This document shows positions 1-64,000 of a DNA stretch of 64,000 nt, piece after piece. The notes beneath the pieces were generated by a model. That model searched no databases. It worked only from the letters and a program-made list of their open reading frames with translations, and was not told where the DNA came from. Source of the DNA: an uncultured Acidimicrobiia bacterium. GTDB taxonomy: Bacteria > Actinomycetota > Acidimicrobiia > Acidimicrobiales > Ilumatobacteraceae. How positions within the stretch are numbered: the first letter of the stretch is position 1; each line of letters opens with the position of its first letter. The stretch is taken from assembly GCA_963836545.1 (NCBI GenBank), contig CAWIKD010000005.1, positions 55,186 to 119,185 on the forward strand. Reading direction: 5' to 3'. Made by a program: the position numbers and the translations under genes.

Positions 1-345
1 GACAGCAAGCTCTCCGAGACCGCCGACAAGCTCGCCGACCGAGCCAGCGGCGGGTCCATGGTGCTGCTGGTCCTCATGGTCTGCGTCGGCGCGCCGATCG
101 TCGAGGAGATCGTCTACCGCGGCCTGCTGCAGCGGTCGTTCTCGGCGCGGACGTCGCAGGTCGTGGCCTGGCTGATCGTGGCGGCCTGGTTCGCGCTCAT
201 CCACTTCCGCCCGATCGAGTACCCCGGCCTGTTCGCCTTCGGGCTCGTCACCGGCGCCTGCCTGATGCTCACCGACCGCCTCGGCATGTCGTGGGCGACG
301 CACATCGGCTTCAACGTGACCGGGCTGCTGCTCGCCCTACGATGA
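1..345 (+). CDS. CPBP-family intramembrane metalloprotease (CAAX protease/Abi-like), C-terminal part; 5' end lies outside the window
   Basis: ORF 58..345 stays open in frame back to position 1. EEIVYRGLL and FALIHF motifs and hydrophobic segments are typical of CPBP proteases. Confidence 0.6.
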   Translation, partial: DSKLSETADKLADRASGGSMVLLVLMVCVGAPIVEEIVYRGLLQRSFSARTSQVVAWLIVAAWFALIHFRPIEYPGLFAFGLVTGACLMLTDRLGMSWATHIGFNVTGLLLALR

Positions 346-401
346 AGCGCCTTCCACTGACGGCCGTTCGAGACGGCTGACTGGCATCATGGCGGGTCGC
401 G

Positions 402-3299
402 ATGAGTGAACTGACCGAACGCGAGCGGGCCGGCGGCACCGGGCCCGGGGGCGCCGGGTCCAACGGCCACGGCGACGAGGACGTCGCGCCGGGTGCCGTG
501 GCGACCGTCGACGCCCCGCCGCGCCCCGACGAAGAGCTCGTCGCGCCAGACGACGAGGCCGGCCGCCCGATCGACGGCGACGATGTCAAGCGACCGTCCC
601 CGTGGTACGCCCGGGCCGGACGGCGCATCGTGCGCCGCCCCGTCGAATGGGCCCGCCGGCCGTGGCCGACCAGCCGCACCGTCCGCTTCGCCGTCACCGC
701 CGTCACCCTGATCATCACCACCGTCGTGATGATGAACGTGGTCCACCTCAACCCGCTGAACATGCGGTCGGACCTCATCTTCGACAACAACACGCCGACG
801 GGCGGCGACATGGGCGCCCACGTGTGGGGCCCGGCGTACCTGCGCGACAACCTGCTGCCGAACTGGCAGCTGTCGGGCTGGAGCATGGACTGGTACGCCG
901 GCTTCCCGATGTACCGCTTCTACATGGTGGTGCCGGCGCTGGCGATCGTGGGCCTCGACACGATCCTGCCCTACGGGGTGGCGTTCAAGCTGGTGGCGGT
1001 CTCGGGGCTGATCACCCTGCCGTTCTGCTGCTGGGCCTTCGGCCGCCTGGCCCGCTTCCGCTACCCGCTGCCCGAGCTGTTCGCCTTCGCCGGGCTGTGC
1101 TTCGCGCTGGACGAGAGCTTCAGCATCTACGGCGGCAACCTCAAGTCGACGATGGCCGGCGAGTTCTCGTTCTCCATCGCCCTCAGCCTGATGATCCTCG
1201 GTTGGGGCTTGCTGGCGCGGGCGATGCAGACCGGCGGCAAGCTCCGCAACTGGGCGGCGATCGTGCTCGCGCTGGCCGTCGTCTGCCACGGCATCGTGGC
1301 GATCTACGCGGTCGTCGGTGCCACGATCATCGTGCTCGTCTACCTCGACTCGGTGCGCCGGCTCGTGCTCGGGGCGAGCATCGGACTGTTCGTCATCCTG
1401 CTGTCGGCCTGGTGGATCGGGCCGTTCGTCGGCAACCACCAGTACATGACGGACATGAAGTACGGGGCGCGCCCGGACGGCGTGAACGACTCCTTCTGGG
1501 ACATGTTCTTCCCGCTCACCGCCCCCCTCGACATCCTCGTGATGACGCTCGCGGTGATCGGCCTCATCGGCTGCATCGCCCGCCGCAACAAGGTCGGCAC
1601 CGCCCTCGGGGTCATCGGAATCGTCACGGTCGCCCTCGTGTACCTGACCCGAGACAGCCTGCCGGTCATCGGCCTGCTGTGGAACCCGCGCCTGCTGCCG
1701 CTCATCTACTTCGTGCGCTACCTGCTGATGATGGTGGGGATCGTCGAGGTCGTCCTCGTCGCCGTCAACCTGTGGCGCAACCGCGCGCCGCGCACGGGGA
1801 TCGGGTGGGTCGCCGGCTCGGCCACGGTCGGCGGCGTCGGCCTGGGCGTGCTGCTGATCCTCGGGTTCATGTTCGAGGTGCTGCCGGGCGGCAGTCGCGT
1901 CGTCAGCCACGACGCCACCAAGACGGTCTACGCATGGGGACCGTTCCAGAAGACGGAGACCGCCGGCGACGCCCAGGGCGACGGGTGGTCGCGCTACAAC
2001 TTCTCGGGCTACGAGGGCCGGCCCCAGTACCCGGAGTACTACGACGTCATCCAGACGATGTCGGAGATCGGCAAGACCAACGGGTGCGGTCGCGTCGAGT
2101 GGGAGAACAACGAGGACAACGGCCAGTACGGCACGACGATGGCGTTGATGCTGCTGCCGCACTGGACCGACGGTTGCATCGCGTCGATGGAGGGCCTCTT
2201 CTTCGAGGCGTCCGGCACGACGCCGTACCACTTCCTGACCACGGCAGCGATCTCCAAGCAGAGCTCCAACCCGGTGCGCGAACTGCGCTACGACAACAAC
2301 GACGCGGCCAAGGGCGTGCCCTACATGCAGGCGCTCGGTGTGCGCTACCTGATGGTGCGCACGGCGGAGGCCAAGTCCGCCGCCGAGGCCCAGCCCGGGC
2401 TGACGCTGCTGGCGACGAGCGGACCGTGGGAGATCTTCCAGGTCGCCGACTCCGAGATCGTGCAGCCGCTCGCCGTGCAGCCGGTCGTGGTCGACCGCCG
2501 TTCCGGCGACCAGCGCGAGCGCAACCTGGAGCTCGGCACGAGCTGGTTCCAGCACCCCGACGAGTGGGCGGCGATCCCCGCCGACGACGGCCCGGCGAAC
2601 TGGCAGCGCATCCACGTCACCGTCGACGAGACCCGCGCCGTGCCCGATCCGAACCGCGGCGCGGAGAACCCCGACACCCGTGGCAAGCAGGTCGACATCG
2701 TCGTGCCGCAGGAGCCGATCGACCCCGTCGCCCTGCCCCCGGTGACGGTCAGCGATGTCGTCATGGGCGAGCAGGACCTCTCGTTCCACGTCGACAAGGT
2801 CGGCGTCCCGGTGCTCGTGAAGGTCTCGTACTTCCCGAACTGGACGGCCCACGGCGCCGAGGGGCCGTATCGCATCGCCCCCAACATGATGGTGGTCGTG
2901 CCCACGAGCAACGACGTCCGCCTGACGTTCGACCGCAGCACGTCCGATCTCTTCTTCTACGCCCTCACCGGCATCGGCATCCTGTTGCTGATCGCGTCGC
3001 GGATCTGGGGCGCCAGGTTGCTCGACGCCATCGACCGCCGGCGCGGCGCCATGACGCCAGCGCTCGCCATCGCCGGTGTGCCGACCTCCTTCAGCAACGA
3101 CCCGGATGCCCGCCGCTCACCGTGGGCCGACCCGGACCCGGGGCCATCGTCGTGGACCCCATCCGACCTCACGCCGCCACACGGATGGGTGCGCGAGCGC
3201 GATCACCCACCGCCGGCCGCGCCGGTTCGTGATCTGGATGACGATCCGGCGACCGATGCCGGAGGTCGGGACGGCGAGGCCGACGGCCCACTAGCCTGA
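402..3299 (+). CDS. large polytopic integral membrane protein (~965 aa), function unknown; N-terminal multi-TM region plus C-terminal extracytoplasmic domain
   Basis: Continuous 965-aa ORF with high GC3. Many hydrophobic helices between residues 90-480, then a hydrophilic domain. It sits directly upstream of phosphomannomutase as in other actinobacteria. Confidence 0.5.
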   Translation: MSELTERERAGGTGPGGAGSNGHGDEDVAPGAVATVDAPPRPDEELVAPDDEAGRPIDGDDVKRPSPWYARAGRRIVRRPVEWARRPWPTSRTVRFAVTAVTLIITTVVMMNVVHLNPLNMRSDLIFDNNTPTGGDMGAHVWGPAYLRDNLLPNWQLSGWSMDWYAGFPMYRFYMVVPALAIVGLDTILPYGVAFKLVAVSGLITLPFCCWAFGRLARFRYPLPELFAFAGLCFALDESFSIYGGNLKSTMAGEFSFSIALSLMILGWGLLARAMQTGGKLRNWAAIVLALAVVCHGIVAIYAVVGATIIVLVYLDSVRRLVLGASIGLFVILLSAWWIGPFVGNHQYMTDMKYGARPDGVNDSFWDMFFPLTAPLDILVMTLAVIGLIGCIARRNKVGTALGVIGIVTVALVYLTRDSLPVIGLLWNPRLLPLIYFVRYLLMMVGIVEVVLVAVNLWRNRAPRTGIGWVAGSATVGGVGLGVLLILGFMFEVLPGGSRVVSHDATKTVYAWGPFQKTETAGDAQGDGWSRYNFSGYEGRPQYPEYYDVIQTMSEIGKTNGCGRVEWENNEDNGQYGTTMALMLLPHWTDGCIASMEGLFFEASGTTPYHFLTTAAISKQSSNPVRELRYDNNDAAKGVPYMQALGVRYLMVRTAEAKSAAEAQPGLTLLATSGPWEIFQVADSEIVQPLAVQPVVVDRRSGDQRERNLELGTSWFQHPDEWAAIPADDGPANWQRIHVTVDETRAVPDPNRGAENPDTRGKQVDIVVPQEPIDPVALPPVTVSDVVMGEQDLSFHVDKVGVPVLVKVSYFPNWTAHGAEGPYRIAPNMMVVVPTSNDVRLTFDRSTSDLFFYALTGIGILLLIASRIWGARLLDAIDRRRGAMTPALAIAGVPTSFSNDPDARRSPWADPDPGPSSWTPSDLTPPHGWVRERDHPPPAAPVRDLDDDPATDAGGRDGEADGPLA

Positions 3300-3308
3300 C
3301 CGCCCGTC

Positions 3309-4662
3309 ATGACAGTGCTCGATGAGATCGTCAAGGCCTACGACGTTCGTGGGACGGTTCCCGACCAGCTCAACGAGACCGTCGCCCGCTCGCTGGGTGT
3401 GGCGTTCGCCCGTTACGCCGGGGCTCCGGAGCTGCTGATCGGGCGCGACATGCGCCCTACCGGACCGGCGCTCGTCGCCGCGTTCACCGACGGCGTCCGC
3501 AGCCAGGGCGTCGACGTGGTCGACATCGGGCTGGCGTCGTCGGACATGGTGTACTTCGCCTCCGGCCACCTCGATCGCCCCGGCGCCATCTTCACGGCGT
3601 CGCACAACCCGGCCGAGTACAACGGCATCAAGTTCTGCCTCTCGGGTGCCCGTCCGGTCGGTGTCGACGGGCTCGGCGAGGTCAAGGCGGTGGCCAGCAC
3701 GGTGCTCGAGGGCCACGGCCCCGCCGACGCGGCGCGGGGCGGCACGCGACGCGAGCAGGACCTGTTGTCGGCGTTCGTCGACCACGTCATCTCCTTCCTC
3801 GACCCGACCGCGGTGCGCCCGCTGCGCGTGGTCGCCGACACCGCCAACGGGATGGGCGGCCTCGTCGTGCCCGCGGTGTTCGAGCGCATCCCGACGGTCG
3901 AGCTCGAGGTGATGTACGGCGAGCTCGACGGGACGTTCCCGAACCACCCGGCCGACCCGCTCCAGCCGGCCAACCAGCGCGACCTGCAGGCCCGCGTGCG
4001 CGCCGGCGGCTTCGACGTCGGGCTGGCGTTCGACGGCGACGCCGACCGGGTGTTCGTGGTGGACGAGCTCGGCCACGGGCCTGTCCGGATCGACGACGAC
4101 CGCGATCCTCGCCGCCGCCGTCCTGCGGACCTCGCCGGGTGCGATGGTGCTGCACAACCTGATCTGCTCGCGAGCCGTGCCCGAGGTCATCCGCGAGCAC
4201 GGCGGGGTGCCGGTGCGCACCAAGGTCGGGCACTCGTTCATCAAGCAGGTGATGGCCGACACCGGGGCCATCTTCGGGGGCGAGCACTCGGCGCACTACT
4301 ACTTCGCCCGCAACTACCGCGCCGACAGCGGCCTGATCGCCACGATGCTCGTGCTCGGCGAGCTGAGCCGGGCCGCCCAGGAGCTGTCGATCGTGCGCAA
4401 GCCGTTCGAGCGCTACTCGCAGAGCGGCGAGATCAACACCCAGGTCGCCGACGTCGGCACCGTCCTCGCGGCGGTGCGGGCGCAGATGGTGGGCCTGCCG
4501 CAGGACGACCTCGACGGGCTCACCGTCGACCACGGGTCGTGGTGGTTCAACCTGCGCCCGTCGAACACCGAACCGCTGCTGCGACTCAACCTCGAAGCCG
4601 ACACCCGCGACGAGTGCGATGCGCACGTCGCCGAGCTGCTGGCACTGATCACCGGTGCCTGA
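3309..4662 (+). CDS. phosphomannomutase/phosphoglucomutase (alpha-D-phosphohexomutase family); reading frame interrupted near 4075-4090
   Basis: N-terminal 257 aa (DVRGTVPDQLNE..TASHNPAEYNGIKF..GFDVGLAFDGDADR) read in frame 0. The C-terminal part (LSGSTTTAILAAAVL..MVLHNLICSRAV..GGEHSAHYYF..) reads in frame +1 as ORF 4144..4662. The two frames cross near 4075-4090, within the GGCCACGGGCCTGTCCGG stretch. Confidence 0.85.
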
Positions 4663-4680
4663 ACCAATCGAAGGAATCTG

Positions 4681-4923
4681 ATGGCCCTCGACGCTGCCCT
4701 GCTGGAGATCCTCGCCTGCCCCGAGGACAAGGGCCCGCTGTACTACTTCCCGGACGAGGACGTGCTCTACAACCCGCGCCTCGCTCGGGTCTACGACATC
4801 CGCGACGACATCCCGGTGATGCTCATCGAAGAGGCGCGCGCCATCGACGAGGCCGAGGCGTCGCGCCTGCAGTCACGCATCGACGGCGAGAACATCGCGC
4901 CGACCTTCACGTCGGAGCAGTAG
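4681..4923 (+). CDS. Trm112-like small protein (DUF343 family)
   Basis: 80-aa ORF with LLEILACPEDKGPLYY N-terminal motif typical of Trm112/YcaR-like proteins. Its position between pmm and ahcY matches mycobacterial synteny. Confidence 0.65.
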   Translation: MALDAALLEILACPEDKGPLYYFPDEDVLYNPRLARVYDIRDDIPVMLIEEARAIDEAEASRLQSRIDGENIAPTFTSEQ

Positions 4924-5003
4924 CTTCTCTGCACACGACGGGCTGACCCGATCGGCGCCAGCAGGCCCCGGCCCGCCTCCCCAACACCCACCTGTCTGAG
5001 GAG

Positions 5004-6461
<1,458 letters not shown>

Positions 6462-6468
6462 GCGAGCT

Positions 6469-6502
6469 CCCGTCCGGACCGCCGAGGTTTGGTCCGGACG
6501 GG
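6469..6502 (+). terminator. GC-rich hairpin (11-bp stem CCCGTCCGGAC/GTCCGGACGGG, 12-nt loop) immediately 3' of ahcY; candidate intrinsic terminator without U-tract
   Basis: Perfect inverted repeat read directly from the sequence 8 nt after the ahcY stop codon. Confidence 0.5.
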
Positions 6503-6553
6503 GCGTCCGCATTACAGTTGCGTGACGGGCGGTGAATGGGAGAGGACCCCCTG

Positions 6554-7862
6554 ATGCCAGCCGCCCACCGCCCGTTCCGCATACGCCACGCCATCGTGGC
6601 GATCGGACTGATCGGGTTGACCGCCACGCTCGCCGTCCCGGTCGATCGTGCTGCCGCCGCCCAGGTCACGGGCGGCGGTTTCACGTCCAACGGCAGTGCC
6701 GCGCCGACGTCGGTCGCTCGTGGGACCACGGTCACGATCTCGATCCCGGTGACGGCCGCGACCACCCGAGCCGCACTCGTGGACGTCGAGGTCTACGACG
6801 GCGCCGGGCGCAAGGCGTACCAGACGTACTGGGACGCCCAGTCGTTCACCGCCGGCGCGACCCGGACGTTCCACGCGACGTGGGCGGTGCCCGCCAACCA
6901 GGCGACGGGCAGCTACCGCGTCGACGTCGGGATCTTCCGGCCCGGCTGGGGCGAGCTGTACCACTGGAACCGCGGTGCGACGACGTTCGCGGTGAGCGCC
7001 ACCCCGGCGACGACCACCACCACGACGGCCGCGCCGACCACCACGGTCGCGCCGACCACCACCTCCACCACGGTCAAGCCGACGACGACCACGGCGGCCC
7101 CGACGACCACGACCATCAAACCGACGACGACGACGATCAAACCGACGACGACCACGGCGGTCCCCCCGACCGGCCGGTTCGTCACGCTGCCGCCCGGATC
7201 GCCCCTCCCGAGCGACGCCGAGTGCGCGGCCCGGGTCCGACCGGTGCCGATCGAGATCCGTCCGATCAACGCCACCCAGAACGCCACCCGCGGCGTCGGC
7301 GGGCGATCCAGCGACCGCCTCTACGCCAGGGTCACCGGCAACTTCACCGGGACCACCGACGAGATCATCCAGTGGGCGTCGTGCAAGTGGGGCTTCGACG
7401 AGGACGTCGTGCGGGCCCAGTCGGTCACCGAGTCGTACTGGGATCAGCGCGCCGGTGGCGATCTGACGACGAACACCGCCAACTGCCCGCTCGGCCACCG
7501 CAACGGTGAGGACGGCCACGGCGCCCAGTGCCCCGACTCCTGGGGCTTGCAGCAGGTGCGCTACTCGACGTTCCGCTGGGCGTACCCGGAGGTGCCCGGC
7601 GTGGTGACGCCGATCACGTCGACGGCGTACAACCTCGACATCGCGCTGGCCGCTCGCCGGCTGTGCTTCGAGGGCTCCGAGACGTGGTTGAACCAGTTCG
7701 AACGGGGCCGCGACTACGTCAAGGGCGACCTGTGGGGCTGCGTCGGGATGTGGTTCTCCGGTCGCTGGTACACCCCGGCGTCGCTGACCTACATCGACGT
7801 CGTCAAGGGCCACCTGAGCCGCGCGGACGTGGGAGACCGACGGCTTCAAGCGCTACCCCTAG
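6554..7862 (+). CDS. secreted two-domain protein with Thr/Pro-rich linker; 3' end uncertain (likely frame change near 7830; alternative in-frame ending ..WETDGFKRYP* at 7862)
   Basis: GGGAGAGGA RBS 8 nt before ATG 6554. Signal peptide MPAAHRPFRIRHAIVAIGLIGLTATLAVPVDRAAAA. Linker (TTT/AP/IKPTTTT) spans 7020-7180. The ORF-track tail 7840-7993 is Arg-rich off-frame-looking text and would overlap the convergent gene ending at 7803. Confidence 0.55.
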
Positions 7863-8936
7863 GTCGGGGGCACGGCCACCGCGAAGGGCGCGGCGTTGCT
7901 TCGTCACGGCGAAGTGCGCCGCACCCTCGAACGTCTCACCGTCGACGGCCAGGCGCAGTGGGCCGGTCGTCGACACGACGTCCAGCTCGCTGACGCGCTG
8001 CTCTCGGTACACCGGGCAGCGGCGCAGTCGACCGACGAGCACCTCGGCCACGAGCCGGGTGCGGGCGAAGCGCCGATCACCCAAGACCAGGCGGACGTCG
8101 AGCAGCCCGTCGTCGAGCCGTTCGCGCCATGACGGCGCGAAGCCGGCGGGGGCGTAGGCGCCGTTGCCGATCCAGCCCAGCCACACCGTCGCCGGCTCGC
8201 CGTCGATCTCGAGGCGCAACGGTTCCATCCGGGGCAGCTCGCGGGCCAGCGCCACCGCGAGGGCGGCCCACTTCCCGATCTTGGGTTGCAGCCGCTCCCG
8301 GGCATCGACGACCTGGGTGTAGCCGCCGAAGCTGAGCGTGTTCACGAACGTGCGGGCCGCCCCGCCGTCGGCCGGCGTGACGCAGCCGAGATCCATGCGG
8401 ATCGCCGTGCCGGCCCGGATCGCGGCGATGGTGTCCTCCGGGCCCTCGAGGCCGAGGTCGCGCGCCAGGTGGTTGAACGTGCCCGAGGGAACGGCGATCA
8501 GCACCTCGTCGTGCTCCACGGCCACGGCGGCCGCCGCGCTCAACGTGCCGTCGCCGCCGGCGGCCCCGATGGCGACGACGTCATCGCGCGGGTCGGCGGA
8601 CAGGATGTCGACGAGGTCGTCGTCGGGACCGAGCTCGTGGATGTCGGCGGCGGGCAGCTCGGCGCGCAGGACGTCGGCCGGGTTGCCGCGCCAGATCGGA
8701 CCGGAGTCTGGGTTGACGGCGAGGCGCACGCCGCGGCCGTCGGGCGACGGGCGGGCATCGGGGTCGGGGATCCGCTTCGGTCGCGTCGTGCCGACGTCAG
8801 CGGGCCGGGCCGGCAGCACGACCTTGCGGATCCAGAGCCCGGCGGCGGTCGCGCCGCCGATGACGACGGCGATGACGGGGACTCGGCGCTTGCGCAAGAC
8901 GGCGCAACCTAGCGCCGTGGCAGGATCGCGGGTCAT
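7803..8936 (-). CDS. diacylglycerol-kinase catalytic-domain lipid kinase (DAGK_cat/YegS-like) with N-terminal membrane anchor
   Basis: GGDGT signature (AIGAAGGDGTLSAAA) and NPDSG motif. The ATG at 8936 lies inside the long ORF 7803..9269, whose first 111 codons look non-coding. Confidence 0.7.
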   Translation of the reverse strand: MTRDPATALGCAVLRKRRVPVIAVVIGGATAAGLWIRKVVLPARPADVGTTRPKRIPDPDARPSPDGRGVRLAVNPDSGPIWRGNPADVLRAELPAADIHELGPDDDLVDILSADPRDDVVAIGAAGGDGTLSAAAAVAVEHDEVLIAVPSGTFNHLARDLGLEGPEDTIAAIRAGTAIRMDLGCVTPADGGAARTFVNTLSFGGYTQVVDARERLQPKIGKWAALAVALARELPRMEPLRLEIDGEPATVWLGWIGNGAYAPAGFAPSWRERLDDGLLDVRLVLGDRRFARTRLVAEVLVGRLRRCPVYREQRVSELDVVSTTGPLRLAVDGETFEGAAHFAVTKQRRALRGGRAPDLGVALEAVGLPRPRGSGGP

Positions 8937-10149
8937 GACCGACGTCACCGACGCCCCGGCGATCGACCTCACGGCCAACGACGCCTTCGACGGGCACCAC
9001 CCGTGGGCGCAGTACGCGTGGCTGCGGGCCAACGATCCGGTCCACTGGCACCCGGAGGCCGACGGGCCGGGGTTCTGGGCGATCACGAAGTACGACGACA
9101 TCCGCAGCATCAGTCGTCGGCCGCGCCTGTTCAGCTCGGCGGCGCGGGGCATCTCGATGCTCGAGCCGACCGAGGAGTCCCTCGCCGGGATGCGCCAGAT
9201 GATGCTGGTGATGGACCCGCCCCAGCACGATCGCTTCAAGCTGCTCGTCAGCCGCGGCTTCACCCCCAAATCGGCGGAGTCGCTGCGCAGGCGGATCGAG
9301 GAGCTGGCCGCGCGAGATCATCGACGACGTCATCGAGCGCGGGAGTGCGACTTCGTCGGCGACATCTCCGGCCGCCTGCCGTCGGGGCTGATCGCCGAGC
9401 TGATGGGCATCCCGCGCGCCGACGGCGAGCGGCTGTACGAGCTGACCGAGCTGATGCACACGACCGACGACGCGGTGGCCTCGCCCGAGCAGCGCCAGGC
9501 TGCGACGGTCGAGATGCTGACCTATGCCGGTGAGACCGCCGCCCGCAAGCGGGTCGAACCGGGCGACGACATCGCCTCGGCGCTGGTGCAGGCCGAGGTC
9601 GACGGCGAGCGACTCACCGACGCCGAGCTGCAGTGGTTCTTCCTGCTGCTCGTGAACGCCGGCGGCGACACCACGCGCAACCTGCTCGCCGAGGGCATGC
9701 AGCAGCTGTTCGATCACCCCGACGAGCGGGCCCGGCTGCAGGGCGACCTCGACGGCCTGCTGGCCACGAGCATCGAGGAGATGCTGCGGTACACGTCGCC
9801 GGTGGTCCACTTCCGCCGCACGGCGATGGAGGACACCGTCGTGCGCGACCAGCCGATCAAGGCCGGCGACAAGCTGATGGTGTTCTACGGCTCCGGCAAC
9901 CGGGACGAGGACGTGTTCGTCGACCCCGACCGCTTCGACGTCGGCCGCGATCCCAACCCGCACATGGCCTTCGGCGGCGGCGGCCCACACCTGTGCCTCG
10001 GACTGCACGTGGCCCGCATCGAGATCGCCGTGATGCTGCGCGAGATCCTGACCCGCCTGCCCGACCTGCGCCCCGCCGGCGACCCGATCCCGCTGGCCAG
10101 CAACTTCATCACCGGCGTCAAGTCCATGCCCGTCGCCTGGACCGTCTGA
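8935..10149 (+). CDS. cytochrome P450
   Basis: N-terminal PWAQYAWLRANDPVHWHPE, then FxGGGPHLCLGLHVARIEIAV (heme Cys loop), EEMLRYTSP (ExxR) and AGGDTT (I-helix). AGGA RBS 9 nt upstream of the start. Codons 123-135 look frame-shifted by a compensating indel pair (see findings). Confidence 0.85.
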   Translation: MTDVTDAPAIDLTANDAFDGHHPWAQYAWLRANDPVHWHPEADGPGFWAITKYDDIRSISRRPRLFSSAARGISMLEPTEESLAGMRQMMLVMDPPQHDRFKLLVSRGFTPKSAESLRRRIEELAARDHRRRHRARECDFVGDISGRLPSGLIAELMGIPRADGERLYELTELMHTTDDAVASPEQRQAATVEMLTYAGETAARKRVEPGDDIASALVQAEVDGERLTDAELQWFFLLLVNAGGDTTRNLLAEGMQQLFDHPDERARLQGDLDGLLATSIEEMLRYTSPVVHFRRTAMEDTVVRDQPIKAGDKLMVFYGSGNRDEDVFVDPDRFDVGRDPNPHMAFGGGGPHLCLGLHVARIEIAVMLREILTRLPDLRPAGDPIPLASNFITGVKSMPVAWTV

Positions 10150-10172
10150 CGACCCGATTCTGATGCAGTTGG

Positions 10173-10201
10173 AGGGCGCCGAGCGCCCTTCAGGCGCCTG
10201 A
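10173..10201 (+). terminator. pair of adjacent GC palindromes (AGGGCGC-CGA-GCGCCCT and TCAGGCGCCTGA) between convergent P450 and F420-oxidoreductase genes; candidate bidirectional terminator
   Basis: Inverted repeats read directly; the second palindrome includes the stop codon of the minus-strand gene. Confidence 0.45.
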
Positions 10202-11098
10202 GAACGCGGCGATCACCGGAGCGAAGGCCTCGATCTGGGCCGGCGTGCCGTCGACGTGGACGGCGACGATCGCCTCGTCGACGCCGACCTCGGCGTACTG
10301 GCGGTACCGGCCGATGTGCTCCTCGACGGTGCCGACGCAGTCGTCGTAGCGCTCGGCGGCACCGGGTGAGCCGCCGAGGATCGCCGCCTCCGAGAGCGTG
10401 GTGACGGTGACCGTCGCCGGATCGCGATCGACGGCCCGGCAGTGGTCGTGGAGGACGGCGACCTTGCGGGCGATCTCCTCCGGCTCGCCGAACAGGTTGC
10501 AGGCGTCGGCGTGCTCGGCCACGAGCCGCAGCGTCCGACGCTCGCCGGAGCCGCCGACGAGGATCGGCACGTGCTCCTGCAGCGGGCGCGGGTAGCACGT
10601 CGCCGCCGGCACGGTGGTGGTCCGCCCGGTGAACGCGGGCGAGCCCTTGCCCCACATCAGCGGGAGCAGCTCGAGCGCATCCTCGAGCAGCTCGTAGCGG
10701 CGGGCGACGGGCGGGAACTCCCAGCCGTACAGCTCGTGCTCGCGCCCGAACCACGCCGTGCCGAGCCCGCAGAACGCCCGTCCGCCCGACAGCACGTCGA
10801 GGGTGGCGACGATCTTGGCCAGGTGGGCCAGGTTGCGGTACGTGACGCCGTTGACGAGCGCGCCGAGTCGGGCGGTGGTCGTGGCGGCGGCGAGGAACCC
10901 GAGCGTCGTCGTGCTCTCCGGGAGGTCGTCCCACTCCCGGCCCACCGTCGGGATCTGGACGAAGTGGTCCATCACCGAGATCGACGAGAAGCCGGCCTCC
11001 TCGGCGGCGCGGGCGATGGCGCCGAGGCGGGGGGCGAGCTCGGCGGCGCCGCCGGGCCAGGACCAGCCGCCGAGCTGGAGGCCGAAGCGCATGGTCAT
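10190..11098 (-). CDS. LLM-class (luciferase-like monooxygenase family) F420-dependent oxidoreductase
   Basis: 302 aa from MTMRFGLQLGG, with a CAGGAGGATCC RBS upstream. Family-typical segments: GFSSISVMDHF, LGTAWFGREHELYGWEFPPV, VPILVGGSGERRTLRLVAEHADACNLFG. Confidence 0.75.
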   Translation of the reverse strand: MTMRFGLQLGGWSWPGGAAELAPRLGAIARAAEEAGFSSISVMDHFVQIPTVGREWDDLPESTTTLGFLAAATTTARLGALVNGVTYRNLAHLAKIVATLDVLSGGRAFCGLGTAWFGREHELYGWEFPPVARRYELLEDALELLPLMWGKGSPAFTGRTTTVPAATCYPRPLQEHVPILVGGSGERRTLRLVAEHADACNLFGEPEEIARKVAVLHDHCRAVDRDPATVTVTTLSEAAILGGSPGAAERYDDCVGTVEEHIGRYRQYAEVGVDEAIVAVHVDGTPAQIEAFAPVIAAFSGA

Positions 11099-11157
11099 GG
11101 GATCCTCCTGTTGGCGGCGCGCCGCCGATGGCGCGTCGTAGAGCGAGCGGGGCACGA

Positions 11158-11651
11158 TCACGACGTCGTCGCCGTCGGACAGGCGGTGCACGCCGGCGAA
11201 GGGCTCCGATGCCGAGCGCGGCGACGGCGCTCGGCAGTGCCTTGAGCTGGCTGGTGACCACCGCCGACGGCACGGCCTCGGGCCGCGAGCGGTTGCGGGC
11301 CCGCGCCTCCCGTTCGGGGGTGTCGACGACGACGGCGTGGCAGGCGACGCCGGCGGCATCGGCCAGGCGCCGGTAGCGGGCGCGGACGGCCGGATCGAGC
11401 GCCGTGGAGTCGATCACGGTCAGCAGGCCGCGGCGCAGGCGCTTGGCGACGATGAGCTCGAGGACCTCGGTGGCGTCCTTGGTCGCCCGCAGGTCGTGGC
11501 GATGACGCCCGACGACGGCGCGCAGGTCGTCGGCCGAGACGATCGCCGCCCGTTCGAACCACCGCCCGGCCCACGTCGACTTGCCGGCCCCGGCGACGCC
11601 GACCAGCACGACCAGGCACGGGTCTGGCAGACGGACGCCCACGGGCCGCAC
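11158..11651 (-). CDS. P-loop ATPase/kinase (AAA_33-like; zeta-toxin/polynucleotide-kinase fold); 3' end unresolved
   Basis: Walker A LVGVAGAGKSTWAGRWF, then DSTALDP..VVVDTPEREARARN. After ~145 codons the sensible text jumps to the -1 frame (..SEPFAGVHRLSDGDDVV..). That frame then runs without a stop into the downstream oxidoreductase gene, so at least one indel lies near 11205-11215 and the true stop is unclear. Confidence 0.55.
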
Positions 11652-11769
11652 CGTACGCCGGCCGCTGCGCCGCTAGCTCCGACGACCGGCGACCTGACGT
11701 CAGTCCGGTGCATCGTGCCTGGTCACCGGCCACGTGCTCACTCGCGCACCCCTTCGTCATGCTCGACCC

Positions 11770-12378
11770 ATGATCTTCACGACCCGTTGCGCCGGCTGCG
11801 AGACACCGGGCGCCCCGATCTGTCGCACCTGCCGGTTCGCGCTCGTCAGCCGGGCTCGCCCCGAGGCACCCGACGGCGTCCTGGTCGCCGCCCCGTTCTC
11901 CGGGCGGGTCCGCGACGTGCTGCTCGGGTTCAAGTACCGCAACCGGCGAGCGGTCGCCGGACACCTCGCCGGGTTGCTGGTGAACCGGCTGGTGGCGGCC
12001 GATCGGGGCGTCGACATCGTGACGTGGGCGCCCACCAGCCGACGACGACGACGGGAGCGCGGCTTCGACCAGGCCGAGCTCGTGGCCCGCCACGTCGCCC
12101 GCCAGCTGGGCGTGCCGTGCCGGCGCCTGCTCGACCGGGCCGACGTCGAGGGTCCCCAGACCGGACGCGATCGTCACGCCCGGCTCCACGCACCGACGTT
12201 CCGCGCCCATCCCCACGTGCCCCGGGCGCGCATCCTCGTCATCGACGACGTGGTGACGACGGGCGCCACCTTGCGGGCGGCGACCGCCGAGCTCGAACAG
12301 GCCGGCGCCACCGAGGTGGTTCCGGCGGCGTTCGCGGCGACACCGGATCGCCGCCACCAGATGGCTCGGGCGGCCTGA
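11770..12378 (+). CDS. ComF-family phosphoribosyltransferase-domain protein
   Basis: N-terminal Cys cluster (CAGCETPGAPICRTCRF) and PRTase motif ILVIDDVVTTGATL. Its position upstream of secA matches the mycobacterial Rv3242c-secA1 arrangement. Confidence 0.75.
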   Translation: MIFTTRCAGCETPGAPICRTCRFALVSRARPEAPDGVLVAAPFSGRVRDVLLGFKYRNRRAVAGHLAGLLVNRLVAADRGVDIVTWAPTSRRRRRERGFDQAELVARHVARQLGVPCRRLLDRADVEGPQTGRDRHARLHAPTFRAHPHVPRARILVIDDVVTTGATLRAATAELEQAGATEVVPAAFAATPDRRHQMARAA

Positions 12379-12435
12379 GCCCGCTCGCCGACCGTCACGC
12401 CACCGGCCCCCGCTGGGCGCGATCCGTCGCACCTG

Positions 12436-12455
12436 CCGGCCCGCCAGCGGGCCGG
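12436..12455 (+). terminator. hairpin CCGGCCC-GCCAGC-GGGCCGG (7-bp stem) followed by TT, between ComF-like gene and secA
   Basis: Perfect inverted repeat read directly. A second hairpin (CCTACC-N9-GGTAGG, 12469-12489) lies 13 nt before the secA ATG. Confidence 0.4.
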
Positions 12456-12501
12456 TTGCGCCGAAGCGCCTACCAGGGCAGGCGGTAGGCTCGGACCCCG
12501 C

Positions 12502-15476
<2,975 letters not shown>

Positions 15477-15491
15477 GCGCCGACATCCTGC

Positions 15492-16601
15492 ATGCGTGAC
15501 TTCACCGACGACCTGCGCGAGCTGCGTCGACGCCTCGGTGAGGCCGAGGTGTACCTGCGCGTCGGCGAGTCGCGCAACCGGCTGACCGAGCTGGAGGCCG
15601 AGATGGGTCGGCCCGATCTCTGGGACGACGCCAACGCGGCCAAGGCGCTCACCGGCGAGTACGCCAACGTCCGCGACGACCTGGCGACCTACGACGCGCT
15701 GGCCGCACAGCTGGACGACGCCGAGCTGCTGCACGAGATGGCGCGCGAGGAGGACGACGAGAGCCAGGAGCCCGAGATCCTCGAGTCGATCGGCCAGGTC
15801 AAGGCGGGGCTCGATCAGCTCGATCTGCGCAGCCTGTTCACGGGCGAGCACGACGAGGCCGACGCCATCGTCCAGATCAACGCCAAGGACGGCGGCGTCG
15901 ACGCCCAGGACTGGTCGGAGACGCTGCTGCGGATGTACGAGCGCTGGGCCGAGCGCCGCGGGCTCACGTTCACCGTCGACGACGTCTCCGAGGGCACCGA
16001 GGCCGGCATCCTGTCGGCCGAGTTCACGTTGTCCGGGCGCTACGCCTACGGCCTCATGACGAGCGAGCGGGGCACCCACCGCCTCGTGCGGATCAGTCCG
16101 TTCGACAACCAGGGGCGTCGCCAGACGAGCTTCGCCGCCGTCCAGGTGTGGCCGATGATGGACGACGCCGACGTCACCCTCGACGAGGCCGACATCCGGA
16201 TGGAGGTCTTCCGGGCGTCCGGCGCCGGCGGCCAGCACGTCAACAAGACGTCGTCGGCGGTGCGCCTCGTCCATGAACCGACCGGCCTCGTCGCCAGCTC
16301 GCAGGAGGAGCGCAGCCAGCTCCAGAACCGGGAGAAGGCGATGGGTCGCCTCAAGGCGATGTACGCGGCGAAGGTCGAGGAGGAGCGCCAGGCCGAGCTC
16401 GACGCCATCGGTGGCAAGCAGGCCCAGGTGGGGTGGGGGAGCCAGATCCGCTCGTACGTGCTGCAGCCGTACCAGATGGTGAAGGACCTGCGCACCGACA
16501 TCGAATCGGGGAACATCACCGCCGTGCTGGACGGCGATCTCGACGAGTTCATGGAGGGCTGGTTGCGCTGGCGCCGGGCCCAGGGCGACGACGCAGGCTG
16601 A
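15492..16601 (+). CDS. prfB: peptide chain release factor 2 (uninterrupted; no programmed +1 frameshift site)
   Basis: 369 aa. SPF motif ([15 protein letters not shown]) and GGQ motif ([18 protein letters not shown]) present. The ORF is continuous from the ATG. Confidence 0.9.
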
Positions 16602-16616
16602 GTCGCCGACCCGGAC

Positions 16617-17978
16617 GTGCCAAGCTGGCGCCGTCCGCACGACCATCGGGGGGTGGCCAACTTGGGGGTCTTGGAAGGTCTCACCGTGGTCGAGCTGTCG
16701 ATCGCCATCGCCGCGCCGAGCTGCGCCCGGGCGTTGGCGTTCCACGGCGCCGACGTGCTGCGCATCGAGTCGCGCACCAACCCGGATGTCGCCCGGCTGT
16801 TCGGGTCGAACTGGGCCGGCGACCTGAGCACTGCGGCGTACATGGACACGTCCCCGTACCTCCCGGAGATGTCGGCCAACAAGCGCTCGATCGGCCTCGA
16901 GCTGAAGACCGCCGAGGGCCGGGCCGCGGCGATGGCGCTGTTGGCGCAGGCCGACGTCTTCATCACCAACTACTCGACGCCCGCCGTGCGTGGCCTGGGG
17001 CTCGGACACGAGGACGTCGCGGCGATCAACCCCCGGCTGATCTACATCGCCCTGCCCGGCTTCGGGTCGGACGCTGCGCAGCCGTACTACGAGTTCCTCG
17101 CGTGGGGGCCCAACCAGGCGCCGCTCGTCGGGCTCGACGAGCTGACCGGGTACCCGGACCAGGTCCCAGCAGGGATCGCCACCATCGCCCCGCCGGACTA
17201 CTTCGCCGGCCTGCACGCGATGATGGCCGTGCTCACCGCGCTGGAGCACCGCGATCAGACCGGTGAGGGCTCGTTCGTCGACATCTCGCAGTTCGAGACC
17301 ACGGTGTCGAGCCTCGGCCCGTTCCTGCTCGATCACGAGCTGAGCGGCAACGTCCCGGAGCGCTCGGGGAACCGCCTCGCGTGGTTGGCGCCGCAGGGCA
17401 CGTATGCGTGCGAGGGGGAGGACGCCTGGGTCGCGGTCAGCGTCGACGACGACCCGACGTGGGCCGGACTGGCCGAGCTGCTCGGTGGCGATGCCCGTGA
17501 CGATCGCTTCGCGACGCTCGCCGGTCGCATCGAGCACCACGACGAGATCGACGCGCTCATCGCCGCGTGGGCCGCCCCCTTCGCGCCGGACGACGCGGCG
17601 GTGGCGTTGCAGGCGGCCGGGGTCGCGGCGTGTGCGGTGTACGACAACACAGGCGTGCTGGCCGACCCCCAGGTGCGGGCCCGCCACTGGTTCCAAGCCG
17701 TCGCCTCGACCCGGTTCCCGGACGGTGACCTGTTCAGCGGGCACCCGATCCGTCTCGGCGCCGAGGCCGGATCGTGGTGGCGAGGCGGGCCGTCGATGGG
17801 CGAGGACACGCGCGACGTGTTGATGTCGGTGGCCGGGATGTCGTCGGCCGAGGTCGACGCGCTGATCGCCGCCGGCGGGGCGTTCGAGGACGCCGAGCCC
17901 GAGCTGAAGCTGCGCCGTCCGTACCTCGGCGAGCTGGCCGACCACGAGATCGTGGTGACGGTGAAGGAGCTGGCATGA
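16617..17978 (+). CDS. CaiB/BaiF-family CoA-transferase (family III)
   Basis: LEGLTVVELS..APSCARALAFHGADVLRIE..ADVFITNY..DISQFETTV..WAGLAELLGGD: the typical family III CoA-transferase layout. Confidence 0.8.
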   Translation: MPSWRRPHDHRGVANLGVLEGLTVVELSIAIAAPSCARALAFHGADVLRIESRTNPDVARLFGSNWAGDLSTAAYMDTSPYLPEMSANKRSIGLELKTAEGRAAAMALLAQADVFITNYSTPAVRGLGLGHEDVAAINPRLIYIALPGFGSDAAQPYYEFLAWGPNQAPLVGLDELTGYPDQVPAGIATIAPPDYFAGLHAMMAVLTALEHRDQTGEGSFVDISQFETTVSSLGPFLLDHELSGNVPERSGNRLAWLAPQGTYACEGEDAWVAVSVDDDPTWAGLAELLGGDARDDRFATLAGRIEHHDEIDALIAAWAAPFAPDDAAVALQAAGVAACAVYDNTGVLADPQVRARHWFQAVASTRFPDGDLFSGHPIRLGAEAGSWWRGGPSMGEDTRDVLMSVAGMSSAEVDALIAAGGAFEDAEPELKLRRPYLGELADHEIVVTVKELA

Positions 17979-19097
17979 CCACCGGTCCGTGGGCCGGCGT
18001 GCGGGTCGTCGAGCTGACCGGGCTCACCGGGGCCTACGCGACGCGGATCTGGGCCGGCCTCGGGGCCGACGTGGTCGTCGCCGAGCCCGCCGAGGGCCAC
18101 GTGCTGCGCAGCCTGCCGCCGTTCGCGCCCGGCGACGACGGGGCGTCGCTGTGGTGGACGTTCTTCGGCCAGGGCAAGCGCTCGGTCGTCGCCCCGCCTG
18201 GGAGTGCGGCGCCGCGATGCGCTGCTGGCAACGGCCGACGTTGTCATCACCGACGTCGCGCCCGGCGCCGACCCGCCGGTGCCGGCCCACGAACGCCAGG
18301 TGGTCGTCGCCGTGACGCCGTTCGGCCTCACCGGGCCGCGGCGGGATTGGAAGGGATCCGAGCTCGTCGCGTGGGCATCGGCCGGGATCGGCATCACGAT
18401 CGGCTTCCCGGACCGCCCCCCGGTGGCGCCGGCGACGCCCGTCCAGTTCGCCGCCCACGTCACGTCGCTCTACGCAGTCAACGCGGCGATGCTCGCCCTG
18501 CGCGGCCGGCGCCGGACCGGGCACGGCCAGGTCGTCGACATCTCGATGCAGGAGTGCTGCCTGTCGCTGGCTCCCGAGACCGGCGTGTCGATGTTCCTGG
18601 ACGACCGACTGCGGCGGGGACGCCCGGGCAACCGCCGCGCCGTGACGCGGCCCTGGGGGCTCTATCCGTGCGCCGACGGCTTCGTCTCCTACCTCGTGCT
18701 GCAGCCGGCGCACTGGCGGGCCATGGCCGAGTGGATCGCCGAGGAGACCGGCATGGACGCCGTGCTCGAGGACGTCTTCATGGACATGCGAGTGCGGTGG
18801 GAGGCCTCGGACTTCATCGACGACTGCACCGAGATGCTCACCCGCCCGCGAACGAAGCTCGATCTGTTCGTGGAGGGCCAACGCCGCGGGATCCCGACGA
18901 CGCCGGTGAACACGGTGGCCGACCTGCGCAACGACCCGCACCTGCGCAGCGCCGGGTTCTGGCGCGACGAGGAGCACCCGTCGCTCGGTGCCCTGTCGGG
19001 GCCGGGCGCACCCTTCCGGGTCGATCACGACTGGTGGCAGTGGGCCGCCGCCCCGGCGCTCGGTGCCGACACCGACGCCGTGCTGGCCAGCGCCTGA
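17975..19097 (+). CDS. CaiB/BaiF-family CoA-transferase, second copy; frame change near 18195-18205
   Basis: Start ATG overlaps the upstream stop (ATGA). N-terminal segment MTTGPWAGVRVVELTG..GKRSVVAPP reads in one frame; the remainder (..DALLATADVVITD..VVDISMQE..) reads in ORF 18204..19097. Confidence 0.7.
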
Positions 19098-19138
19098 GCG
19101 ACGGCGGGGGATCCGCCGCCGGGCGACGGAACAAACGC

Positions 19139-19185
19139 GTGTGTCCCCGGTAGCCTGTCGTCGCCTTCGTAACAGGACTGACACA
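19139..19185 (+). promoter_or_regulatory. nested hairpin (GTGTGTC..GACACAC enclosing CCTGT..ACAGG) in the lower-GC leader 15 nt upstream of ftsE
   Basis: Inverted repeats read directly in the 102-bp gap between the CoA-transferase and ftsE. Confidence 0.35.
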
Positions 19186-19199
19186 CTCCCACCCGTTGC

Positions 19200-19877
19200 A
19201 TGATCCGACTCGAGAACGTCACCAAGAGCTACCAGAACGATGTCGTCGCGGTCCGCGACGCCAGCTTCGACGTACCGAAGGGTGAGTTCGTCTTCCTCGT
19301 CGGACCGTCGGGCTCGGGCAAGAGCACGCTGCTGCGGCTGCTCAACCGTCAGGACCGCCCCGAGAAGGGTGCCGTCTGGGTGGCCGGGCGCAACATCATC
19401 GACATGCCGTCGGGCCGGGTGCCGCAGCTGCGGCGCAACATCGGCAACATCTTCCAGGACTTCAAGCTGCTGACGAACAAGACGGTGTTCGAGAACATCG
19501 CCTTCGCCCAAGAGGTCATCGGCAAGCCGAAGCACGTGATCGCCCAGCAGGTGCCCGCGGTGCTCGACCTCGTCGGCCTCTCCGGCAAGGAGGACCGCTT
19601 CCCGCATCAGCTGTCCGGTGGTGAGCAGCAGCGCGTGTCGGTCGCTCGGGCGTTCGTCAACCGCCCGCTGATCATGCTGGCCGACGAGCCGACCGGGAAC
19701 CTCGACCCGGCCACCGGCGAGGGCATCATGCGGCTCCTCGACCGCATCAACAAGACCGGCACCACCGTGCTGATGGCGACCCACGACCAGCGCATCGTCA
19801 ACACGATGCGCAAGCGCGTCATCCAGCTCGACCGCGGCGTCATCGTGCGCGACCAAGCGCGCGGCGTCTACGAGTAA
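19200..19877 (+). CDS. ftsE: cell-division ATP-binding protein FtsE
   Basis: Walker A GPSGSGKST, ABC signature LSGGEQQRV, Walker B MLADEPTGNLD, ~225 aa, followed by ftsX. Confidence 0.9.
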   Translation: MIRLENVTKSYQNDVVAVRDASFDVPKGEFVFLVGPSGSGKSTLLRLLNRQDRPEKGAVWVAGRNIIDMPSGRVPQLRRNIGNIFQDFKLLTNKTVFENIAFAQEVIGKPKHVIAQQVPAVLDLVGLSGKEDRFPHQLSGGEQQRVSVARAFVNRPLIMLADEPTGNLDPATGEGIMRLLDRINKTGTTVLMATHDQRIVNTMRKRVIQLDRGVIVRDQARGVYE

Positions 19878-19892
19878 GCCCCCTCGGCCTCC

Positions 19893-20795
19893 ATGCTCTC
19901 ACGCCTCACCTACACGTTCCGCGAGACGTGGGCCAGCTTCCGCCGCAACATGACGTTGACGGTCGCGGCGATCATCACGTCGGCCGTGTCGTTGCTGATC
20001 TTCGGCCTGACGTTGCTGATGCAACAGGGCTTCGACAACCTCCTCACCGCCTGGGAAGGCGGCGTGGAGATGATCGTCTACGTCAACCCGGGCGCCACCG
20101 ACGCCCAGCGGGCCGAGATCGAGAGCGCCCTGTCGGCGTCGTCGCAGCAGATCGAGACGTTCCGCTACTGCAACCCGGACTGCTCGATGGCCGAGGCCCA
20201 GCGGCTGCTCGCCGGCGACCCGTCGACGCTGAAGCTGATCACGCCGCAGAACATCCCGACGCAGTACAAGGTGGTCCCGACCGACGCCACCGACGTGAAC
20301 ACGTTGCGCCAGCTGCGTGACAGCCTGGGCGACCTCCCGAACGTGTCCAAGATCGTGCTCGCCGACCAGCAGCTCGACGTCATCTCGAAGCTGAAGGGAT
20401 TCGTGGGCCTCTACACGGTGATCTTGTCGGTCGCCCTGCTGTTCGCAGCCATCTTGCTCATCTGGAACACGATCCGCACCGCCATGTTCGCCCGAAGACG
20501 GGAGATCGAGGTGATGAAGCTCGTCGGCGCGACCGACTGGTTCATCCGCGTCCCGTTCATGCTCGAGGGCCTCATCCAAGGTGTGATCGGCGGCCTCGCC
20601 GCGTGCGCCGGGCTGTGGTTGATCAACAACCGCTGGACCGCCGGCGTCGTCGACTTCCCGAGCGACAGCGGCTTCGCCGCGCTCGTCGTCGACGACGGCT
20701 TCCTGTTCTCCCGGATGCTGATCCTGCTCGGCATCGGCGCCGCCGCCGGGGCCATCGGCTCCGGCATCGCCGCCAGCCGCTTCCTCGACATCTAG
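19893..20795 (+). CDS. ftsX: cell-division permease-like protein FtsX
   Basis: 300 aa with an N-terminal TM helix, a periplasmic loop and three C-terminal TM helices (FtsX layout), directly after ftsE. Confidence 0.85.
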   Translation: MLSRLTYTFRETWASFRRNMTLTVAAIITSAVSLLIFGLTLLMQQGFDNLLTAWEGGVEMIVYVNPGATDAQRAEIESALSASSQQIETFRYCNPDCSMAEAQRLLAGDPSTLKLITPQNIPTQYKVVPTDATDVNTLRQLRDSLGDLPNVSKIVLADQQLDVISKLKGFVGLYTVILSVALLFAAILLIWNTIRTAMFARRREIEVMKLVGATDWFIRVPFMLEGLIQGVIGGLAACAGLWLINNRWTAGVVDFPSDSGFAALVVDDGFLFSRMLILLGIGAAAGAIGSGIAASRFLDI

Positions 20796-21462
20796 CTACT
20801 TCTTGCGGATCAGGGTGACGCCGTCGCCGACCGGGAGCAGGTAGCTCTCGACCCGCGCGTCGGCGGCGATCTTGTCGTTGAACGCCTTGATGGCCGCGGT
20901 GTCGTCGTCGGTGGCGTCGTCGTCGACGACCCGTCCCGACCACAGCGTGTTGTCGACGAGCAGCAGCCCGTTGGGCCGGACGCGGCGGCAGGAGCTCGTC
21001 GAAGTACGCGGCGTAGCCACCCTTGTCGGCGTCGATGAACACGAGGTCGATGACCGGGTCGGCAGGCAGCGCGCGCAGCGTCTCGATGGCCGGGGCGATG
21101 CGCAGCTCGATGACGTCGGTGAGGCCGGCCTCGGCCCACGCCTCGCGGGCGAGGGCCGTGTACTCCTCGCTGACGTCGCAGCACAGCAGCGACCCACCGG
21201 GCGCCAGGCCGCGGGCGATGCACGTCGACGAGTAGCCGGTGAACGTGCCGACCTCGACGGCGCGCCGGGCCCCGACGAGGCGGGTCAGCAGCGTCAGGAG
21301 CGCGCCCTGGTCGGCCCCGACCTGCATGCCGGCGGCGCGTCCGAGCTCACGTGTGCGTTCCTGCAGGCGAGCCAGCACGTCGTCGGGTGGAGCGGTGCGC
21401 TCGGCGATGTAGAGGGCGATCTCTGGGGGCAGGAGGCTCTCGCGGTTGCGGCTGACGGCCAT
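20796..21462 (-). CDS. class I SAM-dependent O-methyltransferase (caffeoyl-CoA OMT / family-3-like); frame change near 21010-21030
   Basis: N-terminal part (MAVSRNRESLL..VEVGTFTGYSS..VIDLVFIDADKGGYAAYFDELLP) in ORF 20623..21612 and C-terminal part (RPNGLLLVDNTLWSGRVVDD..AIKAFNDKIAAD) in ORF 20796..21197. Confidence 0.7.
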
Positions 21463-21485
21463 GGCGGCGACGGTACCGTGACCCG

Positions 21486-21932
21486 ATGCCTGCGGACGGC
21501 CAGAGCCTGTTCGACGTCGTCGGCGGCGAGCCGTTCTTCGTGCGCCTCGTCGACGCGTTCTACGACGGCGTCGCCGACGATCCGGTGCTGCTGCGGTTGT
21601 ACCCCGAGGCACCCGACCTGACCGGGGCCCGTCATCGCCTGCGGCTGTTCCTGATCCAGTACTGGGGCGGCCCGACGACGTACTCCGACGAGCGCGGCCA
21701 CCCCCGCCTGCGCATGCGCCACATGCCGTTCCACATCGGCGGCGAGGAGCGCGACCGGTGGCTGACGCACATGCTGGGCGCCGTGGATCTCGTGACCGCC
21801 GACCTGCCGGAGGACATCCGCGACGAGGTCGCCGGCGCGCTGCGCGGCTACTTCACCCCGGCCGCCGAGCAGATGCGCAACGACACCGGGCTGCCGATCA
21901 CGCCGAGTGGGCGGCAGGACCTCCGCAGCTAG
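21486..21932 (+). CDS. glbO: group II truncated hemoglobin (trHbO)
   Basis: LFDVVGGEPFFVRLVDAFYDGVADDPVLLRLYP..LIQYWGGPTTYSDERGHPRLRMRHMPFHIG: the canonical trHb fold signature. Confidence 0.8.
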   Translation: MPADGQSLFDVVGGEPFFVRLVDAFYDGVADDPVLLRLYPEAPDLTGARHRLRLFLIQYWGGPTTYSDERGHPRLRMRHMPFHIGGEERDRWLTHMLGAVDLVTADLPEDIRDEVAGALRGYFTPAAEQMRNDTGLPITPSGRQDLRS

Positions 21933-22032
21933 CTCGGAGCTGCGGCTCGGTTGTCGAAGAGCTCTGGAAGTGGGGGTGGGCTGGGTCGGGTGACGGGTCG
22001 GGCCTCGTCGCCGGCCCGCCGGCGCCCGCCGG

Positions 22033-23138
22033 TCAGGCGGCGGGTGCTCTGGCTGGTGGGCGCCATTGGCCTTCGTGGATGAGGTGGTGGTGCTTGGAGC
22101 AGAGTGGGATCAGGTTGGCGAGGTTCGTGTTGCCTCCTTGCTTCCATTCGGTGAGGTGGTGGATGTCGCAGTCGCCGAAGCGGACGGGGCAGTCGGGTGC
22201 GGCGCAGGTCTGGTGCATGGCTCGGAGTGCTCGTCGTTGGTCGGCTGACGCCAACCGTTTGGCTCGGCCGACGTCGACGACTCTGCTCTCGCCGTCCAAC
22301 ACGATCGGGGATGATCTCCGCCTCGCACGCCAGCCGCCTCACCGTTGCCGGTGGGAGGGGCTGGCCGTCGTACGTCTCGCAGACGCTGGACTCGTGGAGG
22401 CCGGTGCGGAGCGTCTCGAGGTCGATGAGCACGAGCAGCTCGGCCGGACGCCGTGATCCCGGCGACCGCGCGTCGCGGTGACGATGGCCATGAACGCGTC
22501 GGCCTTGAGCTGATCGAACGTACGGTCGATCGTCGGGCTTGGCCTTCTCGGCGGCGACGGCGGCGTCGAACGCGGCCGACAACCGTGGCGTCGGCTTCGG
22601 GGTCGAGGCTGATCTGGGTGTGGCACATGCCCTCGCGGTCCATCCAACGACGAACCGCTCGCTGTGACCGCAGCTTCTCGTGGTGGCGCAGGCCCTCGTC
22701 GTGGGAGATGCGTCGGGCGAGGTCGCGGACGTGGCGGGCGAACGCGTCCACCGACGTCGACGCAGCCTGGGTCACGAGCTCGGGCGCCATCGTCGCCAGC
22801 TCGGCTCGCTCCTGAACATCGAGCCGGTTGCAGGCTCGAGCGATGGCATCGGCGTGTCCGGCCGACACCGTTCCCGCCGCCAGCGCCGAGCGCACCTCCG
22901 GCATCGCTTCGCACACGGTCGCTCGCTCGCTGACCACGTCGGCCTCGCGCGATGACCGGCGACCTCCGGCCGCCGCCAGCTCCCGTCGCCTGGCCACGAC
23001 CGCGGCATCGATCGAGTCGAGCCAACAGCGCAGCCGGTGGACCTGCGTGGAGACCGTCTCGAGGCCGGCGCTGTCGCACGTGGTCGGGTCGGTCTCCGCA
23101 ACGGACCGCAGCACGTCGACGAGATCGCTGGCCAACAT
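22033..23138 (-). pseudogene. DUF222/HNH endonuclease (REP13E12-like) gene split over at least three reading frames
   Basis: N-terminal DUF222 text is in ORF 22110..23138 (first ~200 aa). The middle part (LVLIDLETLRTGLHESSVCETYDG..ACEAEIIP) is in ORF 21929..22582. The HNH motif (CDIHHLTEW..LCSKHHHLIHEG) is in ORF 22033..22302. Confidence 0.7.
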
Positions 23139-23247
23139 GGGCCAATCATATCGTACATACGTTCCCTTGTCAACGGGAGATCTTGGGCCGATCTCCGGCC
23201 CGCGTGCCTAGGTCCGCCGACTCTGGCGGCGGTAGCTTCGGGCCCGC

Positions 23248-24162
23248 ATGAGCGTCGTGAGCGTCCGGGAGCTCCGCAAGGAGTACGGGGCGCTCGCCGC
23301 GGTCGACGGCATCTCGTTCGAGATCGGCGAGGGCGAGGTCTACGCCCTGCTCGGCGAGAACGGGGCCGGCAAGTCGACGACGGTGGAGATCCTGGAGGGC
23401 CACCGCGCCCGGACGTCCGGCGACGTCACCGTGCTCGGCACCGATCCCGGCAAGGCGACGCGTGAGTTCCGCAACCGCATCGGGATCGTGCTGCAGACCT
23501 CCGGTGTCGAGCACGAGCTGACGGCGCGTGAGGCGATCACGATCTATGGCTCGAGCTACGCCGCCCGGCGCACGCCCGAGGAGGTCATCGAGCTCGTCGG
23601 CCTGACACCGCAGCTCGACCAGCGGGTCGGCACGCTGTCGGGCGGTCAGCGGCGGCGGCTCGACCTCGCCCTCGGGATCGTCGGTCGTCCGTCGCTGCTG
23701 TTCCTCGACGAGCCGACGACCGGCTTCGATCCGGCCGCTCGGCGGCAGGCATGGGACCTGGTGCGCGAGCTGTGCTCCGGCGGCACGACGGTGCTGCTGA
23801 CCACCCACTACCTCGACGAGGCCGAGCACCTCGCCGATCGGGTCGGCGTCCTGGCAGCAGGGCGGATGGTCGCCGAAGGGACGCCCGAGGAGCTCGTCGG
23901 TGGCTCGGGCACGACGGTGGTCCGCTTCGACCTCCCCGCCGGTACCGGCGCCGCCGACCTGGCCGGCGTGGTCCCGTCCGGCGCGTCGGTCGGCCCCGAC
24001 CGGGTCGAGTTCACGACGACGTCGCCGACGTCGGCTGTCCACGCCGTCACCGGCTGGGCGCTCGAGCGTGGCGTCGAGCTGACCGGGCTCGTGGTGACCC
24101 GGCCGTCGCTGGAGGACGTCTTCCTGCAGCTCGCCGCCGAGCAGGACGCGGCCCACCGATGA
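23248..24162 (+). CDS. ABC transporter ATP-binding protein (DrrA-like exporter ATPase)
   Basis: Walker A GENGAGKST, signature LSGGQRRRL, Walker B LLFLDEPTTGFD. Confidence 0.85.
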   Translation: MSVVSVRELRKEYGALAAVDGISFEIGEGEVYALLGENGAGKSTTVEILEGHRARTSGDVTVLGTDPGKATREFRNRIGIVLQTSGVEHELTAREAITIYGSSYAARRTPEEVIELVGLTPQLDQRVGTLSGGQRRRLDLALGIVGRPSLLFLDEPTTGFDPAARRQAWDLVRELCSGGTTVLLTTHYLDEAEHLADRVGVLAAGRMVAEGTPEELVGGSGTTVVRFDLPAGTGAADLAGVVPSGASVGPDRVEFTTTSPTSAVHAVTGWALERGVELTGLVVTRPSLEDVFLQLAAEQDAAHR

Positions 24163-24995
24163 GCTACCCGTCGCCGGTGGTCCAGCTCGCCCGCCACACA
24201 CGGACCCAGGTGAAGCTGTTCGCCCGCACGCCGATCGCGGTGTTCTTCGTCATCCTCCTGCCGCTGATCATGCTCGTGCTGTTCAACGCGCTGTTCGGGA
24301 GCAACACCGTGGACACCGGCTTCGGCCAGTGGAAGACGAGCCAGTTCTACACCGGCTCGCTGGCGGCGTTCACGGCCGTGTCGGCGACGTTCACGAGCCT
24401 CGCCAACACCGTGCCGATCCGGCGTGACGAGGGCGTGCTCAAGCGCTGGCGGGGCACGCCGGAGCGACCGTGGGTCGTGCTCGGCGGGATGATCGGGGCG
24501 TCCATCCTGCTCGCCGCCGTCGGCGCGATCGTGATGATCGCGCTCGGCCTCGCTGCCTACGACCTCGAGATCGAGGCCGCCAAGGTGCCCGCCATGATCG
24601 TGACCTTCCTCGTTGGTGTCGCCGCGTTCGCGGCCATGGGGATGGCGGTCGCCGGCATCTGTCCCAACGCCAGCGCAGCATCGGCGCTGGCCAACGTGAT
24701 CATCCTGCCGATGGCGTTCATCTCCGACGTCTTCATCGCCATCGAGGACCCGCCCAGCTGGCTGGCCACGCTCGGCGACATCCTCCCGTTGAAGCCGTTC
24801 GCCCAGGCGTTCCAGAACTGCTTCAACCCGGAGGTCGCGGCCCCGGCGTTCGACTGGCCGCGCCTCGCCCGGGTCGCCGCGTGGGGCGTCGTCGGGCTGC
24901 TGGTCGCCCTCAAGTGGTTCCGCTGGGAGCCGTCGAAGGGCGGCACGACGCGCGGCCGCCGGTCGCGTGCCGCGGCCGCCGCCAGCGAGGGCTGA
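24159..24995 (+). CDS. ABC-2 type transporter permease
   Basis: ATGA start/stop overlap with the ATPase gene. Six hydrophobic segments over 279 aa. Confidence 0.8.
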   Translation: MSYPSPVVQLARHTRTQVKLFARTPIAVFFVILLPLIMLVLFNALFGSNTVDTGFGQWKTSQFYTGSLAAFTAVSATFTSLANTVPIRRDEGVLKRWRGTPERPWVVLGGMIGASILLAAVGAIVMIALGLAAYDLEIEAAKVPAMIVTFLVGVAAFAAMGMAVAGICPNASAASALANVIILPMAFISDVFIAIEDPPSWLATLGDILPLKPFAQAFQNCFNPEVAAPAFDWPRLARVAAWGVVGLLVALKWFRWEPSKGGTTRGRRSRAAAAASEG

Positions 24996-25020
24996 GCCGG
25001 CGATCCGTCAAGATGGCGGC

Positions 25021-26163
25021 ATGCACCCGGAGCTGACCGATGAGCACGAGGCGCTGCGATCCGTCGTGCGCGAGTTCGTGGAGGCCGAGATCGAGCCGCA
25101 CGCCGAGGCGTGGGACCGCGACCACACGTTCCCCGTCGACACCGTGCTGGCGATGGGCGAGCTCGGGCTGTTCGGCATCCCGTTCCCCGAGCCGTACGGC
25201 GGCGGCGGCGACCTGACCGGCCTGTGCGTGGCCATCGAGGAGATCGCCCGCGCCGATCAGTCGCTGGCCATCACGCTGGAGGCCGGGGTCGGACTCGGCG
25301 CCAACCCGATCTACAAGTTCGGGACACCGGAGCAGCAGGAGCGCTGGCTGCCCGACCTGTGCGCCGGCCGCACGCTCGGTGGCTTCGGGCTGACCGAGCC
25401 CGATGCCGGCAGCGACGCCGGCGGGACCCGGACGAAGGCCCGGCTCGACGAGGAGGCGGGGGAGTGGGTGATCGACGGCGAGAAGTCGTTCATCACGAAC
25501 TCGGGCACGCCGATCACGTCGCTCGTCACCGTCACGGCGCTGACCGGGCCGGGCGAGATCTCGACGATCATCGTGCCCGCCGGCACGCCCGGCTTCGAGG
25601 TCCAGCCGCCGTACCGCAAGATGGGCTGGCACGCGTCGGACACCCACGGGCTGACGTTCGTCGAGTGCCGTGTCCCGCAGGAGCACCTGCTCGGGCCGCA
25701 GGGTCGCGGCTTCGCCCAGTTCCTCGAGATCCTCGACGAGGGGCGCATCGCCATCGCCGCGCTGGCCGTCGGGGTGATCCAGCGCTGCGTCGACGACTCG
25801 GTCGCCTACGCCAACGAGCGCCACACGTTCGGCCGGCCGATCGGCTCCAACCAGGGCATCGCCTTCCGCTGCGCCGACATGCAGGTCGCCGGCGCCGCCG
25901 CCCGCCGCCTCGTGTACCACGCGGCGTGGCTGCGCGACACCGGGCGCCCGTTCAAGACCGAGGCGGCGCAGGCCAAGCTGTTCGCCACCGAGGCGGCGAT
26001 CGAGGCCACGCGCTCGGCGACGCAGGTGTTCGGCGGCTACGGGTTCATGGACGAGACGCCGGTGTCCCGGCACTACCGCGACGCCAAGATCCTGGAGATC
26101 GGCGAGGGCACCAGCGAGGTCCAGCGGATGGTGATCAGCCGCGCCCTCGGGCTGCGGGTGTGA
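25021..26163 (+). CDS. acyl-CoA dehydrogenase
   Basis: MHPELTDEHEALR..FGLTEPDAGSDAGG..QVFGGYGFMDETPVSRHYRDAKILEIGEGTSEVQR: classic ACAD N-terminal, middle and C-terminal domains. Confidence 0.9.
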   Translation: MHPELTDEHEALRSVVREFVEAEIEPHAEAWDRDHTFPVDTVLAMGELGLFGIPFPEPYGGGGDLTGLCVAIEEIARADQSLAITLEAGVGLGANPIYKFGTPEQQERWLPDLCAGRTLGGFGLTEPDAGSDAGGTRTKARLDEEAGEWVIDGEKSFITNSGTPITSLVTVTALTGPGEISTIIVPAGTPGFEVQPPYRKMGWHASDTHGLTFVECRVPQEHLLGPQGRGFAQFLEILDEGRIAIAALAVGVIQRCVDDSVAYANERHTFGRPIGSNQGIAFRCADMQVAGAAARRLVYHAAWLRDTGRPFKTEAAQAKLFATEAAIEATRSATQVFGGYGFMDETPVSRHYRDAKILEIGEGTSEVQRMVISRALGLRV

Positions 26164-26164
26164 C

Positions 26165-27037
26165 TCAGCCGACCGCCGCCGTCGACTGCGATTGCGACTG
26201 TGATTGCGATTGCGGCGCCGGGGTCTTGACGCCCTTCGGCTTGCGGAAGAAGAGGTAGAGCACGGGGATCAGGTAGCCGAGGTAGCCGATGACCTGCTCG
26301 ATCGACGGCCGCGGGTCCCAGCCGAAGATGCCGGCGAGGAAGCGGCCGGACTGGCTGTCCTGGGTCAGCCAGCGGTAGCGGGTCAGGTCGTAGACGTCGT
26401 TGGCGTTCCACGAGCCGAGGTCGCCGCTCGCCTGGAAGAACAGGATCGCCCGGCTCACCAGGCCGGCGGCGAACAGGATGATCAGCACGCCGGTGATCTG
26501 GAAGAACCGGCGCATGTTGAACTTGTGGGCGCCCTGGTAGACGATCACGCCGAGCACCGTCGCCGCGGCGAGCCCGAGCAGCGTGCCGGCGATGATGCTG
26601 CCGCCGCCGTCGTTGGTGGTCGTCGAGATCAGGAAGAGCGCCGTCTCGAGGCCTTCGCGCAGCACGGCGACGCCGGCGACGAGGCCGAGGGCGATCCCCG
26701 ACTGGGCGGCGATGGCGGCCGCCGCCTTGCCCTCGAGCTCACCTTTCAGGGCCCGGGCGTGGGTCCGCATCCAGAAGATCATCCAGGTCAGCAGCAGGGC
26801 GGCGGCGACGCAGATGATGCCGAACGTGCGCAGGCGAGCCGTGCCCTCGAGGCCGTCCAGCGTGACCTGCAGGATGATGCCGACGAGCACGGCGATGGCG
26901 AGGGCGATCCCGGTGCCGGCCCACACCCACTTCGCCTGATCCGGGCGTTCACTGCGCTTCACGAACGCGAGCACGATGGCGACGATCAGTGCTGCTTCGA
27001 AGCCCTCTCGAAGCGCGATGAGGAAGCTCTCACCCAT
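26165..27037 (-). CDS. FTR1-family high-affinity iron permease (EfeU-like)
   Basis: Two REGxE motifs (REGFEAALIV, REGLETALFL), seven TM segments. The C-terminus carries a (QS)5 repeat. Confidence 0.8.
   Translation of the reverse strand: MGESFLIALREGFEAALIVAIVLAFVKRSERPDQAKWVWAGTGIALAIAVLVGIILQVTLDGLEGTARLRTFGIICVAAALLLTWMIFWMRTHARALKGELEGKAAAAIAAQSGIALGLVAGVAVLREGLETALFLISTTTNDGGGSIIAGTLLGLAAATVLGVIVYQGAHKFNMRRFFQITGVLIILFAAGLVSRAILFFQASGDLGSWNANDVYDLTRYRWLTQDSQSGRFLAGIFGWDPRPSIEQVIGYLGYLIPVLYLFFRKPKGVKTPAPQSQSQSQSQSTAAVG
26184..26213 (+). repeat. hexanucleotide tandem repeat (GAYTGY)x5 encoding the C-terminal (QS)5 tail of the FTR1 permease
   Basis: GACTGCGATTGCGACTGTGATTGCGATTGC read directly. 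Confidence 0.7.
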
Positions 27038-27084
27038 ATGTCAGGAGTGCTTAACACACGGACCCGCGGTCCGGAAGTCGCTCG

Positions 27085-27987
27085 TCAGTAGTGGTAGGGG
27101 ACGCCGGTCCAGTCGGGCGGCCGCTTCTCCAGGAACGCGTCGCGTCCCTCGGCCGCTTCGTCGCTGGCGTAGGCCAACCGGGTCGCCTCGCCGGCGAACA
27201 GCTGCTGGCCGACGAGCCCGTCGTCGATCAGGTTGAACGCGTACTTCAGCATCCGCTGCGCCGTCGGGCTCTTGGCGTTGACGGCCGCCGCCCACTCCAG
27301 CGCCGTGCGCTCGAGGTCGGCGTGGGCCACGGCGGCGTTGATCGCGCCCATCCGGTAGTAGTCGGCCGCCGAGTACTCGCGGCCGAGGAAGAAGATCTCG
27401 CGGGCGAACTTCTGGCCGACCTGGCGGGCCAGGTAGGCCGAGCCGAAGCCGCCGTCGAAGCTGGCGACGTCGGCGTCGGTCTGCTTGAAGCGGGCGTGCT
27501 CCTCGCTGGCCAACGTGAGGTCGCACACGACCTGCAGGCTGTGCCCGCCGCCGGCCGCCCAGCCGGGCACGACGCAGATGACGACCTTGGGCATGAACCG
27601 GATCAGGCGCTGGACCTCGAGGATGTGCAAGCGCCCGGCGCGGCCGGGCTCGATGTCCTTGGCTTCCTCCGAGCTCGAGTACTTGTAGCCGTCCTTGCCG
27701 CGGATGCGCTGGTCGCCGCCCGAGCAGAACGCCCAGACGCCGTCTCGTGGCGAGGGGCCGTTGCCGGTCAGCAGGACGCAGCCGACGTCGGTCGACATGC
27801 GGGCGTGGTCGAGCGCCGTGTACAGCTCGTCGACGGTGTGCGGTCGGAACGCGTTGCGGACCTCGGGCCGGTGGAACGCGACCCGTACCGTCCCCTGGTC
27901 CACGGCACGGTGGTACGTGATGTCGGTGAAGTCGAAGCCCTCGACCTCACGCCAGGCTGATGGATCGAACAACTCGCTCACCGGCAC
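27085..27987 (-). CDS. menB: 1,4-dihydroxy-2-naphthoyl-CoA synthase (crotonase fold)
   Basis: 300 aa. FTDITYH..VRVAFHRPEVRNAF..FCSGGDQ..GYKYSSSEE..VPGWAAGGGH..PYHY: a full-length match to MenB. Confidence 0.85.
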   Translation of the reverse strand: MPVSELFDPSAWREVEGFDFTDITYHRAVDQGTVRVAFHRPEVRNAFRPHTVDELYTALDHARMSTDVGCVLLTGNGPSPRDGVWAFCSGGDQRIRGKDGYKYSSSEEAKDIEPGRAGRLHILEVQRLIRFMPKVVICVVPGWAAGGGHSLQVVCDLTLASEEHARFKQTDADVASFDGGFGSAYLARQVGQKFAREIFFLGREYSAADYYRMGAINAAVAHADLERTALEWAAAVNAKSPTAQRMLKYAFNLIDDGLVGQQLFAGEATRLAYASDEAAEGRDAFLEKRPPDWTGVPYHY

Positions 27988-28028
27988 GCCAGGAGCGTAA
28001 GGGGAGTCCGACGATTACCGTCCCGGGC

Positions 28029-28757
28029 ATGCACATCGCGGGGGTCAAGGGGCTGCCGGAGATCAACCCGGGCGACGACCTGGCGGCGCTGATCATGGCG
28101 ACCGGCGAGGTCGTCGACGGCGACGTCGTCGTCGTGACGTCGAAGATCGTGTCCAAGGCCGAGGGCCGCATCGTCGAGCTCGACGCCGTGACGCCGTCCG
28201 GGTTCGCCACCGACTGGGCGACGAAGTGGGACAAGGACCCCCGGGTGGTCGAGCTCGTGCTGCAGGAGTCGAAGCGCATCGTGCGGATGGTCGGGCCGGT
28301 GATGATCACCGAGACCCACCACGGCTTCGTGTGCGCCAACAGCGGGATCGACCAGAGCTCGAGTGGCGCCCACGGCCGGGTGGTGCTGCTCCCGGAGGAT
28401 TCCGACGCCTCGGCCCGCCGCATCCGGGGCCGGTTCGCCGAGCTCGGCGCCGACGTGGCCGTCATCATCAGCGACACGTTCGGGCGCCCGTGGCGCGAGG
28501 GGCAGACCGACGTCGCCGTGGGAGTCGCCGGCATCGCGCCGATGCACAGCTACATCGGCGAGGTCGATCCGCACGGCCACGAGTTCCGGGTGCAGGAGCT
28601 GTGCGTCGTCGACGAGCTGGCGGCCGCCGCCGAGCTGGTGAAGGGCAACACCAGCCGGGTGCCGGTCGCCGTCATCCGCGACTTCGCCTGGCAGCGCGAC
28701 GACGAGGCGTCGATGCGGACCGTGATCCGCGACGCCGAGCGCGACCTCTTCCGCTGA
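28029..28757 (+). CDS. cofE: coenzyme F420-0:L-glutamate ligase (CofE / FbiB N-domain-like)
   Basis: MHIAGVKGLPEINPGDDLAALI..VVVTSKIVSKAEGR..CANSGIDQS..VIISDTFGRPWREGQTDVA: the CofE family pattern. Confidence 0.75.
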   Translation: MHIAGVKGLPEINPGDDLAALIMATGEVVDGDVVVVTSKIVSKAEGRIVELDAVTPSGFATDWATKWDKDPRVVELVLQESKRIVRMVGPVMITETHHGFVCANSGIDQSSSGAHGRVVLLPEDSDASARRIRGRFAELGADVAVIISDTFGRPWREGQTDVAVGVAGIAPMHSYIGEVDPHGHEFRVQELCVVDELAAAAELVKGNTSRVPVAVIRDFAWQRDDEASMRTVIRDAERDLFR

Positions 28758-28758
28758 G

Positions 28759-29073
28759 CTAGGCGCGCAGGTCGTCGAGCTCGGGGTGCACGCCGAGGTA
28801 CTCCTCGACGAACCAGCACGTGGCCACCACCTTGTGGCCGCTGTCGCGGACGTCGGCGAGGGCCCGCCCGATGAGGTCGGCGGCGTAGCCGTTGCCGCGA
28901 TGGGCGGGCGGCGTGAGCGTGTGGTGGAACACGAGCGTGCCGTCATCGAGCGGGCGGTAGTCGGCGAGCGACACCGTCTCGCCGTCGCGGACGAGGCGGT
29001 ACTGGTGGGCGGTCTCGTCGTGCTCGAGCGTCGTGGTCACACCGTCATTCAACCCGTCGCGCCCGATCATCAA
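28759..29073 (-). CDS. small GNAT-family N-acetyltransferase (YjdJ-like)
   Basis: 104 aa. FHHTLTPPAHRGNGYAADLIGRAL..HKVVATCWFV is the GNAT_acetyltran-like core. Confidence 0.55.
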   Translation of the reverse strand: MMIGRDGLNDGVTTTLEHDETAHQYRLVRDGETVSLADYRPLDDGTLVFHHTLTPPAHRGNGYAADLIGRALADVRDSGHKVVATCWFVEEYLGVHPELDDLRA

Positions 29074-31628
29074 TCCAACCGGCGGATGGGGCCGTCGGGC
29101 GGGCGGGCGACGCCGACTCGGATCACCGCGTCGGTCACGGCAACGCCCTCGGCAGAGGCGATGATCGGGTTGAGGTCGACCGAGGAGATCTCGTCGTGGT
29201 CGCTGATCAGCTGGGCGACGCGCATCAGCGTGTCGACGACCGGCCCCGGCGCGAGGCCGGCCCCCTCGAGGGCTGGGCCGGCGCGCGAGCCGGCCAACAG
29301 GGCGGCCGCGCTGGCCGACGACAGCGGTGCCAACCGCGAGGCCTCGTCGCTGACCAGGTCGGCCGTCGAGCTCCCCAGCCCGATCGCCACCAACGGACCG
29401 AGCTTGTCGTCGACGGTGCTGCGGATGCGCAGGTCGAGACCCGGCGCGACCATCGGCTGCACGCGCACGGACGCCGCATCGTCGCCGAGCGCCTCGCGCA
29501 TCACCCCGACGGCCTCGAGGACGTCGGCCTCGTGGGCCAGGTCGAGGGCGACGCCGGCCCGCACCGAGCGCCCGAGGTGGCGGCGCTCGGCCTTCACCGC
29601 GACCGGGTAGCCGATCTCCGAGGCGAGGGCGACGGCGTCCTCGGCCGGGCCACAGCGGGTCTCCGGCGCCACGACCCCATAGGCGCGCAGCACGGTGCCG
29701 ACGGCATCGACGTCGAGGTGGTCGTCACCTCGCTCGACGGCCGCTGTGATCGTGGCGTGGGCGCCGGCGCGGTCGATGTCACCGACATCGGTCACGCTGG
29801 CCGCCGACTCGTCGGTGAGCCAGGCGCCGTAGAGGTGGACGCGACCGAGGACGCCCGCCGCCGGCTCGGGGAACCCGAACGCCGGCAGGGTCGAGCCCGG
29901 ACGCAGCGGTCCGTCGCGCCCGCCCATCAGCACGGTCACGATCGGCTTGGTGGCGCCGACCGCGGCGGCCTCGATGGCTGCCACCGGCGCGTCGACCAGC
30001 TCGGCCAGGGGTGGCGCGTGCACGACCATCACCGCGTGGACGGTGTCGTCGGCGAGGGCGGCGCGCAGTGCCGCCGCGTAGTCGTCGGGCGTCGAGCGCC
30101 AGTCGAGCGGCGGCGTGCTCGGCACGACCTCGAGGCGCGCCGTGTGCAGCGCCGCTTCGCTGAGGGTGTGCGGGCTGCGGGCGTTGGACAGCAGCGCGAC
30201 GCGCGGCCCCGTCATGATCGGCTGGGTGGCGAGGACTCGGGCGGTGTCGAGCATGGCCGCGACCGTCGGGACCTCGATGAGACCGGCCTGCTGGTAGAGC
30301 GCGCCGCCCGTCGGACCGATCGCCGCGGCACCGGTGCGCACGGCCACGATCGGACGGTGCAGCGACACCCGCCGGGCGATGCGGGCGAACTTGCGGGCGT
30401 TGCCGAACGACTCGGTGTACATCGCGATCACCCGGGTCGTCTCGTCGTCCTCCCAGAACTGCAGCAGGTCGTTGCCCGACACGTCGCTCTTGTCGCCGAG
30501 CGACACGAACCACGACAGCCCCATGTGCAGGTCGGTGGCCAACCGCAGCACCGACGCACCCAACGACCCGGACTGCAGCGAGATGGCGACGCCGCCGGGC
30601 GACAGGTCGGCCGGCACGAGCAGGGCGTCGACACCGACCGATTCGCGCGGCGCGGCGACGCCCATGCTGCCGGGACCGATCAGGCGCACGCCGTAGTTGC
30701 GGGCCTTGGTCACGAGGGCGTCGATGTCGACGTCGGTCCCCTCGAGGGACGTCACGATGACCGCACCGCGGACCCGCGCCGCGATGCAGTCCTCCACGAC
30801 GGTCGGGAGGGCGGCGGCCGGCACGGCGACGACCGCCAGGTTGACGTCGGCGGGGACGTCCTGCAGGCGGGCGAACGCGGTGTGCCCGTCGACCGTGTCG
30901 TGGGCCGGGTTCACCGGGAACACCTCGCCCTTGGCCGCTGCGGTGACGTGCCGCCACAGGGCCCGCCCGATCGAGCCGCGCTCGTCGCTGGCCCCGACGA
31001 CGGCGATCGTTCGGGGCAGGAGCAGGCGGGCAACGGCGCGCGAGTCGGCGCGCTGCTCCCGGCGCTCGACGGAGTCGCGGAACTCGTCGGTCTCCTCGAG
31101 AGCGAAGTCGAGGTCGACGACGCCGCTGTCGAAGCGTCGCTCGACGGGCCAACCCGCACGGCTGAACACGGCCAGCATCGGGCGGTTGTCGGCGAGCACC
31201 TCGGCGGTGAAGCGCACGATGCCATTGGCGCGAGCGACGGTGGCCAGGTGCTCGAGCAGGAGCGTGGCGATCCCCTTGCCCTGGTGCGCATCGTCCACCT
31301 GGAAGGCGGCGTCGGCGTCGTCGCGACCGGCCCACCGCTCGTAGCTGGCCCACGCGATGAACTCGCCCTGCCGCTCCACGACGAGGGCCACCCGGTTCAC
31401 GAGGTCGACCTCCGTGAAGTGGCGGAGATCGGCTGCGCTCAGGTGCGGCTTCGGCGAGAAGTAGCGCCGATAGATGCTGTCGCGGGACTGCCGGTCGTGG
31501 AAGGCGGCCAGCGCCGGCGCATCGTCCGGACGGATCGGCCGCACGAGGGCGCTCTCGCCGTCGCCCAGCACGACGGTGCTCGACCAACGCTCGGTGGGCT
31601 CCGCGGTCGCGGGCGGTGCGGCGGCCAT
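29070..31628 (-). CDS. bifunctional GNAT acetyltransferase / NDP-forming acyl-CoA synthetase-domain protein (Pat-like protein lysine acetyltransferase, Streptomyces-type domain order)
   Basis: N-terminal GNAT domain (..QVDDAHQGKGIATLLLEHL..), then CoA-binding (IAVVGASDE), succinyl-CoA-synthetase-like and ATP-grasp regions over 852 aa, uninterrupted. Confidence 0.75.
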   Translation of the reverse strand: MAAAPPATAEPTERWSSTVVLGDGESALVRPIRPDDAPALAAFHDRQSRDSIYRRYFSPKPHLSAADLRHFTEVDLVNRVALVVERQGEFIAWASYERWAGRDDADAAFQVDDAHQGKGIATLLLEHLATVARANGIVRFTAEVLADNRPMLAVFSRAGWPVERRFDSGVVDLDFALEETDEFRDSVERREQRADSRAVARLLLPRTIAVVGASDERGSIGRALWRHVTAAAKGEVFPVNPAHDTVDGHTAFARLQDVPADVNLAVVAVPAAALPTVVEDCIAARVRGAVIVTSLEGTDVDIDALVTKARNYGVRLIGPGSMGVAAPRESVGVDALLVPADLSPGGVAISLQSGSLGASVLRLATDLHMGLSWFVSLGDKSDVSGNDLLQFWEDDETTRVIAMYTESFGNARKFARIARRVSLHRPIVAVRTGAAAIGPTGGALYQQAGLIEVPTVAAMLDTARVLATQPIMTGPRVALLSNARSPHTLSEAALHTARLEVVPSTPPLDWRSTPDDYAAALRAALADDTVHAVMVVHAPPLAELVDAPVAAIEAAAVGATKPIVTVLMGGRDGPLRPGSTLPAFGFPEPAAGVLGRVHLYGAWLTDESAASVTDVGDIDRAGAHATITAAVERGDDHLDVDAVGTVLRAYGVVAPETRCGPAEDAVALASEIGYPVAVKAERRHLGRSVRAGVALDLAHEADVLEAVGVMREALGDDAASVRVQPMVAPGLDLRIRSTVDDKLGPLVAIGLGSSTADLVSDEASRLAPLSSASAAALLAGSRAGPALEGAGLAPGPVVDTLMRVAQLISDHDEISSVDLNPIIASAEGVAVTDAVIRVGVARPPDGPIRRLD

Positions 31629-31674
31629 GGATCGATGATGCCACGGGGTTCCACGGCGCGGATCGTGGCCGGTG

Positions 31675-32334
31675 TCACCGTCGGCGGCGGGTACGCACGT
31701 CCTCCAACTCGACCTCGACGACGGTCCGCGCCGGAGCCCGACGGCGCGGCGGCGCCGGGCGAGCCCGGTAGCGGGTGCGGACCTCGCACGGCGGCTCCTC
31801 GGGTGGCGGCGTCGTCAGTTCGCCGCGGATGCGAGCCACGGTGTCGGGCCCCCAGATCCGGGCGACGACCAGGTACGCGGCGTCGATCGCGCTGGCCTGG
31901 CCGGTGGCCGTCACGAACGGTCCGTCGACGGCGACGCGGTCGTGGGAGACGGTGACGCCGTGGCGCTCGAGCAGCGGGCCGGCGAGCCAATGGGTCGCCG
32001 CCGTGCGGCCGCGCAGCACGCCGGCCGCGGCGAGCAGGGCCGAGCCGGTCGAGCTGGTCAGCACGAAGTCGGGCCGGACGGCGAGCGTCCATGCGGCGAT
32101 CTCGGGATGGCGATGGCTGCCGAGCCCGCCGGGCAGCACGACGATCGAGGCGTGGCGGACGTCGTCGAACGTGGCATCGACGATCTGCACGCCGCCCGGC
32201 CCGGCCACGGGGCCCTTGGCCGCGCCGACCGTGACGAGGTGGACGTCGGGCGCCCGGCCGAGCACCGACCGGAAGGCGTGGGTCTCATCGGCCAAAACGC
32301 CCTGGTAGGCGACGATGGCGACCTGTCGTTCCAT
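31675..32334 (-). CDS. DJ-1/PfpI-family protein (type-1 glutamine amidotransferase-like fold)
   Basis: MERQVAIVAYQGV..VVLPGGLG..LTSSTGSALLAAAGVL is the DJ-1/PfpI core. Confidence 0.6.
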   Translation of the reverse strand: MERQVAIVAYQGVLADETHAFRSVLGRAPDVHLVTVGAAKGPVAGPGGVQIVDATFDDVRHASIVVLPGGLGSHRHPEIAAWTLAVRPDFVLTSSTGSALLAAAGVLRGRTAATHWLAGPLLERHGVTVSHDRVAVDGPFVTATGQASAIDAAYLVVARIWGPDTVARIRGELTTPPPEEPPCEVRTRYRARPAPPRRRAPARTVVEVELEDVRTRRRR

Positions 32335-32394
32335 GTGTGCAACTCCCGTTCGGCGTGCAGTCTCGCGCGGCGACCGCGTCACGATCAGCGGCGT

Positions 32395-32817
32395 TCAGCG
32401 CCGGTTGCAGCGGGTGAACAGGCGGCGGTCCTTGCCCGGGCCGCTGACGTCCCACACGACGCGCATCGTCCGGAGGTCGGCGGCGATGACGACGAGCCCG
32501 CGATACGTGTCCGGTGGGCAGTCGTGGACGACCGGCGAGCCAGGGGACCACGGGTGGAAGGGGCGCCCATCGTCGAAGCACACGACCCAGCCCGCGGCCT
32601 CGTGGCGAACGACGAGCCGGCGGGTGACGGGGAGCTGTTGATCGCCCCACCTGAGCACGCCCTCCTCGCACCACGCCACGTCGTCGCCTTCGGCGGCGAG
32701 CGTCAGGGTTCCGACGACCCGCCCGAACTGGGGTGCCCCACCATCAGTCGGCCGATCGACGATCCGCCGGGCGAGGTCCCAGACGCCGAGCAGGTCGGTC
32801 GGTTCGACGGCCGGCAC
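32395..32817 (-). CDS. conserved hypothetical protein (~140 aa); start codon uncertain (GTG proposed)
   Basis: Sensible, non-repetitive text only in the last ~140 codons of ORF 32395..33162 (..LLGVWDLARRIVDRP..VVRHEAAGWVVCFDDGRPF..). Upstream codons are Ser/Arg/Pro-rich. Confidence 0.4.
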   Translation of the reverse strand: MPAVEPTDLLGVWDLARRIVDRPTDGGAPQFGRVVGTLTLAAEGDDVAWCEEGVLRWGDQQLPVTRRLVVRHEAAGWVVCFDDGRPFHPWSPGSPVVHDCPPDTYRGLVVIAADLRTMRVVWDVSGPGKDRRLFTRCNRR

Positions 32818-32839
32818 GGGCTCGAGTCTCGCGCCCAGG

Positions 32840-33634
32840 TCAGCGCGGTCGCCGGCCCCAGGTCTGGACGACCTGGGCCGTGGTGACGACGGTGTCGGGC
32901 CGCCCGATGACGGCGTCGAGCTCGGCGAGGAGGCCGTCGATCTCCGCATGGTCGGTCTGCCCGGCGGCCACGGCCGCGTCACGCAGCGCGTCGAGCGTGA
33001 GGCGCTGGATCCGCTTGCGGTCGCCGACCAGGGCCGCCGGCTGGGCGACGTGGACACCGACGTCGACGAGCCCGGCTGCGACCAGGTGCGGCGGGAGCTG
33101 CGGGCCGATGTTCGGATCTCCGCCGTTGGCCCGCACGGTGCGCGAGTAGATGTCGACGGCACGCTCGAACGCCGCCGACCGCGGCGCGCACCAGGCGCCG
33201 GCGATGTGGGTGTCCTCGATGATCAGCACGCCACCCGGCGCCAGCAGTCCGCCGAGCGCTCGGACCCAGCGTCGACCGTCGCCGAGATGGGACAGCAGGA
33301 AGCGGGCGTACACGACGTCCGCGAACGGACCCCGCTCGACCGTCGTCGCGACGTCCTCGACGATGAGCTCGACGTTCGCCGCGGCCTCGGCGCGGGCCAG
33401 CTCGACCTTGACCTCGTCGGCGTCCGTGCCGATCACCCGCCCGTCGATCGCCCGCGTCGCGAGCATTGCCGTGACCTCCCCGCCACCGCAGCCGACGTCG
33501 ATGCAGGCGGCGCTGCTGGGGATGCCCACGCGATCGAGCAGCGTTGCCGTCGTCGGCGCCATGACGGCCGACAGCACCCGCAAGCGCTCCCGGCCGACGG
33601 TGCCGCCACGGATGGTGTACGTCCCTGCTCGCAT
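32840..33634 (-). CDS. class I SAM-dependent methyltransferase
   Basis: MRAGTYTIRGGTVGRERLRVL..CIDVGCGGGEVTAMLA..VIGTDADE..GGVLIIED: motifs I and post-I. The upstream 334 codons of ORF 32840..34636 are Arg/Pro-rich non-coding. Confidence 0.7.
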   Translation of the reverse strand: MRAGTYTIRGGTVGRERLRVLSAVMAPTTATLLDRVGIPSSAACIDVGCGGGEVTAMLATRAIDGRVIGTDADEVKVELARAEAAANVELIVEDVATTVERGPFADVVYARFLLSHLGDGRRWVRALGGLLAPGGVLIIEDTHIAGAWCAPRSAAFERAVDIYSRTVRANGGDPNIGPQLPPHLVAAGLVDVGVHVAQPAALVGDRKRIQRLTLDALRDAAVAAGQTDHAEIDGLLAELDAVIGRPDTVVTTAQVVQTWGRRPR

Positions 33635-33717
33635 GGCTCTGAGCGTGCGCCCGTCCCTCACGACGACGCGTGGAGAGCACCCGGAGATCGGGTGGAGATC
33701 GGGCAGTCGCCGACCCG

Positions 33718-34227
33718 TCAGGTGAAGCGGTAGCGGGTGTGGCTGTAGGGGTCCTTGCCGAAGGCGTAGGCCCGGGACGGCTCGACGCGGAACACCTCGG
33801 CCCGTCCGCCGTGGTGGGCGAAGGCGCCGTCGGCGACGTCGAAGTGCCACTCCGCGCCGTACTTGTCCTCCCACGCCGCGGCCAGCGATCGCAGCTGGGC
33901 GTCGTCGGTGACCGGCGTCGCCGTTCCCTCGACGGCGATGTCGAGGCCGGCGTGCAGGGTGTTGGTGCCGGTGCTCATCAGCACGTCCGGGTTGGACGCG
34001 ATGTTGCGGGCCTTCTGCTCGTCGGGGCCGGTGCAGAAGTGCAGGGCGCCGTCGGCGTAGACGCCGATCAGCGGCGTCATGTGCGGGCCGCCGGACGCCC
34101 GCACCGACGTCAGCCAGTACAGCTCGGCGCCGCCGAGCGCCTGCTCGACGCTGGCCCACGGCGTCGCGGCGACGCTCTCGTCGCCGTAGCGGGCGTCCAG
34201 GTCGGGGGTCGGGGAGGAAGCGGTCAT
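33718..34227 (-). CDS. pyridoxamine 5'-phosphate oxidase-family protein (PPOX class, probably F420/FMN binding)
   Basis: 170 aa starting MTASSPTPDLD. ..AELYWLTSVRASGGPHMTPLIGVYADGALHFCTG..NPDVLMSTG.. is the PNPOx-like split-barrel pattern. Confidence 0.65.
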   Translation of the reverse strand: MTASSPTPDLDARYGDESVAATPWASVEQALGGAELYWLTSVRASGGPHMTPLIGVYADGALHFCTGPDEQKARNIASNPDVLMSTGTNTLHAGLDIAVEGTATPVTDDAQLRSLAAAWEDKYGAEWHFDVADGAFAHHGGRAEVFRVEPSRAYAFGKDPYSHTRYRFT

Positions 34228-34264
34228 GGGAGAACGACCCCGCCGGACTCCTCGATTCATCGAT

Positions 34265-34308
34265 CTGGGCGCGAAACCGTCGCAGAACTGCGACGGTTTC
34301 GCGCCCAG
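34265..34308 (+). promoter_or_regulatory. 44-bp perfect palindrome (21-bp arms, 2-nt centre) in the divergent promoter region between the PPOX gene and the patatin-like gene
   Basis: CTGGGCGCGAAACCGTCGCAG-AA-CTGCGACGGTTTCGCGCCCAG; the reverse complement of the left arm equals the right arm exactly. Confidence 0.8.
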
Positions 34309-34362
34309 AAAGCCCAGTGAGACGGATCGCGCCCAGATCGCGAGGGCGCGAGACTGCACGGC

Positions 34363-35323
34363 ATGGCTGGCATCGCCCTCGTGCTCGGCGCCGGGGGGAC
34401 GGTCGGCCACGCCTTCCACGCCGGTGTGCTGGCCGCCCTGTCCGACGTCCGCGGCTGGGACGCCCGCCGCGCCGACGTCGTGGTCGGCACGTCGGCCGGT
34501 TCGGTCGTCGCCGTCCTGCTGCGTGCCGGCATGCCGCCCACCGACCTCTCCCAGCGGGGCAGCCGACTGCCGTTGTCAGCGGAGGGCGAGGCGGTCGTGC
34601 GCCGGGCCGGCCTCGGGCCGCCCCGGCCGCGCCCACCCCGCCGGCGGGCCTCGGGGTCGATGGCGTCGCCGGCCCGCCTCGCCCGCGCCGCTCGCCGCGC
34701 CGTGGGCGGTGACGCCGGGATCACTGGCGGCCGCCGTGCTGCCGGCCGGTCAGGTCGCGACGGCCGACATGGGCGTCCCGTTCGACAACCTGTACGGCGA
34801 GACGTGGCCGAGTCAGCCGACCTGGCTCGTGGCCGTGCAGCTCGACAGCGGCCGGCGCGTCGCGTTCGGGCGGCCGGGCGCGCCGGCGGCTCGCGTGTCC
34901 GATGCCGTGCGGGCGTCGTGCGCCATCCCGGCGTACTTCGAGCCCGCCGTGATCGACGGCCAGCGCTACGTCGACGGTGGCGTGCACTCGACGACGAACG
35001 CCGACCTGGTCGCCGGCGAGCGCCCCGACCTCGTGCTCGTCAGCGCGCCGATGTCAGCGGCACGGGGCGCGCTCGGACGCCTCGACGCGATGAGCGCGGT
35101 GCGCCGCTTCGCCAGCCTGTCCCTGGCCCGAGAGGTCTCCGGGCTGCGCGCCAAGGGCATCCCGGTCGTCGTGTTCCAGCCCACCGCGCGCGACCTCGAG
35201 GTGATGGCCGGCGACTCGCTCGATCCGGCGAAGTTCGCCCCGGTCTCGGCGCGGGTGCGCGAGACGGTGCGCCAGCGGCTGGCCAGACAGGACGTCGCCG
35301 ACCGGCTCGGCGCGCTGGGCTGA
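34363..35323 (+). CDS. patatin-like phospholipase; frame change between ~34560 and 34750
   Basis: N-terminal GAGGTVGHAFHAG..VVVGTSAGSVVA (oxyanion hole plus GxSxG) in ORF 34363..35550. C-terminal part (..AIPAYFEPAVIDGQRYVDGGV.. catalytic Asp region) in ORF 34226..35323. Confidence 0.7.
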
Positions 35324-35327
35324 ACCC

Positions 35328-36062
35328 TCAGCCGACCCGGTCGCGCACGCGCAGCTCGTCCCCGAGCGCGACCGCGCCGCCCTGCGCGATGAGCAGGCCG
35401 ACGCCGAGGTGGGTCTCGCGCTCGGCGTTGATCGTGCGCAGGACGTCGAGGTCGCGCTCGATGCCACCCGGCTGCGGGCGCGTCGTCATCACGCAGCGGT
35501 CGATCGCCTTGACGACGTCGGCCACGACGTCGCCGACCTCGATGCGATGACCGACGAAGCCCTGCTCGACATCGACCCCGTCCGTCTCGATCAGCACGTT
35601 GCCGCGGAAGCGGCGGCGGTCCCAGTCACCGATGGTGCCGGTGCCGATGACCGAGACCCGTGTCTTGCCGGAGTCGTGGAACGTGCCGTCGGGTCCGTCC
35701 CACTCGAACCACGGTGACCCCGCTTCGTCCTCGAAGTCGGCGGCGATCTCGTAGCGCCCGGGGACCCCGCCGCCGGCGTGGCGCAGCTCGATGTCCCGGC
35801 CCAACCACGCCGACAGCGCGGCGTCATCGGCCGCCACCGAACCGTCGGGGAGCGTGATCTCGACGTCGTCGCCGACCAGCCGGGCCGACGCGAACAGCAG
35901 CTCGGGGACGCGGCGGGCGGTCAACGCCAGCCCGGTGCCGAGGTCGACCAGCGCCCACTGCCGATCACCGTTGATGCCGAGCTCGTCGATCGTGGCCGTG
36001 GCGAGCTCCTCGCCCTGCATCGACTTGACGGGAAAGCGCCACAGGCTCACGACTCGCATGCC
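35328..36062 (-). CDS. MOSC-domain protein
   Basis: MRVVSLWRFPVKSMQGEEL..GDRQWALVD..RFRGNVLIE: N-terminal beta-barrel plus MOSC motifs. Confidence 0.7.
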   Translation of the reverse strand, partial: GMRVVSLWRFPVKSMQGEELATATIDELGINGDRQWALVDLGTGLALTARRVPELLFASARLVGDDVEITLPDGSVAADDAALSAWLGRDIELRHAGGGVPGRYEIAADFEDEAGSPWFEWDGPDGTFHDSGKTRVSVIGTGTIGDWDRRRFRGNVLIETDGVDVEQGFVGHRIEVGDVVADVVKAIDRCVMTTRPQPGGIERDLDVLRTINAERETHLGVGLLIAQGGAVALGDELRVRDRVG

Positions 36063-36178
36063 GCGATCCTGCCAGAGCGGGAATCCATGCCGTCTCCACA
36101 CCCGCTCCATGCGGGCGCCACGCCGGTTCCTCCATGGTGACGAGGCCACCGAGGCCACCGATCAGAGAAGGATCTCCC

Positions 36179-36847
36179 ATGTCGCCTGCCAGCTCGTCGA
36201 CGCTCGCCCGCCCCGAGGGCGCCGACACGTCTGACTACGCCATCATCCACCACGCCATCCGCAGCGCCGGTCACGCCCTCGCCGATGCCGCGGCGACGCT
36301 GACCGTCGCCGATCAGCGGCGGCTGCAGGCCTTCATGAAGTACTGGCACGGTCACACCGGCGAGATCCTCGGCCACCACGGCATCGAGGACGTGATCTTC
36401 TTCCCGTCGCTGCGGGCCCGCTCGATGAGCTCCGTCGCGGTGCTCGAGCAGCTCGATGCCGAGCACCACCACCTGGATGAGCTGATGGACGCGGCCGAGC
36501 TGGAGCTCGGCCGGGTCGTCGCCGGCGCCGCGCCGACGGGTGCGGTCGATGCCCTGCGTCGGCTGGCCGACGTGATGGACCGCCACCTCGACGTGGAGGA
36601 CCGCGAGATCGTGCCGCGCTTCGTCGAGCTGTACACGGCCGACGAGTACGAGGCACTGACCAAGGCGGCGATCAAGCAGACCGGGATCAACAAGCAGGCC
36701 GCCTTCACCGTGCCCTACATCGGCTACTGGTCGAGTGCGGAGGAGCGCGAGCTGCTGCTGGCCCAGGCACCGGTGCCGTTCCGGATCCTGTACCGCGCCA
36801 CCCGGCGCCGCCACGGCAAGCTCGCCGCGCTGGCGCTCGGGCGGTGA
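36179..36847 (+). CDS. hemerythrin-like domain protein
   Basis: GAAGGA RBS. Paired His-rich helices (IIHHAIRS..HHGIEDVIFFP..EHHHLDELMD..HLDVEDREIVP) are typical of HHE cation-binding domains. Confidence 0.55.
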   Translation: MSPASSSTLARPEGADTSDYAIIHHAIRSAGHALADAAATLTVADQRRLQAFMKYWHGHTGEILGHHGIEDVIFFPSLRARSMSSVAVLEQLDAEHHHLDELMDAAELELGRVVAGAAPTGAVDALRRLADVMDRHLDVEDREIVPRFVELYTADEYEALTKAAIKQTGINKQAAFTVPYIGYWSSAEERELLLAQAPVPFRILYRATRRRHGKLAALALGR

Positions 36848-37972
36848 TCAGCCGACGGTGACCGCGGCCAGGCTGGCGATCGCCGTCGTGCGCTTGGGCT
36901 GGCGCACCTCGTGGCGGTCGTAACCGTTCGTCACGAACGCGAACGACAGCCCGGTGGCCGGATCGGCCCAGCAGATCTGGCCGCCGGCGCCGTTGTGGCC
37001 GAACGTGCCGGGCGACACCGTGCGGCCCATGCCGCGGGCGTGCGACCAACCGTCGTCGCCGGCAAGGATCAGCCCGAGCGAGCGGTTGGCGGGGACGCCG
37101 GCCGGATCGGGCAGGCGGTTGCGCACGCGTGACGTGACGTCCTGGCGCAGGTCCTCCGGCCACACGTCCTCCTGCCCGTGGAGCAGCCGTTGGTAGAACG
37201 TCGCCATGTCGACGGCGCGGGCGAAGCCCCCGCCCCCGGGCACCCCGACGGCGCGGGCCGCGGGCTCGTTGAAGCGCAGGACGGCGTCGTCGGTGACCTC
37301 GGTGACGGGGAGCGCCGGCACGCCGAAGGCGGCCATCAGCTCGTCGCTCGTGGCCGGCTCGCCGACGAGCACGAGGTCGGCGATGTCGTCCTGGTCGTCT
37401 TCGGGGATCCCGAGCAGCCGAGGCAGGCCGAGCGGCTTCGTGACCAGCTCCTCGACGGCGTCACGGAAGTCGGTGCCGGTGACCGTCTCGATGAGCTCGG
37501 CCTGGACCCAGTGGGCCGCGGTCGGGTGGTACTCGTAGCGCGTCCCGGGCTCCCAGTTGAGCCGCCACGACGCCATCTTCTCCCGCCGGGACGCCCGCTC
37601 ACCCCACACGGCCGGACCCATCGGGGCGTACGGGAAGCCGGACTGGTGCAGCATGACCTGCTCGAGCGTGATGTCCTGCTTGCCGTTGGCCCCGAACTCC
37701 GGGAACCACGTCGTCACGGGCAACGCCGGGTCGAGGGCGCCCTCGCCGATCAGCCGCCACACGGTCGAGGCGACGAGCGGCTTGGTCGCTGAGAAGAGGC
37801 AGAAGCGGGTGTCGGGACCGGCCGTCCCGAACGCGCGCGACTCGATGATCTCGCCGTCGCGCGCCAGCGCGAACTGGGCCGCCGGGAGCAGCCCGCTGTC
37901 GACCTCGCGCTGGATGCGCTCGGAGAGCTTCTCGACGGCGGCGACGTCAGGTTCGTTGGCGGTCAGCGACAT
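36848..37972 (-). CDS. serine hydrolase of the beta-lactamase/transpeptidase family (esterase-like)
   Basis: SATK (S-x-x-K) active-site motif, YHP-like and HNGAGG motifs. 374 aa, uninterrupted. Confidence 0.8.
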   Translation of the reverse strand: MSLTANEPDVAAVEKLSERIQREVDSGLLPAAQFALARDGEIIESRAFGTAGPDTRFCLFSATKPLVASTVWRLIGEGALDPALPVTTWFPEFGANGKQDITLEQVMLHQSGFPYAPMGPAVWGERASRREKMASWRLNWEPGTRYEYHPTAAHWVQAELIETVTGTDFRDAVEELVTKPLGLPRLLGIPEDDQDDIADLVLVGEPATSDELMAAFGVPALPVTEVTDDAVLRFNEPAARAVGVPGGGGFARAVDMATFYQRLLHGQEDVWPEDLRQDVTSRVRNRLPDPAGVPANRSLGLILAGDDGWSHARGMGRTVSPGTFGHNGAGGQICWADPATGLSFAFVTNGYDRHEVRQPKRTTAIASLAAVTVG

Positions 37973-38032
37973 GCCACCGACGCTAACCCTGTGAGCCAGG
38001 CCCCCGGATCAGCGGGCGGGGGAGGCCGGATC

Positions 38033-38085
38033 TGCGAACTTTCCGCGCACGCGCCCACATGCAGGGCGCGAGCGCGGAAAGTTCG
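38033..38085 (+). promoter_or_regulatory. 53-bp near-perfect nested palindrome (23-bp arms with one mismatch, 7-nt centre ACATGCA) upstream of the serine-hydrolase gene and downstream of TetR
   Basis: GCGAACTTTCCGCGCACGCGCCC-ACATGCA-GGGCGCGAGCGCGGAAAGTTCGC. It shares the GGGCGCG/CGCGCCC and GCG(G)AAA/TTT(C)CGC cores with the 34265 palindrome. Confidence 0.7.
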
Positions 38086-38114
38086 CGGTTTTGCCCGCTG
38101 GGTGCCCTGGTCGG

Positions 38115-38665
38115 TCAGCGGACGGCGGCGAGGGCGTCGGCGCGGGCGATGAGGGCGGCCAACCCCTGCTCGAGGGCGGCCGACGGCGTCGAGTGGATCG
38201 GGTACAACCCGTGCAGCTCGAGCTCGACCATGCCCCGCATGAACGCGTACGCGGCGATGGCCAGGTCGGAGTCGCCGGCGGCGAGGAACCACTGGCGGCG
38301 GTTGTCGGTGAGCACGTCGGCGGCCTCGGCCCGGGGATACGGCAGCTCGTGGACGTACAGGTAGATCTCGCGGTTCGCCATCGCGTGGGCCCGATACGAG
38401 TCGGCGACGCGCTCGATCGGGTGGCGATCGTCGTCGGCTTCGCGGGCCGACTTCAGGGCGTCGCGCAGGGCGATGAGGTAGTCGACGTACACGGCCCGCT
38501 CGATGGCGCCCTTGTCCGGGAAGTGCTTGTACAGCGACGGAGCCTGGATGCCCAGGTGATCGGCCAGGCGCCGCATCGTCAGATCGCCCTCGCCGCTGGC
38601 GATCAGACCGCGGGCCTGCTCGACGATCTCCTCGGCGCGAGGTGTGCGGACGGGCTGCTCGGCGA
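38115..38665 (-). CDS. TetR-family transcriptional regulator; no canonical start codon in frame after the upstream stop
   Basis: HTH region ..TPRAEEIVEQARGLIASGEGDLTMRRLADHLGIQAPSLYKHFPDK.. plus a C-terminal ligand domain. The in-frame stretch between TAG (38676) and the HTH has no ATG, GTG or TTG, so an indel or an unusual start is likely. Confidence 0.7.
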
Positions 38666-38766
38666 TGGAACGAGGCTAGCCCTCACGTAAGCTGGACTGC
38701 AGCTAACACTGTGAGCCGGTGTCAGGATGTGGCCCGGCACTGCCCGCACGACCCCAGGGGGACACG

Positions 38767-40548
38767 CACATGGCGACGCGCGACGAGGCGATCGAGAAGC
38801 CCCAGTCGACCCGGTTCGACGGCATTGACGGGCGTGACCGTCATCCGCAGGAGTACTACGACGAGATCAAGGCGCGCTACGCCGCCGAGCGCGACCTGCG
38901 CCTCGCCTACCGCCCGCCGGGCACGGCGTTGTACACGTCGGAGCTGCCCGCCGACTTCGCCAACTACCAGCTCGACCCGAACGGCCGTCAGCCCGAGCCG
39001 CGCGAGGTCATCACCGATCACGTCGAGGTGCTGTTCATCGGCGGCGGGTTCTCGGCCCTGCTGACCTCGGCGCGGCTGCGCGAGCGCGGCGTCGAGAGCA
39101 TCCGCATCGTCGAGCGCGGCGCCGACGTCGGCGGCACCTGGTACTGGAACCGCTACCCGGGCATCGCCTGCGACGTCGTGTCGTACGACTACCTGCCGCT
39201 GCTCGACGAGATGCAGTACGTGCCGTCGAAGCACTACGCCGAGGGTCCGGAGATCTTCGCCCACTGCCAGGCGATCGCCCGCCGCTACAGCCTCTACGAG
39301 CTGGCCGTCTTCCAGACGACCGTCACGTCGACGGTGTGGGACGAGGACGCCCGGCACTGGGTCGTCACCACCGATCGTGGCGACCGCATGACGGCCACGT
39401 TCGTGATCTGCGCCAACGGCACCCTGGCCAAGCCGCGGCTGGCGATCATCGACGGCATGGAGACGTTCGAGGGCACGTCCTTCCACACGTCGCGCTGGGA
39501 CTACGAGTTCACCGGCCAAGACCTCGAGCACCTCAAGGACAAGGTGGTCGGCATCATCGGCACCGGGGCCAGCGCGGTGCAGATCGTGCCCAACGTCGGC
39601 GCGGCGGCCAAGGAGCTGTACGTGTTCCAACGCACGCCGTCATCGATCGACGTGCGCGACGACTGGCCGACCGACCCCGAGTGGGCGGCGAAGCGGCCGC
39701 CCGACTGGCAGACCAAGCGGCGGGCCAAGATCATCTCCAAGGAGCGCGAGACGGCTGCGCGCAGCCAGTCGCTGCGCGACGGGATCACCCGCGAGGAGAA
39801 GATCCGCCGCCAGGAGAACGCCAACATCGACGCCATGATGCGGATCCACCGCCGCATCGACGAGACCGTCGAGGACCCGGAGACGGCGCAGTCGCTGAAG
39901 CCGTGGTACATGATCATGTGCAAGCGGCCGTGCTTCCACAACGACTACCTGCCGACGTTCAACCGGCCCAACGTCCACCTCGTCGACACCCATGGCGAGG
40001 GCATCACGAAGATCACGCCGCAGGGCCCGGAGTTCCACGGCAAGGTGTACGAGCTCGACGTGCTGATCTACGCCACCGGGTTCGAGGTGCAGCAGACCGG
40101 CATCTACAACCGCATCGTCGGCGAGCACGGGGTCGACCTGCAGGACAAGTACGCCGACGGCATCCGCACGCTGCTCGGGATCCACACCCACGGCTTCCCG
40201 AACCTGTTCATCATGGGCGGCTACCAGGCGTCGTTCCAGTTCAACCTGACCGACCTGTTGCAGGTGCAAGGGGATCACATCGCCAACTGCATCGACCACG
40301 TGCGGCAGAACGGCTTCGAGACGCTCGACTGCACGCCGGAGGCCGAGGAGGCGTGGGTCGAAGAGGTCATCGCCAACCGCGGCAAGACCAACCGCAACGC
40401 CGAGTGCACGCCCGGGTACTACAACTTCGAGGGCCAGTTCAACCGGCGCCAGGACGGCAACTACAACGGCGGCTTCGCGGCGTACTGCGACCACATCGGC
40501 CGGATCGAGGCCGAGATGGACGCCGACTTCACGTTCACGAGAGGCTGA
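38767..40548 (+). CDS. Baeyer-Villiger flavin-containing monooxygenase (type I BVMO)
   Basis: FAD GxGxxG (FIGGGFSAL), BVMO fingerprint (GGTWYWNRYPGIACD), NADP site (IGTGASAVQ). 593 aa, divergent from TetR. Confidence 0.85.
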   Translation, partial: HMATRDEAIEKPQSTRFDGIDGRDRHPQEYYDEIKARYAAERDLRLAYRPPGTALYTSELPADFANYQLDPNGRQPEPREVITDHVEVLFIGGGFSALLTSARLRERGVESIRIVERGADVGGTWYWNRYPGIACDVVSYDYLPLLDEMQYVPSKHYAEGPEIFAHCQAIARRYSLYELAVFQTTVTSTVWDEDARHWVVTTDRGDRMTATFVICANGTLAKPRLAIIDGMETFEGTSFHTSRWDYEFTGQDLEHLKDKVVGIIGTGASAVQIVPNVGAAAKELYVFQRTPSSIDVRDDWPTDPEWAAKRPPDWQTKRRAKIISKERETAARSQSLRDGITREEKIRRQENANIDAMMRIHRRIDETVEDPETAQSLKPWYMIMCKRPCFHNDYLPTFNRPNVHLVDTHGEGITKITPQGPEFHGKVYELDVLIYATGFEVQQTGIYNRIVGEHGVDLQDKYADGIRTLLGIHTHGFPNLFIMGGYQASFQFNLTDLLQVQGDHIANCIDHVRQNGFETLDCTPEAEEAWVEEVIANRGKTNRNAECTPGYYNFEGQFNRRQDGNYNGGFAAYCDHIGRIEAEMDADFTFTRG

Positions 40549-40723
40549 CGCCTCGCCCCATCCGAGTGTTGGCGGTCATCGGAGTGTCGGAGGGCGGGCG
40601 CCGCCCTCGCGCCCGGGCGGGCCGAGCCAGCTCGACTCGATGACCTCCAACCTTCTGCCGCGAGAGCGTCCGTCAATTGGACCGGTGCCCGCTGGGATTG
40701 GTGCTCGGGACGACCGAGGGGCC

Positions 40724-41058
40724 TGGATTCCCTCCGGGCCTGACTCTGTGCTGCGGGCCCTCCTCTGTCCTCTGTCCGACACAGAAGGGGCTCACGGTTC
40801 GCCGACACCGTTTCGGTCGCGGTCTTCCGTCGAAACGAGTCACCTGACGCGACCAAAACAGCGCCAACCGACGACGCCGCCGTTCTGTGTCAGAGTGCGC
40901 GACCAATTTGGCTGGTGCCCCCCTGGGGGTAGAAAAAGCTTCGTACGACCGGCGGGCGGCCGGGATTCGCTCCGGGTCTTGCATGGTGCAACGGGAACGT
41001 CGCTTCGGTCGCGATGTTCCGTCGAAAAGCGCCATCTGACGCGACCAAACGGAGCGCC
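40724..41058 (+). repeat. imperfect direct duplication of a ~60-140 nt module (copies 40724-40866 and 40958-41058; conserved cores 40809-40865 and 41001-41057) within a 665-bp lower-GC non-coding gap
   Basis: Aligned cores: cgtttcggtcgcggtcttccgtcgaaacgagtcacctgacgcgaccaaaacagcgcc versus cgcttcggtcgcgatgttccgtcgaaaagcgccatctgacgcgaccaaacggagcgcc. Upstream arms are ggattccctccgggcctg versus ggattcgctccgggtcttg. A third cgcgaccaa copy lies at 40896-40909. Confidence 0.6.
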
Positions 41059-41213
41059 CCACAGAAGCCGCCGGCACGCAGCACCGAGCCAGGACCTGGA
41101 GCAAACCCCGACGCACCCCACCGTCCGGAGCTCTTCGAACGCGACTGAGCCGCCCACTCAAATTTCGCATCACCTCTTGTCACGCCAATAGAGTTCGTAT
41201 TACTGTCTGTCAC

Positions 41214-41822
41214 ATGAAGTCGGCGCGGCCGTACACCATGACGGCTCGGCGTGACACCGTCGAGCAGACCCGCGAGCGGATCCTGCAGGCCGCGTACGAC
41301 ACGTGGCTCCGGCTCCCGTACGACCACGTGACGCTCGACGCCGTCGCCCGTGACGCCGGCACCACCCGCCAGACCGTCCTGCGGCACTTCGGCTCCAAGG
41401 ACGAGCTCGCCGTGGCGGTCGTCGATTGGCAGCGGCCACGCGAGGAATCGGCCCGGCGTGTCGACCCCGGCGACATCGTCGCCGCCGTCCGCCAGCTCGT
41501 CGAGCGCTACGAGGAGATGGGCGACGCCAACGTGCGCATGCTCGAGCTCGAGGGCCGCATCGCCCCGATCGACCACCTGCTGGCCGTCGCCCGCGAGGGC
41601 CACCGGACGTGGATCGAGACCACCTTCGCCCCGTTCTTGCCCGGTCGGGGCGCACGACGCGAGCGGCTGATCATGACGCTGTACGCGGCCACCGACGTCA
41701 CCGTCTGGAAGCTGCTGCGACGCGACCACGGCTGCTCGCGGGCCGAGACCGAAGCCATCATCCGCAACCTGGTGGAGGGCGCCACGCAGACGCACTCCCC
41801 GACTCGGGAGGAGCAACCATGA
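41214..41822 (+). CDS. TetR-family transcriptional regulator
   Basis: HTH ..TLDAVARDAGTTRQTVLRHFGSKDEL... 202 aa, stop overlapping the next start (ATGA). Confidence 0.75.
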   Translation: MKSARPYTMTARRDTVEQTRERILQAAYDTWLRLPYDHVTLDAVARDAGTTRQTVLRHFGSKDELAVAVVDWQRPREESARRVDPGDIVAAVRQLVERYEEMGDANVRMLELEGRIAPIDHLLAVAREGHRTWIETTFAPFLPGRGARRERLIMTLYAATDVTVWKLLRRDHGCSRAETEAIIRNLVEGATQTHSPTREEQP

Positions 41823-43106
41823 TCACAAACCCACGCCGCTACCTGCTGCCGATGTGGGACGGCGGCGGGACCGTGGCGCCCGGGCTCGGTGTCGCCAGAC
41901 GGCTCATCGCGCGCGGTCACGCCGTCCACGTCCTGGCCGATCCGACGATCGAGGACCAGGCCATCGCGACGGGCTGCACGTTCACGCCGTGGACGCGAGC
42001 TCCTCATCGCATGACGCTCGATCCCGACCAGGACCTGCTGCGCGACTGGGAGACGACGAACCCGCTCGTGATGCTGGGCCGCGTCCGCGACCGCTTCATC
42101 GCCGGGCCGGCCGAGCAGTTCGCGGCCGACACCGGCGAGGCGATCGACCTCGTCCGACCCGACGTCGTGGTGCCCGACTACCTGATCTTCGGCGCCATCA
42201 TCGCCGCCCAGGCCGCCGACGTGCCGGTGGTGCCGATCGTGCCCAACATCTGGACGCTGCCGAGCCCCGGCGTCCCGGCCATCGGCCCGGGCTTCCCACT
42301 CGCCAAGGGCCGGCCCGGTCGGTGGCGCGACGCCGCCCTGCTCACGGTCGTCAACGCCCTGTTCCGGCGGGGCCTCCCGCCTCTCAACGCGGCCCGGACG
42401 GCGCGCGGTCTGCCCCCGCTGCGCTCGTTCTACGACCAGGTGCTCGACACGCCGCGGATCCTCGTGCTGGCCAGCCCGGGCTTCGACTTCGCGTCGCCGT
42501 CCGTGCCGGCCAACGTCACCTACACCGGTGCCATCCTCGACGAGCCGGCGTGGGCCGAACCGTGGACCGACACGCGCCACGACACCGGCCGACCGCTCGC
42601 GCTCGTCGGGTTCAGCACGACCTACCAGCAGCAGGGGCCGCTGCTGCAGCGGGTCGTCGACGCCTTGTCGTCGCTGCCCGTGGACGGCATCGTCACGCTC
42701 GGCCAGATGCTCGCGCCGGACGCCGTCTCCGGCGCATCCCAACGTCACCGTCGTGCCGTCGGCGCCGCACGGCCCGATCCTCGACCACGCCGCGGTGGCG
42801 ATCACGCACTGCGGCCACGGCACGGTCATGAAGGCGCTCGCCCACGGCGTGCCGATGGTGTGCATCCCGATGGGTCGCGACCAGAACGACACGGCCGCCC
42901 GCGTCGTCCACCACGGCGCCGGCGTGCGGCTGTCACCCAAGGCGTCCACCGAGCGGATCGCCGCCGCCGTGCGCCAGGTGCTCGACGACCCCAGCTACCG
43001 CGACAACGCCCGGCGCATGGCGCAGGTCATCGCCGCCGAGTCCGAGGCGGCCGACGTGGTCACCGAGCTGGAGGCCGCCGCCGGCAACGGCGCCGTCACC
43101 GTCTGA
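41819..43106 (+). CDS. GT1-family glycosyltransferase (macrolide/UDP-glycosyltransferase MGT-like); frame change near 42700-42745
   Basis: N-terminal MITNPRRYLLPMWDGGGTVAPGLGVARRL..ILVLASPGF.. in ORF 41426..43702. C-terminal donor-binding part (..HCGHGTVMKALAHGVPMVCIPMGRDQNDTAARVV..) in ORF 42528..43106. Confidence 0.7.
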
Positions 43107-43177
43107 CGCCATCCGAGGGTTTGGTGCGGGGCCCCCGTGCACGAAACCCTCGGATGCAACGAAACCCTCGGATGGGA

Positions 43178-44319
43178 TCAGGCGTGGAGCCAGTCGGACA
43201 GGATCTCGGCGCGGTGCTGGTCCTGGCGGGGGGCGGGGCCGCGGACGCCGGCGTCACCGTTGGAGAAGCGGTACGGGGCGCGGATGATCGAGTAGTTGCC
43301 GTCGGGGTCCTCGATCTCGACGATCGAGCCGCGGTGGGCGAGCGTCGGCGAGTCCAGCGCTTCGGCGCACGACTTCACGATCCCCCACGCCAGGTTGGCC
43401 TTGTCCAGCGCGGCGAGCAGCTCGGCCCGGGTGGCGAACGACTGGTGGAACTCGTACCAGGCCTGGCGGCGGCAGGCGACCTTCTCGTCGAGCGAGGCAC
43501 CCTCCGGCGTCGGGTCGGCGACGCCGAGGCGCTCGTTGATGCACTTCCAGATCCACTTGAACTCGCCCATCACGATGACCTTGCCGTCGGGCGCGGCGAT
43601 GATCTCGCTCGGGCTGGTGCGGGTGTGGGCGGCCCCGGCGTCGTCACCGGCCGACGCGCGTCACGGCGGGCCGCCGCCGCGGCGACCTCGTTGGGGAGGT
43701 AGTCGTCGCTCATCGCCATCGCATCGATCATCGCCATGTCGACGTGCTGGCCGAGGCCGGTGGCGTCGCGCAGCCGCAGTGCCGACAGCACGCCGATGAC
43801 GCCGTGCAGCCCGGTGACCGTGTCGGCCATCGAGATCTCGATGTCGAGGTGCTGCGCGCCCTCGGGGGTGCGCCGCCGGGCGGTCACGCCGGTCTCGGCA
43901 TGGATCACGCCGGCGTACGACGCCCGGTCACGCTCCGGTCCCTCCTGGCCGAAGCCGGAGATCGACAGCATCACGAGCCGCGGGTTGACCTTCACGAGGT
44001 CGTCGTAGGCGAGCCCGAAGCGGGCCATGACGCCGGGCCGGAAGTTCTCGGTGACGACGTCGGCGACGCTGGCCAGCCGCGTGACGAGGTCGCGGCCCTC
44101 CGCCGTCGTGAGGTCGACGGTGATCGAGCGCTTGCCGGCGTTCTGCTGGCGGAAGTAGGCGCTCTCGGGCTTCTTGCCGAACAGGCGCGACACGTCGCCC
44201 TCGGGTGGCTCGACCTTGACGACATCGGCGCCGAGGTCGGCGAGGATGCGGCCGGCGTGCGGACCGGCGAGCACGCGGCACAGGTCGAGGACCTTCACGC
44301 CGTCCAACGGTGATGCCAT
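43178..44319 (-). CDS. CaiB/BaiF-family CoA-transferase (third copy); frame change near 43570-43650
   Basis: N-terminal MASPLDGVKVLDLCRVLAGPHAGRILADLGADVVKVE..DVVTENFRPG.. in ORF 43570..44319. C-terminal ..MMGEFKWIWKCINERLGV..PYRFSNGDAG.. in ORF 43178..43573. Confidence 0.65.
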
Positions 44320-44347
44320 CGATGACCTCCCCAGGTCGTGGGCGACG

Positions 44348-45526
44348 TCACGTGGCGGGGACGTCGATCGCCATCATCCTCGCGAAGTTGCCGCTGTAGA
44401 AGCGCTCCCTGCTCGTGTCGGAGACGTCGGGCATCGAGGCCTCGAACCGCTTGAGCGGATCGCGGCCGCCCTCCGGGTGCGGGTAGTCCGACGAGAACAG
44501 GAACATGTCGTCGCCGGCCTGCTCGATCATCCAGCCGACGGGCTCGGTCGGGAACGGCGTGAACCACAGCTGGCGGTGGGCGTACTCGGAGGCCGCCAGC
44601 GGCAGGGCCAGCGAGGGCTCGGAGCGCACGAACGTCGACTGGGCGATGTCGAGCCGCTGCAGCCACGGCACGACCCACATCGCGCCGAGCTCGATGCAGC
44701 CGCCGCGCAGGCCGGCGAAGCGCTCGAACACGCCATCGAGGACCATCGCCGACAAGAACGCCTCGGCGCCGGCGTGGATCACCATGAGGTCCTTGCTGCG
44801 GATGTTCTCGCCGCCGCCGAGCCAGTCGTTCACCGGGTTGCCGTTGTCGTGGTAGCGGCGGTCGATCGACTCCCCGCCGCCGCCGACGTGGAGCATGAAC
44901 GGCACGCCCGCCTCGGCCAGCAGGCCCCACACCGCGTCGAAGTCGGGATGGGTGGGGGAGCGGTCCGAGCGCGGCTTCGACGGCACGAGCAGCGCCGGCG
45001 CGCCCAGCTCGATCGCCGCTGCGGCGGCCGCCGCGCTGCGCTGCGGATCCGACATGGGCAACGGGACCACCGGCATCAGGCGCTCGTCGTCGGCGCAGAA
45101 GGCGACGAGGGCGCGGGTCAGGGCCAGCGCCCCGCCGTACAGCAGATCGAGGTCGCGGTCGCCCTCGTACTGCGTCGGGGTGAACGTGCTGAACACGAGC
45201 TGGCGCTGGAAGCCGAGGAGGTCGAGGGCCAGGCTGCGCTCGGCGGCGTCGAACGCCCCGAGCGCCGACCAGCCCTTGGCGGACATCACGGTCTCGTCCT
45301 CGCGCAGCGCCAGACCGCCGGACTCGGCCCGTCGCTGGGCGCGGGCCAGCGCCTTGCGGGCCAGCTCGCCGCCGCCCTTGCCGAGGTCGAGCTGGCGGAT
45401 GCGGTCGCGGATCCCGGGATCGGCGAACGGCGCCAGCCACTCCGGCGTCTCGACGACGTGGCTGTCGGCGTCGAGGTAGGTGCGCCCGCTGGCGTAGGGC
45501 ACCGCCGGTGACGCGGTGGCGGTCAC
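44348..45526 (-). CDS. amidohydrolase-2 family protein (ACMSD-like metal-dependent hydrolase/decarboxylase), downstream paralogue
   Basis: GTG start overlapping the stop of the upstream paralogue (GTGA). ..YLDADSHVVETPEW..FMLHVGGGG..FSSDYPHPEGG.. is parallel to the upstream gene. Confidence 0.7.
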   Translation of the reverse strand: MTATASPAVPYASGRTYLDADSHVVETPEWLAPFADPGIRDRIRQLDLGKGGGELARKALARAQRRAESGGLALREDETVMSAKGWSALGAFDAAERSLALDLLGFQRQLVFSTFTPTQYEGDRDLDLLYGGALALTRALVAFCADDERLMPVVPLPMSDPQRSAAAAAAAIELGAPALLVPSKPRSDRSPTHPDFDAVWGLLAEAGVPFMLHVGGGGESIDRRYHDNGNPVNDWLGGGENIRSKDLMVIHAGAEAFLSAMVLDGVFERFAGLRGGCIELGAMWVVPWLQRLDIAQSTFVRSEPSLALPLAASEYAHRQLWFTPFPTEPVGWMIEQAGDDMFLFSSDYPHPEGGRDPLKRFEASMPDVSDTSRERFYSGNFARMMAIDVPAT

Positions 45527-46692
45527 GGGATCCTCCCCATCAGATCGCGGAAGTTGTCGGCGAAGAACCGACCGAGCGCATGGTCGTCGATCCCCTCGAG
45601 CGAGGCGTCGAAGCGCTTCAGGGGGTTGCGGCCGCCTTCGACGTGCGGGTAGTCCGAGCTGAACATGCAGACGTCGGGGCCGACGTTGTCGATGATCCAG
45701 CCGGCGTCCTCGTGCGGGTAGGGCGTGACGCGCACCTGCCGGGCGACGTACTCGCTCGGCTTCATCGAGAGGTCCTTGAGGCGCTGCTCGTTGCGGATGA
45801 ACGCCCCGGCCGCCGCGTCCATCGAGCGCATCCACCCGGGCACCCACAGCGCGCCCTGCTCGATGACGCCGATCCGCAGGTCGGGGTAGCGCTCCAGCAC
45901 GCCGTCGAAGATCATCGTGGCGACGGTCTGCATCGGCGCCTCGGGGATCGCCATGAACGACACCGACGTGAAGTTCCCGTCGCCCCCGTGGAAGTCCTTG
46001 ACCGCCGGGAGCCCGTTGTCCTTGTACGTCGGGATCATCGGCCGCCCGCCGCCGACGTGGAACACGATCGGGACCCGGGCCTCCTGTGCCATCGCCCACA
46101 GGGGCTCGAAGCCGACGTGGGTCGGGCTGTGGTGGCGGGGGCAGAACGACGGCAGCATCAGCGCATCGGCGCCCGCGTCCAGCGCCTCGCGGCCGATCTC
46201 GACGGCCCGCTCGATGGACGCCAGCGGCACCCAGCACGTCGACAGCAGGCGCGGGTCGGCGGCGCAGAAGTCGATGATCGCCCGGTTGTGGGCGCGGGTG
46301 GCGCCGAGCGAGAGCTCCTCGTCGTCGCCGCGGTCGAGGGTCGTCAGGGCGTTCAGGTAGAGGCTGGTGAAGATCAGCTGGCTGTTGAAGCCGAGGCGGT
46401 CGAGCACCGTGACCCGATCGGCGCCGTCCCACGCGCCGAGGGCGTCGTAGTTCTTGTGCAGCAGCAGCTCCTGGGCGTCGGCGTCGCGCCGCGCCTCGTG
46501 GGCGGCGCGCACCGCGTCGGTCGGCCCGAGCGCCAGGCCGCCGGCCAGCGGGATGAGGCGATCGCGGATGCCGGGGTCGGCGTAGGCCTCGAAGAAGCCG
46601 GCCGGCTCCATCACGTGGGCGTCGGCGTCGTGGATGACGCGACCGGCCGCGTAGGTGCCGGTCGGCGCCGGGTCGTTGGCGAGCAGCGTCAC
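45523..46692 (-). CDS. amidohydrolase-2 family protein (ACMSD-like), upstream paralogue
   Basis: ..VIHDADAHVMEPAGFFEAY..IVFHVGGG..MFSSDYPHVEGG..: metal-binding His/Asp pattern of PF04909-type enzymes. 389 aa. Confidence 0.75.
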   Translation of the reverse strand: MTLLANDPAPTGTYAAGRVIHDADAHVMEPAGFFEAYADPGIRDRLIPLAGGLALGPTDAVRAAHEARRDADAQELLLHKNYDALGAWDGADRVTVLDRLGFNSQLIFTSLYLNALTTLDRGDDEELSLGATRAHNRAIIDFCAADPRLLSTCWVPLASIERAVEIGREALDAGADALMLPSFCPRHHSPTHVGFEPLWAMAQEARVPIVFHVGGGRPMIPTYKDNGLPAVKDFHGGDGNFTSVSFMAIPEAPMQTVATMIFDGVLERYPDLRIGVIEQGALWVPGWMRSMDAAAGAFIRNEQRLKDLSMKPSEYVARQVRVTPYPHEDAGWIIDNVGPDVCMFSSDYPHVEGGRNPLKRFDASLEGIDDHALGRFFADNFRDLMGRIP

Positions 46693-46812
46693 GTGTTCCC
46701 CCCTCAGCGGCTAACGCCGATAGCTTCGCAGCGCTGCGGCATCTGTGTCAATCCGATCGCAGCGTGATAATCGCGACCACACCGGAGATGGCCGTCGGTA
46801 CCCTGGGTCGCA

Positions 46813-47607
46813 GTGGTACGCCGGCGGCGCTCGGAGATCGAGGAGCTGCGATCCGAGATCGAGGGCTCCCGTCCTTATCTGGGTCTGGCCCGCGAGATCC
46901 ACGACGAGGTCGAGCGGGCCGTCGCCGATCCCATCGGTGACCTCGACGAGCTCGCCGAGGCGATCGCCCGGATGCCGCGAGACGCCCGCCTCGATGCGAT
47001 CCTCGCCGCCTTCCGGGGCCTGCCCCAGGTCGAGCAGTGGGATCTCCTCGCCGACCTGTTCGACGACGCCGAGCTCCGCGACGCCCTCACCGTGGAGCAC
47101 GAGCGGCGGCTGGCGTCCGCCCGGCGGACGTTGCGGTTGCGAACGGTGCTGGCGATCGTCGACGAGCGCCGGGTGCTCGACACCCGCGACCTGCCGCCCG
47201 GTGAGGACCTCACGATCGGGCTGTTCCGCGAGGTCGACGTGCGCCCGGCCCTGCCGCGCGGCTCGGTGTCGACGGCCGTGGCGCGGCGCCTCGTGCTGCG
47301 GACCGGCAACGAGCCCGGACAGCTGCTCGTGCTCGCCGACGTGTTCAACCCGGCGAACGGCCTGTACGTGACGCCCGACTACGACGAGGCGGTGTGGCGC
47401 GAGGAGCGTCTGGCCCCGAACACGTCGGTGCGCGTCGGCACGGCCACCGATGGCGGTGCCGTGGAACCTCTGATCCACCCCGGAGGGCGCCTCGACATCG
47501 AGGCCGCCGGGGCCACCCGCCGCAGCCGACTGCACGTCGGCGCGGCGACCATCGGCGACGTCGACCTCTTCGTCGCCACCTCACAAGAAGGAGACCGGCT
47601 GACATGA
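46813..47607 (+). CDS. hypothetical acidic cytoplasmic protein (264 aa), translationally coupled to the downstream flotillin-like gene
   Basis: High GC3, no TM segments, no motif recognised. Stop overlaps the downstream ATG (ATGA), with an AAGAAGGAGACC RBS for the downstream gene inside its 3' end. GTG start proposed. Confidence 0.5.
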   Translation: MVRRRRSEIEELRSEIEGSRPYLGLAREIHDEVERAVADPIGDLDELAEAIARMPRDARLDAILAAFRGLPQVEQWDLLADLFDDAELRDALTVEHERRLASARRTLRLRTVLAIVDERRVLDTRDLPPGEDLTIGLFREVDVRPALPRGSVSTAVARRLVLRTGNEPGQLLVLADVFNPANGLYVTPDYDEAVWREERLAPNTSVRVGTATDGGAVEPLIHPGGRLDIEAAGATRRSRLHVGAATIGDVDLFVATSQEGDRLT

Positions 47608-49613
47608 TGGTCGTGCTGGTACTGATCGGCGTCGTGATCCTCTTCGCGCTGCTCGTCGTGTTGAAGAGCTTCCACTCGGTGGGACCGGCCCAGGTCGGGC
47701 TCGTCACCAAGCGGGTCGGAGCGAAGCTGGGTGACGACCAGCTCGTGGCCCTCAACGGAGAGGCCGGCTACCAGGCCGAGCTGATGATGCCCGGGCTGCG
47801 GTTCAAGCTCTGGCCCGTCTTCGGTGTCGAGCGCTACGACTGGGTGCAGGTCCCGCCGGACCACATCGGGCTCGTCATCGCCCAGGTCGGCAACGCCCTG
47901 CCGACCGGGGCCAAGTCGGCGCTGTACAAGCCGGAGTTCGGCAACTTCGCGTCGCTGCGGACCTTCCTGCAGGGCGGCGGCCAGCGCGGCGTCCAGCGCC
48001 CGGTGCTGCCGCCCGGCGCCACCGCGCCCATGCACCCGATCGGCTTCGTGGTCGTCACCGCCGATCGCGTCTTCGGCAAGATGGTCTCCGAGTCGACCGA
48101 GCGGGCCATCAACGCCGTCGACCCGAACGCGCTCAAGGTCGTCCACATCACACCGCAGGGCGACACCGACGTCGTCGGTGTCGTCACGACGCTCGAAGGT
48201 CCGCCGTCCGGCGACATCGCCAGCCGCATCGGCGGGTTCTCCGACGTCTCGGCGATGGAGGGCGCGGGCGGCTCGGCGATCTCGGTCATCCAGGCCGTGC
48301 TGCGCGCCAAGAACGACCTCCACGACAACTACCAGGACTACCAGCGCTTCCTCGACAGCGGCGGCTGCATCGGGCTCCAGCACGACCCGCTGCTCTACGG
48401 CTCGTACCTGCTCAACCCGTTCCTCGTGAAGGTCGAGCTGCGCGAGATGCTCGTCGTGCGCCAGGGCGAGGTCGCCGTGATGAAGGCCTACGTCGGACTG
48501 CCGACGGAGGACACGTCCGGCGAGGAGTTCAAGTTCGGCTCGATCGTCAAGCCGGGCCACCAGGGCATCTGGTCGGAGCCCCTGCGCACCGGCAAGTACA
48601 CGCTGAACCCGCGCATCTACGAGGCCGAGATCGTCCCGACGTCGATCCTGACCCTCAACTGGTCGCACGCGACGAGCGAGGCCCACAGCCTCGACGCTCG
48701 GCTGGCCCCGATCGACGCCAAGTCCAAGGAGGCGTTCGCCTTCAGCATCGACCTGCAGGTGCAGATCCACGTGCCCGACACGCGAGCGCCGAAGGTGATC
48801 TCGATGGTCGGCACGATGCAGAACCTCGTCAACGAGGTGCTGCAGTCGGCCGTCGGCAACTACTTCCGCAACAAGCTGCAGACGTTGGGCGCTACCGAGT
48901 TCATCGAGAAGCGCGACGAGGTGCAGGCCGCCGCCGAGGGCTACATCCAGCAGTACCTGTCCCGATACGAGGTCGAGACCCGCGGCGTCTACATCCAGGA
49001 CGTCGTGTTCCCGGAGGACCTCGTCAAGGTGCTGACGAGCCGCGAGATCGCGGCCCAGGAGCGGGCGACGTTCGCCCAGCAGCGCGACGCCCAGGTCGCT
49101 CGCGTCAGCCTCGAGCAGCAGCGCGGCGTGGCCGACATGCAGTCGCAGCTGGCCCAGGCGAACGTGTCGGTCGACATCGAGCGCTCCCGCGCCGAGGCTG
49201 CTCGCGCCCGGGCCGAGGGCGAGGCCGCGGTCATCACGCTGACCGGTGCTGCGGAAGCAACCCGGACCGAGGCCATCGGTCATGCCACGGCGTCGGCTGA
49301 AGAAGCCCTCGGCGTGGCGCGCGCCAAGGGCTTCGATGCCCAGCGCAAGGCGATCGGCTCGGAGCAGACCGCGCTCGTGGCCGCCCTGCGCGAGGTCGGA
49401 TCGGGCCACGTCAAGATCGTTCCCGACATCCAGGTCGGCGGCGGTGAGGGCGGCGTCATCGGCGGGCTCGGCGCGCTGCTGATGCGCAACCTCGCCGACG
49501 GGAACGGCAACGGCAACGGCAACGGTCACCGCAACGGCGACGCCGACGAGGTGGCGTTCGACCCGCCGCCGCCGCCGACCGCCGAGGAGGAGACGGCGGC
49601 CGAGCGCTCCTGA
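47604..49613 (+). CDS. SPFH/band-7 (flotillin/YqiK-like) membrane-scaffold protein, 669 aa
   Basis: N-terminal TM helix MMVVLVLIGVVILFALLVV, then the SPFH domain (VGPAQVGLVTKRVG..), a long Ala/Glu/Arg-rich coiled-coil region (..AQERATFAQQRDAQVARVSLEQQRG..), and a C-terminal (GN)n tract encoded by a GGCAAC repeat at ~49500-49535. Confidence 0.75.
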   Translation: MMVVLVLIGVVILFALLVVLKSFHSVGPAQVGLVTKRVGAKLGDDQLVALNGEAGYQAELMMPGLRFKLWPVFGVERYDWVQVPPDHIGLVIAQVGNALPTGAKSALYKPEFGNFASLRTFLQGGGQRGVQRPVLPPGATAPMHPIGFVVVTADRVFGKMVSESTERAINAVDPNALKVVHITPQGDTDVVGVVTTLEGPPSGDIASRIGGFSDVSAMEGAGGSAISVIQAVLRAKNDLHDNYQDYQRFLDSGGCIGLQHDPLLYGSYLLNPFLVKVELREMLVVRQGEVAVMKAYVGLPTEDTSGEEFKFGSIVKPGHQGIWSEPLRTGKYTLNPRIYEAEIVPTSILTLNWSHATSEAHSLDARLAPIDAKSKEAFAFSIDLQVQIHVPDTRAPKVISMVGTMQNLVNEVLQSAVGNYFRNKLQTLGATEFIEKRDEVQAAAEGYIQQYLSRYEVETRGVYIQDVVFPEDLVKVLTSREIAAQERATFAQQRDAQVARVSLEQQRGVADMQSQLAQANVSVDIERSRAEAARARAEGEAAVITLTGAAEATRTEAIGHATASAEEALGVARAKGFDAQRKAIGSEQTALVAALREVGSGHVKIVPDIQVGGGEGGVIGGLGALLMRNLADGNGNGNGNGHRNGDADEVAFDPPPPPTAEEETAAERS

Positions 49614-49616
49614 CGG

Positions 49617-52600
49617 TCAGGGCTCGGTCCGCCACGTGACCGGGTGCTCGGGCTGGTACGAGCAGTAGATCCCGGTGCGCACTGCGTGCTGGAGGTGGTG
49701 GCCGAGCGCCGGCAGCTGCTCGGCGATGCGGTCGATCGACGCCCGCAGTCGCATGCCCACCGCCTTGCGGGCCCGCTCGGTGTCGTCGGTCGTGCGGCGG
49801 ACGCGTCCCGACAGGCCGAGGCTGCGGGCGAGCTCGGTGGCGACGGCGTCGAGCTCGGCCTCCAGGCGCGCGGCGCGCGCCAGGTCGTGGTGGGCCGTGG
49901 CCTCGTCGAGGTCCTCGCTGAGGTCGCGCACCCGCTGCTCGTAGGCGGCGCGCGCCGTGGCGTCGATGACCTCGTGGCCCCAGCCGGTGCGAGCCGCGCT
50001 CGGCGACCGACCCTCGGCGGCGGCGACGAGGTCGAGGACGTGCACCTCGCGACCCGGCTGGGCCACGAGCACGGCGAGGTCGCTCAGGCCCTTGGCGTGA
50101 CGCAGGCGCGCTGACGATCCGGCGTAGCCGACCAGCCATGCATCGGCCTCGCGCGCAATGACGGCGACGTCGGCCGGCTCGGCGGTGTCGAGGCTGGCGA
50201 CCTCCTGTTCCACTCGTTGCAGCAGCAACGGTGCTCCGATGCGGGACAGGATCTGGGAGGCGTGGTCATACCACCGGCGCGCCTGCTCGCGATCGCCGCG
50301 CGCGGCGGCGATGCGGGCGAGCGTCGTGGACACCGGGCCGTAGCAGACCGCCGCGGTGCCATCGAGCACGAGGTGGGCCGCGTACGGCTCGAGGTCGGCG
50401 TAGGCATCGTCCATCACGGTGCGATCGCCGACGAACGCGGCGCCGTCGGCGATGAGGCAGCGGATCAGCAGGAACAGCCCGTCGTGGCGGTCGATGGCGA
50501 CGTGCGGCGCGGCGGCCACGGCACGTTCGACCGTCGCCCGGTCGGCGCCGTAGCCGACGGCGTAGAGCCCGAACGCGTCGACGCCGCGGGTCGACTCGGG
50601 CTCGTCGCGGTTCATCGCCACGATCCGGCCGACGAAGTCGGCGTCGCCTCGCGCCCGGGCCACCAGCGGCAGGAGCGCCCCGTCGGCCAGCATCCGCGCG
50701 TTGTTGCTCTGGGCGCGGGCGCCGAGCGCGGCCGCCTCGCGACCGAGGCGCTCGGCACCGACGAGGTCGCCGTGGAGCAGGGCCAGCATCCCCTCAGCAA
50801 GGCGGGCGTACCACGTGAAGTGGGGCTGACGGAGGGCATCGGCGAGGTGCCCGAACGACTCGATGTGGCGGGCCGCCCGCCCGACGTCACCGTCCTCCAT
50901 GGAGGCGACGACGAGCAGCCGCAGGGCCAGCAGCTCGAGCTCGGGGTCGCCGGCCCAACGGGCCGCGGTGAGCATCTCGTTCGCCGCGGCGAGGCGCAGG
51001 GCGACGTCGTCGGGCCCGGCGTGGGCGTCGCACCACGCGTCGAGGGCGTAGGCGAGTGCTGCGTGGTCGCCGACGCGGCGGGCGACTGCGACGGCCCGTT
51101 CCGCCAGCTCGACCCGGGTGCCGTGGTCGGCCTGCAGCGTCGAGGCGACCGACAGGCGGGCCGTCAGCACAGCACGCATCGCGGTGTCGGTCTCGTCGAG
51201 CCGGGCCAACGCCTCGGTGAGCAGCGTGAGCTTCGTCGCGTCGAGCAGGCGGACCTCGAAACCTCCGCCGATCGTCCCGATCCCGAGTGCAGCCCGGGCC
51301 AGCACGGCGCCATCGCCAGCGGCTCGGGCGTCGCGTGCTGCCGCCATGTACTCGGCGTCGGCCTCGGCGAGCCCCCCACTGCGGGAGAGGGCGTCGGCGA
51401 GCCGGCAGCGCAGGTCGGGCGAGCGATCGGTGGCCGCGGCACGGCGGTACCAGTCGGCGGCGTCGGCGTACATCGCGGCGCGGAACGCCGCATCGCCGGC
51501 GCGTCCCGCCCAGGCCGCCGCGCCGGTGCCGTCGCCAGCGACCGTGAGGTGCTCGGCGATCGCCGCGGCGGCACGGTCGCCACCGATGACCTCGAGGACG
51601 ATCGCCGCCCGCGCGTGCAGGGCCCGGCGCCGAGTCGGTGCGAGGGCGTCTTCCACGGCGGCTCGTACGAGGGCATGGGAGAAGCGCCAGTGCCCGCCGC
51701 CCTCGTCGCGGAGCAGCCCGGCGGCGACGGCCGGGTCGAGGCGGTCGTCGGCGTCCGGGCGATCGAGCTCGAGGAGCGCGGCGAGGGCGGTGGCGTCGAC
51801 GTCGTGGCCCAGCACGGCGGCCGCCGCCAGCGCGTCGTGCGTCGCCTGGGGCAGCCGGGCCAGGCGACGTGACAGCACCGCCCGGACGCCCTCCGGGACG
51901 ACGCCACGCCATCGCGTCGGGTCGGTGGCGTGACCTGACGCACGCAGCAGCCGAGCCGCCTCACCGACGAACAGCGGGTTGCCGCCCGTGTGGAGGGAGA
52001 CCGTGGCGAGGAGCTGCTCGTCGACCTCGTCGTCGATGAGGTCGGCGAGCAGCTCGCGGAGCTCATCGGCGGGGAGCCCGGCGAGCGCGATGGCGACGTC
52101 GGCGCGGGGCAGGACGGCGAGCTCGTCGCGGCGGGCGGTGGCCAGCACGACGAGGTGGGACGACGCGAGGTCGGGCGCGAGGAAGTCGAGCAGCGCCGCC
52201 GACTCGGCGTCGGCCCACTGCAGGTCGTCGAGCACGATGACCGCGCCGTGCTGGTCGCCGAGGTCGAGCAGGGCCCGGGTCAGCTCGTCGAAGCGGCGGA
52301 ACCGATCGTGCCCGGTGCCGACGACGCCGACGTCGGATCCGTCGAGGCGGGCTGCGGGACGATCGGTCCAGCCGCGACGGTGGGCGTCGCGCAGCACCTG
52401 ATCCCAGAGCCACAGGGGCGGGGCGCCCCAGCCCTCCCGCGCCCGCGACCACAGGGTCGGCTGCCCGCTCGTGACCGCCTCGACGAGCGCCGTCTTGCCG
52501 ATGCCGGCCTCGCCGACGACGATGCCGAGCCCGCCGCGCCCGGCGAGTCGACGGGCGATCAGCGCCTCCAGCTCCTGGCGCGGGCCACGCCGGCCGATGA

Positions 52601-52619
52601 ACGCCTCGCTGGGGCCCAC
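49617..52619 (-). CDS. large AAA/STAND-type NTPase with TPR-like helical repeats (~1000 aa); no LuxR-type HTH recognised
   Basis: GTG start with a GGGAGGA RBS. Walker A GEAGIGKTALV, Walker B-like VIVLDDLQWAD, and a long Ala/Leu/Arg-rich helical region typical of signal-transduction ATPases. Confidence 0.55.
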   Translation of the reverse strand: MGPSEAFIGRRGPRQELEALIARRLAGRGGLGIVVGEAGIGKTALVEAVTSGQPTLWSRAREGWGAPPLWLWDQVLRDAHRRGWTDRPAARLDGSDVGVVGTGHDRFRRFDELTRALLDLGDQHGAVIVLDDLQWADAESAALLDFLAPDLASSHLVVLATARRDELAVLPRADVAIALAGLPADELRELLADLIDDEVDEQLLATVSLHTGGNPLFVGEAARLLRASGHATDPTRWRGVVPEGVRAVLSRRLARLPQATHDALAAAAVLGHDVDATALAALLELDRPDADDRLDPAVAAGLLRDEGGGHWRFSHALVRAAVEDALAPTRRRALHARAAIVLEVIGGDRAAAAIAEHLTVAGDGTGAAAWAGRAGDAAFRAAMYADAADWYRRAAATDRSPDLRCRLADALSRSGGLAEADAEYMAAARDARAAGDGAVLARAALGIGTIGGGFEVRLLDATKLTLLTEALARLDETDTAMRAVLTARLSVASTLQADHGTRVELAERAVAVARRVGDHAALAYALDAWCDAHAGPDDVALRLAAANEMLTAARWAGDPELELLALRLLVVASMEDGDVGRAARHIESFGHLADALRQPHFTWYARLAEGMLALLHGDLVGAERLGREAAALGARAQSNNARMLADGALLPLVARARGDADFVGRIVAMNRDEPESTRGVDAFGLYAVGYGADRATVERAVAAAPHVAIDRHDGLFLLIRCLIADGAAFVGDRTVMDDAYADLEPYAAHLVLDGTAAVCYGPVSTTLARIAAARGDREQARRWYDHASQILSRIGAPLLLQRVEQEVASLDTAEPADVAVIAREADAWLVGYAGSSARLRHAKGLSDLAVLVAQPGREVHVLDLVAAAEGRSPSAARTGWGHEVIDATARAAYEQRVRDLSEDLDEATAHHDLARAARLEAELDAVATELARSLGLSGRVRRTTDDTERARKAVGMRLRASIDRIAEQLPALGHHLQHAVRTGIYCSYQPEHPVTWRTEP

Positions 52620-52644
52620 CGCGCCATCCTCCCAGGCGCACCGG

Positions 52645-53745
52645 TCAGACCAGCCGGTAGAAGCGGAACATGTCGTGCTCGATCGCCAGCACCTCGGCAT
52701 CCGCGAACCCGGCGTCGCGGGCGTACCGGCGCACGGTGTCGGTGCGCATCACGGTGCCGGTGGCGGCCGACGGCTGCTCGCTCATCCCGACCGGCAAGCA
52801 GTGGAGCACGGACGCGCCGTACAGGAACGACTCGATCGGGCCGGCGCTCTCGGCGAAGGAGTCGGCGGCCCGCTCGTCCATCACCAGCACCGAGCCACCG
52901 TCGGCGAGGGCGCCGCGCAGCGCGCCGAGCACCTCGACCGGGCGGCTCATGTCGTGCAGCGCTTCGAACACGCAGATCAGGTCGAAGCGGCCCGCCGGCA
53001 GGTCGACGGCGTCGACGACCTCGAACGTGATGCGGTCGGCCAGGCCGGCCTCGGCGGCGTTGCGGCGGGCGTCGGCGATCGACGCCTCGTCGACGTCGTA
53101 GCCCTCGATGCGCGCCTCGGGGTGGGCCTGGGCGAGGGCGATGGCGGACCACCCGGCGCCGCACGCGACATCGGCGATGCGCAACGGCTCGCCGCGCTCG
53201 AGGCGGGCGTGGACGTCGGGGAGCCCGGTGACCAACCACTCGCCGGCCAGCAGGTTGACGAACGCCGGGCGGTTGAAGCCGGCTTGGCCGTCGCGGAAGT
53301 CGGCCCCGTACGCCGCGTATGGCACGCCGCCGCCGGTGCGGTAGGCGTCGAGCAGCTGGGGCAGCACGCCGGCGATCCCGGCCGCCGCGAGGGCCACCGG
53401 GGCCAGGCAGGCCGGGCTGTCGGCGTCGAGCAGCACGACGTCGTGGCCGGCGGGGAGCACGTAGCGCCGCTCGTCGGACGGCGCGGCGCGGTCCTCGCAG
53501 TCGAGCAGGCCGGTGACCGTCTGCTGCTCGAGCCACTCCCGCGCGTAGCGCTCGGCGATGCCGGCGTGCGTGGCGAGCTGACCCGCGGTCAGCGGACCGG
53601 CCTCAGCGATCGCCGCGTACAGCCCGAGGCGCACCCCGAGGTAGATGGTGAACAGGTCGATCGCCCCCAGCCCGGCGCCGAACAGGCGCTCGGCGAGCGC
53701 GCCGGCTCGCTCCTCGGCGGTGGTGGGGTCCAGCAGATCGGTCAT
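52645..53745 (-). CDS. class I SAM-dependent methyltransferase with N-terminal winged-helix dimerisation-like domain
   Basis: ..IADVACGAGWSAIALAQ..EGYDVDE..LICVFEALHD: motif I, post-I and motif II. 366 aa, 25 nt upstream of and co-directional with the STAND ATPase. Confidence 0.7.
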   Translation of the reverse strand: MTDLLDPTTAEERAGALAERLFGAGLGAIDLFTIYLGVRLGLYAAIAEAGPLTAGQLATHAGIAERYAREWLEQQTVTGLLDCEDRAAPSDERRYVLPAGHDVVLLDADSPACLAPVALAAAGIAGVLPQLLDAYRTGGGVPYAAYGADFRDGQAGFNRPAFVNLLAGEWLVTGLPDVHARLERGEPLRIADVACGAGWSAIALAQAHPEARIEGYDVDEASIADARRNAAEAGLADRITFEVVDAVDLPAGRFDLICVFEALHDMSRPVEVLGALRGALADGGSVLVMDERAADSFAESAGPIESFLYGASVLHCLPVGMSEQPSAATGTVMRTDTVRRYARDAGFADAEVLAIEHDMFRFYRLV

Positions 53746-53828
53746 GTCGTTCCTCCTGTGTCGTGATGTCGCCCAGGAGGCGCCAGGTCGTGTCTGGCGA
53801 CGCCAGCCGGCGGGCCTAACGTCCGGCC

Positions 53829-54656
53829 ATGACCACGATCGACACGGGGACCGACGACCTGCTCGCCACGGTGGACGACGGCGTCGCCGTCCTCACCATG
53901 AACCGCCCCGAGCGCCGCAACGCCATGTCGGGTGAGATGAACCAGGCGCTGGGCCGGATGCTCGCCGACCTCGAGGTCGACGACGAGGTCGGGTGCATCG
54001 TGCTGACCGGCGCCGGTGGTGCGTTCTGCGCCGGCGGCGACGTCAAGGGGATGGCCAGCGGGGGCGACGGCGGGGCCGGCGCGCCGACCACCACGTTCGA
54101 CGTCCGCGTGCACCGCCAGCGCCTCAACCAGCGGGCGATCAGCCAGCGCCTCTACGAGATGCCCAAGCCGACGATCGCCGCCCTGCCGGGCGCGGCGGCC
54201 GGCGCCGGCATGTCGCTGGCCTTGGCGTGCGACCTGCGCTACGCCGTGCCCGGCGCCGTGCTCACGACGGCGTTCGCCAAGGTCGGCTTCGCCGGCGACT
54301 ACGGCGGCACGTGGTTCCTGACCCGCCTCGTCGGCAGTGGCAAGGCACGCGAGCTGTACTTCTTCAGCGACAAGCTGAGCGCCGAGGATGCCGAGCGGCT
54401 GGGCATCGTCAACGCCGTCTTCCCGACCGAGTCGTTCGAGGCCGACGTGCTGGCCAAGGCCCACCAGCTGGCGGCGGGACCGCGGGTCGCCTACCGCTAC
54501 ATGAAGGAGAACCTCAACCGGGCCGTGCACGGCGACCTGGGGGAGTGCCTCGACATGGAGGCCGCCCACCACAACCGCACCGGTCAGACCGAGGACCACC
54601 GCGAGGCGGCCAAGGCGTTCGTCGAGAAGCGGCCGCCCACGTTCGTCGGCCGCTGA
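53829..54656 (+). CDS. enoyl-CoA hydratase/isomerase (crotonase family)
   Basis: ..VAVLTMNRPERRNAM..VLTGAGGAFCAGGD..FAGDYGGTWFLTRLVG..AFVEKRPPTF. Confidence 0.85.
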   Translation: MTTIDTGTDDLLATVDDGVAVLTMNRPERRNAMSGEMNQALGRMLADLEVDDEVGCIVLTGAGGAFCAGGDVKGMASGGDGGAGAPTTTFDVRVHRQRLNQRAISQRLYEMPKPTIAALPGAAAGAGMSLALACDLRYAVPGAVLTTAFAKVGFAGDYGGTWFLTRLVGSGKARELYFFSDKLSAEDAERLGIVNAVFPTESFEADVLAKAHQLAAGPRVAYRYMKENLNRAVHGDLGECLDMEAAHHNRTGQTEDHREAAKAFVEKRPPTFVGR

Positions 54657-54765
54657 CCCCTCCGCGGTGTGCCGATCGGCACGCCGTCATCTGCGCCATC
54701 CGACGCTGCCGCGCCGCGCCGGTCGGCGCACGGTGGACGACACACCGCCCACTGGAGGGAACGTG

Positions 54766-54963
54766 ATGGAAGCCCTGGAGTACGAGCTCTGCCGCTGCCG
54801 GCAGCAGGAACTGATCGAACAAGCGCAGCGCGGCCTGGCCGCCGCAGCGGGGCGGCGCCAGCGCCGGGCCGCTCGCCGGCTCGCCCGCCGGGCGCCGGTC
54901 GTCGTGCTGTCGCCTCGGCCCACCGCGGTGACGGCACCGCTCGAGCGGGACGAGGCCGCGTGA
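54766..54963 (+). CDS. small hypothetical protein (65 aa), first of two coupled small ORFs
   Basis: GGAGGGA RBS 7 nt before the ATG. High GC3. Its stop overlaps the next start (TGATG). No motif recognised. Confidence 0.4.
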   Translation: MEALEYELCRCRQQELIEQAQRGLAAAAGRRQRRAARRLARRAPVVVLSPRPTAVTAPLERDEAA

Positions 54964-55148
54964 TGGCCGGCCGACTCGCCCCCACCTCGCACTGGTTCGA
55001 CGAGATCCGTGGCGTGCCGATCGACGCCGCCGAGCTCCAGCAGTTCCGGCGCCGGGCCCACGACCTCTACCTGTGCAACGGGCACATCTTCGAGGACGAG
55101 GCCGACGCGCTGGCGGCGCTCGGCGCCGTCGCGCTGCTCGCCGCGTAG
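54963..55148 (+). CDS. small hypothetical protein (61 aa), second of two coupled small ORFs
   Basis: ATG overlapping the upstream stop. Strongly GC3-biased codons (..HWFDEIRGVPIDAAELQQFRRRAHDLYLCNGHIFEDE..). Confidence 0.4.
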   Translation: MAGRLAPTSHWFDEIRGVPIDAAELQQFRRRAHDLYLCNGHIFEDEADALAALGAVALLAA

Positions 55149-55158
55149 GGCGGGTCGG

Positions 55159-55311
55159 TCAGGCGTCGGGCTTGTCGCTCGACTCGGCCAGGCTGTCCTT
55201 GAACTCCTTCTGCGCCTGACCCAGGTTGCGGGCCAGCTTCGGCAGCTGGGAGCCGCCGAAGACGAGCAGGACGACGGCGAGGACGATGAACCACTCGGGA
55301 CCGGAAGGCAT
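55159..55311 (-). CDS. tatA: twin-arginine translocase subunit TatA/E (50 aa); absent from the supplied ORF track because it is <60 aa
   Basis: Reverse-complement translation: MPSGPEWFIVLAVVLLVFGGSQLPKLARNLGQAQKEFKDSLAESSDKPDA*. This shows the canonical TatA TM helix, FG hinge and amphipathic helix. Confidence 0.8.
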   Translation of the reverse strand: MPSGPEWFIVLAVVLLVFGGSQLPKLARNLGQAQKEFKDSLAESSDKPDA

Positions 55312-55401
55312 GCCCGATGTTCGGATGCGCCGGCCCCTCGGATGGTGGCGCTGACCTCACCAGACTTGTAAGGGGCGCCTTACATTCGCGAGGATCGCCG
55401 G

Positions 55402-56499
55402 ATGCGAACGACGCGTGGACGGTTCTTGGCGGCGATGGCGACCGGCGCGGCGTTGCTGCTGGGCGCATGCGGCGACGACGACGACGGCGGGGCGGCGACG
55501 ACGGCGGCGGCGACGCCGGCGACGGCCGCGCCGAGCGAGGCGACGTCCGCCACGACGCCGGACGCCTCGACCGGTGACGACGAGCAGGCGGCGGGCTTCC
55601 CCGTGACGATCGAGCACAAGTACGGCTCGTCGACGATCGATGCCCAGCCGACGCGGGTCGTCACGGTCGGGTTCTCCGACCAGGACGCGCTGCTCGCGCT
55701 CGGCGTGATCCCGGTCGGGATCCGTGATTGGTACGGCGATCAGCCCAACGCGGTCTGGCCGTGGGCGACCGCGGCGCTCGGTGCGGCCAAGCCCGAGGTG
55801 CTGTCGTCGAGCGAGCTCAACTACGAGCAGATCCGGGCCCTCGACCCCGACCTCATCGTCGGCCTGACGTCCGGCATGACCGAGGAGGAGTACGGGACGC
55901 TGTCGAAGATCGCCCCGACGATCGCGCAGTCCGACGAGTACATCGACTACGGCGTGCCGTGGCAGGTCATCACGACGACGATCGGCAAAGCGGTCGGCAA
56001 GGAGGCCGAGGCCGAGCAGCTGGTCGACGACGTCGAGGGCCAGCTGGCCGACATCGCCGCCGCCCATCCCGACTGGAAGGGCAAGGAGCTGGCGATCGCC
56101 TACGTGATCGAGGACCAGATCGGCGCTTACGCCAGCGGCGATGCCCGCCCCACGCTCATGTCGGCGCTGGGGTTCGTGACGCCGAAGGAGTACGACGAGC
56201 TGGCCGGCGACCTCTTCTACAGCACGTTCAGCTGGGAGGAGATCAGTCGCGTCGACCGTGACCTGCTGATGTGGATCTCCGGTGAGCCGACGGTCATCGA
56301 GCAGATCAAGGCGAATCCCCTGCGGGCCCAGCTCGATGCGGCCAAGGACGGTCGCGAGATGTTCCTCGGCCAGCTCGAGGCCGGCGCCTTCTCGTTCGCC
56401 AGCCCGCTGAGCCTGCCGTACTTCCTCGAGCAGCTCGTCCCCCAGATCGAGGCCGCCCTCGACGGCGACCCCGCCACCCCCGTCCCCGTCTCACCCTGA
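55402..56499 (+). CDS. ABC-transporter substrate-binding lipoprotein, iron-siderophore/cobalamin (FecB/FhuD-like) class
   Basis: Lipobox LLLGAC, Asp/Gly/Thr/Ala-rich tether, then ..GFPVTIEHKYGSSTIDAQPTRVVTVGFSDQDALLALGV.., the characteristic PBP type III start. Confidence 0.8.
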   Translation: MRTTRGRFLAAMATGAALLLGACGDDDDGGAATTAAATPATAAPSEATSATTPDASTGDDEQAAGFPVTIEHKYGSSTIDAQPTRVVTVGFSDQDALLALGVIPVGIRDWYGDQPNAVWPWATAALGAAKPEVLSSSELNYEQIRALDPDLIVGLTSGMTEEEYGTLSKIAPTIAQSDEYIDYGVPWQVITTTIGKAVGKEAEAEQLVDDVEGQLADIAAAHPDWKGKELAIAYVIEDQIGAYASGDARPTLMSALGFVTPKEYDELAGDLFYSTFSWEEISRVDRDLLMWISGEPTVIEQIKANPLRAQLDAAKDGREMFLGQLEAGAFSFASPLSLPYFLEQLVPQIEAALDGDPATPVPVSP

Positions 56500-56531
56500 C
56501 TGGCTGGCCGGAATCCGTCAACTGTTCGGTA

Positions 56532-56552
56532 GGCGGCCAACATCTGGCCGCC
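56532..56552 (+). terminator. hairpin GGCGGCCA-ACATC-TGGCCGCC between convergent substrate-binding-protein and M23-peptidase genes
   Basis: Perfect 8-bp inverted repeat read directly. Confidence 0.4.
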
Positions 56553-56579
56553 ACCGCAAAGAGTTGGCGGATCCGGCCG

Positions 56580-57311
56580 CTACGCGTTCGGGGCGTGGGG
56601 GTCGGCCATGGCGTCGGGGCAGGCGGTCGGGTGGTCGGCCAGCCACTGTTGGATCTCGGCGACCGGGCTGCGCTGGCCGCCGGCGCGCCAGTCGTCGAGG
56701 TACCGGTACGGCCACACGACGCCGCGGCGCACCGACCACTCCTTGTCCGGGCACGGAGGCGAGATCCCGAAGTGCACGTGGCACGCCGACGCCCGGCCGG
56801 TCATGCCCATCAGACCGAGTCGCTGGCCGATGCCGATCCGCAGCCCCGGCTCGATGCCGTCGTCGATGGACTCGAAGTGGGCGAGGTAGTAGCGCACGCC
56901 GTCATCGCCGACGATGGCCACCGAGCGCCCGCCGCGGGTGGCCGGGTCGTCGATCGACGGCACGTAGCTGTTCACGCGGCGGGACTCGACGACGACGCCG
57001 TTGACCGGCGAGACGATCACCGCGCCGCAGCCGACGAACACGTCGCTGGCCGGGTACTCGGCGTGGGTACGGCCCCAACCGGCGGCGGCGGTGCGCTCGA
57101 CGGGGATGCGGTACGGCGTGGTGCCGGCACCGAGGGCGGGGATCGGCACGCCCTGCACCGACTCGGTCGCGGCAGGCGGTGGCGGCGGTGCGCACGTCGG
57201 CGCGCACTGGGTCACGAAGAACATCGGGACGGCGAGCAGGGCGGCGTGGCGCAACGAGCGCTTGGCGAGCACGCCTCCAGTGTGTCCGCGCCGGTGGCAA
57301 GGACCCGACAT
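56580..57311 (-). CDS. M23-family peptidoglycan metalloendopeptidase (secreted)
   Basis: Signal peptide, then the LytM-type motifs ..GVRYYLAHFESI.. and ..GLMGMTGRASACHVHFGI.. (HxH). Start choice is uncertain (57311 or 57272). Confidence 0.7.
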   Translation of the reverse strand: MSGPCHRRGHTGGVLAKRSLRHAALLAVPMFFVTQCAPTCAPPPPPAATESVQGVPIPALGAGTTPYRIPVERTAAAGWGRTHAEYPASDVFVGCGAVIVSPVNGVVVESRRVNSYVPSIDDPATRGGRSVAIVGDDGVRYYLAHFESIDDGIEPGLRIGIGQRLGLMGMTGRASACHVHFGISPPCPDKEWSVRRGVVWPYRYLDDWRAGGQRSPVAEIQQWLADHPTACPDAMADPHAPNA

Positions 57312-57331
57312 CGGTGTGCGACGCTGCGGGC

Positions 57332-58186
57332 ATGCGCAGCTGGTCGATCGGCGACATCACCGTCACGTCCGTGCTCGAGATCGACGGTCCGGCGCCGGGG
57401 AAGTTCCTGTTCAGCGAAGCCACGCCCGAGGTCATGGCCGCCCGCCACGGCTGGGCGCGCGGCACGTTCGTCGACGACGACGGGATGCTGCTGACGCGGG
57501 TGCAGGCCCTCGTCGTGCAGGCGGGCGGCAAGACCGTGGTCGTCGACACGTGCATCGGCAACGACAAGCAGCGCGACATCCCGGCGTGGAACAACCTCCA
57601 GCTGCCGTTCATGGACCGCTTCCGCGCCGCCGGGTTCGACCCGCTGACCGTCGACGCCGTCGTGTGCACGCACCTGCACGTCGACCACGTCGGCTGGAAC
57701 ACGTCGCTCGTCGACGGCGAGTGGAAGCCGACCTTCCCGGAGAGCCGCTACGTCATCGCCGGGCCCGAGTACCGGCACTGGGCCGAGCCGAACAACCACA
57801 CGGCCGAGTTCCTCGACTCCGTCGAACCGGTCGTCAAGGCCGGGCTCGTCGACCTCGTCGACGTCGATGCCGAGATCGCCCCGGGCGTGACCCTGATGTC
57901 GACACCGGGCCACACGCCCGGCCACTGCAGCGTGCGCCTCACGTCGGGCGACGCCACGGCGCTGATCACCGGCGACTTCGTGCACCACCCCGTGCAGTTC
58001 GCGACGCCCGAGTGGTGCTCGCACTTCGACACCGATGCCCGTCGGGGCGAGCAGACGCGGCGCGACTTCATCGCCGACGTCGCCGACACCGACCTGCTCG
58101 TCATCGGCACCCACTTCGGCGGCCCCGGGTCCGGTCGGGTCGTGTCGGCCGACGGCGGGCACATCTTCGCCGCCGCCGAGGCCTGA
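57332..58186 (+). CDS. MBL-fold metallo-hydrolase (lactonase-like)
   Basis: HxHxDH motif (CTHLHVDHVGW), plus downstream His (TPGHTPGH) and Asp (ITGDFVHH) ligands. Confidence 0.75.
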   Translation: MRSWSIGDITVTSVLEIDGPAPGKFLFSEATPEVMAARHGWARGTFVDDDGMLLTRVQALVVQAGGKTVVVDTCIGNDKQRDIPAWNNLQLPFMDRFRAAGFDPLTVDAVVCTHLHVDHVGWNTSLVDGEWKPTFPESRYVIAGPEYRHWAEPNNHTAEFLDSVEPVVKAGLVDLVDVDAEIAPGVTLMSTPGHTPGHCSVRLTSGDATALITGDFVHHPVQFATPEWCSHFDTDARRGEQTRRDFIADVADTDLLVIGTHFGGPGSGRVVSADGGHIFAAAEA

Positions 58187-58211
58187 GCGGCCAGCCCGGG
58201 ATCGCCCGGCG

Positions 58212-58529
58212 CTATCGCCAGACGTCGGCCATGTTGCTGCCCGTCGTGCGCAGCTCGTCGCGCCACGGCAGCCCGAGGCGGGTGAGCTCGGCCACCGCCC
58301 GGGTCTCGGCCTCGCGGAACGCGGCGGCGGGCGCATCATCACCCTCCTCGACACGGACCTCGACGCGGACGCTGAAGAAGTCGAGGCGCCGGTCGTAGGC
58401 GAGCGTGCCTGCCGGCGTGAACCGGTGGCTGCTGATGTCGTCACGGTCCAGGGCGTCGCGAAGCGTCGTGCGCTGCTCGTCGTCGAGGGCGCCGAAGCGA
58501 CCCCGCACGATGACCCGGTAGATCTGCAC
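58212..58529 (-). CDS. small hypothetical protein (105 aa)
   Basis: Clean ORF with high GC3 (MQIYRVIVRGRFGALDDEQRTTLRDAL..). No motif recognised. Confidence 0.4.
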   Translation of the reverse strand: MQIYRVIVRGRFGALDDEQRTTLRDALDRDDISSHRFTPAGTLAYDRRLDFFSVRVEVRVEEGDDAPAAAFREAETRAVAELTRLGLPWRDELRTTGSNMADVWR

Positions 58530-58575
58530 CCGACGATCGTGTCACGCCCGGGAGGCGTCGATCGTCTTGCTGGCA

Positions 58576-59909
58576 TGGACACCGATCGCACCATCGTCAT
58601 CGGCGGCGGGCTGGCCGGGCTCACGGCCGCCGCCACCCTCGCCCGGGTCGGCCGCCCGGTGACCCTCGTCGAGGGCGCCGAGCACCTCGGTGGGCGGGCC
58701 CGCTCTCGCCATCGCCTGGGCTACGACCTCAACCTCGGGCCGCACGCGCTGTACAAGGCGGCGGGCGGGCTCGACGTCCTGAAGGGCCTCGGTGTGCCGG
58801 TGCGCGGGCGGCGGCCGAAGATCGAGCGAGCCGGCGTGCTCGTCGGCGGCGAGCTGATCCCGGCCACGCGGCACCTGCGGCGCAACGTGGGTGACCGCCT
58901 CCGTGTCGCCCGGGCGCTGGGCGGGCTCGGTGCCGACGACGTCGCGCTGTGGGCCGGCCGACCGGCGTCGGCATGGATCGACCACGTCACGGACGACGAG
59001 GCTGGCCGTGCCGTGCTGGCCTCGGTCCTGCGGACGGCCACCTACGCGGCGGACCTCGACCTCCTCGACGCAGGGGCGGCCACATCGCAGCTGCGGGCGG
59101 CCGCGCACGGCGTCCTGTACCTGCACGGTGGGTGGTCGAGCCTCGTCGATGGCCTGGAGGCCGTGGTGCGCCGCCACGGCGGCGAGATCGTGACCGGCCG
59201 ACCGGTGGCCGCGGTCGAGCACGACGATCGGGTGCGCGCCGTGCACCTCGCCGACGGCGGGAGCCTGCCCGCCGCCGCCGTGGTCATCGCGGTCAACGAT
59301 CCGCGCCGTGCGGCCGGGCTGCTCGATGGCGACGGCGCGGCGCGGCTGGCGACCATCGCCGACGCCGCCGTCCCGGTCCGCATGGCCCACCTCGACGTCG
59401 CCCTGCGCCCGCTGCCGTCGACCCGGTTCCCGAACCTCCTCGGGATCGACGAGCCGATCTACCTCAACGTCCCGAGCTCGGTGGCGGCCTGCGCGCCGGA
59501 TGGTGGCGCGGTCCTCCACGTCGGGCGCTACCTCCGCCCCGGCGAGGAGCACCTCGACCACCGCGCCGGTCTCGAGGCCGTGCTCGACCTGCACCAGCCG
59601 GACTGGCGCGACCACGTCGTCGATGCCCGCTACGTGCCGCGCTCGATGGTGAGCGGTGACCACGCCCGGCGCGCGACGCGCGGAACGGCTGGACGTCCGG
59701 GCGTCGACGCCGCCGGGGTTCGTGGCGTCGCCCTTGCCGGGGACTGGGTCGGTCCGGTCGGCATGATCGGCGACGCCGCGTGCGGCACCGGAGTCGCCCG
59801 ACCCGCCACACCCACACAGGGTCAAGACGGCGAGAACCGCTGCTGCACAAGCTTTCCGCATGGTCGGCAGCCTACCGACCCACGACGTGGTCGAGATGGC
59901 AGTCGTTGA
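58576..59909 (+). CDS. NAD(P)/FAD-dependent oxidoreductase (amine-oxidase / phytoene-desaturase-like fold); C-terminal ~40 codons look off-frame
   Basis: Rossmann start IVIGGGLAGLTAAATLARVGRPVTLVE..HLGGRA and a GDW motif near the end. Tail ..TPTQGQDGENRCCTSFPHGRQPTDPRRGRDGSR is suspect. Confidence 0.65.
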
Positions 59910-60465
59910 TCAGCTGCACCCGGTGGCCTATACCGTCCGCGCGGCCTCTTGGCGTGCATGGGCACCCGCTAGTGGCGGGCCACCGATGCGACGGTCGCGC
60001 CGGTGACGCTGACCAAGTCCGCGGGCTCAGCTCGATGTCGCTGCCCCTACGTCCAGCCGAGACGAACACGGTCTCGTACGCGAGGGCGGAGGCGTCGAGC
60101 ACCGTGGCCAGGCGCTTGCGCTGGCCGATCGGTGAAATGCCGCCCACCACATAGCCACTGCTTCGCTCGGCTGCGGCCTGCTCTGCCATGGCCGCTTTCT
60201 TGCCACCTAGCGCCGTCGCCAAGGCCTTGAGGTCCAGCTGCGACGAGACAGGCACGATCGCCACAACAAGCTGTCCGTCGAGGTCCGCGACCAGCGTCTT
60301 GAACACCTGTTCTGGTGCAACACCGAGAGCCGCAGCGGCCGCGAGCCCGTACGACTGGCTCTTGGGACCGAGCTCGAAGGAGTGCACGGTGAAGTCGACG
60401 CCGGCCTTGCTGAGCGCAACCGTTGCGGGTGTACCGACCGCCGACTTCTTCGCCATACCAGTCAT
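59872..60465 (-). CDS. ybaK: YbaK/EbsC-type Cys-tRNA(Pro) deacylase; 3' third probably in a shifted frame
   Basis: MAKKSAVGTPATVALSKAGVDFTVHSFE..GVAPEQVFKTLV..VVAIVPVSSQLDLKALA..VVGGISPIGQ is the YbaK core. After ..VFVSAGRRGSDIELSP the text becomes Ser/Pro/Arg-rich. Confidence 0.7.
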   Translation of the reverse strand: MTGMAKKSAVGTPATVALSKAGVDFTVHSFELGPKSQSYGLAAAAALGVAPEQVFKTLVADLDGQLVVAIVPVSSQLDLKALATALGGKKAAMAEQAAAERSSGYVVGGISPIGQRKRLATVLDASALAYETVFVSAGRRGSDIELSPRTWSASPARPSHRWPATSGCPCTPRGRADGIGHRVQLINDCHLDHVVGR

Positions 60466-60482
60466 TGTGCCAAACGCTGAGC

Positions 60483-60743
60483 TCAGGCCTCGAAGAAGAC
60501 GAGCAGGGAGTCGGGGTGCACACCGTCGTGCTTCATCGCGTCGGCCCCGACGTCACTCGCCATGATCTCCTGAAAGGCGTCCAGGTCATCGATCTGCCCG
60601 CTGAGGCCAACCTGGTTGGGGCGGCTCGGGTCGACGTAGGTCTGGATGTTCGACATGACACCTGCGAACACCTCAGCCCGCTTCGGCGAAGCAAGCCAGT
60701 GCGCGACGTCGTCAACCTCGTGGGTAACGATGACCTTGGGCAT
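60483..60743 (-). CDS. small hypothetical protein (~86 aa)
   Basis: Sensible text only from MPKVIVTHEVDDVAHWL.. to ..VHPDSLLVFFEA. The upstream part of ORF 60483..60896 is low-complexity. Confidence 0.35.
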   Translation of the reverse strand: MPKVIVTHEVDDVAHWLASPKRAEVFAGVMSNIQTYVDPSRPNQVGLSGQIDDLDAFQEIMASDVGADAMKHDGVHPDSLLVFFEA

Positions 60744-60846
60744 GTTGTGTCCTTCGGCGAGGGCCCTCCACGGTGAGGGCCGCGAGCGGAACATACCGTC
60801 CGAGCAGGAGGCTGGATAGGGACCTCTGGACAATGATCGTCTTGGG

Positions 60847-62100
60847 TCAGTCCTGGTCGATGACCGAGATCTCGTCGACAAGGTCGTCCGCGGCACGCAT
60901 CCGCCAGGCGTCGGTGACCAGCTCGGTCAGTCGCTCCACGTCGACCTTGTCGAGGTTCAGCATCACCAGAGGCCACCCGTCGTAGCCAGGGTGGTGAAGA
61001 ACACGTCGGGCTCGCCGAGAGGCGGCCCTGCTTCTCCGCCTCGTCGCCGACGTAAGGCGGCGATTCGGTACGGATGCGCCGCTGGCCTCGCCGACGTTCG
61101 GGGTCGGCCCAGACGAATCCTTGTTCGACACCGAAAGTCGAAGCCCTCGCTGGGGAACCTGACGACGCCGGGCAACGAGTGCGCCAGCTCGTACATCGTC
61201 CTCGTCGGCCATCAGCGGTCCTCGAGGGCGGACGGCCCGAAGCGCCAGGGCCACTCGGTGTTGCGCATGAAGCGGGCAACCACATGCTCGTCGTCCAAGC
61301 CCCAGTCGCGATAGCCGAGCACCGCCTCGGTCAGTGTCCCGGCTGTCGATGCCGGGCGCGACACCACTGCACGAATCAGGTCGGGCAGATCGACCGTCGC
61401 TCCGGGGCACGCTCCACCTCCGTCAGGAACCACCTGTGGAACGGGTACAGCATGGGTTCCAGGCCAGGAAAACCCGCCCGGAGTAGAGAGCGAGCCGCGG
61501 TCGCATAGCTCATGAGGTACGGCTCGTCCCGCTTCGCCGCCTCGCCGACGAACCAGCGAAGGAGCCTCACCTGAGCGACGAAGTCGAGATGTTCTCGTCG
61601 CGCGCCGCCTCCGGGTAGACCGGGATGCGGGCGATCAGGCCTTTTCGATCTCCGGCGTCCCGCATAGACAAGTTGTACGGAGGAGAACGCCCAACGCGCG
61701 GTCTCCGATCCGCGCTCGTCGACGTCGCGCAGGAACACCATGTCGATCACTTGCGTCGAGTATCCGCCCGGCGTAAAGTTGATCGAGTCCCCGTACCACC
61801 TCGACGTCCTGCTCGGCGCTGCGCCTTGGCCGACTCAGCCTCCATGACGATGACCATGAGGTCGATGTCCGAGTCGGGGCGTCCTTCCCGCGCGCCACCG
61901 ACCGCGAACAGAATGGCAAGCACGGTCGGATCGCCGCGGAAGGGTCCGACGGCCTCGGCAAGGGCCGCCGCGTGATGCGCGCTTAACTCCGGTACGGACA
62001 CTGGGCCATCTGCCGGGCACGGTGACGACGGAAAAGCCGTGTCGACGGACATCGAGGTCCGAACTGCCATTGCAGGACGAGCATCTGCAGCCATCGGCCG
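60847..62100 (-). pseudogene. nucleotidyltransferase-domain (Pol-beta superfamily; ANT-like) gene broken into at least four frame segments, in a lower-GC region
   Basis: NTase motif GGAREGRPDSDIDLMVIV in ORF 61747..62241. Downstream pieces are in ORFs 61376..61750, 61212..61433 and 60847..61410. Local GC is ~60% against ~72% elsewhere. Confidence 0.5.
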
Positions 62101-62399
62101 GGAAGAGCAAAGCGGGTACGGTGCAGAACCATGCGGTCTTAGGGCTCGGCGCCTCCTCTCGACCGCCACTTCTCCCTCACGGCCGACATGGCCTTCCGCG
62201 TGCCCCGTCGCCTGTCTCGCCGTCGCCGCTTGCGTGAGCAACGGGGCACGCTCGAGCGACTACCAGAGAGAGAACACGGTTGCCTGCAGGACGAGAGCCG
62301 TTCCCTGCCTGGGCAGTCGAGCCATGGCCGTCGCCGTACCGCCGGAAAGGGCCGTAGCGGCAGGCACCAACAGATCGCAAAGGGCAGCCAGATGCGCTC

Positions 62400-63545
62400 C
62401 ACCTCACCTGGTATAGCGGTCACGTCGAGGAAGAGGATCACGCTGCGGCTCGACCCCAGCAGCGGCCAGAGCCGACGATCGCGTACCGCTCCCGCTCCCG
62501 CGAAGACCGCCGGGCCGAGCATGACCGACAGCACGACCAGGTCGGAGACAAGGAAGTCAGAGGACCCGGCGGACGCGCCACTGTCGTCACGGTACGTGGT
62601 GAGTCGCGGCGAAGCCGGAGAGCGCGAGAACCCGGTGAGTCGGACCAGGGCAGGCAACGCCACGGTGACCAGTCCGACCACCGCGGCCGAGGCGCACGCG
62701 ACGGTGACCGCCTACCAGTACAACGGCCATCAGCGGCACCAAGCGGTAGCAGCCCGTACAACAGCATCGAGGCACAGGCGCAGAGGACGGTCGAGCCGCG
62801 AGCGCGCCACGCTAGCTGTGCCGCGGCTCCGGACAGCGGGGCCAGCAACGCAATCGCCCAGCGCCATTCGCCATGAACAAGCGTCCATGCTGGGGTAGAC
62901 CACCCAGGATCGCCCAGGGCGCGAGGACGAGGAACGGCAAGGCTTGCGAGCCACCTGCTCGTCGACCAACAGGCGCAGCACCACGCGCTACCGCAGCGAC
63001 GGCCGAACCCGCGGCGGCGATGGCCAGTGCGGCCGTCGGAGCCGCCGCGGAGAGACCGAGGCCGCTCCAAAGCCGTACATCACCAAGATCGAGCCGGGCG
63101 GATCGCCCTCGGAGTGCACCGCGGACAGTCATCGGGAGGATACTCGCACGTACAGCCGAGGAGCTGTGCAGGCCGAGCCGGTGGAGCGACGGCAGGTCGT
63201 TCCAGACTTGGTACGGGGCGGCGATGTGCCCGGCCAGCACCGAGGATCTCGTTGCGTGCGAGCGTGGCCGCCCGGGCCGCAGAGGCCAACAAAGCCACGA
63301 CGAGCGGCACCGCCAGGGCATCCCGCCCACCGCCGCGGCTGGGAGCCCAACCGGATAGCACGATCGCAAGGCCAGCCGCCGCAACCAGGCCACGTTGAGG
63401 GGAGCCGGATCATGCCGGCCAGGGGCGCGGCCGGGCCGAGTAGAGGCGATGATAAAGCCAGGGCACATCGACTCAGTGCGGCCACCCCGAGAACCACCGG
63501 CAGCCAGTAGGCGCAGGTGCGGCGGATCGACCAGCCGGGCGCCAT
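62400..63545 (-). pseudogene. remnants of an integral membrane protein gene (possibly a polyprenol-dependent glycosyltransferase partner of the adjacent GT2) scattered over several frames
   Basis: Hydrophobic helix-like segments in ORFs 63129..63545 (MAPGWSIRRTCAYWLPVVLGVAAL..), 62812..63468 and 62438..63070. No single continuous frame. Confidence 0.3.
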
Positions 63546-63657
63546 CCCATCAACATACGAGAAAGTTGCTCGCCCGATAGGTCACGTCAGGGCTGTGAAG
63601 CACTCCATAACCGCCAACGGGTTTCAAAAACCTGTCATAGGTCCGTACGATTTGACC

Positions 63658-64000
63658 ATGACGATCTGTCGAGACCGCTGGACGCATGATGTCATGTTTC
63701 CCTGTCTGGACGAGGAATCCGCACTGCCGTCGGGTACTGCGCCGAATGCCTTCAGACTTCTCCAGGCGATCGTTGTCGACAACGGGTCTACGGATGATTC
63801 CGTGGCCGTTGCCTTGGCCCACGGCGCCACCGTGGTCCATGCAACCCAGCGTCGTTTCGGTTCGGCCTGTCACGCGGCCTGCTCGCGCGACGGCCGACGT
63901 CGTGTGCTTCATGGACGCGGACGCCTCACTGGACCCACAGCAGCTGTCACGTTTCGCCAGCCCTGGGTCCAAGGCCGTCATGACCTGGTGCTCGGTCGTC
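63658..64000 (+). CDS. GT2-family glycosyltransferase (polyprenol-phosphate mannose/glucose synthase-like), 5' part; runs off the window; frame change near 63870-63890
   Basis: ..LQAIVVDNGSTDDSVAVALAHGATVVHATQRRFGSA.. in one frame and the DxD region ..ADVVCFMDADASLDPQQL.. in the next frame. Confidence 0.6.
   Translation, partial: MTICRDRWTHDVMFPCLDEESALPSGTAPNAFRLLQAIVVDNGSTDDSVAVALAHGATVVHATQRRFGSACHAACSRDGRRRVLHGRGRLTGPTAAVTFRQPWVQGRHDLVLGR

Follow-up and report, generated by a model that had tools for sequence, protein, structure and literature searches.

The perfect palindrome that lies between a PNPOx_N-family (PPOX-class) gene and a patatin-like gene in the window, by which we mean the whole 64-kb stretch of DNA analysed here, is probably the core hairpin within a single copy of a dispersed REP/REPIN/MITE-like repeat of Acidimicrobiia, including Ilumatobacteraceae, that was inserted recently and has no dedicated regulator. 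Here we show, by comparison of genomes, that hairpins of the same design constitute a taxon-restricted family, with multiple copies per genome and compensatory variation in the predicted stems, and that the presence of the element varies at two loci, all the orthologous spacers being empty. The analysis keeps a striking perfect palindrome from being misread as a regulatory site, and points to an apparently undescribed REP-like family in a widespread and mostly uncultured class. The defined 20-nt unit, together with a covariance model of the hairpin, offers an entry point to what mobilises such elements in Actinomycetota, and the family should be useful for genome annotation and strain typing in Acidimicrobiia. 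The family also provides evidence of recent gain and loss between genomes at about 87% identity, and a hairpin that has clearly gone from imperfect to perfect; for the PNPOx/patatin locus itself no special biological consequence is demonstrable from sequence.

Architecture of the PNPOx/patatin spacer

An earlier reading of this DNA from its letters alone (the sequence-only reading) described a 44-bp perfect palindrome at 34265-34308 with 21-bp arms and judged it very unlikely to have arisen by chance. The sequence is as described and reaches one base further on each side, giving an inverted repeat at 34264-34285 and 34288-34309 whose 22-nt arms are 100% complementary around a 2-nt centre (HP1, Table 1). 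This is the longest perfect hairpin of the window. In first-order Markov simulations of 64 kb (n = 40; hairpin spacer of up to 8 nt) the longest perfect arm measured 9-13 nt, with a mean of 10.5, against the 22 nt observed, and the palindrome is thus far beyond chance expectation. The flanking genes had also been assigned correctly, the PPOX-family gene to the minus strand and the patatin-like gene to the plus strand, and the distances first given as about 37 and 55 bp become 36 nt to the PNPOx gene and 53 nt to the patatin gene when measured from the 22-nt arms.

Table 1. Coordinates of the genes, repeats and units discussed in the text (positions in the window).
Feature	Position	Strand	Details
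PNPOx_N-family (PPOX-class) gene	33718..34227	-	
Patatin-like gene	34363..35323	+	ATG 34363; 1-nt insertion near 34696
Inserted element, likeliest extent (~76 nt)	34263..34338	+	From terminal inverted repeats and empty-site comparison
HP1, perfect palindrome	34264..34309	.	Inverted pair: R' TCTGGGCGCGAAACCGTCGCAG + AA + R CTGCGACGGTTTCGCGCCCAGA
Third R unit, consensus form	34319..34338	+	GAGACGGATCGCGCCCAGAT
HP2	34327..34351	.	8-bp stem TCGCGCCC / GGGCGCGA, 9-nt loop
11-nt direct repeat GGGCGCGAAAC, left copy	34267..34277	+	Partner 34344-34354, start-to-start 77 nt
GGGCGCGAGACT motif	34344..34355	+	7 nt 5' of patatin ATG
Solitary partial unit GACGGATCGCGCCCAG	12413..12428	-	16/16 match; between ORF ending 12378 and secA (ATG 12502)
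CTGGGCGCGAGACT, 'locus M'	32825..32839	-	Directly 3' of methyltransferase stop, 7 nt 5' of DUF6314 GTG

Both arms of the palindrome, which belongs to a subtype with a CGTCGCAGAACTGCGACG core, are variants of a single unit, here called R, that is also present in its consensus form as a third copy between HP1 and the patatin gene. This 20-mer, GAGACGGATCGCGCCCAGAT, is identical in two related contigs, L001 (4431-4450) and L204, and at many Acidimicrobiia MAG loci. A second inverted repeat had been placed at 34324-34346; it exists, with its 9-nt gap, at coordinates about 4 nt away, the arms being TCGCGCCC at 34327-34334 and GGGCGCGA at 34344-34351. The left arm of this HP2 comes from the inserted R unit and its right arm is the GGGCGCGAGACT motif beside the patatin start, the GGGCGCGA copy that is paired being situated 12-19 nt upstream of the patatin ATG. 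Shorter motifs recur in the same manner: TCGCGCCCAGA is found at 34299-34309 and 34327-34337, with its complement at 34264-34274, and GGGCGCGA(A/G)AC at 34267-34277 and 34344-34354. A single motif underlies the entire spacer, and HP1 and the second inverted repeat have the unit in common, a relation that the sequence-only reading had not noted.

The predicted structures are very stable. HP1 alone folds with -43.8 kcal/mol (RNAfold), and folds of 153 nt reach -82.7 and -84.3 kcal/mol on the two strands, with z-scores of -5.8 and -6.7. A comparison of the spacer with Rfam returned nothing meaningful, the top hit being MIR839 with 21.7 bits against a gathering threshold of 200, and a scan of 34100-34500 for a consensus sigma-70 promoter and for a terminator found neither, the consensus being uninformative for an actinobacterium of 72% GC. 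No U-tract was found 3' of the stem.

On the PNPOx side a conserved in-frame ATG (34260-34258) lies 11 codons 5' of the PNPOx start and 3 nt from the palindrome. It is an uncertain candidate for the true start; the frame is kept in three relatives, but the peptide is not conserved and GC3 is low. On the other side the patatin reading frame is split, 34363 setting the frame of the N-terminal part and ORF 34226-35323 that of the C-terminal part. The patatin orthologue of one relative, L207, is intact (319 aa) and that of another, L003, is deleted down to 11 codons. The frameshift in the window and the deletion in L003 would fit weak constraint on the patatin gene, and the former could be an assembly error. 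Decay of the gene across the clade was considered and dropped, because the L001 contig is full of 1-nt indels throughout and only the window frameshift and the L003 deletion can therefore be cited.

Further out, beyond the two flanking genes, are genes for a methyltransferase, a MOSC protein, a hemerythrin and a beta-lactamase-family protein. The sequence-only reading saw no adjacent regulator gene, and there is indeed none among the immediate neighbours; the closest regulator-like gene, a TetR-family ORF (38115-38675), lies about 3.8 kb away. The best named matches of the AhcY protein (adenosylhomocysteinase) encoded in the window are from an Ilumatobacteraceae MAG (90%), Desertimonas (87%) and an Acidimicrobiales MAG (87%), and by these matches the window is Acidimicrobiia-like.

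Empty orthologous sites and the inserted element

Relatives were gathered through homologues of the PNPOx protein, a metagenome scan and contig look-ups. Seven of them (L001, L002, L003, L203, L205, L206 and L207) have the same divergent PNPOx/patatin arrangement, with PNPOx proteins 71-88% identical to that of the window; L001 is fully syntenic with the window and shares 87% nucleotide identity with it across 6.4 kb. The palindrome is absent from all seven. The spacer between the two genes measures 54-56 nt in 7 of 7 relatives, against 135 nt in the window, and reads ...(C/T)TCATCG(G/C)-N4-6-GCGAGACT-N6-7-ATG, the core GCGAGACT standing at the same position in all uninserted relatives except L003, which has GCGAGGCT. 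In a blastn comparison with L001, positions 34229-34347 of the window (119 nt) remained unaligned, opposite 40 nt in L001. Because the spacers of the relatives are short and lack the palindrome whereas that of the window is 135 nt long, we conclude from these alignments that the window holds a lineage-specific insertion of about 77-80 nt, which parts the old spacer into a PNPOx-proximal 35 nt and a patatin-proximal 19 nt.

The junctions were set by manual comparison together with the ends of the blastn blocks, a MAFFT alignment of four spacers having misplaced the gap on account of the likeness between the ancestral spacer and the right part of the insert. The left junction reads TTCATCG|ATCTGGGCGCG, and the right junction falls 5-6 nt ahead of GGGCGCGAGACT. 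In the likeliest parse (Table 1) the element ends in 12-nt terminal inverted repeats, ATCTGGGCGCGA and TCGCGCCCAGAT, which become 14 nt perfect (34261-34274 and 34327-34340) when the flanking CG is counted. Another parse runs from 34267 to 34343 (77 nt), between direct repeats of GGGCGCGA, and the boundary is ambiguous by a few nucleotides because of microhomology. The bases next to the ends defined by the inverted repeats only lengthen the inverted repeat (CG|...|CG in the window and C|...|G in L204), and with the 11-nt direct-repeat parse, whose two copies are 10/11 identical, the ends of the element are no longer inverted repeats. No clear target-site duplication was found at the insert in the window. 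We dropped the reading of GGGCGCGAGACT as either a relic unit or a duplicated target site; since the closest relatives read GGTGCTGCGAGACT there, only GCGAGACT is taken to be ancestral at the site. Movement of the element by inversion between the inverted GGGCGCGAGACT motifs (32825-32836 and 34344-34355) was likewise discarded, the orientation of PNPOx and the left junction being unchanged.

The pattern GACGGN{1,2}TCGCGCCCAG occurs four times in the window, against 0 expected, and the 64 kb contain one full copy by the covariance model R1 (see below) and 2-3 partial copies. The second site of variation is locus M, where L001 has an extra R unit, L204 the whole composite and the window neither. 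A 38-nt stretch of the window, comprising the unit and the motif that follows it, matches locus M of L001 (89% identical, E = 9e-7); after the methyltransferase stop the window has only CCTGGGCGCGAGACT, and L001 has 25 nt more. The locus in L204, whose PNPOx protein is 84% identical to that of the window, is without a patatin gene and without the methyltransferase gene, and its composite occupies the interval from the PNPOx stop to the start of the DUF6314 gene.

The two composites can be set side by side, as A TCTGGGCGCGAATCCGTCGCAAACCTGCGACGGTTCCGCGCCCAGA tcgccgttt GAGACGGATCGCGCCCAGAT gtgcgcc GGCGCGAGACT in L204 and A TCTGGGCGCGAAACCGTCGCAGAACTGCGACGGTTTCGCGCCCAGA aagcccagt GAGACGGATCGCGCCCAGAT cgcgag GGCGCGAGACT in the window. 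Their hairpins are identical at 42/46 positions and their R units at 20/20, the spacer lengths are equal, and both lie 5-7 nt upstream of GG(G)CGCGAGACT-N7-start codon. By this comparison one element of about 76 nt, with the ends ATCTGGGCGCGA...TCGCGCCCAGAT, precedes two different genes in two related genomes. At the L204 site the shortened version in L001, with the junction TCTG|AGACGG, looks like the outcome of a deletion that removed the hairpin. The L204/L001 locus and the empty sites thus show that the element has been gained and lost between genomes that are about 85-90% identical.

The same comparison bears on why the arms in the window are perfect. The L204 hairpin has two mismatches, its left arm reading GAATCC and the complement of its right arm GGAACC. 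Both arms of the window copy read GAAACC, a single-position change in each that brings it closer to its partner. Measured against the consensus of the family (GATCC / GGATC), the window copy carries a substitution and a 1-nt indel that are mirrored on both arms, and such mirrored differences are a signature of arm homogenisation. Intrastrand template switching is an established route from a quasi-palindrome to a perfect one and has been described in bacterial and other genomes. The arms in the window were probably perfected in this way. Quasi-palindrome correction of this kind accounts for an L204-type imperfect hairpin appearing perfect in the window; it is, however, a mutational process and not an element family, and it leaves the origin of the sequence and its spread unaccounted for.

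It could be argued that the entire insert arose on the spot, by template switching or by inverted duplication of neighbouring sequence, with no mobile or dispersed element involved. The perfectly homogenised arms with their mirrored departures from the consensus would agree with this, as would the 11-nt direct repeat that flanks the insert and the reverse complementarity of part of the insert to the left flank. However, the 20-mer GAGACGGATCGCGCCCAGAT is not derivable from the ancestral local sequence and recurs unchanged in L001, L204 and many MAGs, and HP1 fits the family model (58.7 bits, E = 9e-14) besides being nearly the same as the L204 copy at another locus. We regard a local origin as improbable and a dispersed repeat as the better account of the insert.

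The hairpin family in Acidimicrobiia

The pattern GACGGN{1,2}TCGCGCCCAGAW was scanned against 185,579 species-representative genomes and found in at least 114 stretches. Among the matches listed, each of those in Proteobacteria, Planctomycetota, Acidobacteriota or another phylum stands alone and lacks hairpin structure, whereas those in MAGs labelled Acidimicrobiia, Ilumatobacteraceae, Acidimicrobiaceae or Actinomycetota have the hairpin design of the window. In that design ATCTGGGCGCG(G)ATC(C)GTC is followed by an inner stem and loop and then by GACGGATCGCGCCCAGAT, an example being the L096 hairpin, TCTGGGCGCGGATCGTTGCAG-AT-CTGCGACGGATCGCGCCCAGA. Each hairpin consists of two inverted R units of about 20 nt that are 2-5 nt apart, giving 44-46 nt in all; the outer stem TCTGGGCGCG...CGCGCCCAGA is invariant, the inner stem is variable, and an extra R unit often lies on the 3' side. 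The consensus structure drawn from 16 aligned hairpins has 20 pairs, of which 8 show compensatory double changes.

A covariance model (R1) built from this 16-hairpin alignment identified 20 further hairpins at E < 1e-5, all of them confined to Acidimicrobiia-type MAG loci and to soil contigs with PNPOx relatives (L008, L010 and L204). At the same threshold there was no hairpin in about 105 loci of other phyla or viral contigs. The viral contigs gave 17 single pattern matches and no strong match to R1 (best E = 0.013), and a blastn search of a plasmid collection gave no match. Several genomes carry more than one copy: among the matches listed, MFD09267.bin.2.135 has at least five loci on different contigs, TH_ant_mag_25 at least three loci with four hairpins, MFD02840.bin.1.278 at least two loci and MFD05747.bin.2.16 at least 2-3. 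Within the window the 21-nt arm itself has no second match with up to three mismatches allowed (0.01 expected).

As a separate observation, a repeat of about 135-160 nt that ends in unit R is present in at least four copies in the MAG MFD04850.bin.2.113.

These findings also bear on the quality of the sequence. The window comes from an assembly of an uncultured genome, and the related contig L001 is rich in 1-nt indels, so that a fold-back chimera or some other assembly or sequencing artefact has to be considered. However, the palindrome is only 46 nt long with colinear sequence on both sides, and the same design is found in assemblies from many independent projects and assemblers; for these reasons an artefact is scarcely credible.

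Gene context was taken from simple stop-to-stop ORF calls (GC3 of at least 0.75, with GC3 > GC1 > GC2). Apart from the copy in the window, eleven family hairpins lie between convergent genes, seven between genes in the same direction and none between divergent genes, with three unplaced, and they often stand 0-35 nt past a stop codon. After merging two pairs, the members of each of which share a locus, there are 16 independent sites, and to find none of these divergent has p ~0.01 if 1/4 of spacers are divergent. The copy in the window, between divergent genes, is the exception.

The sequence-only reading had listed first, among possible roles, a high-affinity operator for a dimeric factor encoded elsewhere; such a factor, for example the product of the TetR-family gene 3.8 kb away, would control the divergent PNPOx and patatin promoters. 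The position between two divergent starts and the perfect dyad symmetry speak for such a site. However, conservation in orthologous promoter regions is lacking (0 of 7 relatives with the same arrangement), about 20 unrelated loci share the design, mostly at the 3' ends of genes and mainly with convergent or tandem neighbours, and the compensatory changes in the inner arm keep the pairing and not a readable DNA sequence. The two 22-bp arms and the 2-bp centre also far exceed typical operator half-sites, which are much shorter than 22 bp. We therefore reject the operator, which the lack of conservation at the orthologous site, the recurrence at 3' ends and the structure-preserving variation make very improbable. 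Both of the outcomes that the sequence-only reading had named as speaking against a regulatory role, absence of the palindrome from relatives with the same gene pair and recurrence at unrelated loci, are thus what we observed, in 7 of 7 orthologous spacers examined and in about 20 hairpins of the same design respectively. The alternative that it had offered, a genomic repeat of the REP or palindromic-unit type, is borne out.

A different kind of function might have been acquired after insertion, with the element co-opted either as a 5'-UTR hairpin, stabilising the mRNA of PNPOx or patatin or blocking its translation, or as an insulator against antisense transcription across the spacer. The very stable structures predicted for both strands, the pairing of HP2 with GGGCGCGA just upstream of the patatin ATG, and the conserved ATG 3 nt from the base of the hairpin on the PNPOx side are consistent with such a role, and a stable 5'-UTR hairpin, as listed in the sequence-only reading, could form on physical grounds, the hairpin by itself folding with -44 kcal/mol. 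It would, however, be an unconserved side effect of the insertion: the window is the sole genome with an insert at this site, no other family member lies between divergent genes, the consensus scans gave no promoter or terminator, and the patatin frameshift suits relaxed constraint better than new regulation. Co-option accordingly has little likelihood, and we return to the palindrome as a copy of a dispersed repeat.

In the window a composite of about 76-80 nt, made up of the hairpin, a 9-nt spacer and a third R unit, entered a divergent PNPOx/patatin spacer of about 55 nt, 5-6 nt upstream of the pre-existing GCGAGACT motif. According to the model that we favour, transposition may have brought it there, or else copying from another family member, guided by microhomology next to GCGAGACT-like sequence. 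No RAYT, IS200-type or other transposase was linked to the family; tblastn with E. coli RayT and IS608 TnpA, as approximate queries, gave no match in 1.2 Mb, a weak negative for a Y1 transposase because only about 0.25 Mb of the sequence searched was from Acidimicrobiia. The copy in the window would be young, its arms having then been homogenised to a perfect palindrome. At their usual positions at the 3' ends of genes, family hairpins may serve to terminate or stabilise transcripts. At the PNPOx/patatin site the insertion adds about 78 bp between the two start regions and places very stable predicted hairpins in or beside both 5' regions, and it is most likely to be neutral or mildly disruptive.

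A bolder version of this model, which we consider rather unlikely, is that the elements form an active, Acidimicrobiia-specific population analogous to REPINs, moved by an enzyme other than a classical RAYT and guided by half-sites to positions next to GGGCGCGA / GCGAGACT-like sequence, with the repeat of about 135-160 nt being the end of an autonomous partner or a participating RNA. The element adjoins GGGCGCGA / GCGAGACT-like sequence at two loci in three genomes. If true, this version would place a REPIN-like system in a phylum without described ones.

Relation to known repeat families

Family hairpins resemble intrinsic terminators in being GC-rich and, for most members, in lying just past stop codons. 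The copy in the window is unlike a terminator in that no U-tract follows its stem and in that it stands between two gene starts, leaving nothing for a terminator to act on; the scan of 34100-34500 found no terminator-like site. With about 76-80 nt of non-coding sequence, perfect terminal inverted repeats of 12-14 nt that are found with the same ends in L204, and presence or absence according to site, the element is like a MITE in outline, but no clear target-site duplication and no parent insertion sequence was identified, and its terminal repeat is present in a third, internal copy, which gives rise to the long palindrome.

Among repetitive extragenic palindromes, the CGTC-tagged REP superfamily (Di Nocera et al. 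2013, PMC3733652) invites comparison, since the inner stem of the family also starts with CGTC and ends with GACG (CGTCTCGG...CCGAGACG in the family and CGTCGCAG..CTGCGACG in the window). In CGTC REPs, however, an 8-9 bp stem starting with A/T pairs carries the tag at one end, and there is a CCA-like tail (PMC3733652), whereas in the family CGTC pairs midway along a stem of 20-22 bp, next to a conserved outer stem of 13 nt. By their published definition the family falls outside the CGTC-tagged REPs, because its CGTC pairs within the stem and forms no terminal tag, the separation being made from the description of those REPs. CGTC REPs have no dedicated transposase. Neither of the terminal tags is present as such, GTAG being absent and CGTC internal. 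The survey of REPs makes no mention of Actinomycetota, the phylum of the family (PMC3733652), and we found no description of palindromic repeats in Acidimicrobiia in the open-access literature.

In its behaviour the family resembles the REP/BIME elements of Enterobacteria and the RAYT-mobilised REPINs of Pseudomonas (PMC3116915, PMC3337134). The unit sequence is unrelated and lacks the terminal GTAG tag, and the units are 2-5 nt apart where the spacer of a REPIN is longer. A REPIN-RAYT system has a single-copy RAYT gene between cognate REPs, and no RAYT gene was found in the 1.2 Mb searched, about 0.25 Mb of it from Acidimicrobiia. At 44-46 nt the hairpin also exceeds the 20-40 nt usually quoted for a REP, because it is a doublet of units of about 20 nt. 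On the other hand, the family possesses the stem-loop-forming palindromic unit that defines a REP in general, and its R'-R doublets correspond to the two inverted REPs that form the hairpin of a REPIN. REPs are mostly found between convergent or same-direction genes (PMC3733652), and the extragenic placement of the family is the same (11 convergent, 7 tandem, 0 divergent). A REP has tens to hundreds of copies in one genome, and for the family the exact-pattern scan gave at least five loci in one MAG and at least three in another. In common with REP/BIME and REPIN elements, therefore, the family consists of short, GC-rich extragenic palindromic units that often pair in inverted orientation into one long hairpin, mostly occupy spacers between convergent or same-direction genes, vary in presence among close relatives, and persist across the lineage.

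Reading frames of the divergent gene pair

A minus-strand ATG at 34258-34260 lies in frame with the PNPOx gene, 11 codons upstream of its start. Were it used, the start codon of PNPOx would be separated from the upstream palindrome by 3 nt. The position of this ATG is conserved, within a conserved TCATCG, in L002, L003 and L203, three relatives that share the PNPOx/patatin arrangement and lack the palindrome, and the peptide between it and the PNPOx start is not conserved.

On the opposite side of the palindrome, the patatin-like ORF as listed (34363-35550, 395 aa) is genuine over approximately its first 110 codons only. The true C-terminal part, with the DGG motif, is encoded in the frame of the ORF at 34226-35323, and a 1-nt insertion near 34696 divides the two frames. 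The intact orthologue of L207, another such relative, has 319 aa. Either the window gene is a pseudogene or its frameshift is an artefact of assembly. Frameshifts in L001, a further relative, are not to be taken as biology, because comparison of the whole locus with window positions 30820-37271 revealed some 25 single-base insertions scattered across all genes; the contig looks error-prone and is probably a long-read assembly.

A motif ahead of start codons and the methyltransferase indel

Two different genes in the window, the patatin-like gene and the DUF6314 gene, are preceded by GG(G)CGCGAGACT, exactly 7 nt and then the start codon. The same arrangement also occurs in L001, in the compared locus L064 and in L204, which carries a near-identical composite element, and the core GCGAGACT-N6-7-start is conserved among relatives, taking the form GCGAGGCT in L003. 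The DUF6314 gene of relative L206 is without this upstream motif. GAGACT could act as the -10 box of leaderless transcripts; alternatively, it may be a relic repeat unit. Only 11 codons of the patatin gene are left in L003 (1409-1460), encoding MAGVALVLGTR before a stop, and the gene runs directly into the MOSC gene; the spacer of about 55 nt and the motif are kept.

A methyltransferase gene is present between PNPOx and DUF6314 in the window, L001 and L203, and missing from L064, L204 and L206, where DUF6314 directly follows PNPOx. One boundary of this gene-sized indel falls at the GGCGCGAGACT site in both the window and L001.

Coordinates of motifs, compared regions and repeats
Feature	Sequence	Position	Strand	Details
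Motif before patatin	Window	34344-34362		ATG 34363
Motif before DUF6314	Window	32815-32836	minus	GTG 32817
Methyltransferase indel	Window	32840-33700		
Methyltransferase indel	L064	240-300		
Methyltransferase indel	L204	890-1000		
Second long palindrome	Window	38034-38086		23-nt arms, 96% complementary; GCGAACTTTCCGCGCACGCGCCC-N7-GGGCGCGAGCGCGGAAAGTTCGC
Nested inverted repeats	Window	43100-43184		26-nt arms, 85% complementary; 18-nt arms, 94% (CATCCGAGGGTTTGGTGC / GCACGAAACCCTCGGATG)
~135-160 nt repeat	L149	3400-3545	minus	
~135-160 nt repeat	L163	6701-6846	minus	
~135-160 nt repeat	L169	3895-4037	minus	
~135-160 nt repeat	L197	2399-2545	minus	
Hairpin in larger repeat	L137	261-304		region 150-420
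Hairpin variant	L124	50-121		

Other inverted repeats in the window

The second long palindrome, centred on CGCGCCC...GGGCGCG, lies in the gap that separates the stop codon of a TetR-family gene (38115-38675, minus) from the start of a beta-lactamase-family gene (36848-37972, minus). It has no match to R1, the covariance model of the REP-like hairpin family, and could be a terminator or the operator of that TetR gene. The nested inverted repeats are unrelated in sequence to this family.

Variants and larger repeats around the family hairpin

In the Acidimicrobiia MAG MFD04850.bin.2.113, a repeat of ~135-160 nt occurs in four copies that are ~88% identical, have unrelated flanks and all terminate in the family unit GAGACGGATCGCGCCCAGA. 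It has no Rfam match, covariation among only four copies is not convincing, and no transposase-like ORF adjoins any of them.

Among the loci gathered during the family search, L124 holds a variant scoring 37 bits with R1, which shares the outer stem and differs in its inner part (TCTGGGCGCGCACGTTCTC...GAGAACGTGCGCGCCCAGA), with an extra embedded TCTGGGCGCG. The L137 hairpin is nested within a far larger inverted repeat with arms of ~50-60 nt (…GGTCCAGGCGAGCGCAGCGAGAC…). Similar CGCTGCGCTCG strings flank the two hairpins of L154, which suggests that a second, larger repeat family exists in Ilumatobacteraceae.

Follow-up and report, generated by a model that had tools for sequence, protein, structure and literature searches.

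A long intergenic spacer in an uncultured Acidimicrobiia bacterium very probably holds a cluster of dispersed palindromic repeats rather than an RNA gene

Results

The window, the 64,000-nucleotide stretch of DNA from an uncultured Acidimicrobiia bacterium analysed here, contains a 665-bp spacer (40549-41213) with the BVMO stop codon (40546-40548) on one side and the ATG of a TetR gene (41214) on the other, and this placement by an earlier note, made from the sequence alone, was borne out. That note also took the spacer to be non-coding and lower in GC content; the former held, with GC3 values of at most 0.76 in all of its frames versus 0.92-0.96 for the genes on either side, and the latter is true by a marginal amount (~0.66 versus 0.63-0.74 nearby). 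Two open reading frames of 183 and 166 amino acids that run over the spacer were considered as a coding sequence or pseudogene and rejected, having flat GC1/2/3 values and no Pfam match. An exact-protein look-up of the window TetR and BVMO returned none on record. Directly 5' of the TetR ATG, the stretch 41159-41213 is 83-89% identical to its counterparts at loci L001, L002 and L004, and we assign it as the putative TetR promoter. The promoter-like string TTGTCA...TATTAC previously pointed out ahead of this ATG is present; a consensus promoter scan made no prediction at it, and TTGTCA-N18-TACTGT is a better fit to the conserved bases.

Table 1. Features of the BVMO-TetR spacer, in window coordinates.
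Feature	Coordinates	Strand	Description
REP-T hairpin	40559..40651		diverged; second repeat family; CATCCGAGTGTTGG..GGTCATCGGAGTGT..; directly 3' of BVMO stop
Lineage-specific block	40652..41140		boundaries +/- ~15 nt; ~490-540 bp without counterpart in L001 and L002
Arm A	40653..40776	+	~115-nt module with GGATTCCCTCCGGG and GACTCTGTGCTGCGG; direct-repeat families D2-D4 versus arm B
Small hairpin	40771..40785		tctgtccgacacaga; copy A only
Core A	40806..40863	+	palindromic; stem TTCGGTCGCG / CGCGACCAAA; 26-nt loop with conserved TTCCGTCGAAACGAG; R1 72.1 bits
Arm B	40883..40995	+	opens with ttctgtgtcagag; 77% over 112 nt to L022 537-643, E=3e-11
Core B	40998..41055	+	31-nt 3' part CCGTCGAAAAGCGCCATCTGACGCGACCAAA; R1 72.8 bits
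Third arm, inverted	41060..41145	-	inverted repeat I1, 40725-40759 / 41073-41107
Putative TetR promoter/operator region	41159..41213	+	outside the repeat block; kept in relatives
Motifs within putative promoter/operator region	41177-41182; 41201-41206		TTGTCA; TACTGT; repeated TGTCAC (within 41159..41213)

The remainder of the spacer is built largely of repeated parts (Table 1), and the modules of this patch follow one another as arm A, core A, arm B, core B and inverted arm. The hairpin REP-T, which is context and lies outside the inserted block, has its inverted repeat at 40568-40581/40638-40651; sequences 91-96% identical to it occur at L001 (5858-5904 and 7927-7975), L002 and L037 (3267-3308), and the L001 and L002 versions form a perfect hairpin of 47 nt. 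The duplication of the cores reported earlier proved correct: 40809-40857 and 41001-41049 agree at 86% of 49 nt, the two cores share 77% identity over 74 nt (E=1e-10 versus the 64-kb window) and GGTCGCG...CGCGACC is kept in both copies; the chance expectation for the 21-base core pattern is 0. The arm GGATTCnCTCCGGG was likewise found ahead of both cores (family D2) and belongs to a longer module of ~115 nt. The small hairpin tctgtccgacacaga, said to precede each core, lies before core A and not before core B, where a 46-nt stretch that includes it is absent; it is the short counterpart of ctctgtgtcacc...ggtgacacagaa hairpins, longer versions of which are present in L022, L014 and L032. A supposed third partial copy of the core, cgcgaccaa, is real at 40898-40906 and is the start of arm B, where GCGCGACCAA (40897-40906) forms a degenerate copy of the core 3' end; in the arms of other loci this place reads GCGCGCCAAGAGG.

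All of these modules recur at other loci. Arm A matches L022 (586-652), L046 and L032, arm B also matches L032 and L046, the inverted arm matches L014 (610-694), L032 (603-684), L022 and L046, and core A is 90-93% identical to sequences at L022, L045 and L034. The window block is a mosaic, with 40663-41145 wholly covered by modules of L014, L022, L032 and L046 in both orientations. Arm B, core B and the inverted arm together make a long imperfect hairpin, and 40925-41150 folded as RNA gave z=-2.5. Searches of the 64-kb window with core, arm and hairpin patterns and with an unfiltered model found no copy beyond this locus.

In two close relatives (L001 and L002), whose flanking genes are ~90-93% identical to those of the window at the nucleotide level, the patch is absent: BLAST homology stops at 40598 and restarts at 41151/41159, and the BVMO terminator hairpin is followed within ~40 nt by the conserved TetR promoter. 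The earlier note had itself taken absence from close relatives as refuting a conserved RNA; the orthologous BVMO-TetR spacer of both relatives is without the module. The patch is dispensable, with the same TetR promoter found in relatives that lack it, and because those relatives keep this promoter there is no demonstrated role of the patch in TetR-GT1 control. We propose that ~490-540 bp of the spacer represent a lineage-specific patch of interspersed palindromic repeats, resembling a mosaic of the BIME type, which probably arose 3' of the BVMO terminator hairpin through module insertion and local duplication.

The core family was found through a metagenome scan with an exact 18-base pattern, and as described here it covers the sequence range within that pattern. 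The scan returned 77 loci, 15 of which have the full core. A covariance model, R1, scored 17 copies at 66-78 bits (two from the window, 15 from soil-metagenome contigs) and everything else at 33 bits or less; once contigs from the same locus were merged, at least 10 distinct loci with unrelated flanks remained. Each core is a ~50-nt hairpin-forming sequence with a stem of 10-13 bp (TTCGGTCGCG/CGCGACCAAR) that contains a conserved C.A mismatch, and with a 26-nt loop carrying the conserved motif TTCCGTCGAAnnGnGCC. Stem pairing is possible in 83% of cells across 16 copies, and the copies fall into two subtypes, AAAAGCGCC and AAATGAGCC. Members of the family are scattered through genomes from a group of uncultured soil bacteria with high GC. 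Where a core stands alone, it lies 7-23 nt past the stop of a + strand gene and 0-20 nt before a convergent stop (L007/16, L012, L024/37 and L039); judged by this position, a solo core is most likely a bidirectional transcript-end hairpin that serves in termination or 3'-end protection. No U-tract terminator was predicted at the cores. Most of the 77 loci were set aside as unrelated, having in common only the enforced 18 bases (R1 at or below 33 bits); among them are a repeat family of ~100 nt from a single sample, a low-GC region resembling a leader and a conserved coding sequence.

Exact searches of 185,579 species genomes with two core patterns gave no match, nor did blastn in its 'distant' setting against 72,556 plasmids and 50,697 phages, and a scan of viral contigs returned 0. 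A phage or plasmid origin was rejected on the plasmid, phage and viral-contig searches.

At L014, a transposase gene is flanked by inverted 31-nt brackets that reproduce part of the core. The transposase is of the IS481 family (NCBIfam NF033577, 237 bits versus a cut-off of 224) and matches the Pfam models rve, rve_3 and LZ_Tnp_IS481. The left-end bracket is identical to window core B at 31/31 positions (alignment A5) and the other bracket to the core of L022 at 32/32; past 31 nt the two brackets are unlike one another, each continuing in the manner of the 3' flank that belongs to its core subtype. Both brackets are 3' halves of cores, inverted, and do not add up to a single core with its 5' and 3' halves. 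Because of this, a simple insertion into a known core fails for L014, and the arrangement needs either a unit with a longer palindrome or later recombination between insertion sequences. No target duplication is visible at L014. The window has no tblastn match to the L014 transposase in its 64 kb, and no IS end motifs were found in it.

Comparison of eight related IS copies revealed homology that runs exactly from TGT (TGA in L088) to ACA. The element of L014 and L082-L089, as distinct from the window module, belongs to the IS481 family, with a single DDE transposase and TGT..ACA ends. Ends of this kind, together with 15-16-bp target duplications, are known from IS481-family relatives (PMC10045372). 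Between the near-identical copies L084 and L086, 1/1346 interior positions and 7/65 bracket positions differ, making the brackets ~150-fold more variable (Fisher p=2.5e-9), and in L089 one end of the insertion sequence meets unrelated DNA right at the TGT, the bracket being missing. A candidate 16-bp target duplication is the 16/16 direct repeat of L082, which has an asymmetric loop; the candidate 16-nt sequence is itself nearly palindromic and agrees at 12-13/16 positions in L086 and L088. Subterminal CATCGCTGACA repeats are TGT-proximal in the L014-type element. Plasmid homologues of the transposase, from Rhodococcus, Mycolicibacterium, Arthrobacter and Gordonia, are all below 45% identity and gave no help in defining the ends.

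Discussion

We conclude that the patch is, with high probability, a cluster of dispersed repeats and not an RNA gene. Three readings had been offered for it, namely an sRNA, a pair of cis-regulatory RNA elements and the remnant of a mobile element; the last of these stood, and the two RNA readings fall because the module is absent in relatives, its pieces are found at many unrelated loci in soil metagenomes and solo cores sit at gene 3' ends. The earlier note had described a T-to-C change in one arm as compensated by an A-to-G change in the other. In register this does not hold: both window copies have A in the partner column, and the helix of copy B pairs only with two A's bulged out. The difference described as compensatory between the window copies mirrors the two variants at the sides of the L014 insertion sequence. 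The two core helices are not nested and have their 5' arm in common, such that they compete or form a pseudoknot. An improbable alternative is that each core is a structured RNA of the + strand with an H-type pseudoknot (CGYTTCG/CGAARYG plus GGTCGCG/CGCGACC), with a possible function in factor-dependent termination, as an sRNA or in cis-regulation of TetR-GT1. This arrangement pairs in 96% of cells across 16 copies, with columns 14-38 read as U-A in four copies and C-G in nine; it contains eight G.U pairs that would be functional only on the + strand, the loop motif is conserved further than the search pattern enforced, and there is a precedent in TRIT, a sequence-conserved terminator motif of Mycobacterium (PMC3152330). 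However, a single pair varies on both sides, and it follows the split between two clades, which implies few events; the same column covaries equally with its competing partner, and for most of the invariant columns the search pattern allowed no variation. RNAalifold chose the simple hairpin, with a covariation term of -0.13 kcal/mol, and covariation support is negligible. Single-copy folds of the + strand were no better than shuffled sequences (z = -0.2 and -0.7), and Rfam, which the earlier note had proposed as a check, gave no match at gathering threshold in the whole window and chance-level matches only (E of 0.9 or more) in 40300-41500. A 5' cis-regulatory RNA also fails on location, as the module is absent upstream of the orthologous TetR genes, where the TetR promoter is kept, and solo copies occur at 3' ends and not as leaders. 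Two known structures were tried and rejected: a hammerhead-like CUGA/GAAA noted by eye does not satisfy CUGAnGA, with CUGA missing in group-2 copies, and an integron attC site would have R'/R'' GTTRRRY boxes, which are absent here, the contexts being convergent genes and not cassette arrays.

Palindromic units upstream of a TetR gene might also suggest an operator array for that TetR or another local regulator. We regard this as very improbable, since the same units lie beside unrelated genes, mostly between convergent ends, and the orthologous TetR loci L001-L004 are without them, keeping only 41159-41213 with its own TGTCAC repeats. A half-site spacing of 26 nt is atypical for TetR-family operators. 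Tandem duplication of unique spacer DNA at this locus only, outside any wider family, would agree with the lack of further copies in the 64 kb and in the species genomes (two scans), but has a probability close to nil: it is refuted by the 15 metagenomic copies that reach the same R1 score elsewhere, and by the arms, which are also common to other loci. A more serious competitor, although still rather unlikely, is that the core is a MITE of ~50 bp whose sequence comes from the ends of an IS481-family element. Such a unit would join one full 31-nt terminal inverted repeat, across a few bases, to the 10-nt tip of its partner; the transposase would then bind the part of the repeat seen here as the conserved "loop", with the two tips forming the "stem". 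In its favour, the inverted sequences on either side of the L014 transposase gene share 31-32 identical nt with cores, the subtypes AAAAGCGCC and AAATGAGCC correspond to these two sides, the outermost 8 nt (TTTCGGTC / TTTGGTCG) are common to L014-type and other brackets, the L086 contig begins precisely at a bracket tip, and cores outnumber full elements, as is usual for MITEs. We took this reading first and downgraded it on the comparison of near-identical IS copies, in which the brackets vary far more than the interior. Homology also ends sharply at the TGT/ACA ends and, outside them, L014-type and other brackets match at 7/24 positions as counted by eye and are unrelated over these 24 nt; L089 does without one bracket altogether. 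The target-site duplication expected of a MITE is not consistently found around solo cores or outside the brackets of five IS copies, and the terminal repeat of a solo core is only 10 nt. Like Correia/NEMIS and MITEAba12, the core is small, non-coding and hairpin-forming with identity to the end region of a full-length IS, and the arm-core-inverted-arm layout recalls MITEs with long inverted repeats; these comparisons indicate, however, that the true IS ends probably lie inward of the shared sequence and that the brackets are not co-transposed.

We thus favour, with some confidence, the reading of the patch as REP-like hairpin repeats that serve as an IS target. The sequences suggest that the L014 brackets are target hairpins and not the element's own ends, and we infer that the core family is the preferred hairpin landing site of an IS481-family element, this direction being the more probable of the two. 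The element may land in core hairpins in parallel with the behaviour of IS1397, ISPpu9 and ISPsy8 in REPs. More tentatively, and at less than even probability, the core could be a new REP-like hairpin family with two roles, as a landing pad for IS481-family elements and as a bidirectional transcript-end signal. In the former role, DDE transposases with TGT..ACA ends would insert at the hairpin apex, possibly with a ~16-bp duplication; in the latter, by analogy with TRIT, the hairpin would act between convergent genes, possibly with the TTCCGTCGAAnnGnGCC loop read by a protein.

The likeness to the REP, BIME and REPIN sequences of Proteobacteria is considerable, as these too are short, GC-rich, imperfect palindromes dispersed between genes. 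REPs lie near the 3' termini of ORFs that are convergent or co-directional (PMC3733652), as solo cores do within ~20 nt of convergent stop codons. PMC2817692 describes REPs as clustering with other short motifs into mosaics, and the window patch, which resembles such a mosaic, combines cores, arms and small hairpins common to other loci; its presence or absence also differs between close strains, as for REPs. The core, with its stem of 10-13 bp, conforms to the imperfect palindrome with a 5-13-bp stem that defines a REP of the GTAG/CGTC super-families (Di Nocera 2013). In contrast to REPs, it has no GTAG/CGTC tag by the stem, which is preceded by CGC, CGT or CCC; CGTC occurs only in the loop or, in one subgroup, 2 nt upstream. 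Its sequence-conserved 26-nt loop exceeds the 2-20 nt of REP loops (PMC3733652). Whereas REPINs of the REP-RAYT system are inverted doublets and REPs in BIMEs alternate in orientation, the two window cores point the same way, with alternation confined to the arms. REPs number from tens to thousands of copies per genome; the 64-kb window holds one cluster. No RAYT (a Y1 transposase, IS200/IS605-like) was found beside the cores, the only transposase there being the DDE enzyme of the IS481 family. The phyla surveyed for GTAG/CGTC REPs exclude the high-GC soil lineage to which the host appears to belong.

The use of REPs as landing sites by insertion sequences is established (PMC1525189), the known cases being IS1397/ISKpn1 and ISPsy8 of the IS3 family and ISPpu9/10, ISPa11 and IS621 of the IS110 family; in REP-inserted elements the two halves of the broken palindrome mimic extended inverted repeats (PMC1525189). 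The IS481-family copies described here have the same appearance, with inverted palindrome-half brackets of ~32 nt that vary independently of the insertion sequence. They differ in family, the transposase being of IS481 proper, for which the 2006 survey of REP-targeting elements contains no occurrence (PMC1525189), and in that targeting is read from eight metagenomic copies with 0 empty sites recovered. IS1202-group relatives are described in a preprint as abutting XerCD sites and targeting palindromic recombination sites (bioRxiv 10.1101/2022.12.17.520857). TRIT, which is reported to be restricted to Mycobacterium at 147 copies per genome, resembles the core in that its sequence and its structure are both conserved, in its palindromic and hence bidirectional form, in its tight placement at stop codons and in its actinobacterial host (PMC3152330). 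The core is not TRIT by sequence, as judged by two core patterns, which have no exact match in the species genomes, a collection wide enough for Mycobacterium to be expected in it; TRIT has no reported IS association.

The kind of patch is already known, comprising REP/BIME/MITE-like repeats rather than a new RNA gene or riboswitch; this follows from the tie of the core to an IS481-family insertion sequence and the absence of the patch in relatives. The core family does, however, provide an interspersed palindromic repeat for a lineage with hardly any catalogued, together with a testable association between IS481 and hairpins. If the landing-pad reading is true, REP-targeted transposition extends to a new IS family and a new phylum. 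If the hairpins are transcript-end signals, the patch would shield the TetR-GT1 promoter from BVMO read-through and provide strain-specific regulation; such insulation would be an effect for whose selection there is no sign here. For annotation, long, repeat-rich and hairpin-prone spacers of high-GC genomes may pass for structured RNA genes, and presence or absence in close relatives, combined with a search for copies elsewhere, quickly separates repeats from RNA genes. Variation in modules is also seen within one locus of the family, L034 and L046 being the same locus and differing by a 63-nt module beside a 100%-identical flank.

Repeated modules in the BVMO-TetR spacer

High GC and a strong codon signature run throughout the window, with GC3 reaching 0.96 in the BVMO gene (38719-40548) and 0.92 in the TetR gene (41214-41822). 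As no frame in the gap between them exceeds a GC3 of 0.76, and the two long ORFs spanning it are flat in composition and have no Pfam match, the 665-bp gap is non-coding. The lower GC that an earlier note had remarked on is present, but merely slight relative to the neighbourhood. The duplicated core reported there is real and its coordinates hold: 40809-40857 and 41001-41049 share 86% identity across 49 nt, the match reaches 74 nt at 77% identity (E=1e-10 in a search against the whole window), and the chance expectation for the 21-base core pattern is 0. Pairwise alignment revealed a larger duplication than had been described, including 46 additional bases in copy A, among them a small hairpin; such a hairpin had been assigned to each core but is absent from copy B. 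As arms precede both cores and a third arm is inverted, the order of modules is arm A, core A, arm B, core B, inverted arm.

Modules and repeat families in the window and on metagenome contigs (L numbers)
Feature	Contig	Coordinates	Description
Arm A	window	40653-40776	~115-nt module 5' of core A; pairwise alignment
Core A	window	40806-40863	
Arm B	window	40883-40995	~115-nt module 5' of core B; pairwise alignment
Core B	window	40998-41055	
Third arm	window	41060-41145	inverted; inverted repeat I1 and matches on other contigs
REP-T	window	40559-40651, 43110-43176	
REP-T	L001	5858-5929, 7903-7968	
REP-T	L002	5869-5930	
REP-T	L037	3270-3334	
Group 1 cores	L014, L022, L032, L034/46, L045		flanks and arms in common with window
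Group 2 cores	L007/16, L012, L024/37, L039, L040/48, L068		~50-nt core alone
Ga0172371 repeat	L005, L008, L021, L025, L033, L044, L061, L064, L072, L076-L078, L080		

Absence of the repeat block from close relatives

The nearest relatives available for the TetR gene lie on ENA metagenome contigs, of which L001 and L002 are ~90-93% identical to the window over BVMO, TetR, GT and further. BLAST homology to these contigs stops at 40598 and restarts at 41151/41159; once a diverged hairpin retained in the window is allowed for, the additional block (hereafter the patch) occupies ~40652-41140. In L001 and L002 a perfect 47-nt hairpin follows the BVMO stop, leaving ~40 nt to the conserved promoter region. 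The more distant L003 and L004 have another upstream gene and share only 41162-41213 with the window. As the spacer of the relatives lacks the module, it is dispensable for the TetR-GT1 unit, and the proposal of a structured RNA conserved upstream of TetR fails on absence from close relatives, which the earlier note had itself named as refuting evidence. Gene calls for BVMO and the glycosyltransferase in L001 and L002 are broken into several short ORFs while the DNA aligns continuously with the window, suggesting frameshift errors of the assemblies rather than pseudogenes.

The region upstream of TetR (41159-41213; ~5940-6000 in L001-L004) is conserved across the four related loci and contains repeated TGTCAC/GTGACA motifs, which are candidate operators. 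The promoter-like string noticed before TetR is present, but TTGTCA (41177-41182)-N18-TACTGT (41201-41206) fits the conserved bases better and would have transcription begin on the ATG or immediately beside it, giving a leaderless transcript; a simple promoter scanner reported nothing at the TTGTCA string. The hairpin after BVMO belongs to a second dispersed family, REP-T (CATCCGAGTGTTGG..GGTCATCGGAGTGT.. and its complement), whose copies directly follow the stop codons of BVMO, GT1 and other genes and are 90-96% identical between contigs. The L001 and L002 copies form the perfect hairpin, and the window copy after BVMO has diverged, with a 26-nt replacement in its 3' arm. REP-T probably serves as a terminator in both directions or is a REP-like unit.

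A dispersed core family at gene ends

The core was not matched in 185,579 species genomes by either of two pattern scans, nor in searches of plasmids, phages and viral contigs. Scanning metagenome contigs with TTCGGTCGCGNNNTTCCGTCG returned 77 loci, the majority sharing only the enforced 18 bases (a one-sample repeat, coding sequence and others); 15 of the 77 carry the complete core, including a downstream CGCGACC outside the pattern's requirement. A covariance model built on 16 core copies yielded 17 matches at 66-78 bits (two in the window, 15 metagenomic), everything else scoring 33 bits or less, and without filters it found just the two cores in the 64-kb window. After contigs of the same locus were merged (L007=L016, L024=L037, L040=L048, L034=L046), the cores represent at least 10 separate loci whose flanks are unrelated. 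Each segment of 40663-41145 matches modules on group 1 contigs, in both orientations. Modules come and go between strains: L034 1642-1719 and L046 128-269 are one locus in two strains with a 100% identical flank, and L046 alone carries, directly after the core, a 63-nt module in which ctctgtgtcacc is accompanied by an arm fragment in inverted orientation, with short GCGG-type microhomology at its junctions.

With the genes around solo cores called by GC3, in four group 2 loci the core takes up the space between convergent genes, 7-23 nt past one stop and 0-20 nt before the other, and at L040/48 it lies 12 nt past a stop codon. REPs of convergent genes are mostly ≤20 bp from both flanking ORF ends (PMC3733652). 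The solo-core position is thus that described for REP elements, and it is incompatible with a 5'-leader role.

Among the remaining pattern matches, an unrelated ~100-nt repeat (..CCATTTCGTAAGTTCGGTCGCGGATTTCCGTCGCGCTGGGATTGCTTCGTCGCTACGCTCCTCGCAATGACA..TGTCATTGCGAGCGAAGCG) occurs on 13 contigs from one metagenome (sample Ga0172371), its likeness to the core being the enforced 18 bases only. The low-GC contigs L035 (~11690-11810), L050 and L074 share a conserved stretch upstream of an ATG, with a promoter-like start (TTCAAG..TATATTAT) and then a hairpin (TTCGGTCGCGGTT..AACCGCG), possibly a leader element from an unrelated organism.

Folding and covariation of the core

Rfam gave no match at the gathering threshold across the whole window and only chance-level matches in the gap region. 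The consensus core hairpin has a stem TTCGGTCGCG/CGCGACCAAR, extendable to 13 bp, with 83% of cells paired and a C.A mismatch in 15 of 16 copies; its 26-nt loop holds TTCCGTCGAAnnGnGCC, conserved beyond the bases that the search pattern enforced. The two helices previously drawn within each core can both be written, but they share a 5' arm and so compete or form a pseudoknot. As a pseudoknot, helix CGYTTCG/CGAARYG and the inner stem pair 96% of cells, and pair 14-38 is C-G in nine copies, U-A in four and unpaired in three. However, the same column covaries equally with its competing long-stem partner, 10 stem columns were fixed by ascertainment, and, as the pair change separates the family into its two clades, few events lie behind it; the case for a pseudoknot RNA as the selected fold is thereby weakened. 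RNAalifold prefers the simple hairpin, to which covariation contributes -0.13 kcal/mol. On the + strand, individual copies are no more stable than shuffled sequences. Copy A is more stable than its shuffles on the - strand (z=-3.7), because its C.A mismatches turn into G.U pairs there. Folded together as RNA, arm B, core B and the inverted arm give an extended imperfect hairpin (z=-2.5). There is no doubt about the palindrome, but these results do not amount to evidence of a selected RNA fold; the supposed compensatory change between the window cores fails in register, and the structured-RNA interpretation of the module is unsupported. A perfect 22-bp palindrome elsewhere in the window (34258-34305; TCTGGGCGCGAAACCGTCGCAG aa CTGCGACGGTTTCGCGCCCAGA) is a weak model match (15 bits); its sequence order is unrelated to that of the core, and it is possibly one more terminator hairpin.

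Relationship of the core to IS481-family elements

On L014, 324 nt from a core, lies a 409-aa ORF encoding an IS481-family transposase (NCBIfam NF033577, 237 bits, cut-off 224) with Pfam domains rve, rve_3 and LZ_Tnp_IS481; its best plasmid homologues are actinobacterial and distant. Inverted 31-34-nt sequences bracket the gene. The L022 and L045 cores match the right bracket, CCGTCGAAATGAGCCATCTGACGCGACCAAGA, at 32/32 positions, and window core B matches the reverse complement of the left bracket, CCGTCGAAAAGCGCCATCTGACGCGACCAAA, at 31/31; thus the difference between the window cores (AAACGAG versus AAAAGCG), formerly taken as compensatory, parallels the variants on the two sides of this element. 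Past 31 nt the brackets are mutually unlike, and each resembles the sequence found 3' of the core subtype it matches.

Whether the core is a miniature derivative of the IS ends was examined on eight related copies (L082-L089; 1346-1364 nt; transposases 79-84% identical), and five observations speak for the reverse relationship. Nucleotide homology of all IS copies (82-87% between lineages) begins at TGT (TGA in L088) and ends at ACA, termini known for IS481-family relatives (PMC10045372). Beyond the ends of L082-L088 lies another inverted sequence of ~32 nt, GTTTCGGTCCGGATATC with a small hairpin GGTCGCnnnnGCGACC, that has only the outermost ~8 nt in common with the L014 brackets. L084 and L086, whose transposases are identical, have 1/1346 mismatches in the interior and 7/65 in the brackets (Fisher p=2.5e-9), so the brackets belong to each locus and are not carried along when the element is copied. 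In L089 unrelated DNA adjoins one end directly at TGT. The 16 nt beside the two ends of L082 repeat each other directly at 16/16 positions and have an asymmetric loop (ACCC). They are a candidate target duplication of 16 bp; duplications are reported as ~15 bp in one class of IS481-family members and 15-16 bp in eukaryotic relatives (PMC10045372). Several of these copies sit a few nt past stop codons.

The variation of the brackets between near-identical copies suggests that the element inserted into the apex of a palindromic repeat of ~50 nt, possibly with a 16-bp duplication. The same picture is given by REP-targeting insertion sequences, whose flanking REP fragments are a broken target that mimics extended inverted repeats (PMC1525189). 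On balance we favour, with some reserve, the core family as the hairpin target of an IS481-family element. Against this, the L014 brackets are two 3' halves, inverted, rather than both halves of one core, no duplication is visible at L014, and the candidate 16-nt duplication is just 12-13/16 in two copies. A longer palindromic unit, with the solo core as its arm-deleted survivor, could reconcile the L014 arrangement; alternatively, later IS-IS recombination could explain it. That the core is instead a MITE derived from the element's ends seems less likely: it has the hallmark identity to IS-adjacent sequence, but a target duplication was not found for the core. Under either the target or the MITE reading the core is to be placed among insertion sequences and interspersed repeats. 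The last of the earlier note's alternatives, a mobile-element remnant, was essentially right.

Comparison with known repeats and role of the patch

The window module probably works like REP/BIME elements and resembles them in its arrangement, but the core has neither a GTAG nor a CGTC tag and its loop is 26 nt; beside the cores we saw no RAYT, the transposase found being of the IS481 family. The core also resembles the TRIT of Mycobacterium, a sequence-conserved bidirectional hairpin at stop codons (PMC3152330), from which it differs by sequence, its patterns being unmatched in the species genomes. What is modestly new is the association of IS481-family elements with a REP-like hairpin family, which they probably target, in an uncultured soil lineage.

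The patch itself is non-coding, made of dispersed modules, missing in close relatives, and flanked on one side by a terminator-like hairpin and on the other by a promoter region that relatives conserve in its absence. It probably arose when repeat modules were inserted and locally duplicated or recombined, and is likely a hot spot for IS insertion and rearrangement. Its hairpins, if transcribed from BVMO, may add transcript-end or insulating capacity.
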